The notes under the pieces: generated by a model
The model's database searches: none
What the model was told of the DNA's origin: nothing
Seen by the model: only the letters and a program-made list of their open reading frames with translations
Program-made: the position numbers and the translations under genes
Shown: in pieces, positions 1 to 42,521 of the stretch
How positions within the stretch are numbered: position 1 is the stretch's first letter
How the letters are laid out: the number at the start of each line of letters is the position of its first letter
IMG/VR virus record: IMGVR_UViG_2706794696_000015
Length of the DNA stretch: 42,521 nucleotides
Origin: a virus
Lineage: Duplodnaviria; Heunggongvirae; Uroviricota; Caudoviricetes
Reading direction: 5' to 3' (one strand)

Positions 1-573
1 ATGTTTTGCGAAGAAAAAGTAGCTCAAATGGCTGCATACCTACTTCTTAAGCGAGGTGGGCGCATGGCATATCTGAAATTGATGAAGCTGCTCTATCTGT
101 CTAACCGCAAGTCGATTTTGAAGCATGGCAGGATGATCGGCGAAGATAGCCTTTACTCTATGAAATTTGGTCCAGTCATGTCGAATACGCTGAACTTGAT
201 TCGTGGTAAGGCTGAAGGTATTGGTGACTACTGGTACAACCTGATAGAGACGAACGGGCATGATGTGTTGTTGCGTTCAGATCCGAGGGAAATGGATGCA
301 GACGAGGTCTTTGATGAGTTGAGCCGTGCAGATATCCGGATTTTAGATGAAATCTATTCTCTGTATGGGCATATGAACCGATTTGATCTCGCAAACATGA
401 CGCATTTAGAAAGCGTTTGTCCAGAGTGGCACAATCCTGGCAATTCTCGTAAGCCTATAGACCTGAAAGAAATGCTGATCAGTGAGGGTAAAAGCGAGGA
501 TGAGGCTAATCGTATAATTGGCAAAATGGAAGAATCTCAGAAACTTAAGGAATTTTCTTTGCAATTATCATGA
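1..573 (+). CDS. Panacea (DUF4065) domain protein, putative antitoxin-type component
   Basis: 190 aa ORF; N-terminal motifs LKLMKLLYL and MKFGPVMSNTLNLIR match the DUF4065/GepA pattern as I recall it; stop overlaps next start (ATGA at 570-573). Confidence 0.55.
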   Translation: MFCEEKVAQMAAYLLLKRGGRMAYLKLMKLLYLSNRKSILKHGRMIGEDSLYSMKFGPVMSNTLNLIRGKAEGIGDYWYNLIETNGHDVLLRSDPREMDADEVFDELSRADIRILDEIYSLYGHMNRFDLANMTHLESVCPEWHNPGNSRKPIDLKEMLISEGKSEDEANRIIGKMEESQKLKEFSLQLS

Positions 574-989
574 CGGATTATCAGCCATACAGGAAAGGAA
601 CTGTGCTTGCCCCAACTGGGCCATGCAATCATCTTCATGTGATTTGTAATGATCCTGTTTATTACCCCGTTAACGATTGTTATTGTGTTTTAGTTGTTAA
701 TATTTCTAGTATCAAGGATGGTGTCCCCCACGATCCGTCTTGCGTCTTGAATTCTGGTGATCATCGCTTTATCAAGCATCCAAGTTATGTTGTTTACGCT
801 GAAGCTATAATTTGGCGAGTGGATAACATGGTTAGAAAGCAGCGATCGGGTGAGATTTCCGTTCATGATGATATGCCAGAAGCTACATTCAATAGAATTC
901 TGGACGGTTTTGATATATCTGATGAAGTTACGCCAAAGAACCTTAAATTTAAAAATAAATATTGCGTATCATCTATTGATGATGAGTAA
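570..989 (+). CDS. Hypothetical protein coupled to the Panacea-domain gene; candidate toxin partner
   Basis: 139 aa ORF with start overlapping the upstream stop; Cys/His-rich; no family recognised. Confidence 0.4.
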   Translation: MTDYQPYRKGTVLAPTGPCNHLHVICNDPVYYPVNDCYCVLVVNISSIKDGVPHDPSCVLNSGDHRFIKHPSYVVYAEAIIWRVDNMVRKQRSGEISVHDDMPEATFNRILDGFDISDEVTPKNLKFKNKYCVSSIDDE

Positions 990-1028
990 ACAACAGGAAT
1001 TGTTTCGGTATAGCTTCTGGAGTTTTCT

Positions 1029-1202
1029 ATGGAAGATCAAAAAGCAACCAAGCCACAGGTTAAGTTCGACACAATGAAAGCATTCGCAGGTATGGGTGCT
1101 GCTGTTGAAGTTCTGATGAAGGCTGCTCCTAATGCGTTCACTCACGCTACTGTCTCTGGTAAAGAGCAGCAGGGTAAGCTTCGTCGTCGCAAAGCAGCAT
1201 GA
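1029..1202 (+). CDS. Small hypothetical protein (57 aa; alternative start at 1074)
   Basis: Short ORF MEDQKATKPQVKFDTMKAFAGMGAAVEVLMKAAPNAFTHATVSGKEQQGKLRRRKAA, below the ORF-track length cutoff, ending just before a hairpin terminator. Confidence 0.3.
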   Translation: MEDQKATKPQVKFDTMKAFAGMGAAVEVLMKAAPNAFTHATVSGKEQQGKLRRRKAA

Positions 1203-1222
1203 TCATAGCTGGTGCTTTTTGA

Positions 1223-1248
1223 AAACCCGCCTTTAGGCGGGTTTTTTC
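1223..1248. terminator. Rho-independent terminator between convergent genes
   Basis: AAACCCGCC-TTTA-GGCGGGTTT hairpin followed by a T run. Confidence 0.6.
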
Positions 1249-1249
1249 T

Positions 1250-1531
1250 TTAGTGATGTTCTTTGCCCTTCTGTTTGCCTGTTCTGACCTGTTCCCACTC
1301 GATACGTCCTTCTTCTCGTCTTTTGTCTATGTATTCCGCAAGATCCTGAATATTGATGCAACGTTTTGCTTTTTGTGATGTACCGATGCGATATGTAGGT
1401 ACAGGCAACTTACAAGCGTTTGCTTTTGCTTCTGCTGTGGCTGGACTCATACCAAAGTATTTTTGACTAACTGCTGAGAGTTCAATGTTTGGGGTATTGA
1501 ATTCAGCCATCAGTAAAAACAAGGTATTCAT
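1250..1531 (-). CDS. Small DNA-binding protein, PrtN/excisionase-like (tentative)
   Basis: 93 aa ORF with a basic C-terminus; resemblance to PrtN/AlpA-type regulators is by eye only. Confidence 0.35.
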   Translation of the reverse strand: MNTLFLLMAEFNTPNIELSAVSQKYFGMSPATAEAKANACKLPVPTYRIGTSQKAKRCINIQDLAEYIDKRREEGRIEWEQVRTGKQKGKEHH

Positions 1532-1567
1532 ATCATTTCTCCATCATAACCGGCTGCACCCGGTGAG

Positions 1568-2362
1568 TTACTTATTCATTTCAATAATATTATTTTCTAT
1601 CATTGATTTATTTAAAACCAAAGAAGGAGCAAGATGGTTGTCTATTTTAAACAATGCATAACTTTTAAACTGTTGGTGATATCCGTAACTAATAAGGATG
1701 CTAGAAAAATCTCTTAATTCATCTTCTTTTAAAAAATTAAAATGAAATGGGTTGTCACCATTTATGAACAATGAAACATCTATTATGCAGTATTTCTCTC
1801 CGTTGTCATTTGCATAGAAAAAAATATAAGACATTCTGTTTGTTAAGACAATGCCATTAAATTTTCTTATGTCTGTAGCTATTTTGTTTTCCATGTTTGG
1901 TGCTACATATTTATTTTCAGAAATACATTTAATTTCATCTCCAGATGTCGTGATTATATAAAAATGAAACTTATCAGAAATATCTAACTTAACTACGCCA
2001 TCATTATTGTAAAGGCTGCTAAATTTTGGTGGTTCAACTTTTAAAGAATCATAGTTCTTTAAAAGAAGAGGGGAGTCAAATTTAATAACTTGTAGTATCC
2101 CTTTACCTTCAACCTCCATATTGATTGAAGATATAGCAATTGCATTATCTCTTTTATTATTCAGGATTATGGTTGATATATGCATGTCATATATTCTACT
2201 TGCATTTGCTGAATACGACACTGTCACCTTTTTTGATATTTTTTGCACGCCAAAATATATAGTGAAGGCAGCGGCAAGAATAGATAAGAATTTAATGTCA
2301 AATAAGGACCATAGCCACATTAGTTGCTCAATTGCTTCAGAGTTAATCATTTGCTTTACCAT
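1568..2362 (-). CDS. Hypothetical membrane-anchored protein in an AT-rich island (start uncertain: 2350, 2362, 2383 or 2401)
   Basis: Long ORF in strongly AT-rich DNA; N-terminal hydrophobic segment LWSLFDIKFLSILAAAFTIYFGV; no family recognised. Confidence 0.45.
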   Translation of the reverse strand: MVKQMINSEAIEQLMWLWSLFDIKFLSILAAAFTIYFGVQKISKKVTVSYSANASRIYDMHISTIILNNKRDNAIAISSINMEVEGKGILQVIKFDSPLLLKNYDSLKVEPPKFSSLYNNDGVVKLDISDKFHFYIITTSGDEIKCISENKYVAPNMENKIATDIRKFNGIVLTNRMSYIFFYANDNGEKYCIIDVSLFINGDNPFHFNFLKEDELRDFSSILISYGYHQQFKSYALFKIDNHLAPSLVLNKSMIENNIIEMNK

Positions 2363-2504
2363 TATCGCTGTAATACAACACATGTGTGTATATATACGCA
2401 ATGCAATTATTTTGCAAGTGCTTCATTTACTATCAATAGCTACGTCACGTTATTGTTTAATGGTTCTTTATAGGGGCGGCAATAGTTAAAATTATCGCTT
2501 CCGT

Positions 2505-2526
2505 AAATGCCCCCGCAGGGGCATTT
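2505..2526 (-). terminator. Hairpin downstream of the yfdQ-like gene (weak U tract)
   Basis: AAATGCCCC-CGCA-GGGGCATTT, 9 bp stem, directly after the stop of the 2539..3363 gene. Confidence 0.35.
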
Positions 2527-2538
2527 GCAGTAATGAAA

Positions 2539-3363
2539 TCAGGCGGTGAAAGTACCAATAAAGGTTTCTACTTTGCTGTCTTTGAATTTCTCAACAAGCA
2601 GATCACGAAATTCGTTAGCCATTTCTTCCTGTACCGCTTCCAGCTGAATAATGCGCAGAACCAGTACAGGACGATCGCCAGTGATAATGCTGAGGCGTAA
2701 TTTAAACGGACGTTCTTTCAGACCTTCAAACGGAACGCATTTAAATTCAAATGCCACTGGCATAATGTCTTTGGTCTTCGCTTCGACAGACTCCATCAGG
2801 GAGCGTTTGCCGCTGAAGTCATTATCTTCAAAATCAGCGGTCTGGTTCGCTTCAATTGTGATTTTACGGATCGCCGCAGCCGCTTTGGTTGCCTGAATGG
2901 CGTCACCATTAGCATCAAAGCCCACAAGGTAGTCGGCCCAGTCTTCAATCCATTCTGCCAGTGACTTCTGGGAGTTACGCTCGCCATTAACAGACAACAG
3001 AGCAGAGAACGGAGCTGTCTTTTTCAGTTTGAGAGTGGCGGTGTTATCTGCGTGACCTGGTTCATCAATAGTACCCAGGTTAAGAACACTGACGGCACGC
3101 ATATTATCAGCATCGATAAAGCAGCGGGTGCCTTCATCTGCAAGATCTTTAGAATAACGAGTAAAGTCATCGATGCTGGCAGTGGAAAGCGCACCACGGA
3201 AACGGAAACGATTTAAATTTAATTTTTCCAGATCATGAATGCGGAAATTCTCAGGCAATGCCACAGCATCGGCACCAATCTTACTGATAATTTCATTAAC
3301 ACCCTGAGCAGAAATAAGGGCATGGATTTGATTAATTGCGGTTGCGTCTAAGTTCTGAGACAT
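2539..3363 (-). CDS. YfdQ-like (DUF2303) prophage protein
   Basis: 274 aa ORF, same length as E. coli CPS-53 YfdQ and followed by a 120 aa YfdP-sized gene in the same orientation; assignment from memory. Confidence 0.55.
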
Positions 3364-3428
3364 AATAAGTCCTCACTATATAAAGATATTCAGTGATGAG
3401 ATAAATAATCGGTTAATTAAGAACGATA

Positions 3429-3791
3429 TTAATGACCTGCTGCGCGGAGTTTTCCGTCAGGTTCACCGGCAAGAGTCAGTAATTGTCCCTGGTCTTCCTG
3501 CAGAATAGTCAGGCGACCACCGCGATTGACATACATCGGCGTTTCGGTGGTGTCTTCTTCGGAAATTTTCCCGCGGTTAGTCGGGCGAACATATGAGAGT
3601 TTGTGTTTGATTTTCACACGGTTCTCATCAAATGGTTCGATTTCCAGGTTGAGTGAGACCTTACCTTTGGTTTTCGTGTTCATCACACCGGAAGCGACTT
3701 CACTGAGAACTGCGCCGATTTTGGTTTCAAATACGCCGCCGTCCAGCTCCCCAATAAATGCCTGCACATCAGTACTGCGTTCGCTAGCCAT
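3429..3791 (-). CDS. YfdP-like small prophage protein
   Basis: 120 aa from the internal ATG (MASERSTDV...) preceded by GGAGCAGCAAA-ATG; the ORF-track upstream extension to 3977 is not protein-like. Confidence 0.5.
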   Translation of the reverse strand: MASERSTDVQAFIGELDGGVFETKIGAVLSEVASGVMNTKTKGKVSLNLEIEPFDENRVKIKHKLSYVRPTNRGKISEEDTTETPMYVNRGGRLTILQEDQGQLLTLAGEPDGKLRAAGH

Positions 3792-3839
3792 TTTGCTGCT
3801 CCTAATCATATCGACCCTGCAAGGTCGGTTGGTTTCTCC

Positions 3840-3928
3840 ACAAAACAGAGAAGAACACCTGCGGTGGCAGCCGCCCGGATGGATTTGGTTATGAGCCCGT
3901 CGTCCGGTGATGCTCTTCTCTGTTTTGT
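3840..3928. repeat. Perfect 15-bp inverted repeat enclosing a 59-nt GC-rich loop
   Basis: ACAAAACAGAGAAGA at 3840-3854 pairs with TCTTCTCTGTTTTGT at 3914-3928. Confidence 0.6.
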
Positions 3929-4442
3929 AAAAAGAGCGGTACCAGCCGGAAGCAAGTGTACAAACTGGTACCGCCAAAGCAGTGGCTGTTGTGGTGACCG
4001 GTGCTGATCTCCGGCTTGCGGTTATTTCAGACTCTCACGGGCGTTTAATTGCCCCGCCGAACAGCTCTTTTCCGCATTAGCTGCAATGTCTTTCGCGCAT
4101 CAGCCTGCGCATTCACCACAACGCTGAGAGCACTTAGCCAGTTACGGCACCACACTTTGTCGCGGTTCCATAAATGTCCTCATCGTTGCACCCTGGTCTC
4201 TTCCCAGGCGTCAAACCGAATCGCCACGCTGGTTAGGCGTCTTATCAGCATCATCATTGACTTGCACATTCCGGCTACCTGGTTTGTTTGCCCGAGCAAG
4301 GAGTGGATTGTCCCCTTTAACGTCCCCAGACCGCTAACGACGCATGTGCCATACGCCGTGTTACAACCAAATTTTGTTTAATCTTGCCTGTGCTGTGTTT
4401 CTTTTAGATACATTATGTATCCCAAAGGTACATTGTCAAGTA

Positions 4443-4466
4443 TAAAAAAACCTGCCGAAGCAGGTT
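4443..4466 (-). terminator. Rho-independent terminator downstream of cI
   Basis: AACCTGC-CGAA-GCAGGTT hairpin followed on the minus strand by a run of seven U; 12 bp after the cI stop. Confidence 0.65.
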
Positions 4467-4477
4467 ATAAATATTGA

Positions 4478-5152
4478 TTAGGCCTTTATTATGTATCTTC
4501 TTGGTTTTCCTGAGAAAATCACTGTACCAATTATAGAGCAATTACCGTTAATCTTAATGTAAGGCTCAGGCCAGTTTGGGTTTAATGCTTTGAGATAACG
4601 CTGTGTTCCATCTTCTATCAACCGCTTGAAGGTGGTTTCGCCTGTATCGTGCATCAATGCAATAACGTCGTCACCGTGGCAGGCAGGGACTTCAGGATCA
4701 ACAAAAATCATGTCTCCCGGGCGGTACTCATCAATCATTGAATCACCAATCACCCGCAAGATATAAGTCATTTCGCCACAGGGTACAGGGCAGGGATAAG
4801 TTTCTGCTGTGCTCAAATCAACCTCAGAATAGCCAACTTCTTTCCATGCTCCGGCCTGTACCCATGATATGACAGGGACTAACGTTATTTGTTTGTTAGT
4901 GATTGAAACGTCAGGTTTTTTTGTGATGTTCGTTGTCTGGTGTTCTTGATCAAGCCATCCGACAGGCAGGTCGAAACATTTTTCGATGTGCCGTGCCATG
5001 CTGTCACCGATATTTTTAGTTGCACCATCTCCCATAAACCTGCTGGTCTGGGTTGGCTCGCGATCAATCATGGTGGCAAAGGAAGAATTCCCGCCAACAC
5101 CATCTCTCAGTTTTCTGGCGTTAGACCGCCGGATGTCATGGACTGTTTTCAT
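4478..5152 (-). CDS. cI: CI-like phage repressor (HTH + S24 LexA-type autopeptidase domain)
   Basis: 224 aa; C-terminal domain has the GDSM serine motif and a downstream lysine as in lambda CI/LexA; divergent from a Cro-like gene across an operator-rich intergenic region. Confidence 0.85.
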   Translation of the reverse strand: MKTVHDIRRSNARKLRDGVGGNSSFATMIDREPTQTSRFMGDGATKNIGDSMARHIEKCFDLPVGWLDQEHQTTNITKKPDVSITNKQITLVPVISWVQAGAWKEVGYSEVDLSTAETYPCPVPCGEMTYILRVIGDSMIDEYRPGDMIFVDPEVPACHGDDVIALMHDTGETTFKRLIEDGTQRYLKALNPNWPEPYIKINGNCSIIGTVIFSGKPRRYIIKA

Positions 5153-5168
5153 AAAGAAATTAAAACCT

Positions 5169-5238
5169 TTGTACCGATAAGGTACAAGTATCTTGAAGGT
5201 TCATCTCAATCATGTAATATGTATACCGGAGGTACATA
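5169..5238. promoter_or_regulatory. cI-cro operator/promoter region
   Basis: Palindrome TTGTACC-GATAA-GGTACAA at 5169-5187; imperfect TGTATACC-GGA-GGTACATA at 5220-5238; TTGAAG-16 nt-TAATAT promoter-like element in between, oriented toward cro. Confidence 0.5.
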
Positions 5239-5242
5239 TTGT

Positions 5243-5443
5243 ATGAAAGCGTATTGGGACTCTTTAACCAAAGAACAGCAGGGTGAGTTGGCCGGAAAAG
5301 TTGGCTCAACACCAGGCTACTTACGGCTGGTTTTCAATGGTTATAAAAAAGCCAGTTTTGTGCTGGCTAAAAAACTTGAGCAATGCACGTCAGGTGCAAT
5401 TACGAAATCTGACTTAAGACCGGATATCTATCCGAAAGATTAA
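5243..5443 (+). CDS. cro: Cro-like small HTH regulator
   Basis: 66 aa ORF starting after GGAGG; divergent from cI. Confidence 0.6.
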   Translation: MKAYWDSLTKEQQGELAGKVGSTPGYLRLVFNGYKKASFVLAKKLEQCTSGAITKSDLRPDIYPKD

Positions 5444-5474
5444 CAGAACACCTTCAATTTTTAACCACAGAACG

Positions 5475-6038
5475 ATGAGGCTAACCGTGGGTAAGCATCA
5501 CTGGAAAGTAGAAAAACAGCCTGAGTGGTACGTGAAAGCTGTCAGAAAAACTATCGCGGCGTTGCCGGGGGGTTACGCTGAAGCTGCTGAGTGGCTGGAT
5601 GTAACAGAGAACGCTTTATTCAACCGCCTTCGTGCAGATGGCGATCAGATTTTCCCGCTGGGATGGGCAATGATTTTACAGCGCGCGGCTGGCACTCACT
5701 ACATTGCGGATGCTGTCGCACAGTCTGCTGGTGGGGTGTTTGTATCGCTTCCTGAAATTGAGGAAGTAGAGAACGCCGATATAAACCAGCGCCTGCTGGA
5801 AGTCATCGAACAGATCGGGAGTTACTCAAAGCAGATTCGTTCGGCAATCGAAGATGGGGTAGTGGAGCCACACGAGCAGACAGCAATTAATGATGAGTTG
5901 TATCTGTCAATTTCGAAGCTCCAGGAGCATGCAGCACTGGTCTACAAAATCTTTTGCGCTCCAGAAAAGAGTGACGCCCGCGAGTGTGCAGCTCCGGGCG
6001 TCGTGGCGTTTTGTGTCTGTGGAGAAACTAACGCATGA
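5475..6038 (+). CDS. CII-like regulatory protein (phage 186 CII/CP76-like, tentative)
   Basis: 187 aa ORF immediately after cro; alternative GTG start at 5496; family assignment is weak. Confidence 0.4.
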   Translation: MRLTVGKHHWKVEKQPEWYVKAVRKTIAALPGGYAEAAEWLDVTENALFNRLRADGDQIFPLGWAMILQRAAGTHYIADAVAQSAGGVFVSLPEIEEVENADINQRLLEVIEQIGSYSKQIRSAIEDGVVEPHEQTAINDELYLSISKLQEHAALVYKIFCAPEKSDARECAAPGVVAFCVCGETNA

Positions 6039-6871
6039 ACAGTTTAACGGCAAATAACCGTTTGTCGCAACAGCTGGTGGTCAGCGTCGCTGAACACCTG
6101 TTGTTACGGCATGAATGCAGATTACCAAATCACCTGGCTGTAAGTAACCACAGAGAACTTTACCTGACTGTGGGGGGCGAGTTGTGCAGGAACTTAACCG
6201 CTGGTTTCGTGACGGAAGAGGACTTTATGTTCATGTTATTCGTTGGGAGCCAGAAACACAGCGCGTTATCTATCTTCGCAAAGACTACCCGCATGAGTGC
6301 TTTAGTCCTTTGTGGAAATTCAGGCGTGATTTTGTTGAGTGTGAAGGACCACCAGCACATTGATTCTGCCATTCCGGGACGTTACACTGTTCAGGCACCT
6401 TATAAAGCGGGTGCCGGGATTGGCGTCCTGGAATTGATCAAGGCGATATATGACGCGCCAGCGTCTTTTTTATCGTCCGCATTTGCTCACATCAAAGTTA
6501 TGGTGGGCTGGGCGGGGGCATCGAAAGATGCGCCGGTTTCCTTGATCACCGGTTACGCCAACCCCGTTCAGTTCACCACCAGCGAAATTGGCGTTTCCGG
6601 TGGTGGAAGTATTTCACCGATCAAGGAGGCTGCCATCATGGCTACTGTCCCAGCCCTCACTCGTCTGAATGATGAAGACTTACATAAACTCAGTTATGTA
6701 ACAACTGCACTACGTGCTCTGCGCAAGGTAACTCTTTCGGATCCGCAGGCACATCAGGTTCTGGTAGAAACCCTTCTTAACTTGCAAGCTGAACGTATTC
6801 GTCTGGCGGATAAGGCTAATTTTCATATTCACCGTCTCCTGAATATCAGCGGAGGGCATCGTCATGCTTAA
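6035..6871 (+). CDS. Hypothetical protein; possibly a composite of smaller genes
   Basis: 278 aa ORF; contains an internal ATG at 6638 with a strong AAGGAGG RBS (77 aa product) and a protein-like 59 aa alternative-frame ORF at 6184..6363. Confidence 0.35.
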   Translation: MNSLTANNRLSQQLVVSVAEHLLLRHECRLPNHLAVSNHRELYLTVGGELCRNLTAGFVTEEDFMFMLFVGSQKHSALSIFAKTTRMSALVLCGNSGVILLSVKDHQHIDSAIPGRYTVQAPYKAGAGIGVLELIKAIYDAPASFLSSAFAHIKVMVGWAGASKDAPVSLITGYANPVQFTTSEIGVSGGGSISPIKEAAIMATVPALTRLNDEDLHKLSYVTTALRALRKVTLSDPQAHQVLVETLLNLQAERIRLADKANFHIHRLLNISGGHRHA

Positions 6872-7100
6872 TCCGTTGATCCTCAATATTTGCCGTTTGC
6901 TTCAGCGTAAAAAAATATCAATTCCTACAGTTGGGCAGTGGTACACCACGCCTGCAGGGCATGTTCTACGTGTTAGCCTGGTTGACCGTGAATGCCAGAA
7001 GGTGATTTGTGAACCGCTGGGCCGTAATTACCGCGTCAGTATGCCGCTTATAGCCTTTCGCTCCGGAAAAAACATGAAGCATCTCGGAGGTGCAGCATGA
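6864..7100 (+). CDS. Hypothetical small protein
   Basis: 78 aa ORF with start overlapping the upstream stop. Confidence 0.4.
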   Translation: MLNPLILNICRLLQRKKISIPTVGQWYTTPAGHVLRVSLVDRECQKVICEPLGRNYRVSMPLIAFRSGKNMKHLGGAA

Positions 7101-7915
7101 GTATGGAGCTGATGGTTAAAGCGATGAAAATTCGAGTGGGTAATCCATTGCGAAAACTGGTTCTGATCAAGCTGGCTGATAATGCCAGCGATCAGGGTGA
7201 GTGCTGGCCCAGCTACCAGCATATTGCTGACCAGTGCGAAATTAGCAAACGTTCTGTGATGAATCATATTGCGGCCCTTTGTGAGTCCGGGCTGGTAAAA
7301 AAAGTCACCCGGAAAGGTGAAAAAGGTAACTCAAGTAATATCTATCTCCTTCATCTGGATGGTGCAGGAGATTCACTAGGGGGTAGTGCAAATAATTCAC
7401 TATCTGGTGCAGCAAATTCACCAGGTAGTGCAGGAGTTGCACCAGGGGGTAGTGCAGGAGATTCACCCAGAACCAGTCACTCTTTTGAACCAGTCAAAGA
7501 ACCAGTCAATGAACCAATAGCTGTTGGTGCATCAGTTGATGAGTCCGTGCGAGTTCGTTCAAACCGACCGGAATACTCTCCGGAGTTTGAGCAGGCATGG
7601 CTGGCATATCCCAAACGTGCTGGTGGCAATTCAAAATCTGCAGCCTTCAAAGCCTGGAAAGCCCGTTTGAATGAGGGAGTAAACCCCGAAACCATGCTGG
7701 AAGGTGTGAAACGCTACGCGGGATGGGTATCTGCGATGGGTAACAGCGGCACACAATTTGTGAAACAGGCTGTCACGTTCTTTGGTCCGGATCGTCATTT
7801 CGAAGAATTCTGGGAAGTTCCTGCGGTATCTGCAGCCAGACGCGAGGACCCGTACTTCAAAGCCAGTTACGACAACGTGGACTACAGCCAGATCCCGGCA
7901 GGATTCAGGGGGTGA
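7097..7915 (+). CDS. Replication initiator, lambda O-like (N-terminal HTH, low-complexity linker)
   Basis: 272 aa; GGAGGTG RBS; N-terminal HTH-like segment; Gly/Ser-rich linker encoded by iteron-like direct DNA repeats, as in lambda O. Confidence 0.6.
   Translation: MSMELMVKAMKIRVGNPLRKLVLIKLADNASDQGECWPSYQHIADQCEISKRSVMNHIAALCESGLVKKVTRKGEKGNSSNIYLLHLDGAGDSLGGSANNSLSGAANSPGSAGVAPGGSAGDSPRTSHSFEPVKEPVNEPIAVGASVDESVRVRSNRPEYSPEFEQAWLAYPKRAGGNSKSAAFKAWKARLNEGVNPETMLEGVKRYAGWVSAMGNSGTQFVKQAVTFFGPDRHFEEFWEVPAVSAARREDPYFKASYDNVDYSQIPAGFRG
7361..7520. repeat. Iteron-like direct repeats inside the O-like gene (candidate replication origin)
   Basis: About five ~22 bp units of the GGTGCAGGAGATTCAC / GTAGTGCA type (7361-7466) followed by four ACCAGTCA-type units (7471-7520). 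Confidence 0.5.
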
Positions 7916-7917
7916 TC

Positions 7918-8406
7918 ATGAGTCTTTTGAATGAAGTTCAGAAATTCATTGAAGCCCATCCGGGGTGTACTTCCGGAGACATTGCGGATGCTTTTGCAGG
8001 TTACTCACGGCAGCGCGTTCTGCAGTCAGCAAGCAAGTTACGTCAGAGTGGGCGTGTGGCTCACCGTTATGAAGGAGATACACGCAGACATTTCCCACGC
8101 CTGACTGAGAGAGCGCAGGAGCCGGAACCACAACCAGTTCGTGAAACCAGACCTGTGCGCAATTTCTATGTCGGCACTAACGATCCCCGGGTGATTTTGT
8201 GCCTGACCCGCCAGGCGGAAGAACTGGAGTCCAGGGGCTTATACCGTCGTGCTGCAACGGTGTGGATGGCGGCATTCCGTGAAAGCCACTCCCAGCCAGA
8301 ACGAAACAATTTTCTGGCGCGTCGTGAGCGGTGCTTACGGAAAAGCAGCAAGCGCGCTGCATCGGGTGAAGAGTGGTATCTGTCAGGGAATTACGTGGGG
8401 GCTTAA
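7918..8406 (+). CDS. PerC-like transcriptional regulator (tentative)
   Basis: C-terminal LESRGLYRRAATVWMA...RRERCL resembles the PerC/Pch motif as I recall it; AGGGGG RBS before ATG 7918 (GTG 7912 alternative). Confidence 0.4.
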   Translation: MSLLNEVQKFIEAHPGCTSGDIADAFAGYSRQRVLQSASKLRQSGRVAHRYEGDTRRHFPRLTERAQEPEPQPVRETRPVRNFYVGTNDPRVILCLTRQAEELESRGLYRRAATVWMAAFRESHSQPERNNFLARRERCLRKSSKRAASGEEWYLSGNYVGA

Positions 8407-9059
8407 TGAGTAATAAATATTGCCAGGCGCTGGTGGAGCTGCGGAACAAACCAGCCCATGAACTGAAGGAAGTGGGCGATCAGTGGCGCACGCCGGATAA
8501 CATTTTCTGGGGAATTAACACCCTGTTTGGCCCGTTTGTTCTGGATCTGTTCACTGATGGTGATAACGCCAAATGTGCCGCTTATTACACTGCGGAAGAC
8601 AACGCGCTGGCGCATGACTGGTCTGAACGTCTTGCGGAGCTTAAAGGTGCTGCCTTTGGTAATCCCCCGTACAGCCGCGCCAGTCAGCATGAAGGGCAAT
8701 ACATCACCGGCATGCGTTACATCATGAAACATGCCAGTGCCATGCGTGATAAGGGCGGACGCTATGTTTTCCTGATCAAAGCTGCCACCAGCGAAGTGTG
8801 GTGGCCGGAAGATGCAGATCATATTGCTTTTATTCGCGGGCGTATTGGTTTTGAACTGCCTGCCTGGTTTATCCCGAAGGACGAGAAGCAGGTGCCGACA
8901 GGCGCTTTCTTCGCTGGTGCTATTGCTGTTTTCGACAAGACCTGGAAGGGACCGGCAATCAGCTACATCGGGCGCGATGAACTTGAGGCATGTGGTGAGG
9001 CGTTTCTGGCGCAGGTTCGCCAGCAGGCGGAAAAACTGGTCAGGGAGATGGCGGCATGA
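8406..9059 (+). CDS. Phage Dam-like N6-adenine DNA methyltransferase
   Basis: NPPY catalytic motif (GNPPYSRA); start overlaps upstream stop (TAATG). Confidence 0.8.
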   Translation: MSNKYCQALVELRNKPAHELKEVGDQWRTPDNIFWGINTLFGPFVLDLFTDGDNAKCAAYYTAEDNALAHDWSERLAELKGAAFGNPPYSRASQHEGQYITGMRYIMKHASAMRDKGGRYVFLIKAATSEVWWPEDADHIAFIRGRIGFELPAWFIPKDEKQVPTGAFFAGAIAVFDKTWKGPAISYIGRDELEACGEAFLAQVRQQAEKLVREMAA

Positions 9060-9382
9060 CGACGTTAACTCAATGCCAGCAGCAGGTGCTGGATATGCTG
9101 ATTTCTTACCAGAAAGAACGTGGCTTCCCGCCAACCAATCAGGAGGTGGCAACCATGCTGGGATACCGTTCAGTGAATGCAGCGGTGGAACATCTTCGCG
9201 CACTGGAGAAAAAAGGCGTCATCACGATAAAGCGTGGCATGGCCCGGGGTATCACTCTTCATACCGCGGTGAAGGACGACGACAGCGAGGCGGTCGGGAT
9301 TATCCGCTCACTGCTTGCCGGTGAGGAAAACGCCAGGCTGCGTGCAACCCACTGGTTACATGAGAGAGGCCTGAAAGTATGA
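9056..9382 (+). CDS. LexA N-terminal DNA-binding-domain homologue lacking the peptidase domain
   Basis: 108 aa; RSVNAAVEHLRALEKKGVI aligns with LexA RSPNAAEEHLKALARKGVI; no S24 domain follows. Confidence 0.6.
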   Translation: MTTLTQCQQQVLDMLISYQKERGFPPTNQEVATMLGYRSVNAAVEHLRALEKKGVITIKRGMARGITLHTAVKDDDSEAVGIIRSLLAGEENARLRATHWLHERGLKV

Positions 9383-9768
9383 AGCTGATCCTGCCTTTCC
9401 CGCCCAGCGTGAACACGTACTGGCGACACCCCAACAAAGGGGCATTTGCTGGTAAGAGCCTGATAAGCGCGGCGGGGCGAAAATTTCAGAGCGCGGCGTG
9501 CGCAGCAATAGTTGAGCAGTTACGTCGTCTGCCAAAACCAACGTCGGCACCTGCTTCAGTGGAGATCGTGTTGTTTCCTCCGGATAACCGGATCCGCGAT
9601 CTGGACAACTATAACAAGGCGCTGTTTGACGCCCTGACCCACGCGGGGGTGTGGGAAGACGACAGCCAGGTGAAAAGAATGCTGGTGGAGTGGGGACCGG
9701 TTATCCAGAAAGGGAAGGTCGAGATCACTATCAGTAAGTATGAGAAACCGGCGGGTGCAGCCGCCTGA
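9379..9768 (+). CDS. rusA: RusA-family Holliday junction resolvase
   Basis: 129 aa; LPFPPSVNTYW ... DLDNYNKALFDAL ... EDDSQV motifs. Confidence 0.85.
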   Translation: MKLILPFPPSVNTYWRHPNKGAFAGKSLISAAGRKFQSAACAAIVEQLRRLPKPTSAPASVEIVLFPPDNRIRDLDNYNKALFDALTHAGVWEDDSQVKRMLVEWGPVIQKGKVEITISKYEKPAGAAA

Positions 9769-9787
9769 TCAAGAGGAGAAACGAAGT

Positions 9788-10597
9788 ATGAATAATCTGA
9801 TGGTCATTGATGGTATTGAAGTTCGTCGTGATGCTTATGGGCGTTACAGCCTGAACGATCTGCACAGGGCAGCCGGGGGAGAACAAAAAAACCGCCCGAA
9901 ATACTGGCTCTCCAATAAGCAAACCTGTGAATTGATTGAACAACTTTTCACCGAGGGTGGAATTCCGCCTCTGGAACAAAATCAACCAGTTAGCGTCATT
10001 AATGGCGGAAATAACCAGGGGACGTATGTCTGCAAAGAACTGGTGTATGCCTATGCAATGTGGATCAGCCCGTCATTCCATCTGAAGGTGATCCGTACTT
10101 TCGACATGGTAACCAGCGCACCGGAAAAATTATCCGGACAGGCTGCTGACAAGATGCAGGCTGGCGTGATCCTGCTGGACTTTATGCGCCGGGAATTAAA
10201 TCTGTCTAACTCATCAGTGCTTGGAGCCTGTCAGAAGCTTCAGGAGGCTGTTGGCTTACCGAATCTGGCACCGCGCTATGCCATTGATGCTCCTGCTGAC
10301 GCGCCTGATGGCTCAAGTCGCCCCACGCTGTCGCTGAGTGCACTGCTGAAGCAGTATGGTATCCGCCTGACGGCTAATCAGGCATATCACCAGATGGTGA
10401 AGCTGGGGATCGTTGAACAACGCGAACGATACAGCCGTACCGCGATTAACAACATCAAAAAATTCTGGTCGCTGACGGCGAAAGGCTGCATGTTCGGCAA
10501 GAACATCACCAGTCCTGCAAATCCGCGCGAGACGCAGCCGCATTTCTTCGAATCCCGATTCCCTGAGCTGTTAAAGCTGCTCGATACCGTTCATTGA
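9788..10597 (+). CDS. KilA-N / KilAC domain antirepressor-like protein
   Basis: N-terminal MVIDGIEVRRDAYGRYSLNDLHRAAGGEQKNRPKYWL is KilA-N-like. Confidence 0.65.
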   Translation: MNNLMVIDGIEVRRDAYGRYSLNDLHRAAGGEQKNRPKYWLSNKQTCELIEQLFTEGGIPPLEQNQPVSVINGGNNQGTYVCKELVYAYAMWISPSFHLKVIRTFDMVTSAPEKLSGQAADKMQAGVILLDFMRRELNLSNSSVLGACQKLQEAVGLPNLAPRYAIDAPADAPDGSSRPTLSLSALLKQYGIRLTANQAYHQMVKLGIVEQRERYSRTAINNIKKFWSLTAKGCMFGKNITSPANPRETQPHFFESRFPELLKLLDTVH

Positions 10598-10598
10598 G

Positions 10599-11594
10599 GT
10601 GACCGTGAGAGCACTACTGACCCCTGAAATTGCCCCGCGTATGGGGATCGTATTGTTCAGGCCAGGTTCAGAGCTGATGCCCCTGTTTATGCAGGGGCGT
10701 GTTCTGCTGGAGCCTGAGCCGGAACGTTATTCATCTTTCGCCAGTGGTGCCGTTCCGGCGGCATCACAACCGCTGGCGGATGATCCTGCCGTTCGGGCCG
10801 TGTTCCGCAATGAGGCAGTGATCCGTCGTGCTGGTGGCGTGGAATGTCTTGAAAGCTGGTTACTTCGTGAAAAAGGCTGCCAGTGGCCTCATTCCGACTG
10901 GCACAGCGAGAACATGACCACAATGCGACACGCTCCGGGCGCAATCCGTCTGTGCTGGCACTGCGATAACCAGCTGCGCGATCAGTTCACGGAACGGCTG
11001 GAATCAATGGCAACGGATAACTGTGCCCGCTGGGTGTTGTCTGTTGTGCGTCGGGATCTCGGTTTTGATGATAGTCACGTTGTGACAATGCCGGAACTGT
11101 GCTGGTGGCTGATTCGTAATGACCTGGCGGATGCCTTACCGGAAAGTGCAGCCCGTAAGGCACTGAGATTACCAAAGCCTGTTGTGCCGTCTGTCACCCG
11201 GGAAAGTGACCTTGTGCCTTCGGTTCCTGCCACCAGCATCATCCAGGATAAGGCAAAAAAGGTGCTGGCGCTGAAAGTGGATCCGGAGTCGCCGGAGTCT
11301 TTTATGTTACGCCCAAAACGCCGCCGCTGGGTTAATGAAAAGTACACGCGCTGGGTTAAGACACAGCCGTGTGCATGTTGTGGAAAGCCTGCTGATGATC
11401 CCCACCACCTGATAGGCCACGGTCAGGGTGGAATGGGTACAAAAGCGCATGACCTCTTTGTGTTGCCTTTGTGCAGAAAGCATCACGACGAGCTGCATGC
11501 GGATACCGTGGCATTTGAAGAGAAGTATGGCTCCCAGCTGGAGCTGATATTTCGTTTTATCGATCGTGCGCTGGCAATTGGCGTATTGGCGTAA
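10599..11594 (+). CDS. DUF968-type protein with C-terminal HNH-like Cys/His motif
   Basis: 331 aa, GTG start; C-terminal CACCGK...HHLIGHG...CRKHHDELH. Confidence 0.55.
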   Translation: MTVRALLTPEIAPRMGIVLFRPGSELMPLFMQGRVLLEPEPERYSSFASGAVPAASQPLADDPAVRAVFRNEAVIRRAGGVECLESWLLREKGCQWPHSDWHSENMTTMRHAPGAIRLCWHCDNQLRDQFTERLESMATDNCARWVLSVVRRDLGFDDSHVVTMPELCWWLIRNDLADALPESAARKALRLPKPVVPSVTRESDLVPSVPATSIIQDKAKKVLALKVDPESPESFMLRPKRRRWVNEKYTRWVKTQPCACCGKPADDPHHLIGHGQGGMGTKAHDLFVLPLCRKHHDELHADTVAFEEKYGSQLELIFRFIDRALAIGVLA

Positions 11595-11607
11595 GTGGAG
11601 AACGAGC

Positions 11608-12360
11608 ATGAACCTTGAAGCCTTACCAAAATATTACTCCCCAAAATCTCCAAAATTGAGCGATGACGCACCGGCGACAGGCTCAGGTGGTTTAACGATT
11701 ACGGATGTGATGGCTGCGCAGGGGATGGTGCAGTCGAAAGCACCGCTTGGGTTTGCCTTATTCCTGGCAAAAGTTGGTGTTCAGGATCCTCAATTTGCGA
11801 TTGAAGGTCTGCTCAATTACGCGATGGCACTGGATAACCCGACATTGAACAAATTGAGTGAAGAAACCCGGTTACAGATCATCCCTTACCTTGTGAATTT
11901 TGCCTTTGCTGATTATTCCAGGTCTGCGGCAAGTAAGGCTCGCTGTGAGCATTGTGCTGGTACTGGATTTCATAATGTATTGCGCGAAGTGGTGAAACAC
12001 TCCAGAAGCGGGGAATCTGTTATCAAGGAAGAGTGGGTGAAGGAACTATGTCAGCATTGCCATGGTAAGGGAGAAGTCAGCACAGCGTGCAGAGGGTGTA
12101 AGGGTAAAGGTATTGTCCTGGATGAAAAAAGAACCCGGCTTCATGGTGTGCCTGTTTATAAGATTTGTGGGCGTTGCAATGGCAACCGGTTTAGCCGTTT
12201 ACCAACCACACTGGCGCGGCATCATGTCCAGAAACTGGTACCGGACCTGACGGATTATCAGTGGTACAAAGGATATGCAGACGTTATTAATAAACTGGTT
12301 ACAAAGTGCTGGCAGGAAGAAGCGTATGCTGAATCGCAATTGAGAAAAGTGACAAGATAG
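11608..12360 (+). CDS. Q: Late-gene antiterminator Q (phage 82/21-type, zinc-finger)
   Basis: CxxCxGxG and CxxC motifs; followed by a promoter plus short terminated leader typical of PR'/tR'. Confidence 0.7.
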   Translation: MNLEALPKYYSPKSPKLSDDAPATGSGGLTITDVMAAQGMVQSKAPLGFALFLAKVGVQDPQFAIEGLLNYAMALDNPTLNKLSEETRLQIIPYLVNFAFADYSRSAASKARCEHCAGTGFHNVLREVVKHSRSGESVIKEEWVKELCQHCHGKGEVSTACRGCKGKGIVLDEKRTRLHGVPVYKICGRCNGNRFSRLPTTLARHHVQKLVPDLTDYQWYKGYADVINKLVTKCWQEEAYAESQLRKVTR

Positions 12361-12391
12361 ATAATTTTCGCCGAAGATGTCGACGTGATAC

Positions 12392-12420
12392 TTGCATTTT
12401 TCAAAAAATATGGATAAGAT
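12392..12420 (+). promoter_or_regulatory. PR'-like late promoter
   Basis: TTGCAT - 17 nt - TAAGAT downstream of Q, ~40 nt before a strong terminator. Confidence 0.45.
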
Positions 12421-12463
12421 TTTCTCAACGATGGGCCTTGTATGTCTACCGTTGGTAAATGTC

Positions 12464-12490
12464 AAAAACCCGCCGCTGAGCGGGTTTTTT
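12464..12490 (+). terminator. tR'-like rho-independent terminator (copy 1)
   Basis: AAACCCGC-CGCTGA-GCGGGTTT hairpin plus T6. Confidence 0.7.
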
Positions 12491-12639
12491 GTGCCTGATG
12501 TCTCATGAAACTATGAAATGGATTGGTGCGTTAAACATTTTTTCTTATTATCTTTTAGATTTTGGAGAGATGGTTAACGTCTGTATTCCAGAAACTCGAT
12601 GGTTATTTAATAAATTAGTTTCAATGATGCTTCTAGGTT

Positions 12640-13065
12640 ATGACTGTAATGAAAAAGGTATTAATAGCAGCGATAGGTTTTTGTTTAGTTGGTTGTGCAG
12701 GTATGAAATTACCTGAGTATTCGCAAGTTAAAGCAAGTCCGTATTATACAGATTGCCGTGCGTTTGCCATGGATGTTTATAAAAATGATGGATACAGCAA
12801 AATTGCGAAAACTACTATCCTTAGCATGGATGATGTGAAAGCTAGATATATTGTGACAGGGTGTGTAGTTGCTATGGGGAAAAACACTGTAGAGGAAATC
12901 AAAGCTGATCTCTCTGCTAAAGGGAGTTCTTTTGGGCTTATCAGTGGAGCTTGTTCTAGTGCGGCATGTCGGGTTGATGTAGAGCAGCAAATGAACGCTT
13001 ATGTACTTGGTAGTTATTATGCTGCAAATAAAAAATTCCCGGATAAAATGAAAGCAGAGTTTTAA
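12640..13065 (+). CDS. Lipoprotein of unknown function (moron)
   Basis: 141 aa; signal peptide with lipobox LVGC; AT-rich gene flanked by two copies of the same terminator. Confidence 0.6.
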   Translation: MTVMKKVLIAAIGFCLVGCAGMKLPEYSQVKASPYYTDCRAFAMDVYKNDGYSKIAKTTILSMDDVKARYIVTGCVVAMGKNTVEEIKADLSAKGSSFGLISGACSSAACRVDVEQQMNAYVLGSYYAANKKFPDKMKAEF

Positions 13066-13142
13066 GCAAACCTTGTTTTCGATTATATGTCGAAGATAAA
13101 TGTTAGTAACGGCATAATAAGTAAATATATAGCTGTGATAGC

Positions 13143-13168
13143 AACCCGCCACTGAGCGGGTTTTTTGT
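13143..13168 (+). terminator. tR'-like rho-independent terminator (copy 2)
   Basis: AACCCGCCACTGAGCGGGTTTTTT, differing from copy 1 by one base in the loop. Confidence 0.7.
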
Positions 13169-13288
13169 ACCCGTAAACTTGGTGCAGTACAGTAAACACG
13201 CTGGTGGTCGTGAATACTGACTTTTTATCTTGCTGGCTTTTTAGACAAGAGTTATTGGTATGTCATGTTAACCAGAAGGGAAAAAGAC

Positions 13289-13492
13289 ATGCTAAAACAG
13301 CAAGATATGACAGAAACCGCCGCCGCAGTCCTTCATTTCTTACCTGCTGACAAGTGGGTAACGCCACGCATGATGACGAGAACTACCGGAGTAAGCGAAG
13401 CCCGGTGCCAGTTAATACTGACTCAGTTAGTTCTGGCGGGTCTGGCGAAGGATAACGGCGGGTACGGGAATAAATTCAGACGCTGCCAGTAA
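13289..13492 (+). CDS. Hypothetical small protein (alternative start 13265)
   Basis: 67-75 aa ORF upstream of the methyltransferase. Confidence 0.35.
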   Translation: MLKQQDMTETAAAVLHFLPADKWVTPRMMTRTTGVSEARCQLILTQLVLAGLAKDNGGYGNKFRRCQ

Positions 13493-13642
13493 TGGCGGTT
13501 TCCTGCTGTGAAAATGGGCGGCTGGTGGGTGTTGGTAGCACCTGCCAGCCATTCGCTCATGCTTACTGGTCACAAGCGAACCACGGCCCACTGCTTTAGC
13601 GCAAAAGCAGAGTGAGCCTACCAGAGTTACGCTTACTGATCC

Positions 13643-14695
13643 ATGAAAAATACTGTAAAAATAAACAGTGTTGATTTAATCAACGCTGATTGCCTGCATT
13701 TTATTCAGTCCCTGCCTGATGATTCCATTGACCTGATTGTTACCGATCCGCCTTACTTCAAGGTGAAACCCAACGGTTGGGACAATCAGTGGAAAGGGGA
13801 CGAAGATTACCTTAAGTGGCTGGACCACTGTCTGGCCCAGTTCTGGCGGGTGTTGAAACCTGCCGGAAGCCTTTACCTGTTCTGTGGGCATCGCCTGGCA
13901 TCTGATATTGAGATCATGATGCGTGAACGTTTCAACGTGCTTAACCATATCATCTGGGCGAAGCCGTCCGGACGTTGGAATGGGTGTAATAAAGAAAGTC
14001 TGCGCGCATATTTTCCTGCCACAGAGCGCGTTCTGTTTGCTGAACATTACCAGGGGCCATATCGCGGCAAAAGTGACGGCTATGCGGCAAAAGAAAGGGA
14101 ACTCAAACAGCACATAATGGCACCGCTGATATCGTATTTCAGGGATGCTCGTGCCGAACTGGGTATAACGGCAAAACAAATTGCCGAAGCCACAGGTAAG
14201 AAAAATATGGTTTCCCACTGGTTTGGTGCCAGTCAGTGGCAGTTGCCGAATGAGGCTGACTATCGGAAGTTACAGGCACTGTTTTCCCGTATAGCGGCAG
14301 AGAAGTTTCAGGAACAACAACTGGAACAACCACACCACCAGCTGGTGGCATCTTATGATTCACTGAATCGTAAATATTCTGAATTGCTGGATGAGTTTAA
14401 ATCTCTCCGGCGCTATTTCTCCGTATCAGTCTCCGTGCCTTATACCGATGTCTGGATGCATAAACCCGTTCAGTTCTACCCGGGGAAACATCCGTGTGAG
14501 AAACCGGCGGATATGCTCAGGCAAATAATCAATGCCAGTAGTCGACCAGGTGATCTGGTTGCTGATTTTTTTATGGGATCCGGTTCCACAATAAAAGCAG
14601 CAATGGCGCTGGGGCGTCGGGCCTTAGGTGTTGAGCTTGAGTCAGAGCGGTTTAATCAGACAGTGAAAGAGATAAACGAGCTGGTGGGGAAATAA
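13643..14695 (+). CDS. Beta-class amino-DNA methyltransferase (N6A/N4C), no cognate nuclease seen
   Basis: DPPYF catalytic motif near the N-terminus and FxGxG (DFFMGSGST) near the C-terminus. Confidence 0.8.
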
Positions 14696-14702
14696 TCTGG
14701 TG

Positions 14703-14727
14703 GCCACGTCAGGTGGCCTTTTTATTT
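14703..14727 (+). terminator. Hairpin terminator after the methyltransferase
   Basis: GGCCAC-GTCAG-GTGGCC followed by TTTTTATTT. Confidence 0.5.
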
Positions 14728-14762
14728 CCATTACACAGCACCCGCATCTGCGAGGTGGGGTT

Positions 14763-14912
14763 ATGAAATCCATGGATAAGTTAACAACGGGTGTCGCCTA
14801 TGGCACCTCAGCAGGTAGTGCCGGGTACTGGTTTTTACAGTTGCTCGATAAAGTCACGCCCTCACAGTGGGCGGCAATAGGTGTGCTGGGTAGTCTGGTA
14901 TTTGGCTTGCTG
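14763..14912 (+). CDS. S: Holin (class II), 3' end lost in an assembly gap
   Basis: [50 protein letters not shown] with GAGGTGGGG RBS; matches the Stx-phage holin as I recall it. Confidence 0.7.
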
Positions 14913-15162
14913 NNNNNNNNNNNNNNNNNNNNNNNNNNNNNNNNNNNNNNNNNNNNNNNNNNNNNNNNNNNNNNNNNNNNNNNNNNNNNNNNNNNNNNNN
15001 NNNNNNNNNNNNNNNNNNNNNNNNNNNNNNNNNNNNNNNNNNNNNNNNNNNNNNNNNNNNNNNNNNNNNNNNNNNNNNNNNNNNNNNNNNNNNNNNNNNN
15101 NNNNNNNNNNNNNNNNNNNNNNNNNNNNNNNNNNNNNNNNNNNNNNNNNNNNNNNNNNNNNN
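14913..15162. other. Assembly gap (250 N)
   Basis: Run of N. Confidence 1.
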
Positions 15163-15229
15163 TTAAGTCACTGACCGGAACAGATAAACCTGTCCGTGGG
15201 CAGAAACCGATAAATCCTGATAAATATCC

Positions 15230-15763
15230 ATGAACGCAAAAATCAGATACGGCCTGTCGGCTGCCGTTCTGGCACTGATTGCCGTCGGTGCGCCCGCGCC
15301 TGATATTCTCGACCAGTTTCTGGATGAAAAAGAAGGTAACCACACAACGGCATACCGCGATGGGTCCGGCATCTGGACCATCTGTCGGGGTGCCACGATG
15401 GTGGATGGAAAACCCGTTTTTCCCGGTATGAAACTGTCGAAGGAAAAATGCGACCAGGTCAACGCCATTGAGCGTGATAAGGCGCTGGCATGGGTGGAGC
15501 GCAATATTAAAGTACCACTGACCGAGCCACAAAAAGCGGGTATCGCGTCATTTTGTCCCTATAACATTGGCCCCGGTAAGTGTTTTCCGTCGACGTTTTA
15601 TAAGCGGCTGAATGCTGGTGATCGTAAAGGTGCATGCGAGGCGATTCGCTGGTGGATAAAAGATGGTGGGCGCGATTGCCGCATACGTTCAAATAACTGC
15701 TATGGACAGGTTATTCGTCGTGACCAGGAAAGCGCATTAGCCTGTTGGGGGATAGATCAGTGA
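15230..15763 (+). CDS. R: SAR endolysin (phage lysozyme, GH24, phage 21 R-type)
   Basis: N-terminal signal-arrest-release segment [15 protein letters not shown] then lysozyme motifs [20 protein letters not shown]. Confidence 0.9.
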
Positions 15764-16227
15764 GCAGAGTCGCCGCGATTATTTATGCTCTGGTTATCTG
15801 CATCATCGTCTGCCTGTCGTGGGCGGTCAATCATTACCGTGATAACGCCATCGCCTACAAAGAACAGCGTGATAAAAAAGTCAGTGAGCTGAAGCAGGCG
15901 ACCGCCACCATTACTGACATGCAGCAACGCCAGCGTGCTGCTGATGTACTCGATGCTAAATACACGAAGGAGTTGGCTGATGCGAAAGCTGAAAATGATG
16001 CTCTTCGGCGCAAGCTTGATAATGGTGGTCGGGTGCTCGTCAAAGGAAAATGCTCTGTGCCATCCTCAGCCGAAACCTCCAGCGCCTCCGGCATGGGCAA
16101 TGATGCCACCGTCGAACTCTCTCCAGTTGCTGGACGAAACGTTCTCGGTATCCGGGACGGAATCATCAGAGACCAGACAGCACTGAGAACGCTTCAGGAA
16201 TATATCAGGACGCAATGCCTTCGATGA
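15745..16227 (+). CDS. Rz: Rz inner-membrane spanin (alternative GTG start at 15760)
   Basis: N-terminal [27 protein letters not shown] closely matches lambda Rz; overlaps the endolysin end. Confidence 0.8.
15980..16186 (+). CDS. Rz1: Rz1 outer-membrane lipoprotein spanin, embedded in Rz in the +1 frame
   Basis: [22 protein letters not shown] lipobox followed by a Pro-rich segment. Confidence 0.75.
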
Positions 16228-16401
16228 TAGCGATAATTTTACTCATCATCCTTCACATTTGGCTCTGTAGACAGGGTGGTGATCACTTCTGGAGTGAATC
16301 CAGATTAAACATCTCATTGCTGATGCTTGAAGTTGAGCATCTGGCGCGCGGTAAGGGGCTGCGTTGAAATAAGAGCCAGTCATTAAAAATACCTGGATTT
16401 A

Positions 16402-16424
16402 GCCTCGCATTCGCGGGGCTTTTT
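16402..16424 (+). terminator. Rho-independent terminator after the lysis cassette
   Basis: GCCTCGC-ATTC-GCGGGGC (one G-U pair) plus TTTTT. Confidence 0.5.
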
Positions 16425-16911
16425 ATTGCCATTACAAAAGCCACTCCCTACAGAGTGGCTTTGATAATGGCTTATACCCTACACGGGATAACTTAACTGA
16501 TATCCCTTTTAACGGATAAAGGTATTCAAGCCTGACACATCATGCGCTGTATCGTCGCCGTATTCCCGTATTAACAGAGACCGTAGCCCGACGGGGAACT
16601 CCTTCTGCGAGAGTGTGCGGGAATAATCAAAAACGATGCACACCGGGTTTTTACCGCGTTTATGGTTCGCGGGTTTGTCCCTCATGCTCGCCAGTCCTGT
16701 GCGGGGGTGGAAGAAACAGGATACTCACACAGATTCTTGTGGGCACGATGCTATTCCTTTCTGGATTATCCCGATGCCATTCATGCAAGGCGCTGTATCA
16801 GACGTTCGTCATGTCTGTCAGGCTGACGGGTCCTCCCGGTGGAGTGGCCTGCCACGGGGCGGGAGCGTCGCGGAAAAAGGCTAGTTTTTGAAATTTCATT
16901 CGTCATCACCA

Positions 16912-16950
16912 CCACTGTAATAGATTGATATTACAGTGGTTTTGTTTTTA
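16912..16950 (+). terminator. Hairpin with T-rich tail upstream of terS
   Basis: CCACTGTAAT - 8 nt - ATTACAGTGG perfect inverted repeat followed by TTTTGTTTTT. Confidence 0.45.
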
Positions 16951-17042
16951 TGGTGTCGATTTTGATTGTTTTTTGTTCATCACTAACACCGTTTGCCTAA
17001 AGTTGTTCGCGAGATGCATGTTTAAAACATTCTGGAGCGGGT

Positions 17043-17537
17043 ATGGATCGAGAGTTAAAAAATCTGACGCTGAATATCAGTCAACTGGCGGCACTGTCAG
17101 GTGTACATCGCCAGACTGCTGCGGCAAGGCTGCAAAATCTACCCGTTGCAGGGGGGCATGAAAGCAACCTCAAGCTTTATCGGGTGGTTGATATTGTGTC
17201 GGCATTTCTGGCATTGCCACCGCCGGTTGCAGAAGGCGAAATGGACGCGCATGAGCGCAAAGCCTGGTATCAGTCTGAACGTGAGCGTCTTAAGTTCGAA
17301 CAGGAAACGGCACAACTCATTCCGGCCAGTGATGTCAGACGGGAGTTTGCCATCTGGGCAAAAGCGGTCGTGCAGGTGCTGGAGACATTACCGGATATTC
17401 TGGAACGTGACTGCGGTCTGCAGCCTGCCGCTGTGAGCCGTGTTCAGTCCATTATTGATGATCTGCGCGATCAGATAGCCCTGCGGGTGACTGAAGCAGG
17501 TGCGGATGATGAGGAGGAATTACAGCAGGAGGAGTAA
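17043..17537 (+). CDS. Terminase small subunit
   Basis: 164 aa, acidic C-terminus, immediately upstream of and overlapping the large terminase start. Confidence 0.65.
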   Translation: MDRELKNLTLNISQLAALSGVHRQTAAARLQNLPVAGGHESNLKLYRVVDIVSAFLALPPPVAEGEMDAHERKAWYQSERERLKFEQETAQLIPASDVRREFAIWAKAVVQVLETLPDILERDCGLQPAAVSRVQSIIDDLRDQIALRVTEAGADDEEELQQEE

Positions 17538-19639
17538 TGCTGAATCAGGAAACCGCAAAGGCAGCACGAACCGATTCAGGTTATATCCTTCGCGCACCGA
17601 GACGAATGCGGGTTGCTGATGCCGTTGCTCAGTATATGCGGGTGCCCATGGGGGCAGGGAACTCAGTCCCGTGGGATCCGCTGGTGGCACCGTATGTTAT
17701 TGAGCCGATGAACTGCCTGGCCTCGCGTGAATACGACGCAGTGATATTTGTTGGCCCGGCACGAACCGGCAAGACTATCGGCCTGATTGACGGCTGGGTG
17801 ATTTACAACGTGATTTGCGATCCTGCTGATATGCTGATCATTCAGATGACGGAGGAAAAAGCCCGCGAACACTCCAAAAAACGACTCGCCAGAACGTTTC
17901 GCGTCAGCCCGGAAGTGGTCAGTCGCCTGAGTCCGAACAAAAATGACAACAACGTTTATGACAGAACATTCCTTGCTGGTAACTACCTGAAAATCGGCTG
18001 GCCGTCAGTCAATATCATGTCCTCATCAGATTATAAATGCGTCGCGCTGACGGATTATGACCGTTTTCCGGAAGATATTGATGGCGAGGGGGATGCTTTC
18101 TCTCTTGCCTCAAAACGTACCACAACATTTATGTCCAGTGGTATGACGCTTGTGGAGAGTTCCCCCGGCAGGGATGTGAAGGATGTGAAATGGCGACGGA
18201 CTTCACCGCATGAGGCTCCACCAACCACGGGGATACTGTCGCTCTATAACCGTGGCGATCGCCGTCGCTGGTACTGGCCCTGTCCACACTGTGGTGAGTA
18301 TTTTCAGCCCTGCGGCGATGTGGTTGCTGGTTTCCGTGATATTGCCGATCCCGTGCTGGCAAGTGAGGCGGCTTATATTCAGTGTCCTTCCTGTTCAGGA
18401 CGGATTATGCCTGAACACAAACGTGAGCTGAACGGACGTGGGGTCTGGTTGCGGGATGGTGAATCCATCAATGCGGATGGCAGTCGTTATGGTGATCCCC
18501 GACGCTCACGTATTGCGTCATTCTGGATGGAGGGTCCGGCAGCTGCTTACCAGACACTCTCGCAACTCGTTTACAAACTGCTTACTGCAGAACAGGAATA
18601 CGAGACAACCGGAAGTGAAGAAACACTCAAGACGGTTATCAATACCGACTGGGGATTACCTTATCTTCCCCGCGCCAGCATGGAGCAACGAAAAAGTGAA
18701 CTGCTTGAGCAGCGGGCAGAGCCAGTTCCTTCCCGCAGTGTGCCGGATGGCGTTAATTTCCTTGTGGCGACAGTGGATGTGCAGGCGGGACGTCATCGCC
18801 GTTTTGTGGTTCAGGTAACGGGCTATGGCAGCCGTGGCGAACGCTGGATTATTGATCGTTACAACATCACGCAGTCATTGCGCGGTGACAGCGACGGGGA
18901 GAGCCAGCGAATTGATCCGGCCAGCTATCCGGAAGACTGGGATGTCCTGCTGACGGATGTTTTTCATAAAAGCTGGCCGCTGGCCTCCGATCCTTCTCAA
19001 CAAATGCGACTGATGGCAATGGCGGTGGACTCCGGCGGTGAAGACGGGGTCACTGATAATGCCTATAAATTCTGGCGTCGTTGCCGTCGTGATGGCCTTG
19101 GTAAACGTATTTACCTGTTTAAGGGCGACAGCATCCGGCGCGCAAAACTGATCACCCGTACATTCCCTGATAACACCGGACGAACGGGCCGACGGGCGCA
19201 GGCCGCAGGTGATGTGCCGCTCTGGCTTCTTCAGACGGATGCACTGAAAGACCGGGTGAATAACGCGTTATGGCGTGACTCGCCAGGTCCCGGCTATGTG
19301 CATTTCCCTGACTGGCTGGGGAGCTGGTTTTACGACGAACTGACGTATGAAGAGCGGAGCAGTGACGGGAAATGGAGTAAGCCGGGTCGCGGTGCCAACG
19401 AAGCTTTTGACCTGATGGTGTATGCCGAGGCTCTGGTCATTCTGCATGGATACGAAAAGATCCGCTGGCCGGATGCACCGGAGTGGGCGAGCCGGGAAAC
19501 CTGGCTGGAGTGTGTCCCGGACAGTACCGAACCGTCACCCTCACCGGAACCGGTATCCACGCCTGTTAAAAAACAAAAACGGAAGAAAACAGTAACTGAC
19601 GATGTTAACCCCTGGCTGACTTCCGGAGGATGGTTATGA
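17537..19639 (+). CDS. Terminase large subunit (GpA family)
   Basis: 700 aa; Walker A VGPARTGKT; TAATG start overlap with terS. Confidence 0.9.
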   Translation: MLNQETAKAARTDSGYILRAPRRMRVADAVAQYMRVPMGAGNSVPWDPLVAPYVIEPMNCLASREYDAVIFVGPARTGKTIGLIDGWVIYNVICDPADMLIIQMTEEKAREHSKKRLARTFRVSPEVVSRLSPNKNDNNVYDRTFLAGNYLKIGWPSVNIMSSSDYKCVALTDYDRFPEDIDGEGDAFSLASKRTTTFMSSGMTLVESSPGRDVKDVKWRRTSPHEAPPTTGILSLYNRGDRRRWYWPCPHCGEYFQPCGDVVAGFRDIADPVLASEAAYIQCPSCSGRIMPEHKRELNGRGVWLRDGESINADGSRYGDPRRSRIASFWMEGPAAAYQTLSQLVYKLLTAEQEYETTGSEETLKTVINTDWGLPYLPRASMEQRKSELLEQRAEPVPSRSVPDGVNFLVATVDVQAGRHRRFVVQVTGYGSRGERWIIDRYNITQSLRGDSDGESQRIDPASYPEDWDVLLTDVFHKSWPLASDPSQQMRLMAMAVDSGGEDGVTDNAYKFWRRCRRDGLGKRIYLFKGDSIRRAKLITRTFPDNTGRTGRRAQAAGDVPLWLLQTDALKDRVNNALWRDSPGPGYVHFPDWLGSWFYDELTYEERSSDGKWSKPGRGANEAFDLMVYAEALVILHGYEKIRWPDAPEWASRETWLECVPDSTEPSPSPEPVSTPVKKQKRKKTVTDDVNPWLTSGGWL

Positions 19640-19848
19640 ACCAGAATGATATTGAAGCCATGATTCAGCGTTATACGGAAGCTGAAATGGCGGTGCTGGA
19701 CGGAAAATCCGTCACCTTTAATGGTCAGCAGATGACCATGGAAAACTTATCTGAGATCCGGCAGGGACGGCAGGAGTGGGAGCGCCGCCTTGCGGCTCTG
19801 ATTACACGACGACGGGGGCATCCCGGGTACCGGCTGGCGAGGTTCTGA
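19636..19848 (+). CDS. Head-tail joining protein, gpW-like
   Basis: ~70 aa; ATGA overlap with terminase stop; position and size match lambda W. Confidence 0.55.
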   Translation: MNQNDIEAMIQRYTEAEMAVLDGKSVTFNGQQMTMENLSEIRQGRQEWERRLAALITRRRGHPGYRLARF

Positions 19849-21356
19849 TGGCAATTCTTGATGATGTGATTGGCGTTTTTTCACCAGGATGGAAAGCGGC
19901 AAGGCTGCGTTCCCGTGCGGTGATCCAGGCTTATGAGGCCGTAAAAACGACGCGGACACACAAAGGCCGGCGGGAAAACCGAACTGCCGACCAGTTAAGC
20001 CAGTACGGGGCCGTGTCGTTACGTGAGCAGGCCCGTTACCTTGATAACAACCACGATCTGGTTATTGGTGTATTTGACAAGCTGGAAGAACGGGTGGTGG
20101 GGAAAAACGGGATTATTGTCGAGCCACATCCGGTATTACGCAATGGGGCCATTGCCCGTGACCTGGCTGCGGAGATTCGCACCCGATGGAGTGAATGGTC
20201 TGTCAGCCCGGAAGTCACCGGGCAGTTTACCCGTCCGATGCTGGAACGTCTGATGCTGCGTACCTGGCTGCGCGATGGTGAGGTGTTTGCCCAGATGGTT
20301 TCCGGGCGCATAAACAGCCTGACGCCTTCTGCCGGTGTTCATTTCTGGCTGGAGGCGCTCGAGCCGGACTTTATTCCCATGACCAGTGATGAGAGCAACA
20401 GGCTGAATCAGGGCGTGTTTGTTGATGACTGGGGGCGTCCCGAAAAATATCTGGTGTATAAAAGCCGTCCCGTATCCGGACGGCAGATGGAAACCAAAGA
20501 AGTGGATGCAGAGCGAATGCTGCATCTTAAATTTGTTCGCCGTCTGCACCAGATGCGCGGGACGTCTTTGTTGTCCGGTGTGCTGATCCGCCTCAGTGCC
20601 CTGAAAGATTATGAAGATTATGAGCTGACTGCAGCAAGGATCGCCGCTGCTCTGGGGATGTACATCCGCAAAGGCGACGGGCAGAGCTATGAACCGGATG
20701 GTAATGGCAGCAAGGATAAGGAACGCGAGCTTACCATTCAGCCAGGCATTATTTACGACGATCTGAAACCCGGCGAAGAAATCGGAATGGTGAAGTCGGA
20801 TCGCCCCAATCCTAACCTTGAAACTTTTCGTAATGGTCAGTTGCGTGCCGTGGCGGCGGGCAGTCGTCTGAGTTTTTCCAGTACAGCGCGCAACTATAAC
20901 GGCACTTACAGCGCCCAGCGTCAGGAGCTGGTTGAATCTACTGATGGCTACCTGATCCTGCAGGACTGGTTTATTGGTGCCGTCACCCGCCCGATGTATC
21001 GTGCATGGCTGAAACAGGCTGTGGCATCCGGTGTTATCAGGCTACCCCGCGATCTTGACCGTTCTTCACTGTATACCGCGGTGTATTCCGGACCGGTGAT
21101 GCCGTGGATTGACCCTGTTAAGGAGGCTGAGGCCTGGAAAATCCAGATTCGTGGTGGAGCGGCGACAGAATCAGACTGGGTACGTGCAGGTGGTCGTAAT
21201 CCGGATGATGTCAAACGTCGGCGCAAGGCCGAAATTGATGAAAACCGCAAGCTGGATCTGGTATTTGATACCGATCCGGCCAGTGATAAAGGAGGCAGCA
21301 GTGCCGCAACGAAACGACAGGAGCCGCAGCACACCGACGACCAGTCCGAAGAATAA
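19848..21356 (+). CDS. Portal protein
   Basis: ~500 aa ORF after gpW-like gene; start chosen at the TGATG overlap (MAILDDV...). Confidence 0.8.
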   Translation: MAILDDVIGVFSPGWKAARLRSRAVIQAYEAVKTTRTHKGRRENRTADQLSQYGAVSLREQARYLDNNHDLVIGVFDKLEERVVGKNGIIVEPHPVLRNGAIARDLAAEIRTRWSEWSVSPEVTGQFTRPMLERLMLRTWLRDGEVFAQMVSGRINSLTPSAGVHFWLEALEPDFIPMTSDESNRLNQGVFVDDWGRPEKYLVYKSRPVSGRQMETKEVDAERMLHLKFVRRLHQMRGTSLLSGVLIRLSALKDYEDYELTAARIAAALGMYIRKGDGQSYEPDGNGSKDKERELTIQPGIIYDDLKPGEEIGMVKSDRPNPNLETFRNGQLRAVAAGSRLSFSSTARNYNGTYSAQRQELVESTDGYLILQDWFIGAVTRPMYRAWLKQAVASGVIRLPRDLDRSSLYTAVYSGPVMPWIDPVKEAEAWKIQIRGGAATESDWVRAGGRNPDDVKRRRKAEIDENRKLDLVFDTDPASDKGGSSAATKRQEPQHTDDQSEE

Positions 21357-23328
21357 TTCCTGGTTCAGGATGCAGGCTGGTCACCAGAGTGACGCGGATA
21401 TTTATATTTATGACGAGATTGGTTTCTGGGGTGTTACAGCGAAGCAGTTTATCAGTGATCTGAATGCACTGGGCGATATCACCCACATTAATCTCCATAT
21501 TAATTCACCGGGTGGCGATGTCTTTGAAGGCATCGCCATTTTTAATGCGCTGAAAACACATGGTGCGTCCATTACCGTTTATGTCGACGGTGTGGCGGCG
21601 TCAATGGCGTCGGTCATTGCGATGGTGGGAAACCCGGTCATTATGCCGGAAAACACCTTCATGATGATTCATAAACCATTTGGCTTTACGGGCGGTGATG
21701 CGGAGGACATGCGCACCTATGCCGACCTGCTCGATAAGGTTGAGGCGGTTCTGTTACCCGCTTATGCACAGAAAACCGGGAAAACCACCGATGAAATTGC
21801 TGCCATGCTGGCGGATGAGACCTGGATGTCCGGTGCCGAATGTCTGGCACAGGGATTTGCTGATCAGGTGACGCCAGCCGTTAAGGCAATGGCATGTATT
21901 CAGTCAAAACGTACAGAGGAATTTAAAAAGATGCCGGAATCCATTCGAAACATGATTACTCCGCCACGCAACAGTGCTCCACGCGTACAGGATGATGAAC
22001 CTGCAGCCTCCCGGACGCCAGTGCAGGCAGCAGCACCCGTGGTGGATGAAAACAGTATCCGTGCGCAGGTACTGGCAGAGCAAAAAGCGCGTGTAAACGG
22101 TATTAATGATCTGTTTGCCATGTTTGGCGGGCGTTATCAGACGCTGCAGGCTCAGTGTCTTGCCGATCCTGAATGTTCGCTGGAGCAGGCCCGCGAAAAG
22201 CTGTTGAACGAGATGGGGCGCGAGTCCACGCCATCCAATAAAAATACCCCGGCTCATATTTATGCCGGAAACGGTAATTTTGTGGGGGACGGGATCCGCC
22301 AGGCGCTGATGGCGCGTGCCGGATTTGAAAAAACCGAACGTGATAATGTCTACAACGGGATGACCCTGCGTGAATATGCCCGTATGTCACTGACTGAACG
22401 GGGTATTGGGGTTTCCAGTTATAACCCGATGCAGATGGTCGGTGCGGCGTTCACACACAGTACGTCTGACTTCGGTAATATTCTGCTGGATGTTGCGAAC
22501 AAAGCCATTCTGCAGGGCTGGGAAGATGCCCCTGAAACCTATGAACAGTGGACGCGGAAAGGTCAGTTGTCTGATTTTAAAATTGCCCATCGTGTGGGTA
22601 TGGGGGGCTTCAGTGCTCTGCGTCAGGTGCGTGAAGGGGCGGAATATAAATACGTCACCACCGGAGATAAACAGGCCACTATTGCACTGGCGACCTATGG
22701 CGAGCTGTTCAGTATCACCCGTCAGGCCATTATCAATGATGATCTGAATATGCTGACCGATGTCCCGATGAAACTGGGCCGTGCGGCGAAATCCACTATT
22801 GCCGATCTGGTTTATGCCATTCTGACGTCTAACCCGAAAATCTCCACAGATAATGTAAGTCTGTTCGATAAAGCGAAACATGCAAACGTACTGGATAGCG
22901 CTGCAATGGACGTGGCATCGCTGGATAAAGCCCGCCAGTTGATGCGCGTTCAGAAAGAGGGGGAGCGTCATCTGAATATTCGTCCTGCGTTCGTACTGGT
23001 ACCGACGGCGATGGAGTCTGTTGCTAACCAGGTCATTCGCTCCTCAAGTGTCAAGGGGGCCGACATTAACGCCGGTATTATTAACCCGGTGAAAGATTTT
23101 GCGACCGTTATTGCAGAGCCTCGTCTTGATGATAACAGCCAGACCACCTTCTACCTGGCTGCGTCAAAAGGCTCCGATACGATTGAAGTGGCTTATCTCA
23201 ACGGTGTGGATACGCCATATATTGATCAGATGGAGGGCTTCAGTGTGGATGGCGTGACAACGAAAGTGCGTATTGACGCCGGTGTCGCGCCAGTTGATCA
23301 CCGCGGTCTGGTGAAATGTACGGCGTAA
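21301..23328 (+). CDS. Prohead protease (ClpP/S49-like) - scaffold - major capsid protein fusion
   Basis: GTG start 5 nt after AAAGGAGG (ATG 21370 alternative); N-terminal ClpP-like region, coiled-coil linker, C-terminal capsid-like domain. Confidence 0.75.
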   Translation: MPQRNDRSRSTPTTSPKNNSWFRMQAGHQSDADIYIYDEIGFWGVTAKQFISDLNALGDITHINLHINSPGGDVFEGIAIFNALKTHGASITVYVDGVAASMASVIAMVGNPVIMPENTFMMIHKPFGFTGGDAEDMRTYADLLDKVEAVLLPAYAQKTGKTTDEIAAMLADETWMSGAECLAQGFADQVTPAVKAMACIQSKRTEEFKKMPESIRNMITPPRNSAPRVQDDEPAASRTPVQAAAPVVDENSIRAQVLAEQKARVNGINDLFAMFGGRYQTLQAQCLADPECSLEQAREKLLNEMGRESTPSNKNTPAHIYAGNGNFVGDGIRQALMARAGFEKTERDNVYNGMTLREYARMSLTERGIGVSSYNPMQMVGAAFTHSTSDFGNILLDVANKAILQGWEDAPETYEQWTRKGQLSDFKIAHRVGMGGFSALRQVREGAEYKYVTTGDKQATIALATYGELFSITRQAIINDDLNMLTDVPMKLGRAAKSTIADLVYAILTSNPKISTDNVSLFDKAKHANVLDSAAMDVASLDKARQLMRVQKEGERHLNIRPAFVLVPTAMESVANQVIRSSSVKGADINAGIINPVKDFATVIAEPRLDDNSQTTFYLAASKGSDTIEVAYLNGVDTPYIDQMEGFSVDGVTTKVRIDAGVAPVDHRGLVKCTA

Positions 23329-23351
23329 ACGTCGCAGACAACAACTCTGAT

Positions 23352-23371
23352 GGCCCGTAAGGGCTTTTTTT
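23352..23371 (+). terminator. Short hairpin plus T7 after the capsid gene
   Basis: GCCC-GTAA-GGGC followed by TTTTTTT. Confidence 0.45.
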
Positions 23372-23414
23372 GTACCTGAAATCAGCCCCTGAACGGGGCT
23401 GTGCGGAGACAGTT

Positions 23415-23738
23415 ATGGCAAAGAATTTTGTAGAAGAAGGAAAAACGGTGGCGATTGTTGCCAGTGCAGCCATCAGCAGCGGAGATCTGGTGCAGGTGGG
23501 TGATGTTTTTGCGGTGGCACTGACCGATATTCCACAGGGTGAAACAGGCGACGGCCTGACCGAAGGTGTGTTTATGCTGCCTAAGCTGAAAACGGATGAC
23601 ATGAAAACGGGTAAGAAGGTTTATCTGAAGTCCGGAAAAGTTCAGCTGACTAACAGCGGCTCTGATCCGCTGGTCGGGGTTGTCTGGGCAGATGCCGGAA
23701 CCAGTGCAGAAGAAGTGCCGGTAAAACTCAATGTCTGA
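23415..23738 (+). CDS. Small head-associated protein (DUF2190-like, tentative)
   Basis: 107 aa ORF immediately after the capsid gene; GGAGACAG RBS. Confidence 0.45.
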   Translation: MAKNFVEEGKTVAIVASAAISSGDLVQVGDVFAVALTDIPQGETGDGLTEGVFMLPKLKTDDMKTGKKVYLKSGKVQLTNSGSDPLVGVVWADAGTSAEEVPVKLNV

Positions 23739-24006
23739 TCCCTTTTCCCGGCTGGCAGCGCGTATGGATGCGATCACGGTCAGAAAGATGGGAAAGACAG
23801 CCTCGATTAATGATGTCGATATGACTGTGATCCCGGGAGAAACACTGGCAGAGCTGAATGCTCTGTCCGGACCTGCGGTCTCTCTGGTGGTGTTTTCTTC
23901 GGGATACCGCCCACGGCGCGGGGATCGCGTTGTTTATGACGGACAACAATGGACGGTCACACGGCATGAACGCTTTAACGGTAAGCCAATGATCTTTATT
24001 GAGTAA
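23731..24006 (+). CDS. Head-tail connector / head completion protein (tentative)
   Basis: 91 aa, translationally coupled, positioned between capsid and tail genes. Confidence 0.45.
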   Translation: MSDPFSRLAARMDAITVRKMGKTASINDVDMTVIPGETLAELNALSGPAVSLVVFSSGYRPRRGDRVVYDGQQWTVTRHERFNGKPMIFIE

Positions 24007-24017
24007 AGAGGTGTGGG

Positions 24018-24596
24018 ATGAAGGGGCTTGAGAATGCCATCCGCAATCTGAACAGCCTTGATACCCGTATGGTGCCACAGGCCAGCGCATGGGCGATAAA
24101 CCGTGTGGCACAGAAAGCGGTCTCGGTTGCCACCCGGCAGGTTGCCGGGAATACCGTTGCGGGAGATAACCAGGTGAAAGGGATCCCCCTGAAACTGGTA
24201 CGTCAGCGTGTCCGGGTGTTTAAAGCCAGTCCGTCAGGAAAAATGACGGCCAGGATCCGCGTTAACCGGGGCAATCTGCCCGCCATTAAGCTGGGGACAG
24301 CCCGGGTCAGACTGGCCCGGCGTGGTGGAAAACTGCAGTACCGTGGCAGTGTGCTGAAGGTGGGTAAATATCTTTTCCGGGATGCGTTTATTCAGCAACT
24401 GGCGAATGGTCGCTGGCATGTGATGCGGCGTATTGATGGCAAAAATCGTTACCCCATTGATGTGGTGAAAATCCCGCTGTCCGGACCGCTGACACAGGCA
24501 TTTGAAGATGCCCGCGACCGCATCATTGCTGCGGAAATGCCGAAACAGCTGGGGTATGCACTGAAACAACAACTGAGGTTATGGCTGACCCGATGA
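24018..24596 (+). CDS. Minor tail protein Z-like
   Basis: 192 aa, same size and position as lambda Z (before U and V). Confidence 0.55.
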   Translation: MKGLENAIRNLNSLDTRMVPQASAWAINRVAQKAVSVATRQVAGNTVAGDNQVKGIPLKLVRQRVRVFKASPSGKMTARIRVNRGNLPAIKLGTARVRLARRGGKLQYRGSVLKVGKYLFRDAFIQQLANGRWHVMRRIDGKNRYPIDVVKIPLSGPLTQAFEDARDRIIAAEMPKQLGYALKQQLRLWLTR

Positions 24597-24994
24597 ACCG
24601 ACATACACAAATCCGCCAGGTCGTACTGGCACGCCTTCGGGAACAGTGTGGAGACAGCGCCACGTTTTTTGACGGGCTTCCGGCATTTGTTGATGCGCAG
24701 GAACTGCCTGCCGTGGCGGTGTGGCTGAGTGATGCTCAGTACACCGGAAAAATGACGGATGAAGATGACTGGCAGGCTGTTCTGCATATTGCTGTCTTCA
24801 TCCGGGCACAGGCACCGGATTCAGAGCTGGATATGTGGATGGAGAGCACCATTTTCCCGGCCTTGAATGATGTACCAGCACTTTCCGGACTCATCGACAC
24901 CCTGATCCCACTCGGTTTTAACTATCAACGTGATAATGAGATGGCCACCTGGGCGATGGCGGAAATCACGTACCAGATCACGTACACGAATTAA
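24581..24994 (+). CDS. Tail terminator U-like
   Basis: 137 aa immediately upstream of the major tail protein. Confidence 0.55.
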   Translation: MADPMNRHTQIRQVVLARLREQCGDSATFFDGLPAFVDAQELPAVAVWLSDAQYTGKMTDEDDWQAVLHIAVFIRAQAPDSELDMWMESTIFPALNDVPALSGLIDTLIPLGFNYQRDNEMATWAMAEITYQITYTN

Positions 24995-25004
24995 GGAGGT
25001 GGTA

Positions 25005-25748
25005 ATGACCACACCAAATCCACTGGCAAAAACGAAAGGTGCGGGAACGACGTTCTGGATGTATACCGGCAAGGGCGATGCGTTTGCGAACCCTTTATCG
25101 GACACTGACTGGCTGCGTCTTGCGATGGTGAAGGATCTGCAACCTGGCGAAATGACCGCTGATGCAGAAGATGACACTTATCTCGATGATGAAGATGCAG
25201 ACTGGAAAACGACAACCCAGGGGCAGAAATCCGTTGGTGATACTTCGGCGACGCTGGCCTGGCGTCCGGGTGACAGCGGGCAGAAAAAACTGGTTCAGTT
25301 GTTCGACTCCGGTGAAGTCTGCGCGTTTCGTATCAAATATCCCAACGGTACTGTTGATGTTTTCCGTGGCTGGCTGAGTTCACTGGGTAAAACCATTGCC
25401 TCAAAAGACGTGATGACCCGCACAGTGAAAATCAGCGGTGTGGGGCGTCCGTATCTGGCAGAGGAAGGCACTGAAACAGTGAGCGTTACCGGGCTGACGG
25501 TGGCACCGGCATCTGCCAGTGTAAAAGTGGGAGCAACCACCACGCTGACCTTTACAGTAAAACCTGACGGAGCCAGTGACAAAGCGATCAGTGTGCATTC
25601 GACAGATCCACAGACTGCCACGGTGACCCTGAACGGGCTTGTGGCCACGGTGAAAGGCGTGAAGCAGGGCAGTGTCAGCATTGTGGGCATGACCGCTGAC
25701 GGGAATTTTGTGGCAGTGGCTACGGTGACTGTCAGCGCAGCAGGTTAA
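25005..25748 (+). CDS. Major tail protein V with C-terminal Ig-like (Big_2) domain
   Basis: AAGGAGG RBS; C-terminal Thr/Val-rich Ig-like repeat region as in lambda V. Confidence 0.85.
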   Translation: MTTPNPLAKTKGAGTTFWMYTGKGDAFANPLSDTDWLRLAMVKDLQPGEMTADAEDDTYLDDEDADWKTTTQGQKSVGDTSATLAWRPGDSGQKKLVQLFDSGEVCAFRIKYPNGTVDVFRGWLSSLGKTIASKDVMTRTVKISGVGRPYLAEEGTETVSVTGLTVAPASASVKVGATTTLTFTVKPDGASDKAISVHSTDPQTATVTLNGLVATVKGVKQGSVSIVGMTADGNFVAVATVTVSAAG

Positions 25749-25768
25749 CAGGACGATACTCATCATTT

Positions 25769-25792
25769 GCCCCGGTTATTCGGGGCTTTTTT
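25769..25792 (+). terminator. Hairpin plus T6 between V and G
   Basis: GCCCCG-GTTATT-CGGGGC followed by TTTTTT. Confidence 0.55.
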
Positions 25793-25805
25793 ACAGGTGG
25801 AGAAC

Positions 25806-26195
25806 ATGATGTTTCTGAAACAGGACACGTTTAATTATGAAAAACAGTCCGTGGTGCTCAGTGAGCTGTCCGGGCTGCAGAGAATTGAATATCTGACGTT
25901 TGTTCAGCAGCGAACGGCAAAGTTTGATGCCGGGGAGGGAGAACTGCCGGAGGCTGAACGACAGATTGCTTTTCTGCGGATGGGGATGGATATCAATGCC
26001 TGGCTGGTTTCCCGCTCACTGTGGAATGCGGAACAGTCTCAGGATGTTGAGACGCTTTACGCATCCGTTATTACAACATGGTCGTATGATGCCCTGGGTG
26101 CGGGGGCGGAGATGGTTCTGTCGCTGAGCGGTATGGGGGCCATTGATAATGCCGGGGATTTGGAGCATGAGGGGCTGACGCCGGAAAAGTCCTGA
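25806..26195 (+). CDS. Tail assembly chaperone G
   Basis: GGTGGAG RBS then ATGATG; followed by a -1 frame ORF with no own RBS (T), as in lambda G/GT. Confidence 0.7.
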   Translation: MMFLKQDTFNYEKQSVVLSELSGLQRIEYLTFVQQRTAKFDAGEGELPEAERQIAFLRMGMDINAWLVSRSLWNAEQSQDVETLYASVITTWSYDALGAGAEMVLSLSGMGAIDNAGDLEHEGLTPEKS

Positions 26196-26203
26196 CGCGG
26201 GAA

Positions 26204-26533
26204 ATGCAGTTTGTCATGCGGCTTGCCCGGGAGTTCCGGCGGGCAGACTGGCGGCGGATGCTGTCGGAAATGTCGGCCACTGAGCTTGGTCAGTGGGGCG
26301 ATTATTTCCGGATGCAGAGCTTCAGTGATGTGTGGATGGATGCGCAGTTTGCCTCGCTGAAGGCATTGATCGTGAGAATGGTGTCCGGCAGCAGTGATGC
26401 TGCGGTGGCTGATTTCAGCCTTTTACCGGAAGAGAACGGGATACCGGAGCGAACGGACGAAGAACTGATGCATCTTGGGGAAGGTATTTCCGGAGGTGTG
26501 CGTTATGGACCAGATAGCCAACCTGGTCATTGA
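26204..26533 (+). CDS. Tail assembly protein T, probably made as a G-T fusion by -1 frameshifting
   Basis: ORF in the -1 frame relative to G, open from 26171; CGGAAAAG stretch at 26182-26189 just before the G stop. Confidence 0.6.
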   Translation: MQFVMRLAREFRRADWRRMLSEMSATELGQWGDYFRMQSFSDVWMDAQFASLKALIVRMVSGSSDAAVADFSLLPEENGIPERTDEELMHLGEGISGGVRYGPDSQPGH

Positions 26534-29500
26534 TTTGGGGATTGATGCGGCAGAGTTTAAAAATGAAATTCCCCGTATCAAAAACCTTCTGAATGGTGCA
26601 GCCAGCGATGCAGAACGGTCTTCTGCCCGTATGCAGCGTTTTATGGAGCGTCAGACTCAGGCCGCCCGGCAGACAACGCAGGCGGCTTCTTCGGCTGCAA
26701 CAGCCGCATCCGTCCATGCGCAGACGGTGGAGAAGAACGCACAGGCTCATGAACGCATGTCCCGCGAGGTGGAGAAAACCCGCCAGCGCATGGAGGCACT
26801 GAGCCAGAAAATGCGCGAGGAACAGGCGCAGGCCATGGCTCTGGCGGAGGCTCAGGATAAAGCGGCTGCTGCGTTTTATCGTCAGATTGACAGTGTGAAA
26901 CAGGCCAGTGCGGGGCTGCAGGAATTACAGCGTATTCAGCAGCAGATCCGACAGGCCAGAAACAGTGGCGGGATTGGTCAGCAGGATTATCTGGCGCTGA
27001 TTTCTGAGGTTACGGCGAAAACCCGTGTTCTTACACAGGCTGAGGAAGAGGCTACCCGACAGAAAGTGGCGTTTATCCGTCAGCTTAAAGAGCAGGCAAC
27101 CCGCCAGAATCTTTCATCTTCTGAGTTGCTTCGTGCTAAGGCTGCCCAGCTGGGGGTAAGCAGTGCTGCAGAAGTGTATATCCGCAAAATGGAGCAGGCA
27201 GGAAAAGCCACGCATTCGCTGGGTCTGAAAAGTGCAGCAGCCCGCCAGGAGATAGGCGTTCTGATAGGTGAACTGGCCCGCGGCAATTTAGGGGCGCTGA
27301 GGGGGTCCGGAATAACGCTGGCTAACCGTGCCGGATGGATAGACACACTGATGTCACCGAAAGGCATGATGCTGGGCGGGGTTATTGGCGGTATTGCCGC
27401 GGCTGTCTATGGTCTGGGTAAAGCCTGGTATGACGGTCAGAAGGAGGGGGAAGAATTTAACCGCCAGTTGTCGCTGACGGGGCATTATGCCGGAGTCACT
27501 GCCGGGCAGCTGTGGACGCTCAGTCGTGCTATTTCCGGGAATGGTATTACGCAACATGCTGCAGCCGGTGCGCTGGCTCAGGTGGTGGGGAGTGGTGCAT
27601 TTCGTGGAAACGATATCGGTATGGTGGCGAGAGCTGCCGCACAGATGGAGCGATCGGTTGGCCAGTCGGTCAGCGATACCATAAATCAGTTTAAGCGGCT
27701 GAAGGATGATCCTGTAAATGCCGCGAAGGCTCTGGACAATGAGCTGCATTTTCTTACTGCCACTCAGCTTGAGCAGATACGCGTCCTTGGGGAACAGGGG
27801 CGGTCCAGTGATGCGGCACGGATAGCCATGTCTGCACTGGCAGAGGAAACCGGTCGGCGTACTGCGGATATTGATAATAACCTCAATGCGCTGGGCAGTA
27901 CGCTGAAGTATCTGTCTGATTTATGGAGTCGTTTCTGGGATGCGGCCATGAATATTGGTCGTGAAGACTCGCTGGATGAACAGATTTCCGCTTTACAGGA
28001 GAAAGTGTCGCGGGCGAAAAGACTCCCCTGGACGGCATCATCTTCTCAGGTTGAGTACGATCAGCAGCGTCTTAACGAGCTTCAGGAGAAAAAACGCCAG
28101 AAGGATTTGCAGGATGCAAAAGAGCAGGCAGAGCGGAATTATCAGGAGCAACAGAAACGCCGTAATGCTGAAAATGCTGCACTGAACCGGATGAATGAAA
28201 CGGAAGCAGCACGACATCAGCGTGAAATTGCGCGTATTAATTCCATGCAGTACGCCGATCAGGCTGTCAGGGATGCGGCGATACAACGTGAAAATGAACG
28301 TTACGAGAAAGCCCTGGCATCCGGTAAGAAAAAAACACGCGAACCCCGTAATGATGAGGCCACCCGGTTATTGCTGCAGTACAGTCAGCAACAGGCACAG
28401 GTGGAAGGACAGATTGCTGCTGCCAGACAGTCAGCAGGCATTGCCACGGAAAGGATGACAGAAGCGCATAAACAGCTTCTGGCTCTGCAGCAGCGCATCA
28501 GCGACCTGGACGGGAAAAAACTGACGGCAGATGAAAAGAGTGTGCTGGCCCGTAAAGATGAACTGATTCAGGCACTGACGCTGCTGGATGTAAAACAGCA
28601 GGAGCTTCAGAAACAGACGGCACTCAACGAGCTGAAGAAAAAAACAATTCAGCTGACCAGTCAACTGGCTGAAGAAGAGCGCGCTCAGCGTCAGCAACAT
28701 GACCTGGATATCGCCACGGTGGGTATGGGTGATCAGCAGCGGCAGCGATATCAGGTACAACTGAGTCTTCGCCAGAAATACCAGCAACAGCTGGAGCAGT
28801 TGAGGCGGGATAGTGAGCAGAAAGGAACATATAACACGGATGACTACAGAAAGGCCGAGCAGGCGCTGACGGAGAGCCTGAACCGACAACTGAATGAGAA
28901 TCGCCGTTACTGGCAACAGCTTGAAGTTGTGCAGGGTAACTGGAAAAACGGAGTCCTGCGTGCATTTCAGGATTTTACCGTGGATGCAGATAATACGGCA
29001 GGAACAGCAGAACAGGTGTTCTCGTCAGCCTTCAGCAACATGGGAAATGGCCTGGCAACTTTTGTCACTACCGGCAAACTCAATTTCAAATCCTTCACCT
29101 CTTCTGTGCTGTCAGATATGGCGAAAATCCTGGCGCAGGCAACCATGATGAAATCGATAAAAGGGATTGGCAGTGTACTGGGATTTGATCTCAGCAGCCT
29201 TTCCCTGAATGCCAATGGGGGGATTTATCAGTCTGCTGATTTGAGTCGTTACAGTGGCACGGTGGTTAACCGTCCGACGTTTTTTGCTTTTGCAAAAGGC
29301 GCGGGTGTGATGGGGGAAGCGGGACCTGAAGCCATTCTGCCACTGCGTCGTGGTGCTGACGGTAAGCTGGGGGTTGTGGCGGATATTGGTGGTTCAGGTA
29401 TGGCGATGTTTGCCCCGCAGTACAACATCGAGATCAATAACGATGGCACGAACGGGCAGATAGGTCCGGCTGCCCTGAAGGTGGTTTATGACCTTGGGAA

Positions 29501-29570
29501 AAAAGCGGCAGCGGACTTTATGCAACAGCAGGCCCGTGATGGTGGTCGGTTAAGTGGAGCATATCGGTAA
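26505..29570 (+). CDS. Tail tape measure protein (gpH-like)
   Basis: 1021 aa, coiled-coil-rich; GGAGGTG RBS; N-terminus resembles lambda H. Confidence 0.9.
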   Translation: MDQIANLVIDLGIDAAEFKNEIPRIKNLLNGAASDAERSSARMQRFMERQTQAARQTTQAASSAATAASVHAQTVEKNAQAHERMSREVEKTRQRMEALSQKMREEQAQAMALAEAQDKAAAAFYRQIDSVKQASAGLQELQRIQQQIRQARNSGGIGQQDYLALISEVTAKTRVLTQAEEEATRQKVAFIRQLKEQATRQNLSSSELLRAKAAQLGVSSAAEVYIRKMEQAGKATHSLGLKSAAARQEIGVLIGELARGNLGALRGSGITLANRAGWIDTLMSPKGMMLGGVIGGIAAAVYGLGKAWYDGQKEGEEFNRQLSLTGHYAGVTAGQLWTLSRAISGNGITQHAAAGALAQVVGSGAFRGNDIGMVARAAAQMERSVGQSVSDTINQFKRLKDDPVNAAKALDNELHFLTATQLEQIRVLGEQGRSSDAARIAMSALAEETGRRTADIDNNLNALGSTLKYLSDLWSRFWDAAMNIGREDSLDEQISALQEKVSRAKRLPWTASSSQVEYDQQRLNELQEKKRQKDLQDAKEQAERNYQEQQKRRNAENAALNRMNETEAARHQREIARINSMQYADQAVRDAAIQRENERYEKALASGKKKTREPRNDEATRLLLQYSQQQAQVEGQIAAARQSAGIATERMTEAHKQLLALQQRISDLDGKKLTADEKSVLARKDELIQALTLLDVKQQELQKQTALNELKKKTIQLTSQLAEEERAQRQQHDLDIATVGMGDQQRQRYQVQLSLRQKYQQQLEQLRRDSEQKGTYNTDDYRKAEQALTESLNRQLNENRRYWQQLEVVQGNWKNGVLRAFQDFTVDADNTAGTAEQVFSSAFSNMGNGLATFVTTGKLNFKSFTSSVLSDMAKILAQATMMKSIKGIGSVLGFDLSSLSLNANGGIYQSADLSRYSGTVVNRPTFFAFAKGAGVMGEAGPEAILPLRRGADGKLGVVADIGGSGMAMFAPQYNIEINNDGTNGQIGPAALKVVYDLGKKAAADFMQQQARDGGRLSGAYR

Positions 29571-29899
29571 TGGAGACGTTTCACTGGAAAGTGCGCCCGG
29601 ATATGAATGTGGTATCAGAGCCGAAAGTGGTGACAGTGAAGCTGGGCGATGGTTATGAACAGCGTCGTGCGGCGGGACTGAATAACCAGTTGTCGACTTA
29701 CAGCGTGACGATACGTGTTCGTAAATGTGAACACCCATCTTTAAAAGCCTTTCTGGAACGGCACGGTGGCGTCCGCGCATTTCAGTGGACGCCACCTTAT
29801 GACTGGAAGCCGATCAGGGTGGTTTGTCGTAAATGGTCGGCAAGCGTGGGGGCGTTGTGGGTAACCATAACGGCAGATTTTGAACAGGTCGTGGCATAG
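29570..29899 (+). CDS. Minor tail protein M
   Basis: 109 aa, TAATG overlap with H, lambda M-like. Confidence 0.85.
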   Translation: METFHWKVRPDMNVVSEPKVVTVKLGDGYEQRRAAGLNNQLSTYSVTIRVRKCEHPSLKAFLERHGGVRAFQWTPPYDWKPIRVVCRKWSASVGALWVTITADFEQVVA

Positions 29900-29908
29900 G
29901 AGTCTCTG

Positions 29909-30607
29909 ATGCAGGATATTCCACAGGAAACACATCATGAGACGACACGCCTCACTCAGTCAGCCCAGGTGGTGCTCTGGGAAATCGATCTGACAGAGGT
30001 CGGTGGAGAACGTTATTTTTTCTGTAATGAGCAGAACGAAAAAGGTGAGCCGGTCACCTGGCAGGGGCGACAGTATCAGGCGTATCCCATTCAGGGGACG
30101 GGATTTGAACTGAACGGCAAGGGCAGTGCTGCCCGTCCGACACTGACGGTTTCTAACCTGCACGGCATGGTCACCGGGATGGCGGAAGATCTGCAGAGTC
30201 TGGTCGGCGGAACGGTGGTCCGGCGTAAGGTTTACGCCCGTTTTCTGGATGCGGTGAACTTCGTCAACGGAAACAGTGACGCCGATCCGGAGCAGGAGGT
30301 GATCAGCCGCTGGCGCATCGAGCAGTGCAGCGAACTGAGCGCGGTGAGTGCCTCTTTTGTACTGTCCACGCCGACGGAAACGGACGGTGCCGTTTTTCCG
30401 GGACGTATCATGCTGGCCAACACCTGCACCTGGACCTATCGCGGCGATGAGTGCGGTTATCACGGTCCGGCGGTCGCGGATGAATATGATCAGCCGACGT
30501 CCGATATCACGAAGGATAAATGCAGCAAATGCCTGAGCGGCTGTAAGTTTCGCAATAACGTCGGCAACTTTGGCGGCTTCCTTTCCATTAACAAACTTTC
30601 GCAGTAA
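29909..30607 (+). CDS. Minor tail protein L
   Basis: 232 aa, near-identical to lambda L (VVLWEIDLTEVGGERYFFCNEQNEKGEPVTWQGRQYQ). Confidence 0.9.
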   Translation: MQDIPQETHHETTRLTQSAQVVLWEIDLTEVGGERYFFCNEQNEKGEPVTWQGRQYQAYPIQGTGFELNGKGSAARPTLTVSNLHGMVTGMAEDLQSLVGGTVVRRKVYARFLDAVNFVNGNSDADPEQEVISRWRIEQCSELSAVSASFVLSTPTETDGAVFPGRIMLANTCTWTYRGDECGYHGPAVADEYDQPTSDITKDKCSKCLSGCKFRNNVGNFGGFLSINKLSQ

Positions 30608-30612
30608 ATCCC

Positions 30613-31356
30613 ATGACAGAGACAGAATCAGCGATTCTGGCGCACGCCCGGCGATGTGCGCCAGCGGAGTCGTGCGGCTTCGTGGTGAGAACACCGGAGG
30701 GGGAAAGATATTTTCCCTGCGTGAATATCTCCGGTGAGCCGGAGGAGTATTTCCGGATGTCGCCGGAGGACTGGCTGCGGGCAGAGATGCAGGGTGAGAT
30801 TGTGGCGCTGGTCCACAGCCACCCCGGTGGTCTGCCCTGGCTGAGTGAGGCCGACCGGCGGCTGCAGGTGCAGAGTGATTTGCCGTGGTGGCTGGTCTGC
30901 CGGGGGGCGATTCACAAGTTCCGCTGTGTGCCACATCTTACCGGGCGGCGCTTTGAGCACGGGGTGACGGACTGTTACACGCTGTTCCGGGATGCTTACC
31001 ATCTGGCGGGGATTGAGATGCCGGATTTTCATCGCGGGGATGACTGGTGGCGTCACGGTCAGAATCTCTATCTGGATAATCTGGAGGCTACAGGGCTGTA
31101 TCAGGTGCCGTTGTCAGCGGCGCAGCCGGGCGATGTGCTGCTGTGCTGTTTTGGTTCATCGGTGCCGAATCATGCCGCCATTTACTGTGGTGACGGCGAG
31201 CTGCTGCACCATATTCCTGAACAACTGAGTAAACGAGAGAGGTACACCGACAAATGGCAGCGACGCACACACTCCCTCTGGCGTCACCGGGCATGGCACG
31301 CATCTGCCTTTACGGGGATTTACAACGATTTGGCCGCCGCATCGACCTTCGAGTGA
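30613..31356 (+). CDS. Tail tip assembly protein K (MPN/JAB + NlpC/P60)
   Basis: HSHPGG metalloprotease-type motif and C-terminal NlpC-like region; lambda K-like. Confidence 0.9.
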   Translation: MTETESAILAHARRCAPAESCGFVVRTPEGERYFPCVNISGEPEEYFRMSPEDWLRAEMQGEIVALVHSHPGGLPWLSEADRRLQVQSDLPWWLVCRGAIHKFRCVPHLTGRRFEHGVTDCYTLFRDAYHLAGIEMPDFHRGDDWWRHGQNLYLDNLEATGLYQVPLSAAQPGDVLLCCFGSSVPNHAAIYCGDGELLHHIPEQLSKRERYTDKWQRRTHSLWRHRAWHASAFTGIYNDLAAASTFE

Positions 31357-31901
31357 AAACGGGGTCCGAAGCCATCCGGGCGCTGGCCATGCAGATCCCG
31401 GCGTTTCGTCAGAAACTGAATGAGGGCTGGTATCAGGTGCGCATTGCCGGGCGTGATGCAGGCGAAAATGAATTATCTGCCCGTCTTAATGAGCCGCTGG
31501 CAAATGGTGCCGTGATCCACATCGTGCCGCGTCTGGCGGGAGCTAAAAGTGGCGGTGTGTTTCAGGTGGTGCTTGGGGCGGCGCTGATTGCGGTGGCATG
31601 GTGGAACCCTGTGGGCTGGCTGGGGGCCGCGGCTGTATCGGGCATGTATGCGGCAGGGGCCAGTATGATCCTGGGCGGAGTGGCGCAGATGCTGGCACCG
31701 AAAGCCAGGACGCCCACGGCAGCCAGTACAGATAACGGCAAACAGAACACCTATTTCTCCTCACTGGATAACATGGTTGCCCAGGGCAATGTTCTGCCTG
31801 TTCTGTACGGTGAAATGCGCGTGGGGTCACGTGTGGTTTCTCAGGAGATCAGCACGGCAGACGAAGGGGATGGTGGTCAGGTTGTGGTGATTGGTCGCTG
31901 A
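31254..31901 (+). CDS. Tail assembly protein I (start uncertain)
   Basis: Lambda I-like sequence overlapping the end of K. Confidence 0.8.
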   Translation: MAATHTLPLASPGMARICLYGDLQRFGRRIDLRVKTGSEAIRALAMQIPAFRQKLNEGWYQVRIAGRDAGENELSARLNEPLANGAVIHIVPRLAGAKSGGVFQVVLGAALIAVAWWNPVGWLGAAAVSGMYAAGASMILGGVAQMLAPKARTPTAASTDNGKQNTYFSSLDNMVAQGNVLPVLYGEMRVGSRVVSQEISTADEGDGGQVVVIGR

Positions 31902-31920
31902 TGCAAAATGTTTTATGTGA

Positions 31921-31945
31921 AACCGCCTCCGGGCGGTTTTGTCGT
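31921..31945 (+). terminator. Hairpin between I and J (possible attenuator)
   Basis: AACCGCC-TCCG-GGCGGTT followed by TTTTGTCGTTT. Confidence 0.4.
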
Positions 31946-31961
31946 TTATGGAGCGTGAGGA

Positions 31962-35054
<3,093 letters not shown>

Positions 35055-35353
35055 NNNNNNNNNNNNNNNNNNNNNNNNNNNNNNNNNNNNNNNNNNNNNN
35101 NNNNNNNNNNNNNNNNNNNNNNNNNNNNNNNNNNNNNNNNNNNNNNNNNNNNNNNNNNNNNNNNNNNNNNNNNNNNNNNNNNNNNNNNNNNNNNNNNNNN
35201 NNNNNNNNNNNNNNNNNNNNNNNNNNNNNNNNNNNNNNNNNNNNNNNNNNNNNNNNNNNNNNNNNNNNNNNNNNNNNNNNNNNNNNNNNNNNNNNNNNNN
35301 NNNNNNNNNNNNNNNNNNNNNNNNNNNNNNNNNNNNNNNNNNNNNNNNNNNNN
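35055..35353. other. Assembly gap (299 N) covering the J 3' end
   Basis: Run of N. Confidence 1.
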
Positions 35354-35382
35354 TCGTTGAAATATTTATAACCCCAATAAAG

Positions 35383-35406
35383 GGCGTCAGGAATGACGCC
35401 TTTTTT
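35383..35406 (+). terminator. Rho-independent terminator after J
   Basis: GGCGTCA-GGAA-TGACGCC plus TTTTTT. Confidence 0.65.
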
Positions 35407-35430
35407 ATTGCAGAAAAGCGAGAGGTAATT

Positions 35431-36030
35431 ATGCGTAAAGTTTGTGCAGCAATTTTGTCCGCAGCCATTTGTCTGGCCGTATCCGGTGCGCCTGCATGGG
35501 CGTCTGAACATCAGTCCACGCTGAGCGCGGGGTATCTTCATGCCTCGACGAACGTCCCCGGCAGTGATGATCTGAACGGGATTAACGTGAAATACCGTTA
35601 TGAGTTTACGGACACACTGGGGCTGGTGACGTCATTCAGCTATGCAGGAGACAAGAATCGCCAGCTGACCCGTTACAGCGATACCCGCTGGCATGAAGAT
35701 TCCGTTCGTAACCGCTGGTTCAGCGTAATGGCGGGGCCGTCTGTGCGCGTGAATGAATGGTTCAGCGCGTATGCGATGGCGGGTGTGGCTTACAGCCGTG
35801 TGTCGACTTTCTCCGGGGATTATCTTCGCGTAACTGACAACAAGGGGAAAACGCACGATGTGCTGACCGGAAGTGATGACGGTCGCCACAGCAACACGTC
35901 TCTGGCGTGGGGAGCTGGCGTGCAGTTTAACCCGACCGAATCCGTGGCCATTGATATTGCTTATGAAGGCTCCGGCAGTGGCGACTGGCGCACTGACGGT
36001 TTCATCGTGGGTGTCGGTTATAAATTCTGA
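35431..36030 (+). CDS. lom: Lom outer-membrane beta-barrel protein (Ail/Lom/PagC family)
   Basis: 199 aa with signal peptide; near-identical to lambda Lom; ends in GYKF. Confidence 0.9.
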   Translation: MRKVCAAILSAAICLAVSGAPAWASEHQSTLSAGYLHASTNVPGSDDLNGINVKYRYEFTDTLGLVTSFSYAGDKNRQLTRYSDTRWHEDSVRNRWFSVMAGPSVRVNEWFSAYAMAGVAYSRVSTFSGDYLRVTDNKGKTHDVLTGSDDGRHSNTSLAWGAGVQFNPTESVAIDIAYEGSGSGDWRTDGFIVGVGYKF

Positions 36031-36057
36031 TTAGCCAGGTAACACAGTGTTATGACA

Positions 36058-36083
36058 GCCCGCCGGTTCAGGCGGGCTTTTTT
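36058..36083 (+). terminator. Rho-independent terminator after lom
   Basis: GCCCGCC-GGTTCA-GGCGGGC plus TTTTTT. Confidence 0.7.
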
Positions 36084-36094
36084 GTGGGGTGAAT

Positions 36095-39000
36095 ATGGCA
36101 GTAAAGATTTCAGGTGTACTGAAAGACGGCACAGGAAAACCGGTACAGAACTGCACAATCCAGCTGAAAGCAAAACGTAACAGCACCACGGTGGTGGTGA
36201 ACACGCTGGCCTCAGAAAATCCGGATGAAGCCGGGCGTTACAGCATGGACGTTGAGTACGGTCAGTACAGCGTTATTCTGTTGGTGGAAGGATTCCCGCC
36301 GTCACATGCCGGGACCATCACCGTGTATGAAGATTCCCGACCCGGTACGCTGAATGATTTTCTCGGTGCCATGACGGAGGATGATGCCCGTCCTGAGGCA
36401 CTGCGCCGCTTTGAACTGATGGTGGAAGAGGTGGCGCGTAACGCGTCCGCGGTGGCACAGAACACGGCAGCCGCGAAGAAATCAGCCAGCGATGCCAGCA
36501 CATCAGCCCGTGAGGCGGCAACCCGTGCGACTGATGCTGCAGGCTCAGCACGAGCAGCCAGCACGTCAGCCGGACAGGCCGCTTCGTCGGCTCAGTCTGC
36601 GTCTTCCAGCGCAGGAACGGCATCAGCAAAGGCCACTGAAGCATCAAAAAGTGCTGCCGCTGCAGAGTCCTCAAAAAGCGCGGCGGCCACCAGTGCCGGT
36701 GCGGCGAAAACGTCAGAAACGAATGCGGCAGCGTCACAACAATCAGCTGCCACTTCTGCATCCACCGCGACCACGAAAGCGTCAGAAGCAGCCACCTCAG
36801 CCAGAGATGCGTCGGCTTCAAAAGAGGCGGCAAAATTATCAGAAACGAGCGCAGCTTCGAGCGCCAGTAATGCCGCTTCCTCGGCAACGGCGGCAGGAAA
36901 TTCCGCGAAGGCGGCAAAGACGTCTGAGACAAACGCTAAGTCCTCTGAAACGGCAGCAGCACAGAGTGCCTCCGCAGCAGCAGGCTCAAAAACAGCGGCT
37001 GCGTCGTCTGCCAGTGCAGCGTCAACAAGTGCCGGGCAGGCCTCAGCCAGTGCTAGCGCCGCCGGAAAATCGGCAGAAAGCGCCGCATCGTCCGCTTCAA
37101 CAGCCACAACGAAGGCTGGCGAAGCCACTGAACAGGCCAGTGCAGCAGCGAGGTCTGCTTCCGCAGCGAAGACATCGGAGACGAACGCGAAAGCGTCGGA
37201 GACCAGCGCAGAATCCTCAAAAACGGCTGCCGCATCGTCCGCCAGTTCGGCGGCGTCATCGGCATCATCGGCGTCTGCTTCAAAAGATGAGGCGACCAGA
37301 CAAGCGTCCGCAGCGAAGGGCAGCGCCACGACAGCATCCACGAAGGCGACAGAGGCTGCTGGCAGTGCGACGGCGGCAGCACAGAGCAAAAGTACGGCGG
37401 AATCCGCGGCAACGCGCGCCGAGACAGCGGCAAAACGTGCAGAGGATATTGCATCCGCCGTGGCGCTTGAGGATGCGAGCACGACGAAAAAGGGGATAGT
37501 ACAGCTCAGTAGTGCGACTAATAGCACGTCTGAAACGCTGGCGGCAACGCCAAAGGCAGTAAAAGCAGCCAATGACAATGCTGAGAAACGTCTGCAGAAA
37601 GACCAGAACGGCGCTGATATACCCGATAAGGGACGCTTCCTGAACAACATTAACGCGGTCAGTAAAACAGACTTTGCTGATAAGCGTGGTATGCGTTATG
37701 TGCGGGTTAACGCTCCTGCAGGTGCAACATCTGGAAAATATTACCCTGTTGTTGTTATGCGTTCTGCTGGCTCAGTAAGCGAACTGGCATCAAGGGTCAT
37801 TATCACCACGGCAACGCGAATCGCAGGCGATCCGATGAATAACTGCGAGTTTAACGGATTTGTTATGCCTGGTGGCTGGACTGACAGGGGGCGTTATGCT
37901 TATGGAATGTTCTGGCAATATCAAAACAATGAACGAGCCATCCACTCAATAATGATGAGTAATAAGGGCGATGATTTGCGCTCTGTGTTCTATGTTGATG
38001 GCGCTGCTTTCCCTGTTTTTGCGTTTCTCGAAGATGGCCTGTCAATATCCGCACCTGGTGCTGATCTCGTTGTTAATGATACGACCTATAAGTTTGGGGC
38101 AACAAATCCGGCGACTGAATGTATCGCGGCGGACGTTATCCTTGATTTTAAGAGTGGGCGTGGTTTTTATGAGTCTCATTCGTTAATCGTTAACGATAAC
38201 TTGTCGTGCAAAAAACTTTTTGCCACAGACGAAATTGTAGCGCGTGGTGGTAATCAGATTCGAATGATAGGTGGGGAGTATGGTGCATTATGGCGTAATG
38301 ATGGCGCTAAAACTTACCTGCTGCTTACCAATCAAGGTGATGTTTATGGTGGCTGGAATACATTAAGACCGTTTGTTATTGATAACGCAACCGGCGAACT
38401 GGTTATTGGAACCAAACTGTCTGCAAGTCTGAACGGTAACGCATTGACAGCAACAAAGCTGCAAACGCCAAGACTGGTTTCTGGTGTTGAGTTTGATGGT
38501 TCCAAAGATATTACTTTAACCGCCGCGCATGTGGCTGCTTTTGCCAGAAGGGCAACGGATACATATGCCGATGCGGATGGTGGCGTTCCATGGAATGCCG
38601 AATCAGGCGCTTACAATGTCACCCGCTCTGGCAACAGCTATATTCTGGTTAACTTCTATACCGGAGTCGGAAGTTGCCGGACCTTGCAGATGAAGGCGCA
38701 TTACAGAAATGGTGGTCTGTTCTACCGTTCTTCAAGAGACGGTTATGGTTTTGAGGAAGACTGGGCAGAAGTTTATACCTCGAAAAATCTTCCACCAGAA
38801 AGCTACCCAGTCGGTGCACCAATCCCGTGGCCATCAGATACCGTTCCGTCTGGTTATGCCCTGATGCAGGGACAGACTTTTGACAAATCTGCTTACCCGA
38901 AACTTGCAGCCGTTTATCCGTCAGGTGTGATCCCTGATATGCGTGGCTGGACGATTAAGGGCAAACCTGCCAGTGGTCGGGCCGTATTGTCTCAGGAACA

Positions 39001-39493
39001 GGACGGCATTAAATCGCATACCCACAGCGCCAGCGCATCCAGTACGGATTTGGGGACGAAAACCACATCGTCGTTTGATTACGGCACTAAATCCACGAAT
39101 AACACTGGTGCGCATACCCATAGTTTAAGTGGCAGCACGAATGCAGCTGGTAATCACAGCCATAGAGATGGCCGTCGATTTAACCCCAGTGTTTTTAAAG
39201 ATACTTATCAATATGGTTATACAAGCTCAGGTCAAAATACCTGGGGTGTACAAGGCTCAGTAGGTATGTCTACGGGGTGGTTAGCGAATACCAGTATAGA
39301 TGGTAATCATAGCCATTCACTGTCCGGCACAGCAGCATCTGCAGGTGCACACGCGCATACTGTCGGTATTGGTGCTCATACGCACTCCGTTGCGATTGGT
39401 TCACATGGACATACCATCACCGTTAACGCTGCGGGTAACGCGGAAAACACCGTCAAAAACATCGCATTTAACTATATTGTGAGGCTTGCATAA
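36095..39493 (+). CDS. stf: Side tail fibre protein Stf, mosaic with an extra internal domain
   Basis: Lambda Stf-like N-terminus ([26 protein letters not shown]), Ala/Ser-rich repeats, AT-richer inserted domain, lambda-type His-rich C-terminus. Confidence 0.9.
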
Positions 39494-40077
39494 TGGCATT
39501 CAGAATGAGTGAACAACCACGGACCATAAAAATTTATAATCTGCTGACCGGAACTAATGAATTTATTGGTGAAGGTGACGCATATATTCCGCCTCATACA
39601 GGTCTGCCAGCAAACAGTACCTATATTGCACCGCCAGATATTCCGGCTGGCTTTGTGGCTGTTTTCAACAGTGATGAGGCATCGTGGCATCTCGTTGAAG
39701 ACCATCGGGGTAAAACGGTTTATGACGTAGCGTCAGGGGACGCGTTATTTATTTCTGAACTCGGTCCGTTACCGGAAAATGTTACCTGGTTATCCCCGGA
39801 AGGGGAGTTTCAGAAGTGGAACGGCACAGCCTGGGTGAAGGATACGGAAGCAGAAAAACTGTTCCGGATCCGGGAGGCGGAAGAAACAAAAAACAGCCTG
39901 ATGCAGGTAGCCAGTGAGCATATAGCGCCACTTCAGGATGCTGTAGATCTGGAGATCGCAACGGAGGAAGAAAACTCGTTGCTGGAAGCCTGGAAGAAGT
40001 ATCGGGTGTTGCTGAACCGTGTTGATACATCAACTGCACCTGATATTGAGTGGCCTGCGGTCCCTGTTATGGAGTAA
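39493..40077 (+). CDS. tfa: Tail fibre assembly protein Tfa
   Basis: 194 aa, lambda Tfa-like; TAATG overlap with stf. Confidence 0.9.
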
Positions 40078-40091
40078 TCGTTTTGTGATAT

Positions 40092-40125
40092 GCCGCAGCA
40101 ACTTGTCATGGCAGGATACTGCGGC
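40092..40125. terminator. Hairpin between convergent tfa and RT genes
   Basis: GCCGCAG - 20 nt loop - CTGCGGC followed by TGATTTGTGAATTT; the loop contains GGCAGGAT. Confidence 0.35.
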
Positions 40126-40189
40126 TGATTTGTGAATTTAAATAGTGTGTTTATTGCTTTATATATAAAGGATTTAATGGATTACATAT

Positions 40190-41560
40190 CTATGATATCC
40201 CTGAAATGTCCTCTTCAAGCTCTTTTACTGATTTCGCAATTTTAAATTTAAATTTTCTCTCTATTTCACTATTGCTAAGTTTTTTTTCATTCTCTTTCCC
40301 TATCCACATAGAAACAATTTCTCGTTTCTGAGATATATGTAGATTGTCAAAGTTAGGTATGTATTTAAAAGTCTCCGCTCTACCCCTGCGGAGTTCATAG
40401 AAAGTTTTAATCAAAGACTTTGGTTTTATTTCTGATGAAAGGCCGAATCGGCGGATAAGATTATTGATCGTATGATTAACAGCTCGAAGTTGAGCTGTTG
40501 ACGTTATTTGTGAGAAGTACGATACCCATCCCAATCGTTTACCTTCAAACACACATCCCGTAATTCTAAGATTTAGTTTCCACTGACAATATGCAACAGC
40601 TCGTTCTTTATCGCGCTTATTTTTAGCTTGTAGTAGAGCGTGTCTATATGCAGTAAAAATTTTTGCTAAGGATGACTCAAATCTAAGAATGCTCTCATGT
40701 TTTATCAATAATTCTCGATTTTTTATGTGGTAGCCCAAAAAGTTGAAACTTTCATCCAAGCTGCCTACTTTGGATTTTGAGTTCTCTTCATTTAATGGAT
40801 GTGGGTTTAAATTTAATGATTGAAGCTTATCAATGATATGAGAAGCTATTTTTGTTGCTTGATATTTTGGTGTTAAAATAAGAATGTCATCAACGTATCG
40901 CATGTACCATATGTCATGCATTTTATTGATTTCATCATCGAAATTAGATAGTGATATTTCAGCTAAAATGTTTGATATCGCTAATCCCTGAGGTACTCCT
41001 CTGGTATTATTAGGGATACCTTTGCTTCCTGTGGTTCCACTTACAGTAGGCACGATTAATGATGATGTTATTAACTGTCTAATTTCTTTTTTTCTAATTT
41101 TATTTTTTATTGCATTAATTATCAATTTATGTTCAATTGAAGGATAGAAACTTTTAAGATCTATTTTTGCATATTCAGCATATAGACTGTTGTTTAATGC
41201 TTCTTTCAATGAGTCAATTACTGTATGTGGTAGTTTTAATCTGGACTTAGGATATATTTCCGTAAGGCATTCACAGAGAGCTCTAAGAGTAATTCTGTCC
41301 CTAGCAGTTGGTATGGAAATCTGTCTGGGTGTAGAGTTAGCGCCTTTAGATATTAATTTTTCTTTATATGCTGTAAATTTGTAATTGCCAGAATTAACCT
41401 TTTCAAAAATGAAAGTGATCTCATTTTTTATTGTCAAATCAAGTTTTGATGGGCGAATCCGATCTATGCCAATCGCTCCTGATTCTTTGATTTTTTCAGA
41501 GTATACTTTTAGAAGATTTTTTTTCGAGAATGACTTTTTAAAAATTCTGCTTGCAGTCAT
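40190..41560 (-). CDS. Reverse transcriptase (retron / UG-Abi / DRT-like), with ~200 aa C-terminal extension
   Basis: RT motifs: catalytic Asp in KIDLKSFYPSI, RGVPQGLAISNILAEISL, YVDDILIL, FLGY; AT-rich gene; ATG 41560 (TTG 41566 alternative) overlaps upstream gene. Confidence 0.8.
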   Translation of the reverse strand: MTASRIFKKSFSKKNLLKVYSEKIKESGAIGIDRIRPSKLDLTIKNEITFIFEKVNSGNYKFTAYKEKLISKGANSTPRQISIPTARDRITLRALCECLTEIYPKSRLKLPHTVIDSLKEALNNSLYAEYAKIDLKSFYPSIEHKLIINAIKNKIRKKEIRQLITSSLIVPTVSGTTGSKGIPNNTRGVPQGLAISNILAEISLSNFDDEINKMHDIWYMRYVDDILILTPKYQATKIASHIIDKLQSLNLNPHPLNEENSKSKVGSLDESFNFLGYHIKNRELLIKHESILRFESSLAKIFTAYRHALLQAKNKRDKERAVAYCQWKLNLRITGCVFEGKRLGWVSYFSQITSTAQLRAVNHTINNLIRRFGLSSEIKPKSLIKTFYELRRGRAETFKYIPNFDNLHISQKREIVSMWIGKENEKKLSNSEIERKFKFKIAKSVKELEEDISGIS

Positions 41561-42089
41561 AGTCAATCCAAAGATATATTAATGGGAGTATATAAAGTGC
41601 GGCAGTAATAAATATTCGAAGTAATATCCATAAAATAACAATTATTTTTTCTTTTTGTGTGGGGATCCTCGTCTTAAGTCCAACTTGAGTTACCCTTGAA
41701 ATTTTATCATCTATGTCACGGTGATTCTCAACCTCATTGAGCAAATTAAAATATTTTTCTTTCTGTTCAAGAGATAACTGTTGACTGGTGGTAATGTCAA
41801 AATAGAGTCGCTGTAGTGCAATATAATTCCTTCTCATGGCTATTGCTCGACCACGAAAATCTAGGTTAGATACGATCAGAGAAATACCCAGTAGAGCCAC
41901 TGAAAGTATCGCCGCAACGACATCTGTATTATCTCCTAGAACCTTTGGAAATCGCAACGTTACAATTGAAAGTACCGCACTCAATATAGCATACCAAACG
42001 AGGATAAATTGAGAGTGTTTTTCAAGCCATTCTAGTCGATGGTGCGCTTGGATACGTGCTTTATATGTAAACCAAATATTGTCATGCAT
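41538..42089 (-). CDS. Small multi-pass membrane protein coupled to the RT (candidate effector)
   Basis: 183 aa; hydrophobic segments FILVWYAILSAVLSIVTL, VVAAILSVALLGISLIVSNL and IIVILWILLRIFITAALYILPLIYLWI; AAGGA RBS; 3' end overlaps the RT start by 23 nt. Confidence 0.6.
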   Translation of the reverse strand: MHDNIWFTYKARIQAHHRLEWLEKHSQFILVWYAILSAVLSIVTLRFPKVLGDNTDVVAAILSVALLGISLIVSNLDFRGRAIAMRRNYIALQRLYFDITTSQQLSLEQKEKYFNLLNEVENHRDIDDKISRVTQVGLKTRIPTQKEKIIVILWILLRIFITAALYILPLIYLWIDYDCKQNF

Positions 42090-42099
42090 AAAAGATCCT

Positions 42100-42245
42100 T
42101 TTTAAAAGCGGAAGGGGCAGGATATATTGGAACCGTTGAACATCCTGCCCGGCAGGATCAGTGAGCATAAGCTCAACAGTAAAATATTACTGTTCATTAT
42201 CAGAGCCGCCCTTGCATGCGCAAGAGGAAAAACCTGCCCCATCCC
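42100..42245 (-). ncRNA. Structured 5' leader or candidate ncRNA of the membrane-protein/RT operon
   Basis: ~145 nt between predicted start site and RBS, bracketed by GGGGCAGG / CCTGCCCC inverted repeats, with several internal hairpins and a 17 bp palindrome. Confidence 0.3.
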
Positions 42246-42250
42246 TTTGA

Positions 42251-42280
42251 ATTATTACAATTTAATGATCTTAAAGTCAA
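42251..42280 (-). promoter_or_regulatory. Sigma70-like promoter for the membrane-protein/RT operon
   Basis: Minus strand reads TTGACT - 17 nt - TAATAAT. Confidence 0.45.
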
Positions 42281-42311
42281 TACAAGTGAATGGTGTCCAG
42301 AGATGATGAAC

Positions 42312-42521
42312 TTAATGAACAAACCACTCGTCAGCAGACTCCCAGGTATCTTTCAGAGTCTCCTGAACAAAAGTTTTAGCTGAATCTTTATCAGCGGTGC
42401 GCGTAACAGAAAGGCCATCGTTGCTGGTGGCTTTTACGATCACTTCTACATCGTCATAACGTTTACTGATGCGTCGGGTTAATTCTTCCTTTAACGCATC
42501 CACAGCACCGGTTGGCATTTT
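42312..42521 (-). CDS. DinI-like protein, N-terminus beyond the window
   Basis: C-terminal ...[14 protein letters not shown]...[16 protein letters not shown] resembles DinI (…ETWESADDWF…). Confidence 0.7.

Follow-up and report, generated by a model that had tools for sequence, protein, structure and literature searches.

SocAB of Caulobacter crescentus, a type VI toxin–antitoxin (TA) system, includes the founding Panacea protein: the antitoxin SocA acts as a ClpXP proteolytic adaptor for SocB, and the SocB toxin binds the DnaN sliding clamp. Toxins of the MazF/PemK/Kid/EndoA family (PF02452) are endoribonucleases that cut single-stranded RNA at specific sequences; they are paired with AbrB- or RHH-type antitoxins (MazE, PemI, Kis), and their catalytic residues are Arg25/29 and Thr48/52 in MazF, and Arg73, Asp75 and His17 in Kid.

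The Panacea domain was named by Kurata et al. (2022, PNAS; PMC8832971), who predicted 1,268 PanAT loci with toxins falling into 88 clusters. Their data favor neutralization of the toxin (PanT) by direct binding of the antitoxin (PanA), as opposed to the proteolytic adaptor mode of SocAB. In cluster T6, the pair of P. moraviensis LMG 24280 (PanT WP_083201923.1, PanA WP_083354365.1) was characterized experimentally: the toxin, assigned to the 'EndoA/PemK/MazF-family RNases' by HHpred and given the laboratory result 'TA', specifically inhibited protein synthesis in metabolic labeling, was neutralized by its cognate PanA and co-purified with it (PMC8832971). Panacea antitoxins with a small downstream partner are also carried by temperate phages, as in the Burkholderia prophage phi52237, Salmonella phage Emek and E. 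coli MOD1 pairs.

Here we analyzed a 42,521-nucleotide stretch of DNA (hereafter the window; IMG/VR virus record IMGVR_UViG_2706794696_000015), the first two open reading frames of which, panA (ORF1) and panT (ORF2), had been singled out in an earlier sequence-only reading as a candidate TA or defense pair. The two genes add another prophage-encoded example from E. coli to the PanAT family catalogued and validated in 2022, and leave current concepts unchanged. By analogy with the P. moraviensis pair, we consider it likely that panA–panT is a type II PanAT TA module whose toxin has a divergent MazF fold, carried by a lambdoid E. coli prophage that integrates in dusA. The computations made here cover the identity of the domain, the fold, the strictness of the pairing, the family to which the pair belongs and the purifying selection acting on it, while toxicity, neutralization, complex formation and translation inhibition are taken from the P. 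moraviensis homologue (PMC8832971).

PanA is a stand-alone Panacea protein

The panA gene (positions 1–573, plus strand) encodes a 190-residue protein that the sequence-only reading had assigned to the Panacea (DUF4065) domain from two motifs. Both motifs are real, LKLMKLLYL at residues 25–33 and KFGPV at residues 55–59, and they contain residues that are invariant among homologues: K26, K29, L30, Y32, R36, G57 and P58 are unchanged across 20 of them. The HMM search that the reading had proposed bore the assignment out, since PanA matched Pfam PF13274 (SocA_Panacea) over residues 27–137 with a score of 67.9 bits (E=1.8e-18), above the gathering cut-off of 25.7 bits. RefSeq/PGAP labels the identical protein 'Panacea domain-containing protein' (WP_000458583.1).

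Although SocA carries the same Pfam domain, PanA scored only 13.5 bits against the NCBIfam SocA_antitoxin equivalog (NF047745), whose cut-off is 190. PanA has neither an N-terminal HTH nor any further domain besides Panacea; after the Panacea domain come a TH..CPEW.DP.GSS.PI motif, which is conserved, and a C-terminal tail of variable sequence (residues ~155–190). PanA lacks a DNA-binding domain that would account for autoregulation, a point that we counted against the interpretation preferred here.

Start codon and translational coupling of panT

The panT gene (positions 570–989, plus strand) encodes a 139-residue putative toxin. As the sequence-only reading had described, its ATG (570–572) overlaps the TGA of panA (571–573) in an ATGA sequence at 570–573. 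This start is used in GenBank phage records, but RefSeq/PGAP places it at GTG 603, giving a 128-residue protein (WP_014640052.1) and no overlap with panA. Residues 1–11 (MTxYxPYRKGT) are kept in 54 homologues, synonymous codon changes leave the peptide intact, and strand β1 of the predicted PanT structure starts at residue 10. Because of this conservation, of the synonymous nature of the codon changes and of the position of strand β1, ATG 570 is the true panT start and the overlap with panA is real; the toxin start given by RefSeq-type annotation is thereby corrected. The GTG 603 call (window 570–605, region L001 8570–8605) hides the ATGA overlap and cuts off the beginning of strand β1.

The sequence before ATG 570 holds no Shine-Dalgarno motif at a proper spacing, a TAAGGA being located 18 nt upstream, which suggests that panT is translationally coupled to panA. 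Such ATGA coupling would control the stoichiometry of PanA and PanT.

panA and panT form a conserved pair

We recovered 32 genomic loci with PanT relatives (30–87% identity), which belong to Enterobacterales, Vibrionales, Methylococcales, Piscirickettsiaceae, Sutterella, Burkholderiales, Rhizobiales, Sphingomonadales, Acetobacteraceae, Rhodobacteraceae and others. Upstream DNA was available for 31 loci, from alpha-, beta- and gamma-proteobacteria, and each of the 31 has a PanA homologue immediately upstream on the same strand, with phmmer E-values against the window PanA ranging from 1e-114 to 8e-11. The association is therefore reciprocal, the relatives of the toxin lying themselves beside PanA in 31/31 loci. 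The two genes overlap by 4 nt, as in the window, in 18 of these loci; in the others the spacing goes from −1 to about +27 nt, and it is always within 30 nt. The same arrangement was found on a metagenomic contig encoding a PanT relative of 28% identity, the neighbor of which matches the Pfam Panacea domain. This pairing is far beyond chance.

The divergence of PanA and that of PanT run in parallel across the loci, which argues for a stable, co-inherited pair and not for partner swapping. When compared with their Kosakonia and Pluralibacter orthologues, both genes display a low pN (~0.08–0.10) and a pS of 0.73–0.82 (0.73–0.79 for panA), i.e. saturated synonymous sites, indicating that both panA and panT are under purifying selection.

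The single PanT sequence gave no match in Pfam (E<=1), NCBIfam, PADLOC or PDB sequences; searches of PDB sequences with two PanT profiles and a Pfam scan of 56 diverse family members (E<=0.01) gave none either. Noise matches to ICMT, the DapC aminotransferase, IgG and the MS2 coat protein were dismissed in the Pfam, NCBIfam, PADLOC and PDB searches. The sole database match of PanT is PHROG 19071, of unknown function. While a word-indexed search yielded 62 relatives, all from Gammaproteobacteria, a PanT profile run against 1.84 billion cluster representatives gave 2,703 matches at E<=1e-3, 929 of them at E<=1e-10. PanT thus represents a large family (at least 2,700 clusters at 50% identity) that is hereby exposed as lacking a Pfam, NCBIfam or PADLOC model. 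In the exact-sequence look-up, one 541-member cluster at 90% identity was found to hold PanA, the 139-residue PanT and the 128-residue PanT, although PanA and PanT are unrelated proteins, together with a 232-residue 'DUF4065' variant; it is perhaps an artefact of clustering or of read-through gene calls.

The window PanT and toxin cluster T6

Dataset S1 of Kurata et al. (PMC8832971) lists in cluster T6, the rows of which are scored 4/5 to 5/5, the PanT of 'Yersiniaceae bacterium 2016Iso4' (WP_101821906.1, gap −1) and that of Pantoea septica LMG 5345 (gap −4). Both strains are among the loci that we recovered (L008 and L009, the latter being Pantoea septica LMG 5345), and the gaps are identical to those of Dataset S1. 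Furthermore, an exact-sequence look-up identified one of our homologues (P0224) as WP_101821906.1. This protein is 57% identical to the window PanT (profile E=1.2e-42), and its being a listed T6 toxin places ORF2 in cluster T6. The taxon spectrum of the window PanT family is also the same as that of the T6 rows. Judging by these sequence identities, the window PanT is a member of cluster T6.

The link between the window PanT and the P. moraviensis toxin is made by shared cluster membership and by a homologue encoded by the Pseudomonas phage Sirocco. Between the Sirocco and window PanTs the identity is 48%, a value that we take as the approximate identity to Pseudomonas-type T6 homologues, and the N-terminus of the Sirocco PanA, (V/M)IFSEQKVAQ, coincides exactly with the one that Kurata et al. 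restored for the P. moraviensis PanA. Several features are common to the window and P. moraviensis pairs: a stand-alone Panacea antitoxin with a near-identical N-terminus (MFCEEKVAQ and MIFSEQKVAQ, respectively), genes that overlap or abut with the antitoxin in first place, and an EndoA/PemK/MazF-like predicted fold of the toxin. They differ in their location, since the window pair lies in an E. coli lambdoid prophage beside attL, whereas the P. moraviensis pair is chromosomal and was scored 'NotPhage'. In the Sirocco record (L037, OR683410.1), the 132-residue PanT homologue adjoining the PanA gene (1486–1884) is unannotated; a 44-residue ORF on the opposite strand (1741–1875), located within panT, is annotated instead.

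Cluster T1, which comprises pairs from E. coli MOD1, phage Emek and Sutterella, was also considered as the family of the window pair. The PanT family profile finds no match in the Emek partner (hhalign probability 0.2%), so T1 is a different family. Emek was not found by tblastn of the phage collection with either PanT or PanA. The phi52237 toxin, which is nucleotide-cyclase-like, also differs from the window family.

Several T6 PanTs from Pasteurellaceae bear the NCBI product name 'terminase' in Dataset S1. As none of the 56 family members scanned (these Pasteurellaceae proteins not being among them) has a significant Pfam match, this name is probably a propagated mis-annotation.

Predicted fold and candidate active site of PanT

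The predicted structure of PanT comprises a β-barrel of divergent MazF/Kid/CcdB fold (residues 10–83), i.e. an SH3-like barrel of the CcdB/MazF type, and a helical C-terminal extension made of three helices (residues 84–131). Foldseek matches were weak (E ~4e-3), which we weighed against the preferred reading. The better ones are all MazF/Kid RNases, and the fold matches toxins only. On the basis of this model, PanT is predicted to be a divergent MazF-fold toxin. The claim of the sequence-only reading that the partner belongs to no recognizable family was overturned, PanT having both a MazF/PemK-type predicted fold and a place in a catalogued toxin cluster. The fold is also unrelated to that of SocB.

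The divergence from MazF-type toxins is considerable. Identities in structural alignments are 9–16%, with no detectable sequence similarity, and about 95 of the 139 residues align, the helical C-terminal region of PanT being longer than in the aligned MazF-type chains. The PF02452 PemK_toxin profile is matched neither by the window PanT (Pfam, E<=1) nor by the 56 family members (E<=0.01), and this lack of a link to MazF at the sequence level likewise weighs against the preferred reading. An hhalign comparison of the PanT family alignment with five MazF/Kid/EndoA sequences gave a probability of 0.1%; such a comparison is too weak a test to count against the MazF-fold result. Finally, the antitoxin is a Panacea-domain protein here, as opposed to the AbrB/RHH-type partners of MazF, PemK and Kid.

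The description of ORF2 as Cys/His-rich stood as far as composition goes (six Cys and six His), but only H21, C58 and H65 of these residues, along with D55, are conserved across the wider family. The near-invariant positions of the wide family are H21, L22, V43, D55, C58, G63, H65, F67, S72, Y76, G113 and S117. H21 is invariant in both the closer and the wider alignment, in which it is the sole invariant column, and the window PanT keeps every family-invariant residue. A zinc site built on the H-x-H-x2-C pattern was rejected as unlikely, since neither H23 nor C26 is conserved across the wider family.

From these alignments, we propose H21 (codon 630–632), D55 (732–734), C58 (741–743) and H65 (762–764; codons within 630–764, plus strand) as candidate active-site residues. 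This conserved His/Asp/Cys/His set differs from the catalytic Arg/Thr of MazF and Arg/Asp/His of Kid; the Arg/Thr pair is not evident among the conserved residues of the PanT family. By eye, NHLHVIC of PanT resembles HRPAVVL of MazF, and VNISS resembles VPCTT. Based on this likeness of motifs, we infer only tentatively that H21 may occupy the position of the MazF Arg, and S46/S47 that of the Thr.

The prophage setting of panAT

Of 5,426 complete E. coli genomes, about 205 contain panAT at 98–100% identity, and so do phages SKA5 and Lys8385Vzw; both ORFs are intact in the window. The PanT family was found in nine temperate phage records. Some 4% of complete E. coli genomes, and several temperate phages, carry this pair under the labels 'Panacea domain-containing protein' and 'hypothetical protein'; the present analysis puts a name on it and gives these poorly annotated genes a testable function.

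Looking at the sequence upstream of the window, as the sequence-only reading had recommended, revealed the attL end of the prophage. The prophage sits within dusA in E. coli AR_0085, where an orphaned dusA 5' fragment (35 codons with the promoter side; region L001 7643–8000, before window position 1) ends 253 bp upstream of panA in the same orientation. No plus-strand terminator was predicted between this fragment and positions 1221–1246. Since the dusA fragment reads toward panA with no terminator in between, integration might put panAT under host dusA transcription; expression of panAT in the lysogen could thus be driven, possibly, by the orphaned dusA promoter. Promoter-like sites upstream of panA are not commoner than in shuffled sequence, and a weak sigma-70-like site (TTGACC-17-TAAACT, L001 7846–7874) is no better than expected by chance. 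When the phage genome is circular, the integrase gene (int) is located upstream of panA and divergent from it, with attP between the two. The sequence-only reading had located the pair in an early-left accessory region; panAT is actually located outside the early-left operon, with attL on one side and xis on the other, and, being encoded on the other strand, converges with the xis and exo genes.

Downstream of panT, a 57-residue Ala/Lys-rich ORF (PHROG 2741; 1029–1202, plus strand) is probably co-transcribed with panAT. It does not belong to the TA module, as it is also present in prophages devoid of panAT. A terminator scan predicted an intrinsic terminator at 1221–1246 (L001 9221–9246), a GC-rich hairpin with an 11-bp stem flanked by A-runs and T-runs. 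The xis gene (1250–1531, minus strand) converges with the panA–panT–orf57 unit at this shared hairpin, which could end transcription both of the rightward unit and, leftward, of xis. With the 57-residue ORF found elsewhere without panAT, the terminator at 1221–1246 and attL upstream, panAT is not embedded in a conserved operon of more than three genes.

In phage mEp460 and about 360 further E. coli genomes, only window positions 1016/1019–1250 (the 57-residue ORF and the terminator) are shared, and homology breaks sharply 27–30 bp past the panT stop. There, panAT is replaced by a 177-residue hypothetical protein (WP_000956557.1; mEp460 gp23; L038 2784–3317, L039/L040 2281–2814) that has no match in Pfam or PADLOC. 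As the site can hold either panAT or this protein, the slot is variable, with two or more alternative cargoes, and panAT is accessory cargo of lambdoid prophages that integrate in dusA, placed beside their attL. Its GC content (38–44%) is below the E. coli average.

Mode of action and biological role

The TA part of the earlier proposal is well supported because the partner belongs to the T6 family, in which the P. moraviensis toxin has been validated as PanA-neutralized and translation-inhibiting; the defense part has no direct support, PanA, PanT and the 57-residue ORF being without a match in PADLOC-DB 2.0 at E<=1. By analogy with P. moraviensis, PanA would bind PanT directly and neutralize it in a stable complex, and free PanT would most likely block protein synthesis. 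The predicted fold suggests that PanT is probably an endoribonuclease, the cleavage of RNA possibly relying on H21 and H65 instead of the Arg/Thr pair of MazF.

Two other readings bear on whether PanT is a ribonuclease, or a toxin at all. The E. coli copy could be a non-toxic, decayed relic, or PanT could have a non-toxin phage function, the pairing reflecting something besides neutralization. Eight predicted PanTs were non-toxic in E. coli in the assays of Kurata et al. (PMC8832971), the T1 pairs of the E. coli MOD1 prophage and of Salmonella phage Emek being scored 'not toxic', a single T6 member was assayed, and some T6 members carry the 'terminase' label; we weighed the assay results against the preferred reading. 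Yet purifying selection on both window ORFs is strong, neither is disrupted, the copies in about 205 genomes share at least 98% identity, all family-invariant residues are kept, the fold matches only toxins, and 'terminase' finds no support in Pfam, all of which makes the relic improbable. Even less probable is a CcdB-like gyrase poison, or another toxin with a non-RNase target: the barrel is of a type shared with CcdB, but the better structural matches are MazF/Kid RNases throughout, and inhibition by the P. moraviensis homologue was specific to protein synthesis (PMC8832971). We therefore retain a MazF-like, translation-inhibiting toxin neutralized by PanA as the likely reading.

What such a TA module does for the prophage is a separate issue. 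panAT might serve mainly in abortive infection or superinfection defense, PanA sensing a phage and freeing PanT so that translation is shut down, which is compatible with the TA mechanism. Ernits et al. (2023; PMC10440598) hypothesize that Panacea is a sensor, and demonstrate anti-phage protection by other TA systems. The slot beside attL, in which prophage relatives hold another gene, the low GC content and the occurrence of the family in temperate phages go in the same direction; however, a variable slot is just as typical of non-defense morons, PADLOC-DB gave no match, and no phage-defense test of a cluster T6 PanT was found in the TA literature examined. Defense as the main role is, in our opinion, a minority possibility. 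We attach the same modest likelihood to addiction, whereby loss of the prophage would lead to loss of a labile PanA and poisoning of the cell by a stable PanT. Addiction follows classical TA logic and fits with the location of panAT no more than 250 bp from the end of the prophage, beside the int/xis recombination module, as well as with the antitoxin-first order and translational coupling, which would hold PanA at or above the level of PanT; the stable complexes and direct-binding neutralization reported by Kurata et al. (PMC8832971) speak against it. The two roles are not mutually exclusive. A bolder and rather doubtful proposal is that T6 PanTs constitute a distinct MazF-fold branch in which a His/His site (H21 and H65, with D55 and C58) replaces Arg/Thr, and that the prophage copy is a lysogen-specific abortive-infection defense, activated upon integration via the orphaned dusA promoter, with Panacea as the phage sensor. 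As an E. coli-native relative of the sole validated T6 PanAT, the window pair is convenient for studying the triggers of Panacea and for comparing lysogen defense with prophage stabilization.

A second putative accessory gene near attL

Beyond xis, a 277-residue ORF (1568–2401, minus strand) with a hydrophobic N-terminus has a GC content of 28%, compared to 40–50% around it. It has no Pfam or PADLOC match and matches PHROG 14996, of unknown function, with E=3e-178. In related prophages the position is taken by a 3'-5' exonuclease gene, and the 277-residue ORF has the appearance of an accessory gene acquired separately.

Follow-up and report, generated by a model that had tools for sequence, protein, structure and literature searches.

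What does a tailed phage do with a gene that encodes the DNA-binding domain of LexA without its autocleavage domain? The question is raised by a 108-aa protein encoded in the window, by which we mean the whole 42,521-nucleotide stretch of phage DNA analyzed here. The name LexN was coined in this study for this stand-alone LexA-domain protein. Its gene and immediate surroundings are as follows.

8406..9059, + strand: N6-adenine methyltransferase gene (Pfam Dam, PF05869), the variable upstream neighbor; from the Pfam match and the RefSeq start
9043..9059, + strand: translational coupling of LexN on its 5' side, a GGGAG ribosome-binding site followed by ATGA; read from the sequence
9056..9382, + strand: LexN coding sequence, complete, 108 aa; from the ORF list, PHROG 362 and 97% identity to SfV orf42
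9379..9768, + strand: rusA Holliday-junction resolvase gene, the conserved downstream partner; Pfam RusA, its start overlapping the LexN stop

The LexN ATG overlaps the TGA of the Dam-type methylase as ATGA (9056-9059), and the LexN TGA overlaps the rusA ATG in the same way (9379-9382). Shine-Dalgarno-like sequences stand ahead of the LexN start (GGGAG, 9043-9047) and ahead of the rusA start (GAGG, 9366-9369). Translational coupling of the gene between the methyltransferase and rusA had been proposed in an earlier reading of the DNA without database searches (hereafter the sequence-only reading), and the ATGA overlaps at both ends agree with it. LexN is part of a delayed-early 'nin' block in the order replication genes, PerC, Dam, LexN, RusA, KilA-N, DUF968 and Q, and its gene is placed between the replication genes and Q.

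The gene is real, conserved and already catalogued. The protein matched PHROG 362 end to end (E=4.3e-59, residues 1-108 on profile positions 1-106 of 106), was identical to RefSeq WP_001610361.1, labeled "LexA family protein", and showed 97% identity to SfV orf42 and 47% to mEp390 gp43. The proteins mEp390 gp43, P0126 and P0139 also matched the PHROG 362 profile end to end, the last with about 30 additional N-terminal residues. PHROG 362, SfV orf42 and the 'LexA DNA binding domain protein' of mEp460 and mEp390 represent the same family as LexN, with no real difference, and the SfV and mEp390 members adjoin rusA upstream, as LexN does here. In the databases, the family is named 'transcriptional repressor' or 'LexA family protein'. 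Full-text literature searches found no functional or experimental study of SfV orf42 or the PHROG 362 family.

LexN derives from the DNA-binding domain of a gammaproteobacterial LexA, and its similarity to LexA is far beyond chance. The head of the protein comprises the following parts.

9056..9259, + strand: residues 1-68, LexA-type winged helix-turn-helix; from Pfam PF01726, AF2 secondary structure and Foldseek
9170..9211, + strand: recognition helix, residues 39-52, SVNAAVEHLRALEK; from alignment to 1lea and 3jso, family columns and true LexA helices
9221..9259, + strand: beta-hairpin wing, residues 56-68, with Arg64-Gly65-Ile66 identical to LexA; from the AF2 model and family columns

Residues 1-65 covered the full 65-position Pfam model LexA_DNA_bind (PF01726) with an E-value of 2.1e-19 and 69.5 bits (cutoff 23.7), and phmmer against PDB sequences matched E. 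coli LexA with an E-value of about 1e-15. In the AlphaFold2 model (mean pLDDT 85.7), the head was predicted to consist of helices at residues 6-22, 28-35 and 40-52 and strands at residues 56-58 and 66-68. The top Foldseek match of the model was the LexA-DNA crystal structure 3jso, which superposed at 0.9 A over 68 residues with 50% identity. The result was in agreement with the sequence-only reading, which had recognized the LexA N-terminal winged helix by eye and had asked for LexA alignment and structure prediction. Both were run and both place the head with LexA; moreover, phmmer recovered the stretch aligned by eye (svnaavehlralekkgvi against spnaaeehlkalarkgvi). A PADLOC defense-system search gave one weak match to LexN, the CARF3--CARF model (E=3e-4, residues 3-60), which was discounted.

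The LexA residues Ser39, Asn41, Ala42, Glu44 and Glu45 are given as DNA-contacting in a secondary citation (PMC3091678), as distinct from the LexA-DNA structure paper itself, and the role of Glu44 is taken from there. LexN keeps four of these five base-contacting residues (Ser39, Asn41, Ala42 and Glu45) and has Val in place of Glu44. Among 16 family representatives, Ser39, Asn41 and Arg64-Gly65-Ile66 were invariant, Ala42 was kept in 13 and position 45 was acidic in 13. Position 44 was Glu in none of the 16, whereas Glu44 was present in 74 of 77 genuine gammaproteobacterial LexAs; this control reused the lexA genes that had dominated a profile scan of genome contigs. Since Glu44 is lost across the LexN family but conserved in true LexAs, the specificity or affinity of LexN may differ from that of LexA. 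On the other side, the recognition residues are kept although overall identity drops to about 40%, which is easier to reconcile with an unchanging target, for instance the host SOS box, than with operators that are phage-specific and co-evolve.

The second domain of LexA is absent. The Pfam search gave zero Peptidase_S24 (PF00717) matches in the 108-aa protein, and the NCBIfam LexA equivalog TIGR00498 reached 71.3 bits, below its cutoff of 110.95, on positions 1-91 of 203 only. The missing S24 autocleavage domain, which the sequence-only reading had also noted, was thereby confirmed. In LexN, the S24 peptidase and dimerization domain is swapped for a short two-helix tail. Because it has no catalytic Ser/Lys domain, LexN would be unable to autocleave on RecA filaments, and any cleavage would be possible in trans only. 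At Ala88-Gly89, the LexN segment LLAGE pairs with VAAGE of LexA (the Ala84-Gly85 cleavage site) with low alignment confidence. Position 88 was Ala in 6 of the 16 family representatives and position 89 was Gly in 11, and the segment is predicted to be helical; trans-cleavage at this site was therefore rejected as a conserved feature.

Compared with E. coli LexA (1lea, 1jhh, 3jso), LexN has a homologous head with about 50% identity and a 0.9 A fit, in which Ser39, Asn41, Ala42, Glu45 and Arg64-Gly65-Ile66 are identical. It differs in the lack of the S24 domain with Ser119 and Lys156, in the change of Glu44 to Val, in the helical hairpin that replaces the C-terminal domain, and in being encoded by a phage, as part of an operon of early lytic growth. 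Non-inducible LexA alleles (LexA3 Ind-, G85D, S119A) cannot be inactivated by RecA*, and SOS genes stay shut; the structures 1jhf and 1jhh were among the PDB matches to LexN. These alleles may serve as a functional analogy for a LexN acting at SOS operators. However, they are full-length dimers with point mutations, while LexN lacks the whole domain, and any dimerization would have to be achieved by other means. In the N-terminal fragment left by LexA cleavage, the ClpX degron is reportedly the newly formed C-terminus; LexN has an additional folded tail and ...ERGLKV as its last residues, and this degron would therefore not be expected in it. The natural fragment (residues 1-84) is the same domain alone and reportedly retains some SOS-box binding and repression; it exposes the ClpX degron and is rapidly degraded, and its removal by ClpXP is needed for SOS induction (PMC10584840).

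The remainder of LexN consists of two parts.

9260..9274, + strand: acidic linker, residues 69-73, of low confidence; pLDDT below 50 at residues 71-74, indels among relatives
9275..9379, + strand: family-specific tail, residues 74-108, with two amphipathic helices (74-88 and 93-103); pLDDT about 90, conservation

Alignment indels show that the linker length differs between LexN relatives, and the tail is retained in relatives down to about 40% identity. In the tail columns of the 16 representatives, Ala97 was invariant, Leu101 was found in 15 and positions 79, 80, 82, 83, 86, 87 and 100 were hydrophobic. The tail alone (residues 74-108) had no homologue in Pfam or PDB sequences. It probably represents a dimerization or partner-binding module. 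This conserved 35-residue tail, the near-obligate linkage to rusA and the prior cataloguing of the family were all absent from the sequence-only reading.

The reading that we favor, with a confidence that stays somewhat short of even, is that LexN represses at SOS-type operators, is expressed early and is insensitive to RecA. The tail would supply dimerization, and the dimer would bind CTGT-type palindromes (SOS boxes or sequences close to them), with contacts made by Ser39, Asn41, Ala42, Glu45 and the Arg64-Gly65-Ile66 wing. Its synthesis would begin only upon infection or upon inactivation of the prophage's own cleavable CI-like repressor (4478..5152). In lytic growth, LexN would then take the place of LexA and shut SOS-controlled promoters again without responding to RecA. 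As candidate targets, one may consider SOS genes of the host, genes under LexA control in co-resident elements, and genes of the phage itself that have SOS boxes. The reading is supported by the domain identity, the absence of S24, the kept contact residues, the SOS-box binding and repression retained by the isolated LexA N-terminal fragment (PMC10584840), the conserved helical hairpin tail and the dN/dS values given below. Furthermore, the gene position between the replication genes and Q, the enrichment of the N8 spacing and the presence of one strong box point in the same direction. Action on SOS-type operators with immunity to RecA-stimulated cleavage is plausible.

The strong box is the following.

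13651..13670, no strand assigned: the sole strong SOS box of the window, TACTGTAAAAATAAACAGTG; SOS matrix score 22.5 bits, overlying codons 3-9 of the DNA methyltransferase gene 13643..14695 in the late region

The SOS scoring matrix was made from 19 E. coli sites and serves for ranking only; the training sites scored 15-28. As a candidate operator, the box could serve host LexA and possibly LexN; it is not specific to LexN-carrying phages. The phages phiP27 and Stx2_95, both without LexN, have the identical box at the start of the homologous methylase, and the box is absent from N15. A tie between the box and LexN was rejected on this ground: as the box is present in phages without LexN, there is no gene-site co-occurrence signal and no target is indicated. 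A second CTGT-N8-ACAG, at 6138-6153 in the ymfL-DUF4222 intergenic gap, scored below 10 bits on the SOS matrix and was treated as chance; at least two exact-core CTGT-N8-ACAG matches were found in 10 of 100 shuffles.

CTGT/ACAG pairs were counted at spacings of 0-20 in inverted, everted and direct orientation, in the window and 18 representative loci. In these 19 sequences, the CTGT-N8-ACAG inverted repeat had 16 occurrences, compared with roughly 1-8 for each other spacing. Alternative operator geometries were rejected, since only the canonical N8 inverted repeat clearly stands out. When palindromes were sought de novo, with half-sites of 5 or 6 letters and spacings of 4-12, GGTTG-N5-CAACC ranked first and ACTGT-N8-ACAGT second. 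The former was rejected as an operator because it is apparently one homologous element 0.8-3.4 kb upstream and not obviously an operator. No conserved non-SOS palindrome common to diverse loci was found near LexN.

Several points weaken the SOS-operator reading. The spacing of the SOS box is set in LexA by the C-terminal dimer, which is absent from LexN. In addition, Glu44 is replaced family-wide, the box is shared with phages without LexN, and gp6 of phage GIL01 provides a different precedent. The strict rusA linkage is left unexplained as well.

A broader version of the SOS-operator reading is put forward more tentatively, as a possibility that we would not expect to hold. LexN could be a phage-made, RecA-proof replacement of LexA that re-represses the SOS regulon in early lytic growth while host LexA is destroyed. 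It could thereby silence the damage responses of the host, along with rivals that are under LexA control, for example colicin lysis genes and antirepressor-type induction of prophages sharing the cell, and it could possibly tune genes of its own phage that have SOS boxes. If true, LexN would be a widespread, unrecognized modifier of SOS output and prophage cross-induction. If it does bind SOS boxes and escapes cleavage, the product of this very common prophage gene could weaken or curtail the SOS response from inside the host, with consequences for mutagenesis induced by antibiotics, for the way co-resident prophages and colicin plasmids compete, and for the strength of the response of Shiga-toxin phages to DNA damage. 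LexN would also be a natural LexA domain re-engineered with a new dimerization module, and the 'measurement' of half-site spacing would become experimentally accessible. If LexN has a private operator or RusA as its partner instead, it would be an ordinary accessory regulator, and the main practical outcome would be the correction of the RefSeq name 'LexA repressor'.

A private operator is the essence of the first alternative, in which LexN, like gp6 of GIL01, activates or represses phage promoters as a timing device from its own non-SOS site in the phage genome. We consider this unlikely. Like LexN, gp6 of the Bacillus tectivirus GIL01/Bam35 is a phage LexA DNA-binding domain without the cleavage domain, made early in lytic growth; its target is a non-LexA sequence, GaCACAnnTGTGaC, located at the -35 of a late promoter, which gp6 activates (PMC6182141). 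It is the nearest characterized analogue of LexN. However, gp6 has 66 aa and no tail, compared with 108 aa and a tail in LexN. BLASTP of LexN against gp6 gave no alignment, and the best PHROG of gp6 was 3502 (E=2e-21), with 362 at just 3e-05, whereas that of LexN was 362. Orthology was therefore rejected, and the data argue for an independent capture, that of gp6 being from a Firmicutes LexA. The family-wide loss of Glu44 together with a new dimerization module could shift the half-site or spacing preference, and the divergent member P0086 is altered at recognition-helix positions 42-45, both of which would suit a private operator. On the other hand, GGTTG-N5-CAACC was the sole widely shared alternative palindrome, and CTGT/ACAG inverted repeats were enriched at the N8 spacing alone. 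For LexN, no candidate site of the gp6 kind, overlapping a late-promoter -35, was found, and late transcription here is already served by the Q antiterminator. Moreover, Ser39 and Asn41 are invariant and Ala42 is nearly so, at positions where immunity-type repressors drift.

The rusA linkage suggests a second alternative: instead of being a transcription factor, LexN could bind DNA as an accessory to recombination or repair and work with RusA, for example by targeting, loading or restraining this resolvase. The gene rusA directly followed LexN, with an overlap or a few bases between them, in all 80 close viral loci and in 65 of 80 diverse viral loci, and one gene lay between the two in 13 further diverse loci. 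The upstream neighbors, by comparison, came from at least nine unrelated gene families. In the phage collection, LexN was present in 61 records and the RusA clade (at least 60% identity) in 87, so that the two are roughly co-extensive, and the more distant RusAs were without LexN. Nevertheless, the linkage may be the plain co-inheritance of a two-gene cassette, and the homologues in the Klebsiella and Enterobacter prophage loci L084-L086 have no rusA within the 12-kb locus. RusA is also said to work alone in E. coli and phage 82, and the conserved surface of LexN is the sequence-specific recognition helix of a repressor. We regard a role as RusA partner as improbable.

A third alternative, which appears still less probable, is that LexN acts through protein contacts, its tail binding a host or phage protein (e.g., a repressor, RecA or ClpX) and its LexA-like head being a decoy or scaffold. 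The conserved tail without homologue and its flexible linker to the head would be consistent with this, and phages are known to manipulate LexA by small proteins such as GIL01 gp7 (PMC6182141). However, conservation is highest in the DNA-contact residues and the wing, which indicates that DNA binding is apparently selected, and no partner is suggested by the present data.

That the ORF is a decaying, functionless remnant of a captured lexA, as an alignment to LexA reaching residue 90 with Ala-Gly at the cleavage-site column might suggest, is effectively refuted by selection and conservation: dN/dS against relatives was 0.05-0.16, the length was 106-113 aa in most of 78 distinct family sequences, the tail is conserved at 40% identity, and the ribosome-binding site and coupling are intact. 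The whole LexN protein, the tail included, is under purifying selection. LexN was found in 61 deposited phages, and a 2.4-kb segment containing it was present over at least 80% of its length in at least 1,656 of 5,426 complete E. coli genomes (about a third). The gene also occurs in Shigella serotype-converting phages and in many Stx2c phages.

The gene at 9056..9382 on the plus strand is real and had been correctly recognised in the sequence-only reading, whose coordinates and length (108 aa) were reproduced exactly. Residues 1-65 of the encoded protein, named LexN, matched the full Pfam model LexA_DNA_bind (PF01726, E=2.1e-19), and a PDB sequence search with LexN returned E. coli LexA at about 1e-15. 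The recognition-helix alignment made earlier by eye was recovered in the PDB LexA matches. Furthermore, an AlphaFold2 model built from 19 family sequences (mean pLDDT 85.7) predicted helices at 6-22, 28-35 and 40-52 and a beta-hairpin at 56-68 in the head (residues 1-68). Its best structural match was the LexA-DNA complex 3jso (0.9 A over 68 residues, 50% identity), so that alignment and structure prediction both bear out the proposed LexA N-terminal winged helix. No S24 peptidase domain was present in the 108 residues, as had been claimed, and the NCBIfam LexA equivalog, a model of 203 positions, aligned no further than position 91 and reached 71 bits against a cutoff of 111. The LexN start codon and the stop codon of the Dam-type N6-adenine methylase gene overlap in an ATGA tetranucleotide, and a second ATGA joins the LexN TGA to the rusA start codon. 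With GGGAG 8 nt upstream of the LexN start and GAGG 9 nt upstream of the rusA start, the three genes are thus laid out for translational coupling, in line with the earlier proposal.

The window is a lambdoid E. coli prophage, and the 2.4 kb tested was 100% identical to strains such as A14. Its relevant features are as follows:

4478..5152, minus strand: S24-type CI-like repressor
next in gene order: cro-like gene, then cII/ymfL-like gene
7097..7915: replication protein
after it, in this order: PerC, Dam, LexN (9056..9382, plus strand), RusA, KilA-N, DUF968
11566..12360, after DUF968: Q antiterminator
12640..13065, after Q: AT-rich lipoprotein gene, a moron (PHROG 4748)
13643..14695: second methyltransferase, then the lysis genes

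LexN is therefore placed in the delayed-early nin-like block and would be expected to be made after inactivation of the phage's own cleavable repressor, a timing that we infer from gene position. A Panacea-domain protein gene opens the window (1-573). Nearly identical terminator hairpins (12466-12492 and 13142-13169, AACCCGCC.CTGAGCGGGTTTTTTGT) lie on either side of the lipoprotein gene, a layout that suggests insertion of a moron together with a duplicated tR'-type terminator. Between cI and cro (5165-5240), the GTACC-N5-GGTAC-type palindromes TGTACCGATAAGGTACA and TATACCGGAGGTACA are presumably operators of the CI-like repressor, unrelated to SOS boxes. In strain A14 (locus L001, 1-3448), the prophage occupies a dusA remnant that lies about 3 kb away from dinF, the gene downstream of host lexA; this nearness to lexA is probably a coincidence.

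LexN is a member of PHROG 362 ('transcriptional repressor'), which it matched end to end (E=4e-59). By tblastn, it was present in 61 deposited phages, including SfV (orf42), SfII, SfIV, cdtI, mEp460, 1720a-02 and many Stx2c phages, and the mEp390 homologue showed 47% identity. The 2.4-kb segment around it was found at >=80% coverage in at least 1,656 of 5,426 complete E. coli genomes. The family is thus already catalogued and the gene very widespread, in medically relevant phages. In RefSeq it goes under 'LexA family protein', 'LexA family transcriptional regulator' or 'LexA repressor', the last for WP_001610361.1 in NZ_CP028760.1 (108 aa, window 9056-9382). 'LexA repressor' is an over-annotation because the score is under the LexA equivalog cutoff and the peptidase domain is missing; LexN lies outside that equivalog, lacking both the S24 domain and Glu44. 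BFVD holds many other 65-150-aa phage proteins of this fold (mycobacteriophage Wildcat, tectiviruses, uncultured Caudovirales), so stand-alone phage LexA domains are an already catalogued kind. Full-text literature searches turned up no account of what the SfV orf42 family does.

PMC3091678 gives Ser39, Asn41, Ala42, Glu44 and Glu45 as the residues through which LexA contacts DNA; the corresponding LexN residues are Ser, Asn, Ala, Val and Glu. Conservation was examined in 16 representatives at <=85% identity, drawn from 166 loci. Ser39, Asn41 and the wing Arg64-Gly65-Ile66, the same as in LexA, were invariant, Ala42 was kept in 13 of 16, and position 45 was acidic in 13 of 16. Position 44 was Ala in 8, Thr in 3, Val in 2, Phe in 2 and another residue in one, but never Glu; this consistent replacement of a contact residue defines the family. 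For comparison, a genome scan supplied 77 genuine full-length lexA genes (Vibrio, Photobacterium, Glaciecola, Alteromonas and relatives); 74 of them retained Glu44-Glu45, and position 40 was either Pro or Ala. Private phage repressors normally drift at such divergence depth, at which the LexN family preserves most of the LexA reading head. Since the head is mostly kept and position 44 is changed family-wide, the specificity may be read as close to that for SOS boxes, with affinity or the preference for one base possibly altered.

The reading we favour, tentatively and at not quite an even chance, is that LexN is a tail-dimerised, RecA*-insensitive, early lytic repressor at SOS-type operators. 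The helical tail would dimerise the protein into a small repressor, insensitive to RecA* for want of a catalytic domain and a conserved cleavage site. Made together with the early lytic genes, it would bind SOS-type operators, and LexA-controlled promoters would close again during host LexA cleavage, with a presumed biological benefit. The earlier idea of a non-cleavable protein at SOS-box-like operators is a reasonable hypothesis. In acting so, LexN would resemble a LexA that cannot be induced, or an N-terminal LexA fragment that has been stabilised. In isolation this fragment keeps SOS-box binding and repression, and its degradation by ClpXP is needed for complete induction (PMC10584840); the retained activity makes a repressor role mechanistically reasonable.

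SOS boxes were ranked, and only ranked, with a position weight matrix built from 19 E. coli boxes. One strong box was found in the 42.5-kb window, TACTGTAAAAATAAACAGTG at 13651-13670 (22.5 bits; training sites 15-28). It covers codons 3-9 of the second methyltransferase gene, downstream of Q, and may serve as an internal promoter under SOS control or as a roadblock. The box is also seen in L244 and L245 (at 6009). It is equally present in phiP27 and the Stx2a phage Stx2_95, both without LexN; the strong boxes of the window and its relatives are therefore probably the usual sites for host LexA in lambdoid phages and do not demonstrate a LexN target. In the genomes of phiP27 and of Stx2a phages, tRNA and stx genes come directly after the methylase homologue that carries the box. 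Locus L006 has a strong box inside its CI-like S24 repressor gene (position 5546); it is near-perfect (TAATACTGTTTTTACATACAGTATTA), lies within an extended palindrome (5540-5570) and recurs in about 25 related viral loci, which have a different immunity region. Another strong box lies between rusA and the KilA-N gene in L059 (10765-10784), likewise in L023 and L072; in the window, KilA-N (RefSeq start 9788) begins 19 nt after rusA with no SOS box. A 28-bit box precedes a dinI-like moron upstream of the LexN homologue in the Klebsiella prophage L084 (position 5381). In L084 (5381-5652), L085 and L086 (Klebsiella/Enterobacter), this moron and a terminator-like hairpin lie about 350 bp upstream of the homologue, which begins with 30 extra N-terminal residues and lacks a neighbouring rusA. 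Across the window and 18 representative loci, CTGT-N8-ACAG occurred 16 times against roughly 1-8 per other spacing, and no other CTGT/ACAG orientation or spacing was convincingly prominent.

A private regulator like gp6 of the Bacillus tectivirus GIL01 is a rather unlikely alternative. Described as a 'truncated LexA homologue', gp6 is an activator of the late promoter P3 and binds a non-LexA palindrome at the -35 of that promoter; it is the only stand-alone phage LexA domain characterised (PMC6182141). The palindrome search found no shared non-SOS palindrome suggestive of an operator. Whereas gp6 has 66 aa, no tail and belongs to PHROG 3502, LexN has 108 aa, a tail and belongs to PHROG 362. 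BLASTP between them gave no similarity, which together with the different PHROGs indicates independent captures; the two are analogous, not orthologous. A conserved element CTTGTC.GGTTGC-N3-GCAACC.GAC, found 0.8-3.4 kb upstream of LexN in diverse loci (L165, L176, L181, L184, L198, L207, L214, L220, L222), may form a hairpin in RNA, act as a nut-like site or belong to a replication gene as a motif.

The rusA start coincides with the LexN stop in every one of 80 near-identical viral loci. A further 80 viral loci were diverse, with LexN identity of 42-51% in most and about 84% in three, and RusA identity of 64-92%; here the two adjoined in 65, had one gene between them in 13, and rusA was undetected in 2. 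RusA at >=60% identity to the window's RusA was found in 87 deposited phage records, roughly coincident with LexN (61 records). More distant RusAs (HK022, mEp235, others) occur in phages without LexN, and in three Klebsiella/Enterobacter prophages the LexN homologue has no rusA near it. The linkage may be simple cassette inheritance or a shared DNA damage/recombination role, and it keeps alive, at low probability, the view of LexN as a RusA-associated factor. The upstream neighbour came from at least nine unrelated families, including at least four unrelated kinds of DNA methyltransferase. This slot (window 8406-9059; L164-L243) held PF05869 Dam, D12-class Dam-like, C5-cytosine-like or N4/N6-like methyltransferases, or alternatively PerC or replication genes.

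The tail (residues 74-108), which the sequence-only reading had missed, was modelled as two helices, 74-88 and 93-103, with pLDDT of about 90, preceded by a short acidic low-confidence linker. When 1.8 billion representative proteins were searched exhaustively with HMMER, full-length relatives (106-135 aa, 40-52% identity) came back with the tail kept. Among the 16 representatives, Ala97 was invariant, Leu101 occurred in 15, and hydrophobic positions 79/80/82/83/86/87/100 were maintained. The tail alone had no homologue in Pfam or PDB, and we give only a slim chance to its serving to bind another protein. LexN is a functional two-module protein: dN/dS against relatives was 0.05-0.16, with tail dN similar to or modestly higher than head dN. 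The confident conserved tail and this dN/dS rule out a broken lexA, and a functionless remnant, contradicted by the same values, is scarcely credible. Several metagenomic proteins (P0132, P0134, P0146, P0148, P0153, P0157 and others) carry two tandem LexA DNA-binding domains per chain, a different route to a 'dimer' without an S24 domain.

What the first reader, a model, noticed from the sequence alone, without database searches (positions are those of the whole stretch)
12464..13168. Lipoprotein moron bracketed by a duplicated 25-bp terminator
Two near-identical terminators (AACCCGCCGCTGAGCGGGTTTTTTGT at 12466-12491 and AACCCGCCACTGAGCGGGTTTTTTGT at 13143-13168) flank an AT-rich gene for a 141-aa lipoprotein (lipobox LVGC). 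The arrangement looks like insertion of a foreign gene into the PR'-tR' leader with duplication of the terminator; Q-mediated antitermination would express the lipoprotein late. The product has no motif I recognise; known prophage lipoprotein morons include exclusion and serum-resistance factors.
Basis: partly seen in the sequence, partly recalled or inferred. Interest (0 to 1): 0.5.

Follow-up and report, generated by a model that had tools for sequence, protein, structure and literature searches.

The report
Lipoprotein gene cassette between duplicated terminators
A lambda-like E. coli prophage carries an extra, AT-rich gene for an uncharacterised outer-membrane lipoprotein just after its late-gene terminator, with a second copy of that terminator behind it; this is a textbook accessory gene ("moron") whose function is still unknown.

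Summary
A 29-nt terminator (27/29 identical) occurs twice, at 12467-12495 and 13143-13171, and nowhere else in the window. The copies bracket 647 nt of 36% GC DNA, against 50% for the window. That DNA holds a real gene (12649/12640-13065) under strong purifying selection (dN/dS about 0.1), with an invariant lipobox cysteine and four other invariant cysteines.

Otherwise collinear phages and prophages (SfV, vB_EcoM-720R4, 264 complete E. coli genomes) have one terminator and no gene at this spot. 215 genomes carry the filled form, as do mEp460, Ayreon, 15 Stx2c phages and an Stx2k phage.

The left copy is tR' of a lambda-type late control region: a Q-lambda homologue and a PR' with the AACGAT pause element at lambda's spacing. 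The terminator is a mosaic junction where Q modules, this cassette, stx genes and lysis modules are joined. Recombination between phages, not transposition, best explains the duplication.

The likely logic is inferred, not shown. Q-modified polymerase reads through both copies, so the lipoprotein is the first late product. In lysogens the second copy keeps cassette transcription out of the lysis and stx genes.

The protein is an orphan helical family with no informative sequence or fold match. It also occurs in Klebsiella phage-plasmids and Serratia chromosomes. Verdict: a new member of a known kind, of moderate to low interest.

The parts
11608..12360 (+). Q antiterminator gene (250 aa from ATG 11608; the mechanical ORF starts at GTG 11566)
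   Evidence: Pfam PF03589 Antiterm, E=7e-54. It is homologous to Q-lambda chains in PDB 7ubm/7ubn (E=3e-37) and 4mo1. Relatives are annotated as 753-nt antitermination protein Q.
12392..12432 (+). Late promoter PR' with promoter-proximal pause element: -35 TTGCAT 12392-12397, 17-nt spacer, -10 TAAGAT 12415-12420, tttctc, AACGAT 12427-12432, GGG
   Evidence: The geometry matches lambda PR' read from NC_001416: TTGACT-17-TAAATT-tgactc-AACGAT-GGG. The region is invariant in all six aligned relatives. The assignment rests on resemblance, not on transcript mapping.
12467..12495 (+). Terminator copy 1, the tR' of the Q/PR' module (hairpin 12467-12486, T tract to 12492)
   Evidence: It is the only terminator at this position in empty-site relatives and is annotated as a terminator in SfV and Ayreon. 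The predicted PR'-tR' RNA is about 60-65 nt.
12496..12648 (+). AT-rich 5' region of the cassette (31% GC) with a candidate sigma-70 promoter (TTGGTG 12523-12528, 17 nt, TATTAT 12546-12551) and Shine-Dalgarno AGG 12635-12637
   Evidence: The hexamers match 8 of 12 positions, below the scan threshold. The aligned Salmonella site TTGGTA-18-TATCAT scores 9 of 12. The region as a whole is only 60% identical to Salmonella, like third codon positions, so the promoter is a candidate only.
12649..13065 (+). Lipoprotein gene (138 aa from ATG 12649, or 141 aa from ATG 12640); lipobox L-V-G-C at 12685-12696; Ala at position +2
   Evidence: ORF. Alignment of 8 relatives shows invariant Gly-Cys of the lipobox and invariant C39, C75, C105 and C110. 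dN/dS is 0.08-0.18 with saturated synonymous sites. The AlphaFold2 model is helical, with pLDDT 79 and pTM 0.75. It matches phrog_4748, of unknown function.
13066..13142 (+). AT-rich 3' untranslated spacer with a predicted stem-loop; absent from the Salmonella cassette
   Evidence: With the terminator, the fold has a z-score of -3.85. In Salmonella the second terminator follows the stop codon directly.
13143..13171 (+). Terminator copy 2, the first bases of the downstream late-gene module
   Evidence: In 19 of an even-step sample of 30 from 1,500 matching E. coli records, homology to the window starts exactly here (query position 782-783, which is window 13142-13143). The same is seen with an empty-site query.
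13265..16227 (+). Downstream late genes shielded by the terminators: 75-aa phrog_331 protein (13265-13492), DNA methyltransferase (13643-14695), holin region (partly N-masked), endolysin (15230-15763), Rz (15745-16227) and Rz1 (15980-16186)
   Evidence: and annotation of relatives.

Best explanation
The segment 12496-13171 is a horizontally acquired accessory-gene cassette (a moron) sitting immediately after tR' of a lambda-type late operon. It carries a second copy of tR' at its own 3' end.

Origin (inferred from comparison). The terminator is a short sequence shared at the borders of several modules: the end of the Q/PR' module, the start of the cassette and the start of the downstream late module. 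Recombination between lambdoid genomes at or next to this joint produces both the filled and the empty arrangement. The two 29-nt copies would also allow precise loss of the cassette.

Expression logic (inferred, not measured). In a lysogen, PR' fires constitutively and stops at copy 1, giving an RNA of about 60-65 nt. Any read-through, or any transcript from the candidate promoter in the AT-rich 5' region, stops at copy 2. The lysis genes, and stx2c or stx2k in the toxin phages that carry the same cassette, therefore stay silent. This makes the second terminator the feature that lets the insertion be tolerated. After induction, Q-modified RNA polymerase ignores both terminators and the lipoprotein is the first late protein made.

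Product. The sequence features are shown; the biochemistry is inferred. It is a Sec/LspA-processed lipoprotein with no Asp at position +2, so the Lol pathway should sort it to the outer membrane. It has a compact helical periplasmic domain with four invariant cysteines that could form two disulfides.

Function (my best guess). It alters the cell envelope to the advantage of the lysogen or the phage. Blocking a surface receptor or DNA entry (superinfection exclusion, as with Cor, Llp or Ltp) is the single most likely role, at about 0.35. Protection against serum or envelope-targeting toxins follows at about 0.2, and a role in the phage's own lytic cycle at about 0.15.
For: - Repeat and hairpins.
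- Presence/absence polymorphism with identical flanks: (215 filled and 264 empty among 5,426 complete E. coli genomes).
- Deviant base composition.
- Lambda-type control region: a Q-lambda homologue and PR' with AACGAT at lambda's spacing.
- PR' is constitutive and terminated at tR' in lysogens, as established for Stx phages in PMC7547250.
- The terminator is a module joint. Partial matches start at 13143 or end at 12490.
- The same Q/PR' is followed by a terminator variant and then stx1AB.
- Other Q genes, with reverse-strand morons, are joined to the same terminator and downstream module.
- The same cassette is followed by different modules in PhiR47_1, O111:H8, Stx2c and Stx2k phages.
- Salmonella-type relatives have an unrelated Q, then the same terminator, a homologous 5' UTR, the gene and a diverged second terminator, with mosaic breaks after it.
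- The gene is real.
- It is a self-sufficient single gene in other settings, namely Rac-like early regions beside vapBC, about 110-kb phage-plasmids of Klebsiella, Cronobacter, Citrobacter and Buttiauxella, and Serratia chromosomes.
Against: - There are no expression data of any kind.
- The candidate promoter matches only 8 of 12 positions, and its region is no better conserved than third codon positions.
- Terminator efficiency and Q read-through are assumed from homology.
- The function has no support from homology. Nothing was found in Pfam, NCBIfam or PADLOC. The PHROG is of unknown function. There is no fold match in the PDB or BFVD.
- Relatives in Serratia chromosomes, with no phage around them, show that the protein does not need a phage partner. 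This weakens phage-specific roles.
- Whether the cassette travels with a particular tail receptor-binding type could not be tested, because the J C-terminus is masked in the window.
- The direction of change (gain or loss) at any given site cannot be told from the sequences.
Confidence: 0.6

Rival explanations
1. The gene is a lysogenic-conversion gene expressed mainly from its own promoter in the repressed prophage. Q-driven late expression is incidental. The flanking terminators serve only to isolate this small independent transcription unit.
For: This fits the moron definition, which includes an own promoter and terminator for expression from repressed prophages (PMC3594210). A promoter-like TTGGTG-17-TATTAT aligns with TTGGTA-18-TATCAT in Salmonella. 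Relatives lie where Q cannot act: beside vapBC in Rac-like prophages, after dnaE in phage-plasmids, and in Serratia chromosomes.
Against: The promoter match is weak (8 of 12) and the region is not specifically conserved. In E. coli and Salmonella lambdoid phages the gene keeps the same orientation and the first position of the late transcript behind two unrelated Q types. That would be unnecessary for a purely lysogenic gene.
Confidence: 0.35
2. What selection favours is the tandem terminator, not the gene. Two tR' copies in series lower basal read-through into the lysis and stx genes, and the lipoprotein gene is a passenger.
For: Both copies are intact in every filled site examined. The cassette lies upstream of stx2c and stx2k. 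An Stx1 phage with the same Q also has two hairpins in series after PR'.
Against: The gene is under strong purifying selection (dN/dS 0.08-0.18). It is kept in settings without tR'. Single-terminator forms are at least as common (264 against 215 genomes), so one terminator is evidently enough.
Confidence: 0.1
3. The duplication is a target-site duplication made by a transposition-like or site-specific insertion of the cassette into the terminator.
For: Direct repeats flank the insert exactly, and the empty site holds one copy.
Against: 29 nt is far longer than known transposase target duplications (established knowledge). The 647-nt insert has no transposase, integrase or terminal inverted repeats. 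In Salmonella the second terminator is a diverged variant rather than a copy. The terminator is a homology boundary for many unrelated module combinations.
Confidence: 0.05
4. The ORF is not a functional gene, or the repeat is a chance similarity between two ordinary terminators.
For: No family or fold match exists. Many E. coli terminators share CCCGC...GCGGG stems (general knowledge).
Against: dN/dS is about 0.1 across relatives of 54-76% identity, with invariant cysteines. The exact protein occurs on at least 1,000 contigs. The repeat identity includes the loop and 5 nt past the T tract, and 0 of 100 shuffles give two matches.
Confidence: 0.02

Closest known systems
Morons of lambdoid phages as defined for HK97/HK022 (Juhala et al. 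2000; reviewed in Cumby et al. 2012, PMC3594210)
   Same: It is extra DNA absent from collinear relatives. Its GC content differs from the neighbours. It is a single gene with its own terminator, and it probably benefits the host.
   Different: An own promoter is not demonstrated. The terminator is a copy of the phage's own tR' rather than an unrelated one. The cassette sits in the late-operon leader, so Q should also drive it.
stx1/stx2 genes of Shiga-toxin phages (cargo between Q/PR'/tR' and the lysis genes, expressed by Q antitermination; Wagner et al. 2001, as cited in PMC4809568; PMC7547250)
   Same: It has the same genomic slot and the same predicted dependence on read-through of tR'. 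The very same Q/PR' module is followed by stx1AB in phage Lys8385Vzw. The cassette lies upstream of stx2c and stx2k in toxin phages.
   Different: The product is an envelope lipoprotein, not a toxin. The cassette restores a terminator behind itself.
Lambda Bor / Iss outer-membrane lipoprotein (serum resistance; Barondess and Beckwith 1995, as cited in PMC3594210)
   Same: It is a small prophage-encoded lipoprotein accessory gene in the late region of a lambda-like phage.
   Different: There is no sequence similarity (no Pfam match of any kind). Bor lies after the lysis genes on the opposite strand and is expressed in lysogens (from memory). The predicted fold here is helical.
Cor (phi80, N15, HK022, mEp167) and T5 Llp: outer-membrane lipoproteins that inactivate FhuA and exclude superinfecting phages (from memory, not tested against their sequences)
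   Same: It is a small phage-encoded lipoprotein sorted to the outer membrane. This is the most plausible kind of function.
   Different: No sequence relationship was detected through the Pfam, PHROG or PADLOC libraries. The protein is about twice the size of Cor or Llp. No link to a receptor type could be tested.
Ltp of Streptococcus phage TP-J34 (142-aa helical lipoprotein that blocks DNA injection; from memory)
   Same: It is a prophage lipoprotein of almost the same length with an all-helical domain.

Membership tests
Moron (accessory transcription unit of temperate phages; definition in PMC3594210) | Extra DNA that is absent from otherwise collinear relatives | tested here: met
   SfV, 720R4, D53-1 and 2A lack 676 bp and are otherwise alignable. 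264 genomes are empty and 215 filled.
Moron (accessory transcription unit of temperate phages; definition in PMC3594210) | Base composition different from the surrounding genes | tested here: met
   35.7% GC, against 47-49% in the flanking genes and 50.4% for the window.
Moron (accessory transcription unit of temperate phages; definition in PMC3594210) | Own terminator | tested here: met
   There is a hairpin plus T6 at 13143-13168 directly behind the gene. Salmonella relatives also have a terminator right after the stop codon.
Moron (accessory transcription unit of temperate phages; definition in PMC3594210) | Own promoter giving expression from the repressed prophage | tested here: inconclusive
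   The only candidate is TTGGTG-17-TATTAT (8 of 12). The aligned Salmonella site scores 9 of 12. There are no transcript data.
Bacterial lipoprotein (Lgt/LspA/Lnt substrate) | N-terminal signal peptide ending in a lipobox [LVI][ASTVI][GAS]C | tested here: met
   The N-terminus is MKKVLIAAIGFCLVG|C. Gly-Cys is invariant in 8 relatives. A home-made regular expression based on the PROSITE PS51257 pattern does not match the window protein, apparently because of Cys at position -4, but it matches the Salmonella orthologue.
Bacterial lipoprotein (Lgt/LspA/Lnt substrate) | Actual lipid modification and outer-membrane location | not testable with these tools
   Ala at position +2 (Ser in Buttiauxella) predicts Lol sorting to the outer membrane. 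This is inference from the +2 rule only.
Lambda-type late control region (Q, PR' with qut, tR') | Q protein homologous to Q-lambda | tested here: met
   PDB 7ubm, E=3e-37; PF03589.
Lambda-type late control region (Q, PR' with qut, tR') | Promoter followed by a -10-like pause element at lambda's spacing, then an intrinsic terminator | tested here: met
   TAAGAT-tttctc-AACGAT-GGG in the window, against TAAATT-tgactc-AACGAT-GGG in lambda. The terminator lies 35 nt further on. Function was not assayed.
Known prophage envelope factors (Bor/Iss, Lom/Ail, TraT, Cor, Llp) and known defence proteins | Sequence or fold similarity to the family | tested here: not met
Transposon or insertion sequence with target-site duplication | Transposase or integrase and terminal inverted repeats within the insert | tested here: not met
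   The only conserved ORF is the lipoprotein gene. No terminal inverted repeats were found.

The most novel reading that the evidence does not exclude
The tR' hairpin may act as a portable recombination joint, a short sequence kept at the borders of unrelated Q modules, cargo cassettes (this lipoprotein, stx, other morons) and lysis modules. Late-leader cargo could then be swapped, gained and precisely lost among lambdoid phages of E. coli and Salmonella. In addition, the cargo here may be the founding member of a new family of helical, disulfide-bonded outer-membrane lipoproteins that protects the cell envelope (phage exclusion or toxin immunity). That family is shared by lambdoid prophages, SSU5-like phage-plasmids and Serratia chromosomes.
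Probability: 0.2. Interest if true: 0.6.

Novelty: new member of a known kind. Interest (0 to 1): 0.33.

Why it matters
The gene is common. It is found in about 4% of complete E. coli genomes and on at least 1,000 contigs with the identical protein. It also occurs in about 200 Klebsiella, Cronobacter and Citrobacter phage-plasmids. In Stx2c and Stx2k phages it sits directly upstream of the toxin genes, yet it has no name or known function.

If it blocks phage entry or protects the envelope, it would affect phage therapy, prophage competition and STEC ecology. The two-terminator bracket is a clear natural example of how a phage can accept cargo in front of its lysis genes without leaking lethal transcription. 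It also shows a terminator doubling as a module joint. None of this changes current concepts; it extends them.

Tried and rejected
- **Family and fold searches for the lipoprotein.** Pfam, NCBIfam and PADLOC gave nothing. The only PHROG hit is of unknown function.
- **Deep profile search.** A search of 1.84 billion representative proteins found only 8 hits, all close relatives or fragments plus one remote 141-aa lipoprotein among transposases.
- **Rfam on 11500-14000.** Only sub-threshold chance matches to terminator-containing leaders were found. The PR'-tR' RNA here is about 60-65 nt, unlike the 258-nt StxS precursor (PMC7547250). I claim no StxS homology.
- **Link to a tail receptor-binding type.** I tested whether the cassette travels with a particular J type. 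This failed because the last ~100 residues of J are masked by N in the window.
- **Link to the low-toxin 'Q21' allele of the stx2c literature.** The Q21 primer as I recalled it has no match in the window or in the 8.9-kb Q-to-stx2c stretch of Stx2c phage PV98-693 held as L003. I claim no link.
- **Other ORFs in the insert.** The 75-aa ORF 12489-12716 (phrog_37626; annotated in part in Ayreon) and the antisense 147-aa ORF 12709-13152 are rejected as genes. No gene is called there in the Salmonella relative, and the region aligns only with many indels.
- **3' flank of the left copy.** GTGCCTGATGT resembles the SfV-type tR' flank GTGCCTTGATGT. The match is too short to carry weight, so I do not build on it.
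- **Second lipoprotein.** The 99-aa lipoprotein that accompanies the gene in phage-plasmids has no counterpart in the window.
- **Literature searches.** Searches on mEp460, Stx2c, lipoprotein and moron found no paper on this gene.

Full report
**1. The observation**

The window holds one 29-nt direct repeat at 12467-12495 and 13143-13171. The copies are 27/29 identical and 676 nt apart.

Each copy is a 7-bp GC-rich hairpin (AACCCGC / GCGGGTT) with a 6-nt loop and a T6 tract. Between the copies lie 647 nt of 35.7% GC, against 50.4% for the window and 47-49% for the flanking genes. This stretch contains an ORF at 12640-13065. The second ATG, at 12649, is better placed behind AGG 12635-12637 and gives MKKVLIAAIGFCLVG|CAG, a classical lipobox.

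**2. The gene is real**

Relatives of 54-76% identity keep the lipobox Gly-Cys and four further cysteines (C39, C75, C105, C110) invariant. Pairwise dN/dS is 0.08-0.18, with synonymous sites near saturation. The identical protein is recorded on at least 1,000 contigs, always as 'hypothetical protein'.

AlphaFold2 predicts a compact helical domain after the signal peptide, with pLDDT 79 and pTM 0.75.

Two other ORFs overlap this region: a 75-aa ORF at 12489-12716 and the antisense ORF at 12709-13152. Neither is supported, because the Salmonella relative has no gene there and aligns only with indels.

**3. Setting**

Upstream lie KilA-N, DUF968 and a 250-aa Q gene (PF03589). This Q is homologous to Q-lambda of PDB 7ubm (E=3e-37).

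Directly after Q comes TTGCAT(12392)-17 nt-TAAGAT(12415)-tttctc-AACGAT(12427)-GGG. Lambda PR', read from NC_001416, is TTGACT-17-TAAATT-tgactc-AACGAT-GGG. This is therefore a lambda-type PR' with its promoter-proximal pause element. The first repeat copy, 35 nt further on, is tR'. The predicted terminated RNA is about 60-65 nt.

Downstream of the second copy are a 75-aa protein, a DNA methyltransferase, the holin (masked), the endolysin and Rz/Rz1.

**4. Relatives with and without the insert**

Phages SfV and vB_EcoM-720R4, and prophages of E. coli D53-1 and 2A, have the same Q, PR' and downstream genes. They have exactly one terminator and no gene. In D53-1 and 720R4 both flanks are those of the filled sites.

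Among 5,426 complete E. coli genomes, 215 carry at least 80% of the filled region and 264 carry the empty form.

Filled sites occur in the following phages:
- mEp460
- Ayreon, where both terminators are annotated
- PhiR47_1
- 15 Stx2c phages
- phiSTEC1575-Stx2k

In the toxin phages the order is Q, terminator, lipoprotein, terminator, 75-aa gene, a methylase-sized ORF or HTH-protein gene, tRNA genes (annotated in the Stx2k phage), then stx2.

**5. The terminator is a module joint**

I looked at an even-step sample of 30 of the 1,500 matching E. coli records:
- In 19, homology begins exactly at the first base of the right copy.
- In 4, it ends at the last T of the left copy.

The same pattern appears with an empty-site query. 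Several examples show what is joined there:
- The same Q/PR' is followed by a terminator variant and then stx1AB in phage Lys8385Vzw.
- Phages cdtI and PhiR40_1 have a different, short Q plus reverse-strand morons, joined to a slightly degenerate copy of the terminator and the same downstream module.
- PhiR47_1 and an O111:H8 prophage have other modules after the right copy.
- Salmonella-type relatives (76% and 73% protein identity) have an unrelated Q (DUF1133/PF06530). After it come nearly the same terminator, a homologous but diverged 5' region, the gene, and immediately a second, diverged terminator. Homology to the window begins at the terminator, and the two Salmonella-type loci diverge from each other right after the second terminator.

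Three further points bear on the mechanism. The insert has no transposase, integrase or terminal inverted repeats. A repeat of 29 nt is too long for a target duplication. The Salmonella pair is not a fresh copy.

I therefore conclude that the bracket arose by recombination between lambdoid genomes that each contributed a tR'-type terminator. It can spread through flanking homology, and it can be lost by recombination between the repeats. This is inference from comparative anatomy. The direction of change at any one site is unknown.

**6. How it most likely works**

Established knowledge says that PR' of lambdoid and Stx phages is constitutive and is stopped at tR' in lysogens. Q-modified polymerase reads through terminators (PMC7547250). 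Applied here, the gene would be the first late gene after induction.

In lysogens the first copy stops PR' transcripts. The second copy stops read-through and any transcript that starts inside the AT-rich 5' region. This protects the cell from expression of the holin and endolysin, or of Stx. The second copy is therefore the feature that makes cargo tolerable at this spot.

An own promoter is only a candidate. TTGGTG-17-TATTAT matches 8 of 12 positions. It aligns with TTGGTA-18-TATCAT in Salmonella, but it lies in a region no better conserved than third codon positions.

**7. Other contexts**

Relatives of the gene lie in places that Q cannot control:
- beside vapBC in Rac-like early regions of Salmonella prophages
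- after dnaE in about 110-kb phage-plasmids of Klebsiella (194 records), Cronobacter, Citrobacter and Buttiauxella, where a second 99-aa lipoprotein follows
- as a lone gene in Serratia chromosomes, for example between emrAB and a SpoU methylase

The protein is therefore self-sufficient and is not tied to late expression or to a phage partner.

**8. Function**

No family, defence-system or fold match was found. From its features, the product should be lipidated and sorted to the outer membrane. It should face the periplasm with a helical domain that may be disulfide-stabilised.

By analogy with known small lipoproteins of mobile elements, I rank the possible roles as follows:
- blocking of a receptor or of DNA entry: about 0.35
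- protection from serum or envelope-targeting toxins: about 0.2
- a role in the phage's own lytic cycle: about 0.15
- something else: the remainder

A test for association with a tail receptor-binding type failed because that part of J is masked in the window.

**9. Comparison and novelty**

The cassette meets three of the four defining features of a moron (PMC3594210). The fourth, an own promoter, is undecided. It occupies the slot used by the stx genes. It resembles Bor, Cor, Llp and Ltp in kind only, not in sequence or fold.

The sequences are in public databases, and Ayreon's annotators marked both terminators. I found no paper on the gene.

**Verdict.** This is a new member of a known kind, and the interest is moderate to low (0.33). 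Interest would rise if the protein proves to be a new exclusion or immunity factor, or if the terminator joint proves to be a general vehicle for late-leader cargo.

Noticed in passing
window 40190-42089 (- strand): A reverse transcriptase (PF00078, 458 aa) overlaps a SLATT_5 two-transmembrane effector protein (PF18160, 183 aa). They lie at the right end of the prophage, after the tail-fibre genes. The pair looks like a retron- or DRT-type anti-phage defence cargo.
   Followed up: no
window 1450-2400 (ORF 1568-2401, - strand): This is the lowest-GC stretch of the window, at about 28%. It holds a 277-aa ORF with no Pfam match, next to a PrtN-like activator gene (1250-1531). It may be another acquired accessory gene.
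   Followed up: no
L011 (phage PhiR40_1) 1930-2376, - strand: An unrelated 148-aa lipoprotein (lipobox I-S-G-C, no Pfam match) sits in reverse orientation between a short Q gene and the same terminator and downstream module. The Q-to-terminator slot has therefore collected different lipoprotein genes independently.
   Followed up: partly
L009 6446-6745; L014 3928-4227; L015 3928-4227: In the ~110-kb phage-plasmids the lipoprotein gene is followed, 10 nt later, by a second conserved lipoprotein gene (99 aa, lipobox L-S-G-C). This suggests a two-protein unit there. No counterpart exists in the window.
   Followed up: partly
L025 and L026 3001-3417 (Serratia chromosomes): Relatives of 55-58% identity sit as lone genes between an emrAB-like efflux operon and a SpoU-type methylase gene, each side with its own terminator and no phage genes nearby. 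A third copy (L024) lies beside a LysR regulator and an alpha/beta hydrolase. This may be the cellular source of the family.
   Followed up: partly
L012 (Stx1 phage Lys8385Vzw) 2603-2660 and 2800-2860: After the same PR', two different hairpin terminators stand in series about 200 nt apart. Both are followed by ...ATCCTGTG, upstream of stx1AB. This may be another small terminator-bracketed insert.
   Followed up: no
L007 (Salmonella) about 6560-6810: Right after the second terminator lies only the C-terminal part of the DNA methyltransferase reading frame (matching ...[20 protein letters not shown]...). It is a remnant showing that a recombination joint cut the methylase gene.
   Followed up: no
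window 13066-13171: The 77-nt AT-rich spacer between the stop codon and the second terminator folds, together with the terminator, into a stable structure (z = -3.85, 0 of 200 shuffles as stable). It is absent from the Salmonella cassette. It could be a 3'-UTR element or nothing.
   Followed up: no
window 14913-15162, 33506-33834, 35055-35353: Three runs of N mask part of the holin region and two parts of the tail-tip J gene, including its receptor-binding end.
   Followed up: yes

Follow-up and report, generated by a model that had tools for sequence, protein, structure and literature searches.

A prophage cassette near-identical to the characterized anti-phage system Eco3DRT10 differs from it by two bases in its putative repeat template

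[quoted passage not shown] Eco3DRT10 from Escherichia coli 703491 (RT OKX54664.1; Tang et al. 2025, PMC12632851) has been dissected genetically, biochemically, and by cryo-EM, and RT-dependent formation of tandem-repeat cDNA as well as a requirement of defense for RT, ncRNA, and SLATT have been demonstrated (Tang et al. 2025, PMC12632851; Ramirez 2026, bioRxiv 10.64898/2026.06.29.735271). The UG17 locus family is catalogued in Table S1 of Tang et al. (2025, PMC12632851). Two models exist for the control of the membrane effector: either cDNA neutralizes the SLATT pore until infection lowers the cDNA level (Tang et al. 2025, PMC12632851), or SLATT is activated once perturbation of ExoI/SbcB by a phage SSB-like protein lets cDNA accumulate (Sanchez-Nieto et al. 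2026, bioRxiv 10.64898/2026.04.29.721553). Besides Eco1DRT10, a related system is the UG17-A model of the Toro laboratory from Escherichia sp. E3659, described by the latter authors, in which tolerance depends on SbcB and a phage SSB-like protein acts as the trigger; they state that covariance models for UG17 ncRNAs are effective only within subtypes.

The 42,521-nucleotide stretch of DNA analyzed here (the window) carries a cassette that is already known, as it is a near-identical copy of the DRT10 characterized in 2025-2026. We put at about 93% the probability that this prophage cargo is an intact DRT10 defense system (UG17, class 2 UG/Abi) of the Eco3DRT10 type, made up of ncRNA, SLATT, and RT. 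The gene order with overlapping frames and an RT of 456 aa ending in Ser456 are shared with Eco3DRT10. The RTs are 98% identical (391/399, OKX54664.1), a comparison that covers 399 residues and leaves the last 57 to inference from family conservation, and the SLATT proteins are 97% identical (178/183), which corresponds to eight RT substitutions within the residues compared and five SLATT substitutions; a cryo-EM structure exists for the Eco3DRT10 complex. The ncRNA likewise has 137 nt, five helices, and the landmark loops A and B, and outside the template it matches that of Eco3 at all landmark positions published. The initial annotation had seen in the cassette its best candidate for an undescribed or poorly described system and could not place it in a named subtype, while granting that a match to a characterized subtype would make it a known one. 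Eco3DRT10, with 97-98% identity, is such a match, and both claims have to be abandoned. The leading position of the membrane gene, which had been seen as an obstacle to classification, is the predominant arrangement in UG17. The proposal of an anti-phage RT system with a transmembrane effector holds, the partner being a member of the SLATT family. As a discovery, the locus carries little weight, DRT10 being named, represented in PADLOC, and dissected mechanistically and structurally; the useful gain is a correct annotation with exact coordinates for ncRNA, template, and promoter-like site (Table 1). Regarding the UG17 subtype, A would agree with the order SLATT-RT and with a host from the Pseudomonadota, but H120, a prophage-borne locus of E. 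coli, has been reported as B.

Table 1. Features of the DRT10 cassette and its flanks (positions in the window)
Feature	Position	Strand	Remarks
tfa	39493..40077	+	left flank of cassette
UG17 / DRT10 RT	40190..41560	-	456 aa from ATG; RT_UG17 profile
SLATT_5 membrane effector	41538..42089	-	183 aa; RTasSLATT and SLATT_5 profiles
DRT10 ncRNA, 137 nt	42108..42244	-	fold and covariance model
Realignment element A' (putative)	42126..42129	-	ncRNA 116-119, CAAU; identical to Eco3 A'
Template A-B (putative)	42130..42138	-	ncRNA 107-115, CAACGGUUC; homologous to Eco3 template
Promoter-like site for ncRNA	42251..42280	-	TTGACT, 18 nt, AATAAT, TG just upstream
DinI-like gene	starts 42312	-	right flank of cassette

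With a GC content of 0.345 (40078..42311) as compared to 0.514 for the remainder of the window, the cassette is indeed AT-rich, and the coordinates of the open reading frames confirm its placement between tfa and a dinI-like gene. The host element is a lambda-like prophage, and the site is a variable slot of lambdoid prophages in which related phages carry different cargo after tfa, in agreement with the moron position assumed initially. Both genes on the minus strand, SLATT and RT, are intact. The SLATT stop codon (TAA, 41538-41540) and the RT start codon (ATG, 41558-41560) are arranged such that 23 nt are shared, exactly as first noted; in homologous loci the overlap amounts to 1-23 nt. Given this overlap of frames, translational coupling, originally put forward as co-translation of the two genes as one unit, is accepted. 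dinI and SLATT are separated by 222 nt, and in this interval lie the 137-nt structured ncRNA and the promoter-like site, both of which were absent from the initial annotation. Elsewhere in the window, a dip in GC content to 0.115 at 35000-35400 resembled a second AT-rich island; this candidate was rejected as a masked run of N.

In its longest form, the RT reading frame spans 40190..41566 on the minus strand and encodes 458 aa from a TTG, two residues more than the 456-aa version from the ATG at 41560 that is used in RefSeq. A published remark on a two-residue misannotation of the RT start in Eco3DRT10 fits this reading frame exactly. The profile-HMM comparison suggested initially assigns the enzyme to UG17 and not to retrons or group II introns: PADLOC RT_UG17 matches residues 3-458 over the full profile (1-429 of 429) with an E value of 1.1e-158 and 526.6 bits. 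The complete catalytic set read from the sequence at the outset was located residue by residue (KIDLKSFYPSI at 132, PQG at 190, YVDD at 222, and FLGY at 274), and the C-terminal extension is also present, but it comprises ~180 aa after FLGY instead of the estimated ~200 aa. YVDD, R371, K385, Y388, and S456 all occur in the window RT and are invariant across 17 homologues of 59-83% identity. According to the literature on Eco3DRT10, R371, K385, and Y388 anchor the RNA, and priming takes place at the C-terminal S456. The SLATT gene has an AAGGA ribosome-binding site 8 nt ahead of its ATG, and the 183-aa product gives positive profile matches in PADLOC (RTasSLATT, 1.5e-56), in Pfam (SLATT_5, 100 bits, cut-off 29.5), and in NCBIfam (SLATT_5, 136 bits, cut-off 60). 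Hydropathy bears out the layout described earlier, that is, two N-terminal hydrophobic stretches (~residues 25-52 and 54-79), a charged middle (79-148, 14 K+R and 9 D+E), and a C-terminal hydrophobic segment (~146-177).

The ncRNA (minimum free energy, MFE, -57.1 kcal/mol, z -3.63) contains a basal helix SL1 (1-12/124-135) and the helices SL2 (19-36), SL3 (51-70), SL4 (71-82), and SL5 (87-103); the putative template is situated in loop B (104-123). Among related loci, 27 have an RT of 50% identity or more, and a covariance model, R1, found a full-length match in each of them, in every case on the RT strand and upstream of SLATT. These RNAs were placed by the model and not by gene starts, because ATG-only calling of reading frames had mis-set many SLATT starts. 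Compensatory changes, affecting both sides, were present in 24 of the 37 base pairs, and 96.5% of the cells were paired, figures to be read with the caveat that the alignment was fitted to the covariance model itself; none of 500 shuffles equaled the observed values, and slid controls were ~50% paired. The numbering agrees with the published Eco3 positions G44, G86, G104, U105-U106, C107, G111, and A120-U123. Within the cassette (40078..42311), Rfam 15 yielded no ncRNA family, the sole match being a chance one to bantam (E 0.26). A gathering-level Rfam match, IS009, falls in the neighboring tfa, outside the cassette. The MFE fold adds a helix between 38-39 plus 42-44 and 110-116, which would sequester the template; this helix was kept out of the ncRNA model and needs C110 and G112, which are absent in Eco3. 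As to the promoter-like site, the end of its -10 element lies 7 nt ahead of the first ncRNA position. The site is the top score in our consensus scan (10/12 matches) and invariant in four E. coli alleles. The scan found overall no higher number of sites than in shuffled sequence, so that its promoter function is putative.

Three nucleotides past SL5 and in the Eco3 register, the window ncRNA reads CAAC-GGUUC-CAAU (A-B-A', 107-119). The putative template, CAACGGUUC followed by CAAU, differs from that of Eco3, CAAUGAUUC followed by CAAU, at two bases, with C instead of U at 110 and G instead of A at 112. Among distinct homologous RNAs, an A-B-A' arrangement occurs in the loop of 25 of 26, A comprises at least 4 nt in 23 of 26 as compared to ~25% of shuffled loops, and most homologues repeat (U)CAA from position 106-107. 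The pattern alone is weak evidence, because A-B-A' with an A of at least 3 nt arises in 76% of shuffled loops, and it is positional homology with Eco3 on which our template assignment is founded. With the substitutions U110C and A112G, the predicted repeat becomes GAACCGTTG in place of GAATCATTG, and the cDNA unit of the window allele is predicted to be protein-primed 5'-GAACCGTTG-3', that is, (GAACCGTTG)n and not (GAATCATTG)n as in Eco3. Instead of an exact A = A', the window has a mismatch between C110 of A and U119 of A', and realignment would thus depend on three Watson-Crick pairs and one G-U pair formed between the cDNA 3' end GTTG and CAAU.

CAACGGUUC is found in the window and in classes of 96.8% and 98.7% identity, CAAUGAUUC in Eco3 and strain 510016. 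Judged by sequence, at least two natural templates exist among such DRT10 alleles of E. coli, which should thus make different repeat DNAs. The window-type template is probably commoner in complete E. coli genomes than that of Eco3, as extrapolated roughly from one sequenced representative per identity class, so that what is probably the commonest allele in these genomes would have a template unlike that of the laboratory model. The template strings and WP_ accessions were not found in the accessible part of the supplements of Tang et al. It is rather unlikely that the two-base difference is a functional polymorphism and not neutral drift. If the repeat sequence matters, template alleles would differ in specificity or threshold, and it could matter via SLATT binding or gating, sensitivity to ExoI, or recognition by a phage SSB-like trigger or anti-defense protein.

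The literature establishes the following mechanism for Eco3DRT10, and we carry it over to the window on the basis of 97-98% protein identity and ncRNA landmarks identical outside the template. The 137-nt ncRNA would be transcribed from its own promoter, and this pseudo-symmetric RNA would be bound by two RT monomers, of which the one at loop B would use the hydroxyl of its C-terminal Ser456 to prime DNA synthesis. The RT would copy the short template from ncRNA position 115 to 107, with the stop at C107 set by the SL5 anchor (G104, R371), whereupon the nascent cDNA 3' end would re-pair with A' (116-119) and the cycle would repeat, resulting in telomerase-like repeat addition. The product is expected to be kilobase single-stranded tandem-repeat DNA covalently joined to the RT. 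Defense would require the RT active site, ncRNA, and SLATT, and the likely outcome would be membrane damage and abortive infection. Eco1DRT10 and the E3659 system share family, tripartite logic, and tandem-repeat cDNA with the window locus, but their RT is shorter (~445 aa, with Tyr444 as priming residue in Eco1), their repeat has 7 nt, their A elements have 2-3 nt, and their ncRNA sequence is another one. DRT9 (UG28) and DRT2 (UG2) also rely on class 2 UG RTs, a template embedded in an ncRNA, and repetitive cDNA as the immune intermediate, although these families reach only 69-85 bits with the window RT in PADLOC. DRT9 is protein-primed as well and its ncRNA fold has been described as similar, but it produces poly(dA) from a U-tract with Tyr priming, whereas in DRT2 a gene is assembled through rolling-circle synthesis of a 120-nt unit. 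Telomerase (TERT and telomerase RNA) has repeat-addition processivity, a short internal template, a realignment element, and a structural 5' template boundary in common with DRT10. It is, however, primed from the chromosome end, while DRT10 is protein-primed and combines a compact RT of 456 aa, a 2:1 RT:RNA complex, and a role in immunity with coupling to a membrane effector.

A retron-like or other Abi/DRT system, be it of the retron Ec48 type with a 2TM effector, DRT3, or DRT9, would present a superficially similar architecture of an RT and a transmembrane partner, and retron Ec48 indeed ties an RT-derived DNA product to a transmembrane toxin and abortive infection. Weak profile matches point in this direction (Drt3a, the second-best PADLOC family, 130 bits; retron St85 RT, 58 bits; 2TM effector, ~20 bits), but all are far below the score of RT_UG17 and, in NCBIfam, below the cut-offs (Drt3a 112.6 versus 200, retron_St85_RT 58.4 versus 235). 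Ec48 belongs to another RT clade and relies on an msr-msd RNA with 2'-5' branched msDNA, which the window lacks, and a search of the locus for msr/msd-style flanking inverted repeats gave no suitable ones. The RNA instead shows the five-helix fold of DRT10 with a telomerase-like template loop. The initially drawn analogy with Ec48 therefore fails, and we regard this explanation as extremely improbable. Even less credit is due to a mobile retroelement RT, although TIGR04416 (group II RT/maturase) matches with 144 bits and GIIM marginally: both remain under their cut-offs (144.4 versus 300 and 14.8 versus 23), Rfam scans found no group II intron RNA, and no TR/VR pair was detected within 3.5 kb, direct repeats in 39000..42521 being at most 34 nt long with an identity not above 71-89%. 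Neither of these two origins, group II intron or diversity-generating retroelement, which the initial annotation had named as incompatible with its proposal, is borne out by profiles, Rfam, or repeats.

Within DRT10, a different or imprecise register is less improbable. Through A112G, GUUC occurs both at 104-107 and at 112-115, and this competing 4-nt direct repeat with a period of 8 could in principle blur the template register; in Eco1DRT10, a cryptic re-annealing site is reported to degrade periodicity. If the RT read to G104 and realigned on GUUC (112-115), an 8-nt CGTTGAAC or a mixed product would result and not a clean 9-nt GAACCGTTG. GUUC-AACG-GUUC is the longest exact A-B-A' in the window loop, and the 9-nt register has only three exactly matching bases (CAA). 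On the other hand, the 5' boundary at C107 results from the geometry of three elements that the window has together with R371, namely, the SL5 anchor, the G86-G104 Hoogsteen pair, and the U105-U106 linker; U110A was tolerated in Eco3 and merely altered the repeat, and the (U)CAA repeat of most homologues fits the 9-nt register. We therefore consider an altered register unlikely; the allele would be a natural test of G-U realignment beside a competing 4-nt register. That the cassette is a silent or decaying cargo copy which has lost its defense function is very unlikely. One E. coli allele carries IS1 inside SLATT, so loss or counter-selection is possible, but in the window both reading frames, the promoter-like site, the ncRNA helices, the template, and the key residues are intact, and the cassette is 100% identical in 17 complete E. 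coli genomes. An intact DRT10 system of the Eco3 type thus remains our preferred reading.

A megablast search of a phage collection of 50,697 records gave no match to the cassette, which has therefore been seen only as prophage cargo in chromosomes. Of 5426 complete E. coli genomes, 188 carry close variants, and 732 contigs encode the exact RT protein. In RefSeq, the two proteins are labeled "reverse transcriptase domain-containing protein" and "SLATT domain-containing protein," and the ncRNA region is unannotated.

By sequence comparison, the locus is a member of the UG17 group of reverse transcriptases (RTs), presently named DRT10, and is 97-98% identical to Eco3DRT10, the best-studied representative of this anti-phage defence system (E. 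coli 703491, RT OKX54664); its sole distinctive point is a natural two-base variant of the template. DRT10 has been the subject of three characterisation studies (Tang et al. 2025, PMC12632851; Sanchez-Nieto et al. 2026, 10.64898/2026.04.29.721553; Ramirez et al. 2026, 10.64898/2026.06.29.735271; together, the DRT10 studies), and UG17 had already been tied to SLATT, defence islands and sbcB essentiality (Mestre et al. 2022). The RT matched the whole PADLOC RT_UG17 profile (E = 1.1e-158, 526.6 bits), the second-best PADLOC family being Drt3a with 130 bits, so that the comparison with known RT families suggested in the initial annotation ended in a clear UG17 assignment, and the statement that no named subtype could be given no longer holds. 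Compared with the Eco3DRT10 proteins of Tang Table S1, the RT is identical in 391 of the 399 residues compared (98%) and the SLATT protein in 178 of 183 (97%); the same table lists several UG17 loci whose two proteins are very close variants of these. The functional guess of a defence RT paired with a membrane effector was right; the claim of an undescribed system was wrong.

Features of the cassette and its flanks
Feature	Coordinates	Strand	Remarks
tfa	39493..40077	+	one flank of cassette
RT ORF, long form	40190..41566	-	458 aa from TTG (ORF list)
RT, ATG start	40190..41560	-	456 aa; ATG two codons inside TTG ORF
RT motifs			KIDLKSFYPSI residue 132; PQG 190; YVDD 222; FLGY 274
SLATT partner ORF	41538..42089	-	183 aa (ORF list)
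ncRNA	42108..42244	-	137 nt; begins 7 nt downstream of promoter-like site
Promoter-like site	42280..42251	-	TTGACT, 18 nt, AATAAT with TG; best-scoring of region
DinI-like gene	from 42312	-	other flank of cassette

All four RT motifs read initially were located, while the C-terminal extension, put at ~200 residues, amounts to about 180 after FLGY. YVDD, R371, K385, Y388 and the C-terminal S456 are all found in the window RT and are invariant across 17 homologues with 59-83% identity, which also share the tail ELExDIxxxS. RefSeq places the RT start in an identical genome region at the ATG at 41560, and Tang et al. state in their methods that NCBI record OKX54664 has two spurious N-terminal residues, S458 being renumbered S456; the window ORF, with its TTG and ATG starts, presents exactly this case and likewise ends in Ser. 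The SLATT stop codon (TAA, 41538-41540) lies 23 nt within the RT frame counted from the ATG, and the described 23-nt overlap of two minus-strand genes is borne out by these coordinates. In the partner, a Kyte-Doolittle scan gave hydrophobic stretches at residues ~25-52, 54-79 and 146-177, on either side of a charged middle, matching the layout first described (N-terminal hydrophobic helices, charged middle, C-terminal hydrophobic segment). The protein scored 1.5e-56 against the PADLOC RT-associated SLATT profile and exceeded the cut-offs of SLATT_5 in both Pfam (100 bits, cut-off 29.5) and NCBIfam (136 bits, cut-off 60).

DRT10 systems are tripartite, with a 137-143-nt ncRNA upstream of SLATT that is needed for defence and holds the template (DRT10 studies). 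This third component, overlooked initially, was found as a structured RNA in the 222-nt dinI-SLATT gap. Its predicted fold (-57.1 kcal/mol, z -3.63) would consist of a GC-rich basal stem around four hairpins and a 20-nt loop, and with numbering along 42108..42244 the published G44, G86, G104, U105-U106, C107, G111, C116, A117, U119 and A120-U123 all match in base. A covariance model with five helices was built from four E. coli alleles and applied to 44 related loci from one protein search and one genome scan. It matched at full length in all 27 loci with RT identity of at least 50% (53-139 bits), always on the RT strand directly upstream of SLATT, in Xenorhabdus, Photorhabdus, Buttiauxella, Pseudomonas, Stutzerimonas, Stenotrophomonas and Bordetella as well as in metagenome-assembled genomes (two Pseudomonadaceae, one unclassified proteobacterium). 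The model found no match in related loci with RTs at 31-37% identity, in agreement with the published observation that covariance models do not reach beyond a subtype. Standard pairs occupied 96.5% of cells compared with 85.1% after shuffling and 49-56% with partners slid, both-sided changes occurred in 24 of 37 base pairs, compensatory changes in all five helices, and none of 500 shuffles reached any observed measure. Although fitting the alignment to the covariance model biases it toward structure, the slid controls and double-sided changes are decisive for the ncRNA structure.

In Eco3DRT10, two RT monomers bind per ncRNA, Ser456 primes the synthesis of kilobase single-stranded tandem repeats, A-A' homology (between segment A of the template A-B and the realignment element A') and helix SL5 are required, and defence depends on RT, ncRNA and SLATT (DRT10 studies). 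For a homologue, deletion of sbcB (ExoI) renders the system lethal and activation needs a phage SSB-like protein (Sanchez-Nieto et al.). Tang et al. proposed that cDNA holds SLATT back until infection reduces the cDNA; in the proposal of Sanchez-Nieto et al., SLATT is activated on cDNA accumulation. Because the proteins are near-identical, the window system would be expected to work in the same way, but with an altered repeat unit. No separate promoter was found between ncRNA and SLATT, the gap from the ncRNA 3' end to the SLATT ATG being only 18 nt, and the SLATT/RT mRNA probably arises by read-through beyond the basal stem and its U tract.

In Eco3DRT10, positions 107-115 form the template A-B (CAAU-GAUUC) and positions 116-119 the adjoining A' (CAAU), giving the product (GAATCATTG)n (DRT10 studies). 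The window loop reads CAAC-GGUUC-CAAU, whereas E. coli 510016, whose ncRNA is otherwise identical over all 137 positions, carries the Eco3 version; relative to the laboratory model, the window allele therefore carries U110C and A112G. If copied by the published mechanism, it should give (GAACCGTTG)n, and the cDNA 3' end GTTG would presumably re-pair with CAAU by three Watson-Crick pairs plus one G-U pair, a prediction supported by the tolerance of U110A in Eco3, where the repeat sequence simply changed (DRT10 studies). Window positions 42126-42141 (ncRNA 104-119) hold two overlapping direct-repeat registers, one of period 8 (GUUC..GUUC) and one of period 9 (CAA(C)..CAA(U)). A112G creates, relative to Eco3, an exact 4-nt repeat of GUUC at 104-107 and 112-115 (script), on which synthesis could realign with period 8. 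This is unlikely, however, since the SL5 anchor, together with R371 and the G86-G104 pair, halts synthesis geometrically at C107 (Ramirez et al.), since the window has all of these elements, and since most homologous RNAs have (U)CAA repeats from positions 106-107.

Other affiliations failed their defining tests. The RT stayed under every NCBIfam curated cut-off (group II RT/maturase 144 vs 300, Drt3a 113 vs 200, retron St85 58 vs 235); the retron reading was rejected on the St85 score and the lack of suitable inverted repeats, the group II intron reading on the RT/maturase score and Rfam scans that gave no intron RNA, and the DGR reading because no pair of template and variable repeats was found within 3.5 kb. 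A group II intron and a DGR had been named initially as grounds against the proposed defence function, and both were looked for without success. That the window copy has decayed is also unlikely, even if decay is known for DRT10 from E. coli 510016, with IS1 within SLATT. In this strain (NZ_CP025851.1, 3223-4551) the template is of Eco3 type (CAATGATTC), IS1A lies in SLATT, and ncRNA and RT are intact; the allele is a natural effector knock-out, consistent with a carriage cost of the system.

The exact 456-residue RT occurs on 732 contigs; in E. coli O25b:H4 the 458-residue form is recorded as ANK04665.1. Seventeen complete E. coli genomes carry the 2234-nt cassette at 100% identity, and 188 of 5426 genomes have it at ≥80% coverage, always chromosomally and with generic annotation only; the phage collection of 50,697 records gave no match at megablast sensitivity. 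As described initially, the cassette between tfa and the dinI-like gene is AT-rich, with 34.5% GC over 40078..42311 vs 51.4% in the rest of the window. By part, the ncRNA has 50%, the SLATT gene 36% and the RT gene 33% GC; AT-richness is confined to the coding part. Lambdoid phage homology ends at ~40100-40110, directly after tfa, and at this place the minus strand of sequenced lambdoid phages holds other cargo (a YbcY-like protein, a hypothetical protein, omptin); variable cargo slot is therefore a fair description. An inverted repeat (GCCGCAG..CTGCGGC, 20-nt loop, 40092-40125), lying where the tfa and RT genes converge, coincides with this end of homology. It may act as a terminator for both genes or mark the junction of the cassette; the terminator scan made no call on it. 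The identical genome has a dinI-like gene and an integrase adjoining dusA at the prophage end, while other alleles lie in prophages adjoining prfC, and the dinI-like/ncRNA/SLATT/RT unit (window 42312-42521 for the dinI-like side; four genome loci, L001-L004) recurs at different chromosomal sites. Two genomes have a further dinI-like gene that brackets adjacent cargo (ImmA/IrrE with an HTH protein in one, a DUF4760 protein in the other), and dinI-like genes seem to punctuate a cargo array.

Elsewhere in the window, three runs of N are masked (14913-15162, 33506-33834, 35055-35353). The last cuts the end of a gpJ-like ORF and causes an apparent GC dip to 0.115, which was rejected as a real AT-rich island. 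The side tail fibre ORF (36089-39493, +, 1134 aa) has a long Ala/Ser/Thr-rich low-complexity N-terminal half (residues ~110-470) that accounts for a strong AT skew and for a spurious antisense ORF of 352 aa. Wholly inside tfa, the Rfam family IS009 (RF02111, 39836-40034, +; 224.6 bits, gathering score 117) is matched over its full length, which may simply reflect definition of the family on this prophage sequence. Adjacent Rfam matches to the Hfq-binding RNA isrK (64 bits, 6395-6471, +) and C4 antisense RNA (82 bits, 6496-6583, +) form a pairing typical of the anti-repressor control region of lambdoid and P1-like prophages.

What the first reader, a model, noticed from the sequence alone, without database searches (positions are those of the whole stretch)
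42100..42285. Near-consensus promoter and ~145-nt structured leader bracketed by inverted repeats upstream of the RT operon
On the - strand, TTGACT - 17 nt - TAATAAT lies ~150 nt upstream of the membrane-protein start. The predicted transcript would begin close to GGGGCAGG (+ strand CCTGCCCC, 42233-42240) and end, just before the RBS, with its complement CCUGCCCC (+ strand GGGGCAGG, 42114-42121). Between them are short hairpins (CUUGC-GCAU-GCAAG; ACAGUA-AUAUUU-UACUGU; GAGC-UUAU-GCUC) and a perfect 17-bp DNA palindrome ATCCTGCC-C-GGCAGGAT (42142-42158). The last hairpin (GGGCAGGAU / AUCCUGCCC) is followed by UUCCGCUUUU, so it could also act as an attenuator. Flanking inverted repeats around a structured RNA just upstream of an RT operon is the layout of retron msr-msd, though this element is shorter than most retron ncRNAs.
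Basis: partly seen in the sequence, partly recalled or inferred. Interest (0 to 1): 0.7.

Follow-up and report, generated by a model that had tools for sequence, protein, structure and literature searches.

The report
DRT10 reverse-transcriptase template RNA gene
The structured region is real and is the small non-coding RNA of a DRT10 (UG17) anti-phage system, whose reverse transcriptase copies a short template in it over and over, telomerase-style; this RNA family was already described in 2025-2026.

Summary
The downstream operon encodes a SLATT_5 membrane protein and a UG17-class reverse transcriptase (RT), which together define a DRT10 defence system. It is not a retron.

[quoted passage not shown] Across 26 sequences, 97.7% of pair cells form pairs and 17 of 34 pairs show compensatory changes.

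The 17-bp palindrome is stem-loop SL5, the template boundary element. The loop after it reads CAAC-GGUUC-CAAU. This is the published A-B-A' repeat-addition template of Eco3DRT10 (CAAU-GAUUC-CAAU) with two substitutions.

A 98%-identical E. coli allele carries the exact Eco3 template. Of 188 E. coli genomes with the locus, 154 have the window's template and 34 the Eco3 one. The predicted product is protein-primed, single-stranded tandem repeats of GAACCGTTG.

Verdict: a correct observation of an RT-template RNA, but the retron label is wrong and the element is already known. The only modestly new points are the natural template allele and its possible 8-nt alternative register.

The parts
42275..42280 (-). 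-35 hexamer TTGACT of the ncRNA promoter
   Evidence: 10 of 12 match, the best promoter-like site in 39900-42521. TTGACT is at the same distance in the Xenorhabdus and Photorhabdus loci.
42251..42259 (-). Extended -10 element TG-T-AATAAT
   Evidence: A TAnnnT hexamer (TAGAAT, TAAGAT, TATAAT), often preceded by TG, lies 12-15 nt upstream of the basal-stem core in nearly all homologous loci.
42108..42244 (-). DRT10 (UG17) non-coding RNA, 137 nt. Ends are inferred by transferring the Eco3DRT10 numbering.
   Evidence: Fold z = -4.58. Covariation. The covariance model gives a single hit in the whole 42.5-kb window, 42098-42251 (-), 129 bits. End inference: setting C42138 to nt 107 puts nt 1 at G42244, 7 nt after the -10, and nt 137 at C42108, just before UUUU (PMC12632851 numbering).
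42233..42244 (-). 5' arm of the basal stem SL1/P1 (GGAUGGGGCAGG)
   Evidence: I1. 9 of 11 consensus pairs show compensatory changes (helix 1).
42110..42121 (-). 3' arm of the basal stem SL1/P1 (CCUGCCCCUUCC)
   Evidence: I1.
42206..42228 (-). SL2 (UCCUCUUGC-GCAU-GCAAGGGCGG). It holds two invariant U-G wobble pairs that fix the strand.
   Evidence: helix 2: 99% paired, 2 pairs with compensatory change. U26-G49 and U29-G45 are invariant; on the other strand they would be A-C mismatches.
42195..42205 (-). Nearly invariant single-stranded junction CUCUGAUAAUG
   Evidence: C49, T50, A52, A54 and A55 are invariant across 26 sequences. Its function was not tested; a protein contact is presumed.
42175..42194 (-). 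SL3 (AACAGUAA-UAUU-UUACUGUU)
   Evidence: I5. helix 3: 100% paired, 3 pairs with compensatory change.
42163..42174 (-). SL4 (GAGC-UUAU-GCUC)
   Evidence: helix 4: 95% paired, 2 pairs with compensatory change.
42142..42158 (-). SL5, the 17-nt palindrome AUCCUGCC-G-GGCAGGAU. Inferred to be the template boundary element.
   Evidence: I4. helix 5: 100% paired. In Eco3DRT10, scrambling SL5 is the only stem-loop mutation that abolishes repeat synthesis completely (PMC12632851).
42122..42141 (-). Single-stranded template loop GUUCAACGGUUCCAAUAUAU
   Evidence: Unpaired in the consensus structure. An A-B-A' repeat of at least 4 nt occurs in 24 of 26 homologous loops, against 26% of shuffled loops (0 of 500 shuffles reach it).
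42130..42138 (-). Predicted template A-B = CAAC-GGUUC, giving the cDNA repeat GAACCGTTG
   Evidence: It is positionally homologous to the Eco3DRT10 template CAAU-GAUUC, which occurs verbatim in the 98%-identical E. coli CE10 allele. The Eco3 template was defined experimentally in PMC12632851.
42126..42129 (-). Alignment segment A' = CAAU
   Evidence: Identical to the Eco3DRT10 A'. (U)CAA...(U)CAA at loop positions 3-4 is kept in 19 of the 26 training loops by the repeat finder (22 of 26 if a CAA...CAA repeat noted by eye in L024/L025 and a one-mismatch repeat in L009 are added). Read by eye from the alignments, it is also present in all 5 independent loci.
42104..42107 (-). U-run immediately after the inferred 3' end of the RNA. 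Possibly weak termination or a processing site.
   Evidence: Read from the sequence. Not called as a terminator, and the U-run is not conserved in homologues.
41538..42089 (-). SLATT_5 two-transmembrane effector gene (183 aa). Its RBS AGGA lies at 42096-42099.
   Evidence: Pfam SLATT_5 1.3e-28. PADLOC RTasSLATT 1.5e-56. NCBIfam SLATT_5 136 bits against a cut-off of 60.
40190..41560 (-). UG17/DRT10 reverse transcriptase (456 aa from the ATG). It overlaps the SLATT gene by 23 nt.
   Evidence: PADLOC RT_UG17 1.1e-158 over the full length. YVDD (222-225) and the C-terminal S456 are invariant in 25 homologues. Annotated as a 456-aa CDS in RefSeq.

Best explanation
The region is the promoter and gene of the DRT10 (UG17) non-coding RNA. 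This RNA is the third component of a tripartite anti-phage system, together with the SLATT membrane effector and the UG17 reverse transcriptase (RT) encoded just downstream.

Proposed mechanism:
1. A sigma-70 promoter (TTGACT / TGTAATAAT) starts transcription at about G42244.
2. The roughly 137-nt RNA folds into a basal stem (SL1, made of the two 'flanking inverted repeats') carrying four hairpins (SL2-SL5), and it binds the RT.
3. The single-stranded loop between SL5 (the palindrome) and the 3' arm of SL1 holds a short template, CAAC-GGUUC, followed by an alignment segment, CAAU.
4. The RT primes from the hydroxyl of its own C-terminal Ser456 and copies the template up to the boundary set by SL5.
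5. The nascent cDNA 3' end (…GTTG) unpairs and re-anneals to CAAU (three Watson-Crick pairs plus one dG-rU wobble), and the cycle repeats.
6. The product is long single-stranded tandem repeats of GAACCGTTG, made in a telomerase-like way.
7. Changes in the level or state of this cDNA during phage infection are thought to activate the SLATT protein and abort the infection.

Shown here: the identity of the proteins, the RNA structure with its covariation, the conserved promoter position, the A-B-A' pattern, and near-identity to an allele carrying the published Eco3DRT10 template.

Taken from the literature on that allele: RT binding, protein priming, tandem-repeat synthesis and defence.

Inferred: the exact RNA ends, the 9-nt register in this allele, and the link between cDNA and SLATT activation.
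For: Proteins:
- RT is UG17 (E = 1e-158) and the neighbour is an RT-associated SLATT.
- YVDD and the terminal Ser456 are invariant.

RNA structure:
- Fold z = -4.58.
- In 26 distinct loci from six genera plus a metagenome-assembled genome (MAG), 97.7% of pair cells form pairs, against 48-57% in slid controls.
- 17 of 34 pairs show compensatory changes, against 4-9 in slid controls, and 0 of 500 shuffles reach the observed values.
- Invariant U-G wobble pairs fix the minus strand as the RNA strand.

Covariance model:
- Five loci not used for training (Klebsiella, Pantoea, Pectobacterium, Proteus, Aeromonas) score 92-127 bits at the same position.

Template:
- A-B-A' repeats of at least 4 nt occur in 24 of 26 loops, against 26% of shuffled loops.
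- The E. coli CE10 allele, 98% identical, carries CAAUGAUUCCAAU, the experimentally defined Eco3DRT10 template plus alignment segment (PMC12632851).
- Transferring the Eco3 numbering puts the 5' end 7 nt after the -10 and the 3' end just before UUUU.

A second laboratory reports the same tripartite logic for another UG17 system (bioRxiv 10.64898/2026.04.29.721553).
Against: - No expression, RT-binding or cDNA data exist for this exact allele.
- I could not retrieve the accession or sequence of Eco3DRT10. The stored supplement is truncated. Its identity with the CE10-type allele is therefore inferred from the 13-nt template match, the RT length with S456, and the consistent numbering.
- In the window's allele, A and A' differ at their fourth base. 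A second repeat, GUUC-AACG-GUUC with a period of 8, overlaps the template, so the product register is not certain.
- Only 18 nt separate the inferred RNA 3' end from the SLATT ATG, and no other promoter-like site lies between them. How the mRNA and the discrete RNA are both produced is unresolved.
- 26 of the 30 hits are training sequences and match by construction.
Confidence: 0.9

Rival explanations
1. It is the same DRT10 RNA, but in this allele the RT uses the overlapping 8-nt register GUUC-AACG-GUUC. It would read 3 nt further, to the foot of SL5, and make CGTTGAAC repeats or a mixture of 8- and 9-nt repeats.
For: - GUUC...GUUC is the longest exact A-A' repeat in the window's loop: 4 nt, against 3 exact nt for CAA...CAA.
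- The same 8-nt repeat exists in the Xenorhabdus, Bordetella and Photorhabdus loci.
- Eco1DRT10 shows that competing annealing sites make repeat addition imprecise (PMC12632851).
Against: - The Eco3 allele also has an overlapping 8-nt repeat (UUC-AAUGA-UUC), yet it makes precise 9-nt repeats. This indicates that the boundary lies at C107, 3 nt from SL5.
- Across the family the conserved repeat is (U)CAA...(U)CAA. GUU(C)...GUU(C) is sporadic.
- With the Eco3 boundary, the cDNA 3' end GTTG cannot pair with GUUC.
Confidence: 0.15
2. It is a retron msr-msd. The inverted repeats would be a1/a2, and the RT would prime from the 2'-OH of a G in the RNA to make branched multicopy single-stranded DNA.
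For: Inverted repeats flank a structured RNA on the same strand as, and upstream of, an RT operon.
Against: - The RT is UG17, not the retron clade. The retron St85 model gives 58 bits against a cut-off of 235, and UG17 gives 527 bits.
- No retron RNA family matched in Rfam at E up to 10.
- There is no long msd hairpin.
- The RNA sits upstream of the effector gene rather than next to the RT.
- The near-identical characterised system is protein-primed. Its products are insensitive to RNase but dependent on proteinase K, and they are tandem repeats of a 9-nt template (PMC12632851).
Confidence: 0.02
3. It is purely a cis-acting 5' leader or transcription attenuator that gates expression of the toxic SLATT-RT operon, with no role as an RT template.
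For: - The RNA ends 18 nt before the SLATT ATG and is followed by CUUCCGCUUUU.
- No other promoter-like site lies in between, so the operon mRNA probably reads through this element.
- An alternative 9-bp hairpin exists in this allele (I2).
Against: - The alternative hairpin is not conserved: 51% paired, equal to controls.
- The U-run is not conserved, and no terminator was called on this strand.
- An attenuator model does not explain the conserved A-B-A' repeat in an unpaired loop.
- Published work shows RT binding by RIP-seq, in vitro templating by synthetic RNA, and loss of repeats after template mutations (PMC12632851). It also shows trans-complementation by the RNA alone in a related system (10.64898/2026.04.29.721553).
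- A secondary role as a leaky terminator, on top of the template role, remains possible (my estimate is about 0.25).
Confidence: 0.03

Closest known systems
Eco3DRT10 ncRNA (Tang et al. 2025, bioRxiv 10.1101/2025.10.16.682844; PMC12632851)
   Same: - Same position upstream of SLATT-RT and same 137-nt span.
- Same architecture: a basal stem plus four hairpins, with SL5 directly before the template loop.
- Same alignment segment, CAAU.
- Same 456-aa RT with YVDD and a terminal Ser456.
- An E. coli allele 98% identical over this region carries the exact Eco3 template.
   Different: - There are two substitutions inside the 9-nt template: CAAC-GGUUC instead of CAAU-GAUUC.
- The predicted repeat is therefore GAACCGTTG rather than GAATCATTG, and A and A' match at only 3 of 4 bases (the fourth is a G-U wobble on realignment).
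- In complete E. coli genomes the window's template allele is the commoner one, 154 against 34.
UG17-A ncRNA of Escherichia sp. E3659 (Sanchez-Nieto et al. 2026, bioRxiv 10.64898/2026.04.29.721553)
   Same: - The same tripartite organisation: ncRNA, SLATT, RT.
- A basal stem essential for RNA stability.
- A template loop with two short repeats (ACU...ACU) that drive iterative repeat synthesis.
   Different: - A different sequence family: a 143-nt RNA with six stem-loops, a 7-nt repeat AGTAATA, and a shorter RT (about 445 aa).
- My covariance model does not detect distant UG17 types (no hits in L027-L044). This agrees with their statement that the models work only within subtypes.
DRT9 (UG28) ncRNA
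   Same: According to PMC12632851, it is a structurally similar scaffold with a template loop, and synthesis is protein-primed.
   Different: DRT9 uses a conserved poly-U template to make poly-dA homopolymers. Here the loop is a mixed-sequence A-B-A' template.
Telomerase RNA
   Same: It works in the same way: a short template plus an alignment segment, a 5' structured template-boundary element, and repeat-addition processivity (PMC12632851).
   Different: - It is a bacterial defence RNA.
- Synthesis is primed from a protein rather than from a chromosome end.
- No sequence homology between the RNAs was tested or is claimed.
Retron msr-msd ncRNA
   Same: It is a structured RNA closed by inverted repeats, encoded with an RT and reverse-transcribed by it as part of an anti-phage system.
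   Different: - A different RT clade.
- No msd hairpin.
- No branch-G priming, according to the literature on the close allele.
- The product is open-ended tandem repeats rather than a unit-length msDNA.

Membership tests
DRT10 / UG17 defence system | The reverse transcriptase belongs to the UG17 group of class 2 UG/Abi RTs | tested here: met
   PADLOC RT_UG17 gives E = 1.1e-158 and 527 bits, covering model positions 1-429 of 429. The next best model, Drt3a, gives 130 bits.
DRT10 / UG17 defence system | An adjacent SLATT_5 two-transmembrane gene, tightly coupled to the RT gene | tested here: met
   Pfam and NCBIfam SLATT_5 both score above their cut-offs, and PADLOC RTasSLATT gives 1.5e-56. 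The two genes overlap by 23 nt.
DRT10 / UG17 defence system | A structured ncRNA upstream of SLATT on the same strand, with a basal stem carrying four stem-loops | tested here: met
   The RNAalifold consensus has 5 helices. 97.7% of pair cells form pairs and 17 of 34 pairs are compensatory. The covariance model hits independent loci.
DRT10 / UG17 defence system | An A-B-A' repeat in the single-stranded loop directly downstream of the last stem-loop (SL5) | tested here: met
   The loop reads CAAC-GGUUC-CAAU at 42138-42126. The family-wide enrichment is 24 of 26 loops against 26% of shuffled loops. The position is homologous to the Eco3 template.
DRT10 / UG17 defence system | Catalytic YVDD and a conserved C-terminal priming residue (Ser456 in Eco3-like RTs) | tested here: met
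   Y222, V223, D224, D225 and S456 are invariant in 25 aligned homologues that are 59-83% identical to the window RT.
DRT10 / UG17 defence system | [quoted passage not shown] | not testable with these tools
   This is known only from experiments on Eco1-3DRT10 and on E3659 (PMC12632851; 10.64898/2026.04.29.721553).
Retron | A retron-clade reverse transcriptase | tested here: not met
   NCBIfam retron_St85_RT gives 58.4 bits against a cut-off of 235. The best PADLOC model is UG17, and no retron RT model is among the top hits.
Retron | An msr-msd RNA: a1/a2 inverted repeats enclosing msr hairpins and a long msd stem-loop | tested here: inconclusive
   Flanking inverted repeats are present (I1). 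However, there is no long msd-like hairpin, and no retron RNA family matched in Rfam at E up to 10. Retron ncRNAs are diverse, so the Rfam negative carries little weight.
Retron | 2'-5' branch priming from a conserved G, giving a unit-length msDNA | not testable with these tools
   The literature on the near-identical allele reports Ser-primed, RNase-insensitive products of kilobase length.
Intrinsic terminator / attenuator | A local G+C-rich hairpin followed directly by a U-run, conserved among homologues | tested here: not met
   No terminator was called on the minus strand at this site. The proposed hairpin pairs in 51% of cells, equal to controls. The U-run is not conserved.

The most novel reading that the evidence does not exclude
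The two E. coli template alleles (CAAC-GGUUC, 154 genomes; CAAU-GAUUC, 34 genomes) may reflect selection on the sequence or register of the repeat DNA itself. The two alleles sit in otherwise 97-98% identical loci, and two of the three substitutions inside the 137-nt RNA fall in the 9-nt template.

Possible drivers would be escape from a phage counter-measure or tuning of how the cDNA is sensed. The majority allele, with its imperfect A/A' match and its overlapping 8-nt repeat, might also make a mixed or different product from the one characterised.
Probability: 0.2. Interest if true: 0.45.

Novelty: already known. Interest (0 to 1): 0.25.

Why it matters
DRT10 is biologically striking: a bacterial RT-RNA pair that adds tandem repeats by a telomerase-like cycle and has been proposed to be related to the ancestor of telomerase. 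For this window, the practical value is in annotation. RefSeq annotates nothing under this RNA in any of the 188 E. coli genomes that carry it. The RT is labelled only 'reverse transcriptase domain-containing protein', and several homologues are labelled 'retron-type'. The analysis also shows that the template characterised in the laboratory is the minority allele in E. coli. It gives a concrete prediction, GAACCGTTG repeats, for the majority allele.

Tried and rejected
- Rfam scan of 39500-42521 at E up to 10. Nothing relevant matched in the finding region; the only hit there was a meaningless MEG8 match at 15 bits.
- Looking up the Eco3DRT10 sequence or accession in the supplement of PMC12632851. 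The stored spreadsheet is truncated before the Eco3-like rows. Searches for the template, for 'Eco3' and for the WP accessions of the E. coli alleles returned nothing, so the equation with the CE10-type allele stays an inference.
It is not conserved.
- A second alternative pairing, SL5 3' arm GGGAU with the downstream AAUCC. It pairs in 83% of cells, but slid controls reach 58-78% in this pyrimidine-rich stretch, with only 2 compensatory pairs. I treated this as not established.
- Folding the plus strand. It folds about as well, as expected for Watson-Crick helices. It was rejected as the RNA strand because of the invariant U-G pairs, the promoter and the gene orientation.
- Distant UG17 loci (L027-L044, RT 31-34% identical). 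They have their own structured upstream regions, visible by eye, but are not detected by my model. I did not pursue them.

Full report
**The observation**

The minus strand of 42100-42285 lies between a DinI-like gene (42312-42518) and an operon of two overlapping genes.
- The promoter TTGACT / TG-T-AATAAT is the best sigma-70-like site in the neighbourhood, at 10 of 12.
- The flanking inverted repeat extends to 12 nt: 42233-42244 against 42110-42121.
- The 17-nt palindrome lies at 42142-42158.
- The AACAGUAA/UUACUGUU hairpin and the alternative pairing GGGCAGGAU/AUCCUGCCC are both present.
- The predicted RNA folds into one long-range basal stem enclosing four hairpins. Its energy is 4.4-4.6 standard deviations better than dinucleotide shuffles.

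**What the operon is**

The first gene (41538-42089, 183 aa) encodes a SLATT_5 two-transmembrane protein. Pfam gives 1.3e-28, NCBIfam scores above its cut-off, and the PADLOC 'RT-associated SLATT' model gives 1.5e-56.

The second gene (40190-41560, 456 aa from the ATG) encodes a reverse transcriptase (RT) that matches the PADLOC UG17 model end to end (E = 1.1e-158). The retron St85 model gives only 58 bits against a cut-off of 235.

UG17 plus SLATT is the DRT10 defence system. Two papers describe it:
- Tang et al. 2025 (PMC12632851).
- Sanchez-Nieto et al. 2026 (bioRxiv 10.64898/2026.04.29.721553).

Both report a third, essential component: a structured non-coding RNA encoded just upstream of the SLATT gene. 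[quoted passage not shown]

**Conservation and covariation**

RT homologues run from 99% down to about 59% identity. YVDD and the very last residue, Ser456, are invariant. Ser456 is the priming residue identified in Eco3DRT10.

A scan of one genome per species returned 44 loci. In all 27 loci whose RT is at least 50% identical, the 150 nt upstream of SLATT align with the window's leader. These loci come from Xenorhabdus, Photorhabdus, Buttiauxella, Pseudomonas/Stutzerimonas, Stenotrophomonas, Bordetella and a metagenome-assembled genome (MAG).

On the alignment of 26 distinct sequences (25 from these loci plus the window):
- RNAalifold recovers the same five helices. 17 of 34 pairs show compensatory double changes.
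- 97.7% of pair cells form standard pairs, against 48-57% when the partners are slid by 1-3 columns.
- 17 pairs carry compensatory changes, against 4-9 in the slid controls. No shuffle out of 500 reaches the observed paired fraction or covariation score.
- Two invariant U-G wobbles in SL2 would be A-C mismatches on the other strand, so the RNA is the minus strand.

A covariance model built from this alignment finds one hit per locus, always abutting SLATT. It finds a single hit in the whole 42.5-kb window: 42098-42251, minus strand, 129 bits. Most of those hits are training sequences.

I therefore fetched five further loci through other RT homologues: Klebsiella, Pantoea, Pectobacterium, Proteus and Aeromonas. 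Each gave one hit of 92-127 bits. Four of the hits end 2-18 nt before the SLATT start, and the fifth (L054) runs 2 nt into it.

A -10-like hexamer (TAGAAT, TAAGAT or TATAAT, often with an upstream TG) lies 12-15 nt before the basal-stem core in nearly all loci. The promoter position is therefore conserved as well.

**The template**

In Eco3DRT10 the loop after SL5 contains the template A-B = CAAU-GAUUC (nt 107-115), followed by A' = CAAU (nt 116-119). The RT makes GAATCATTG repeats. It copies A-B up to the boundary set by SL5 and then re-anneals the cDNA 3' end to A'.

The window has CAAC-GGUUC-CAAU at the homologous place (42138-42126), directly after GUU and the palindrome hairpin.

Alignment of E. 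coli alleles shows that strains CE10 and CFIAFB20190172, 98% identical over this region, carry GUUCAAUGAUUCCAAU. This is the Eco3 template and alignment segment, letter for letter. The two alleles differ at three positions inside the RNA, and two of these are in the 9-nt template.

Transferring the published numbering (C of A = nt 107) gives consistent ends:
- nt 1 falls on G42244, 7 nt downstream of the -10.
- nt 137 falls on C42108, immediately before UUUU.

These ends are an inference, but both make sense.

Queries of 57 nt, centred on the two substitutions so that only the matching allele can seed a megablast hit, split the 188 carrier genomes into 154 with the window's template and 34 with the Eco3 template.

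Family-wide:
- An A-B-A' repeat with A of at least 4 nt occurs in 24 of 26 loops, against 26% of shuffled loops (0 of 500 shuffles reach it).
- The recurring pattern is (U)CAA...(U)CAA starting at loop position 3-4, with a variable B and a period of 9-11.
- Read by eye from the alignments, the five independent loci show the same pattern.

**Mechanism proposed for this allele**

Protein-primed reverse transcription starts from Ser456 on CAAC-GGUUC and stops 3 nt from SL5. The cDNA end 5'-GTTG-3' then realigns on CAAU. That gives three Watson-Crick pairs plus a dG-rU wobble at the position where Eco3 tolerates substitution. The product is (GAACCGTTG)n.

The loop also contains GUUC-AACG-GUUC, with a period of 8. 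I rate this register less likely. The Eco3 allele has an analogous overlapping repeat (UUC-AAUGA-UUC), yet it makes precise 9-nt repeats.

**What is not supported**

- Retron. The RT clade is wrong, there is no msd-like hairpin, there is no Rfam match, and the literature on the close allele shows protein priming.
- Attenuator. It exists here because the E. coli-type SL5 stem duplicates the basal-stem sequence: GGCAGGAT occurs twice (D2).
- Terminator. The U-run is not conserved, and no terminator was called.

Only 18 nt separate the RNA's inferred 3' end from the SLATT start codon, and I see no other promoter-like site between them. The operon mRNA therefore probably reads through the RNA gene. 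How the discrete RNA is released, whether by weak termination or by processing, remains open. Neither paper resolves it.

**Context**

The window is 100% identical to E. coli O25b:H4. The order there is dusA, tyrosine integrase, DinI-like gene, the RNA, SLATT, RT, and then convergent lambdoid tail-fibre genes. The cassette therefore sits at the integrase end of a prophage.

In CE10 and MS6193 the same cassette lies next to prfC. All 190 copies are chromosomal. Nothing is annotated under the RNA in any record.

**Verdict**

The feature is real and functional, and it was correctly spotted. It is the already described DRT10 (UG17) template RNA, in the allele that is commonest in E. coli. The retron label and the attenuator idea should be dropped. 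The remaining open points are the exact repeat made by this allele and whether the natural template polymorphism has any functional meaning.

Noticed in passing
window 39836-40034 (+): There is a full-length match to Rfam IS009 (RF02111): 224.6 bits against a gathering score of 117, E = 2.9e-56. It lies inside the tail fibre assembly gene (39493-40077, +), which converges on the RT gene.
   Followed up: no
window 42126-42138 (-), compared with L046/L050 (E. coli CE10) and L048: The DRT10 template is naturally polymorphic. 154 complete E. coli genomes carry CAACGGUUC and 34 carry CAAUGAUUC, the template studied experimentally. Two of the three differences inside the 137-nt RNA fall in the 9-nt template. 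At the loci's overall divergence of about 2.8%, about 0.25 would be expected there.
   Followed up: partly
window 42116-42123 and 42151-42158 (+ strand coordinates): GGCAGGAT occurs twice as a direct repeat. As a result the SL5 stem copies the basal-stem sequence and allows an alternative 9-bp pairing that encloses the template. This is specific to the E. coli, Xenorhabdus and Klebsiella-type alleles. Other genera have a short AUCCC/GGGAU SL5 stem.
   Followed up: partly
alignment A2 columns 114-118 with 136-140 (window about 42142-42146 with 42122-42126): The 3' arm of SL5 (GGGAU) can pair with a downstream AAUCC in many Pseudomonas-type sequences: 83% of cells pair and 2 pairs are compensatory. 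Slid controls reach 58-78%, so a conserved alternative conformation around the template is neither established nor excluded.
   Followed up: partly
window 42195-42205 (-): The single-stranded junction CUCUGAUAAUG between SL2 and SL3 is almost invariant from E. coli to Bordetella (CU.AUAA core). It is more conserved than any helix, which suggests a sequence-specific contact with the RT.
   Followed up: no
window 40476-40501 (+): A terminator-like hairpin with an 11-bp stem followed by a T-rich tail lies on the plus strand inside the 3' part of the RT coding region. It is antisense to the RT gene and about 400 nt downstream of the convergent tail fibre assembly gene.
   Followed up: no
L045 2738-2957 (E. 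coli MS6193) and H14 (NZ_CP025851.1): In some carrier genomes the neighbouring DinI-like gene is frameshifted. In one genome an IS1 element splits the SLATT gene. Not every copy of the system is therefore intact.
   Followed up: no
L027-L043, about 100-250 nt upstream of the SLATT-like genes: Distant UG17 loci (Alphaproteobacteria and a Flavobacteriaceae MAG; RT 31-37% identical) have their own G+C-rich closing stems, for example GUGCGGG...CCCGCAC. These resemble the published Eco1-like RNAs. The Eco3-type covariance model does not detect them.
   Followed up: no
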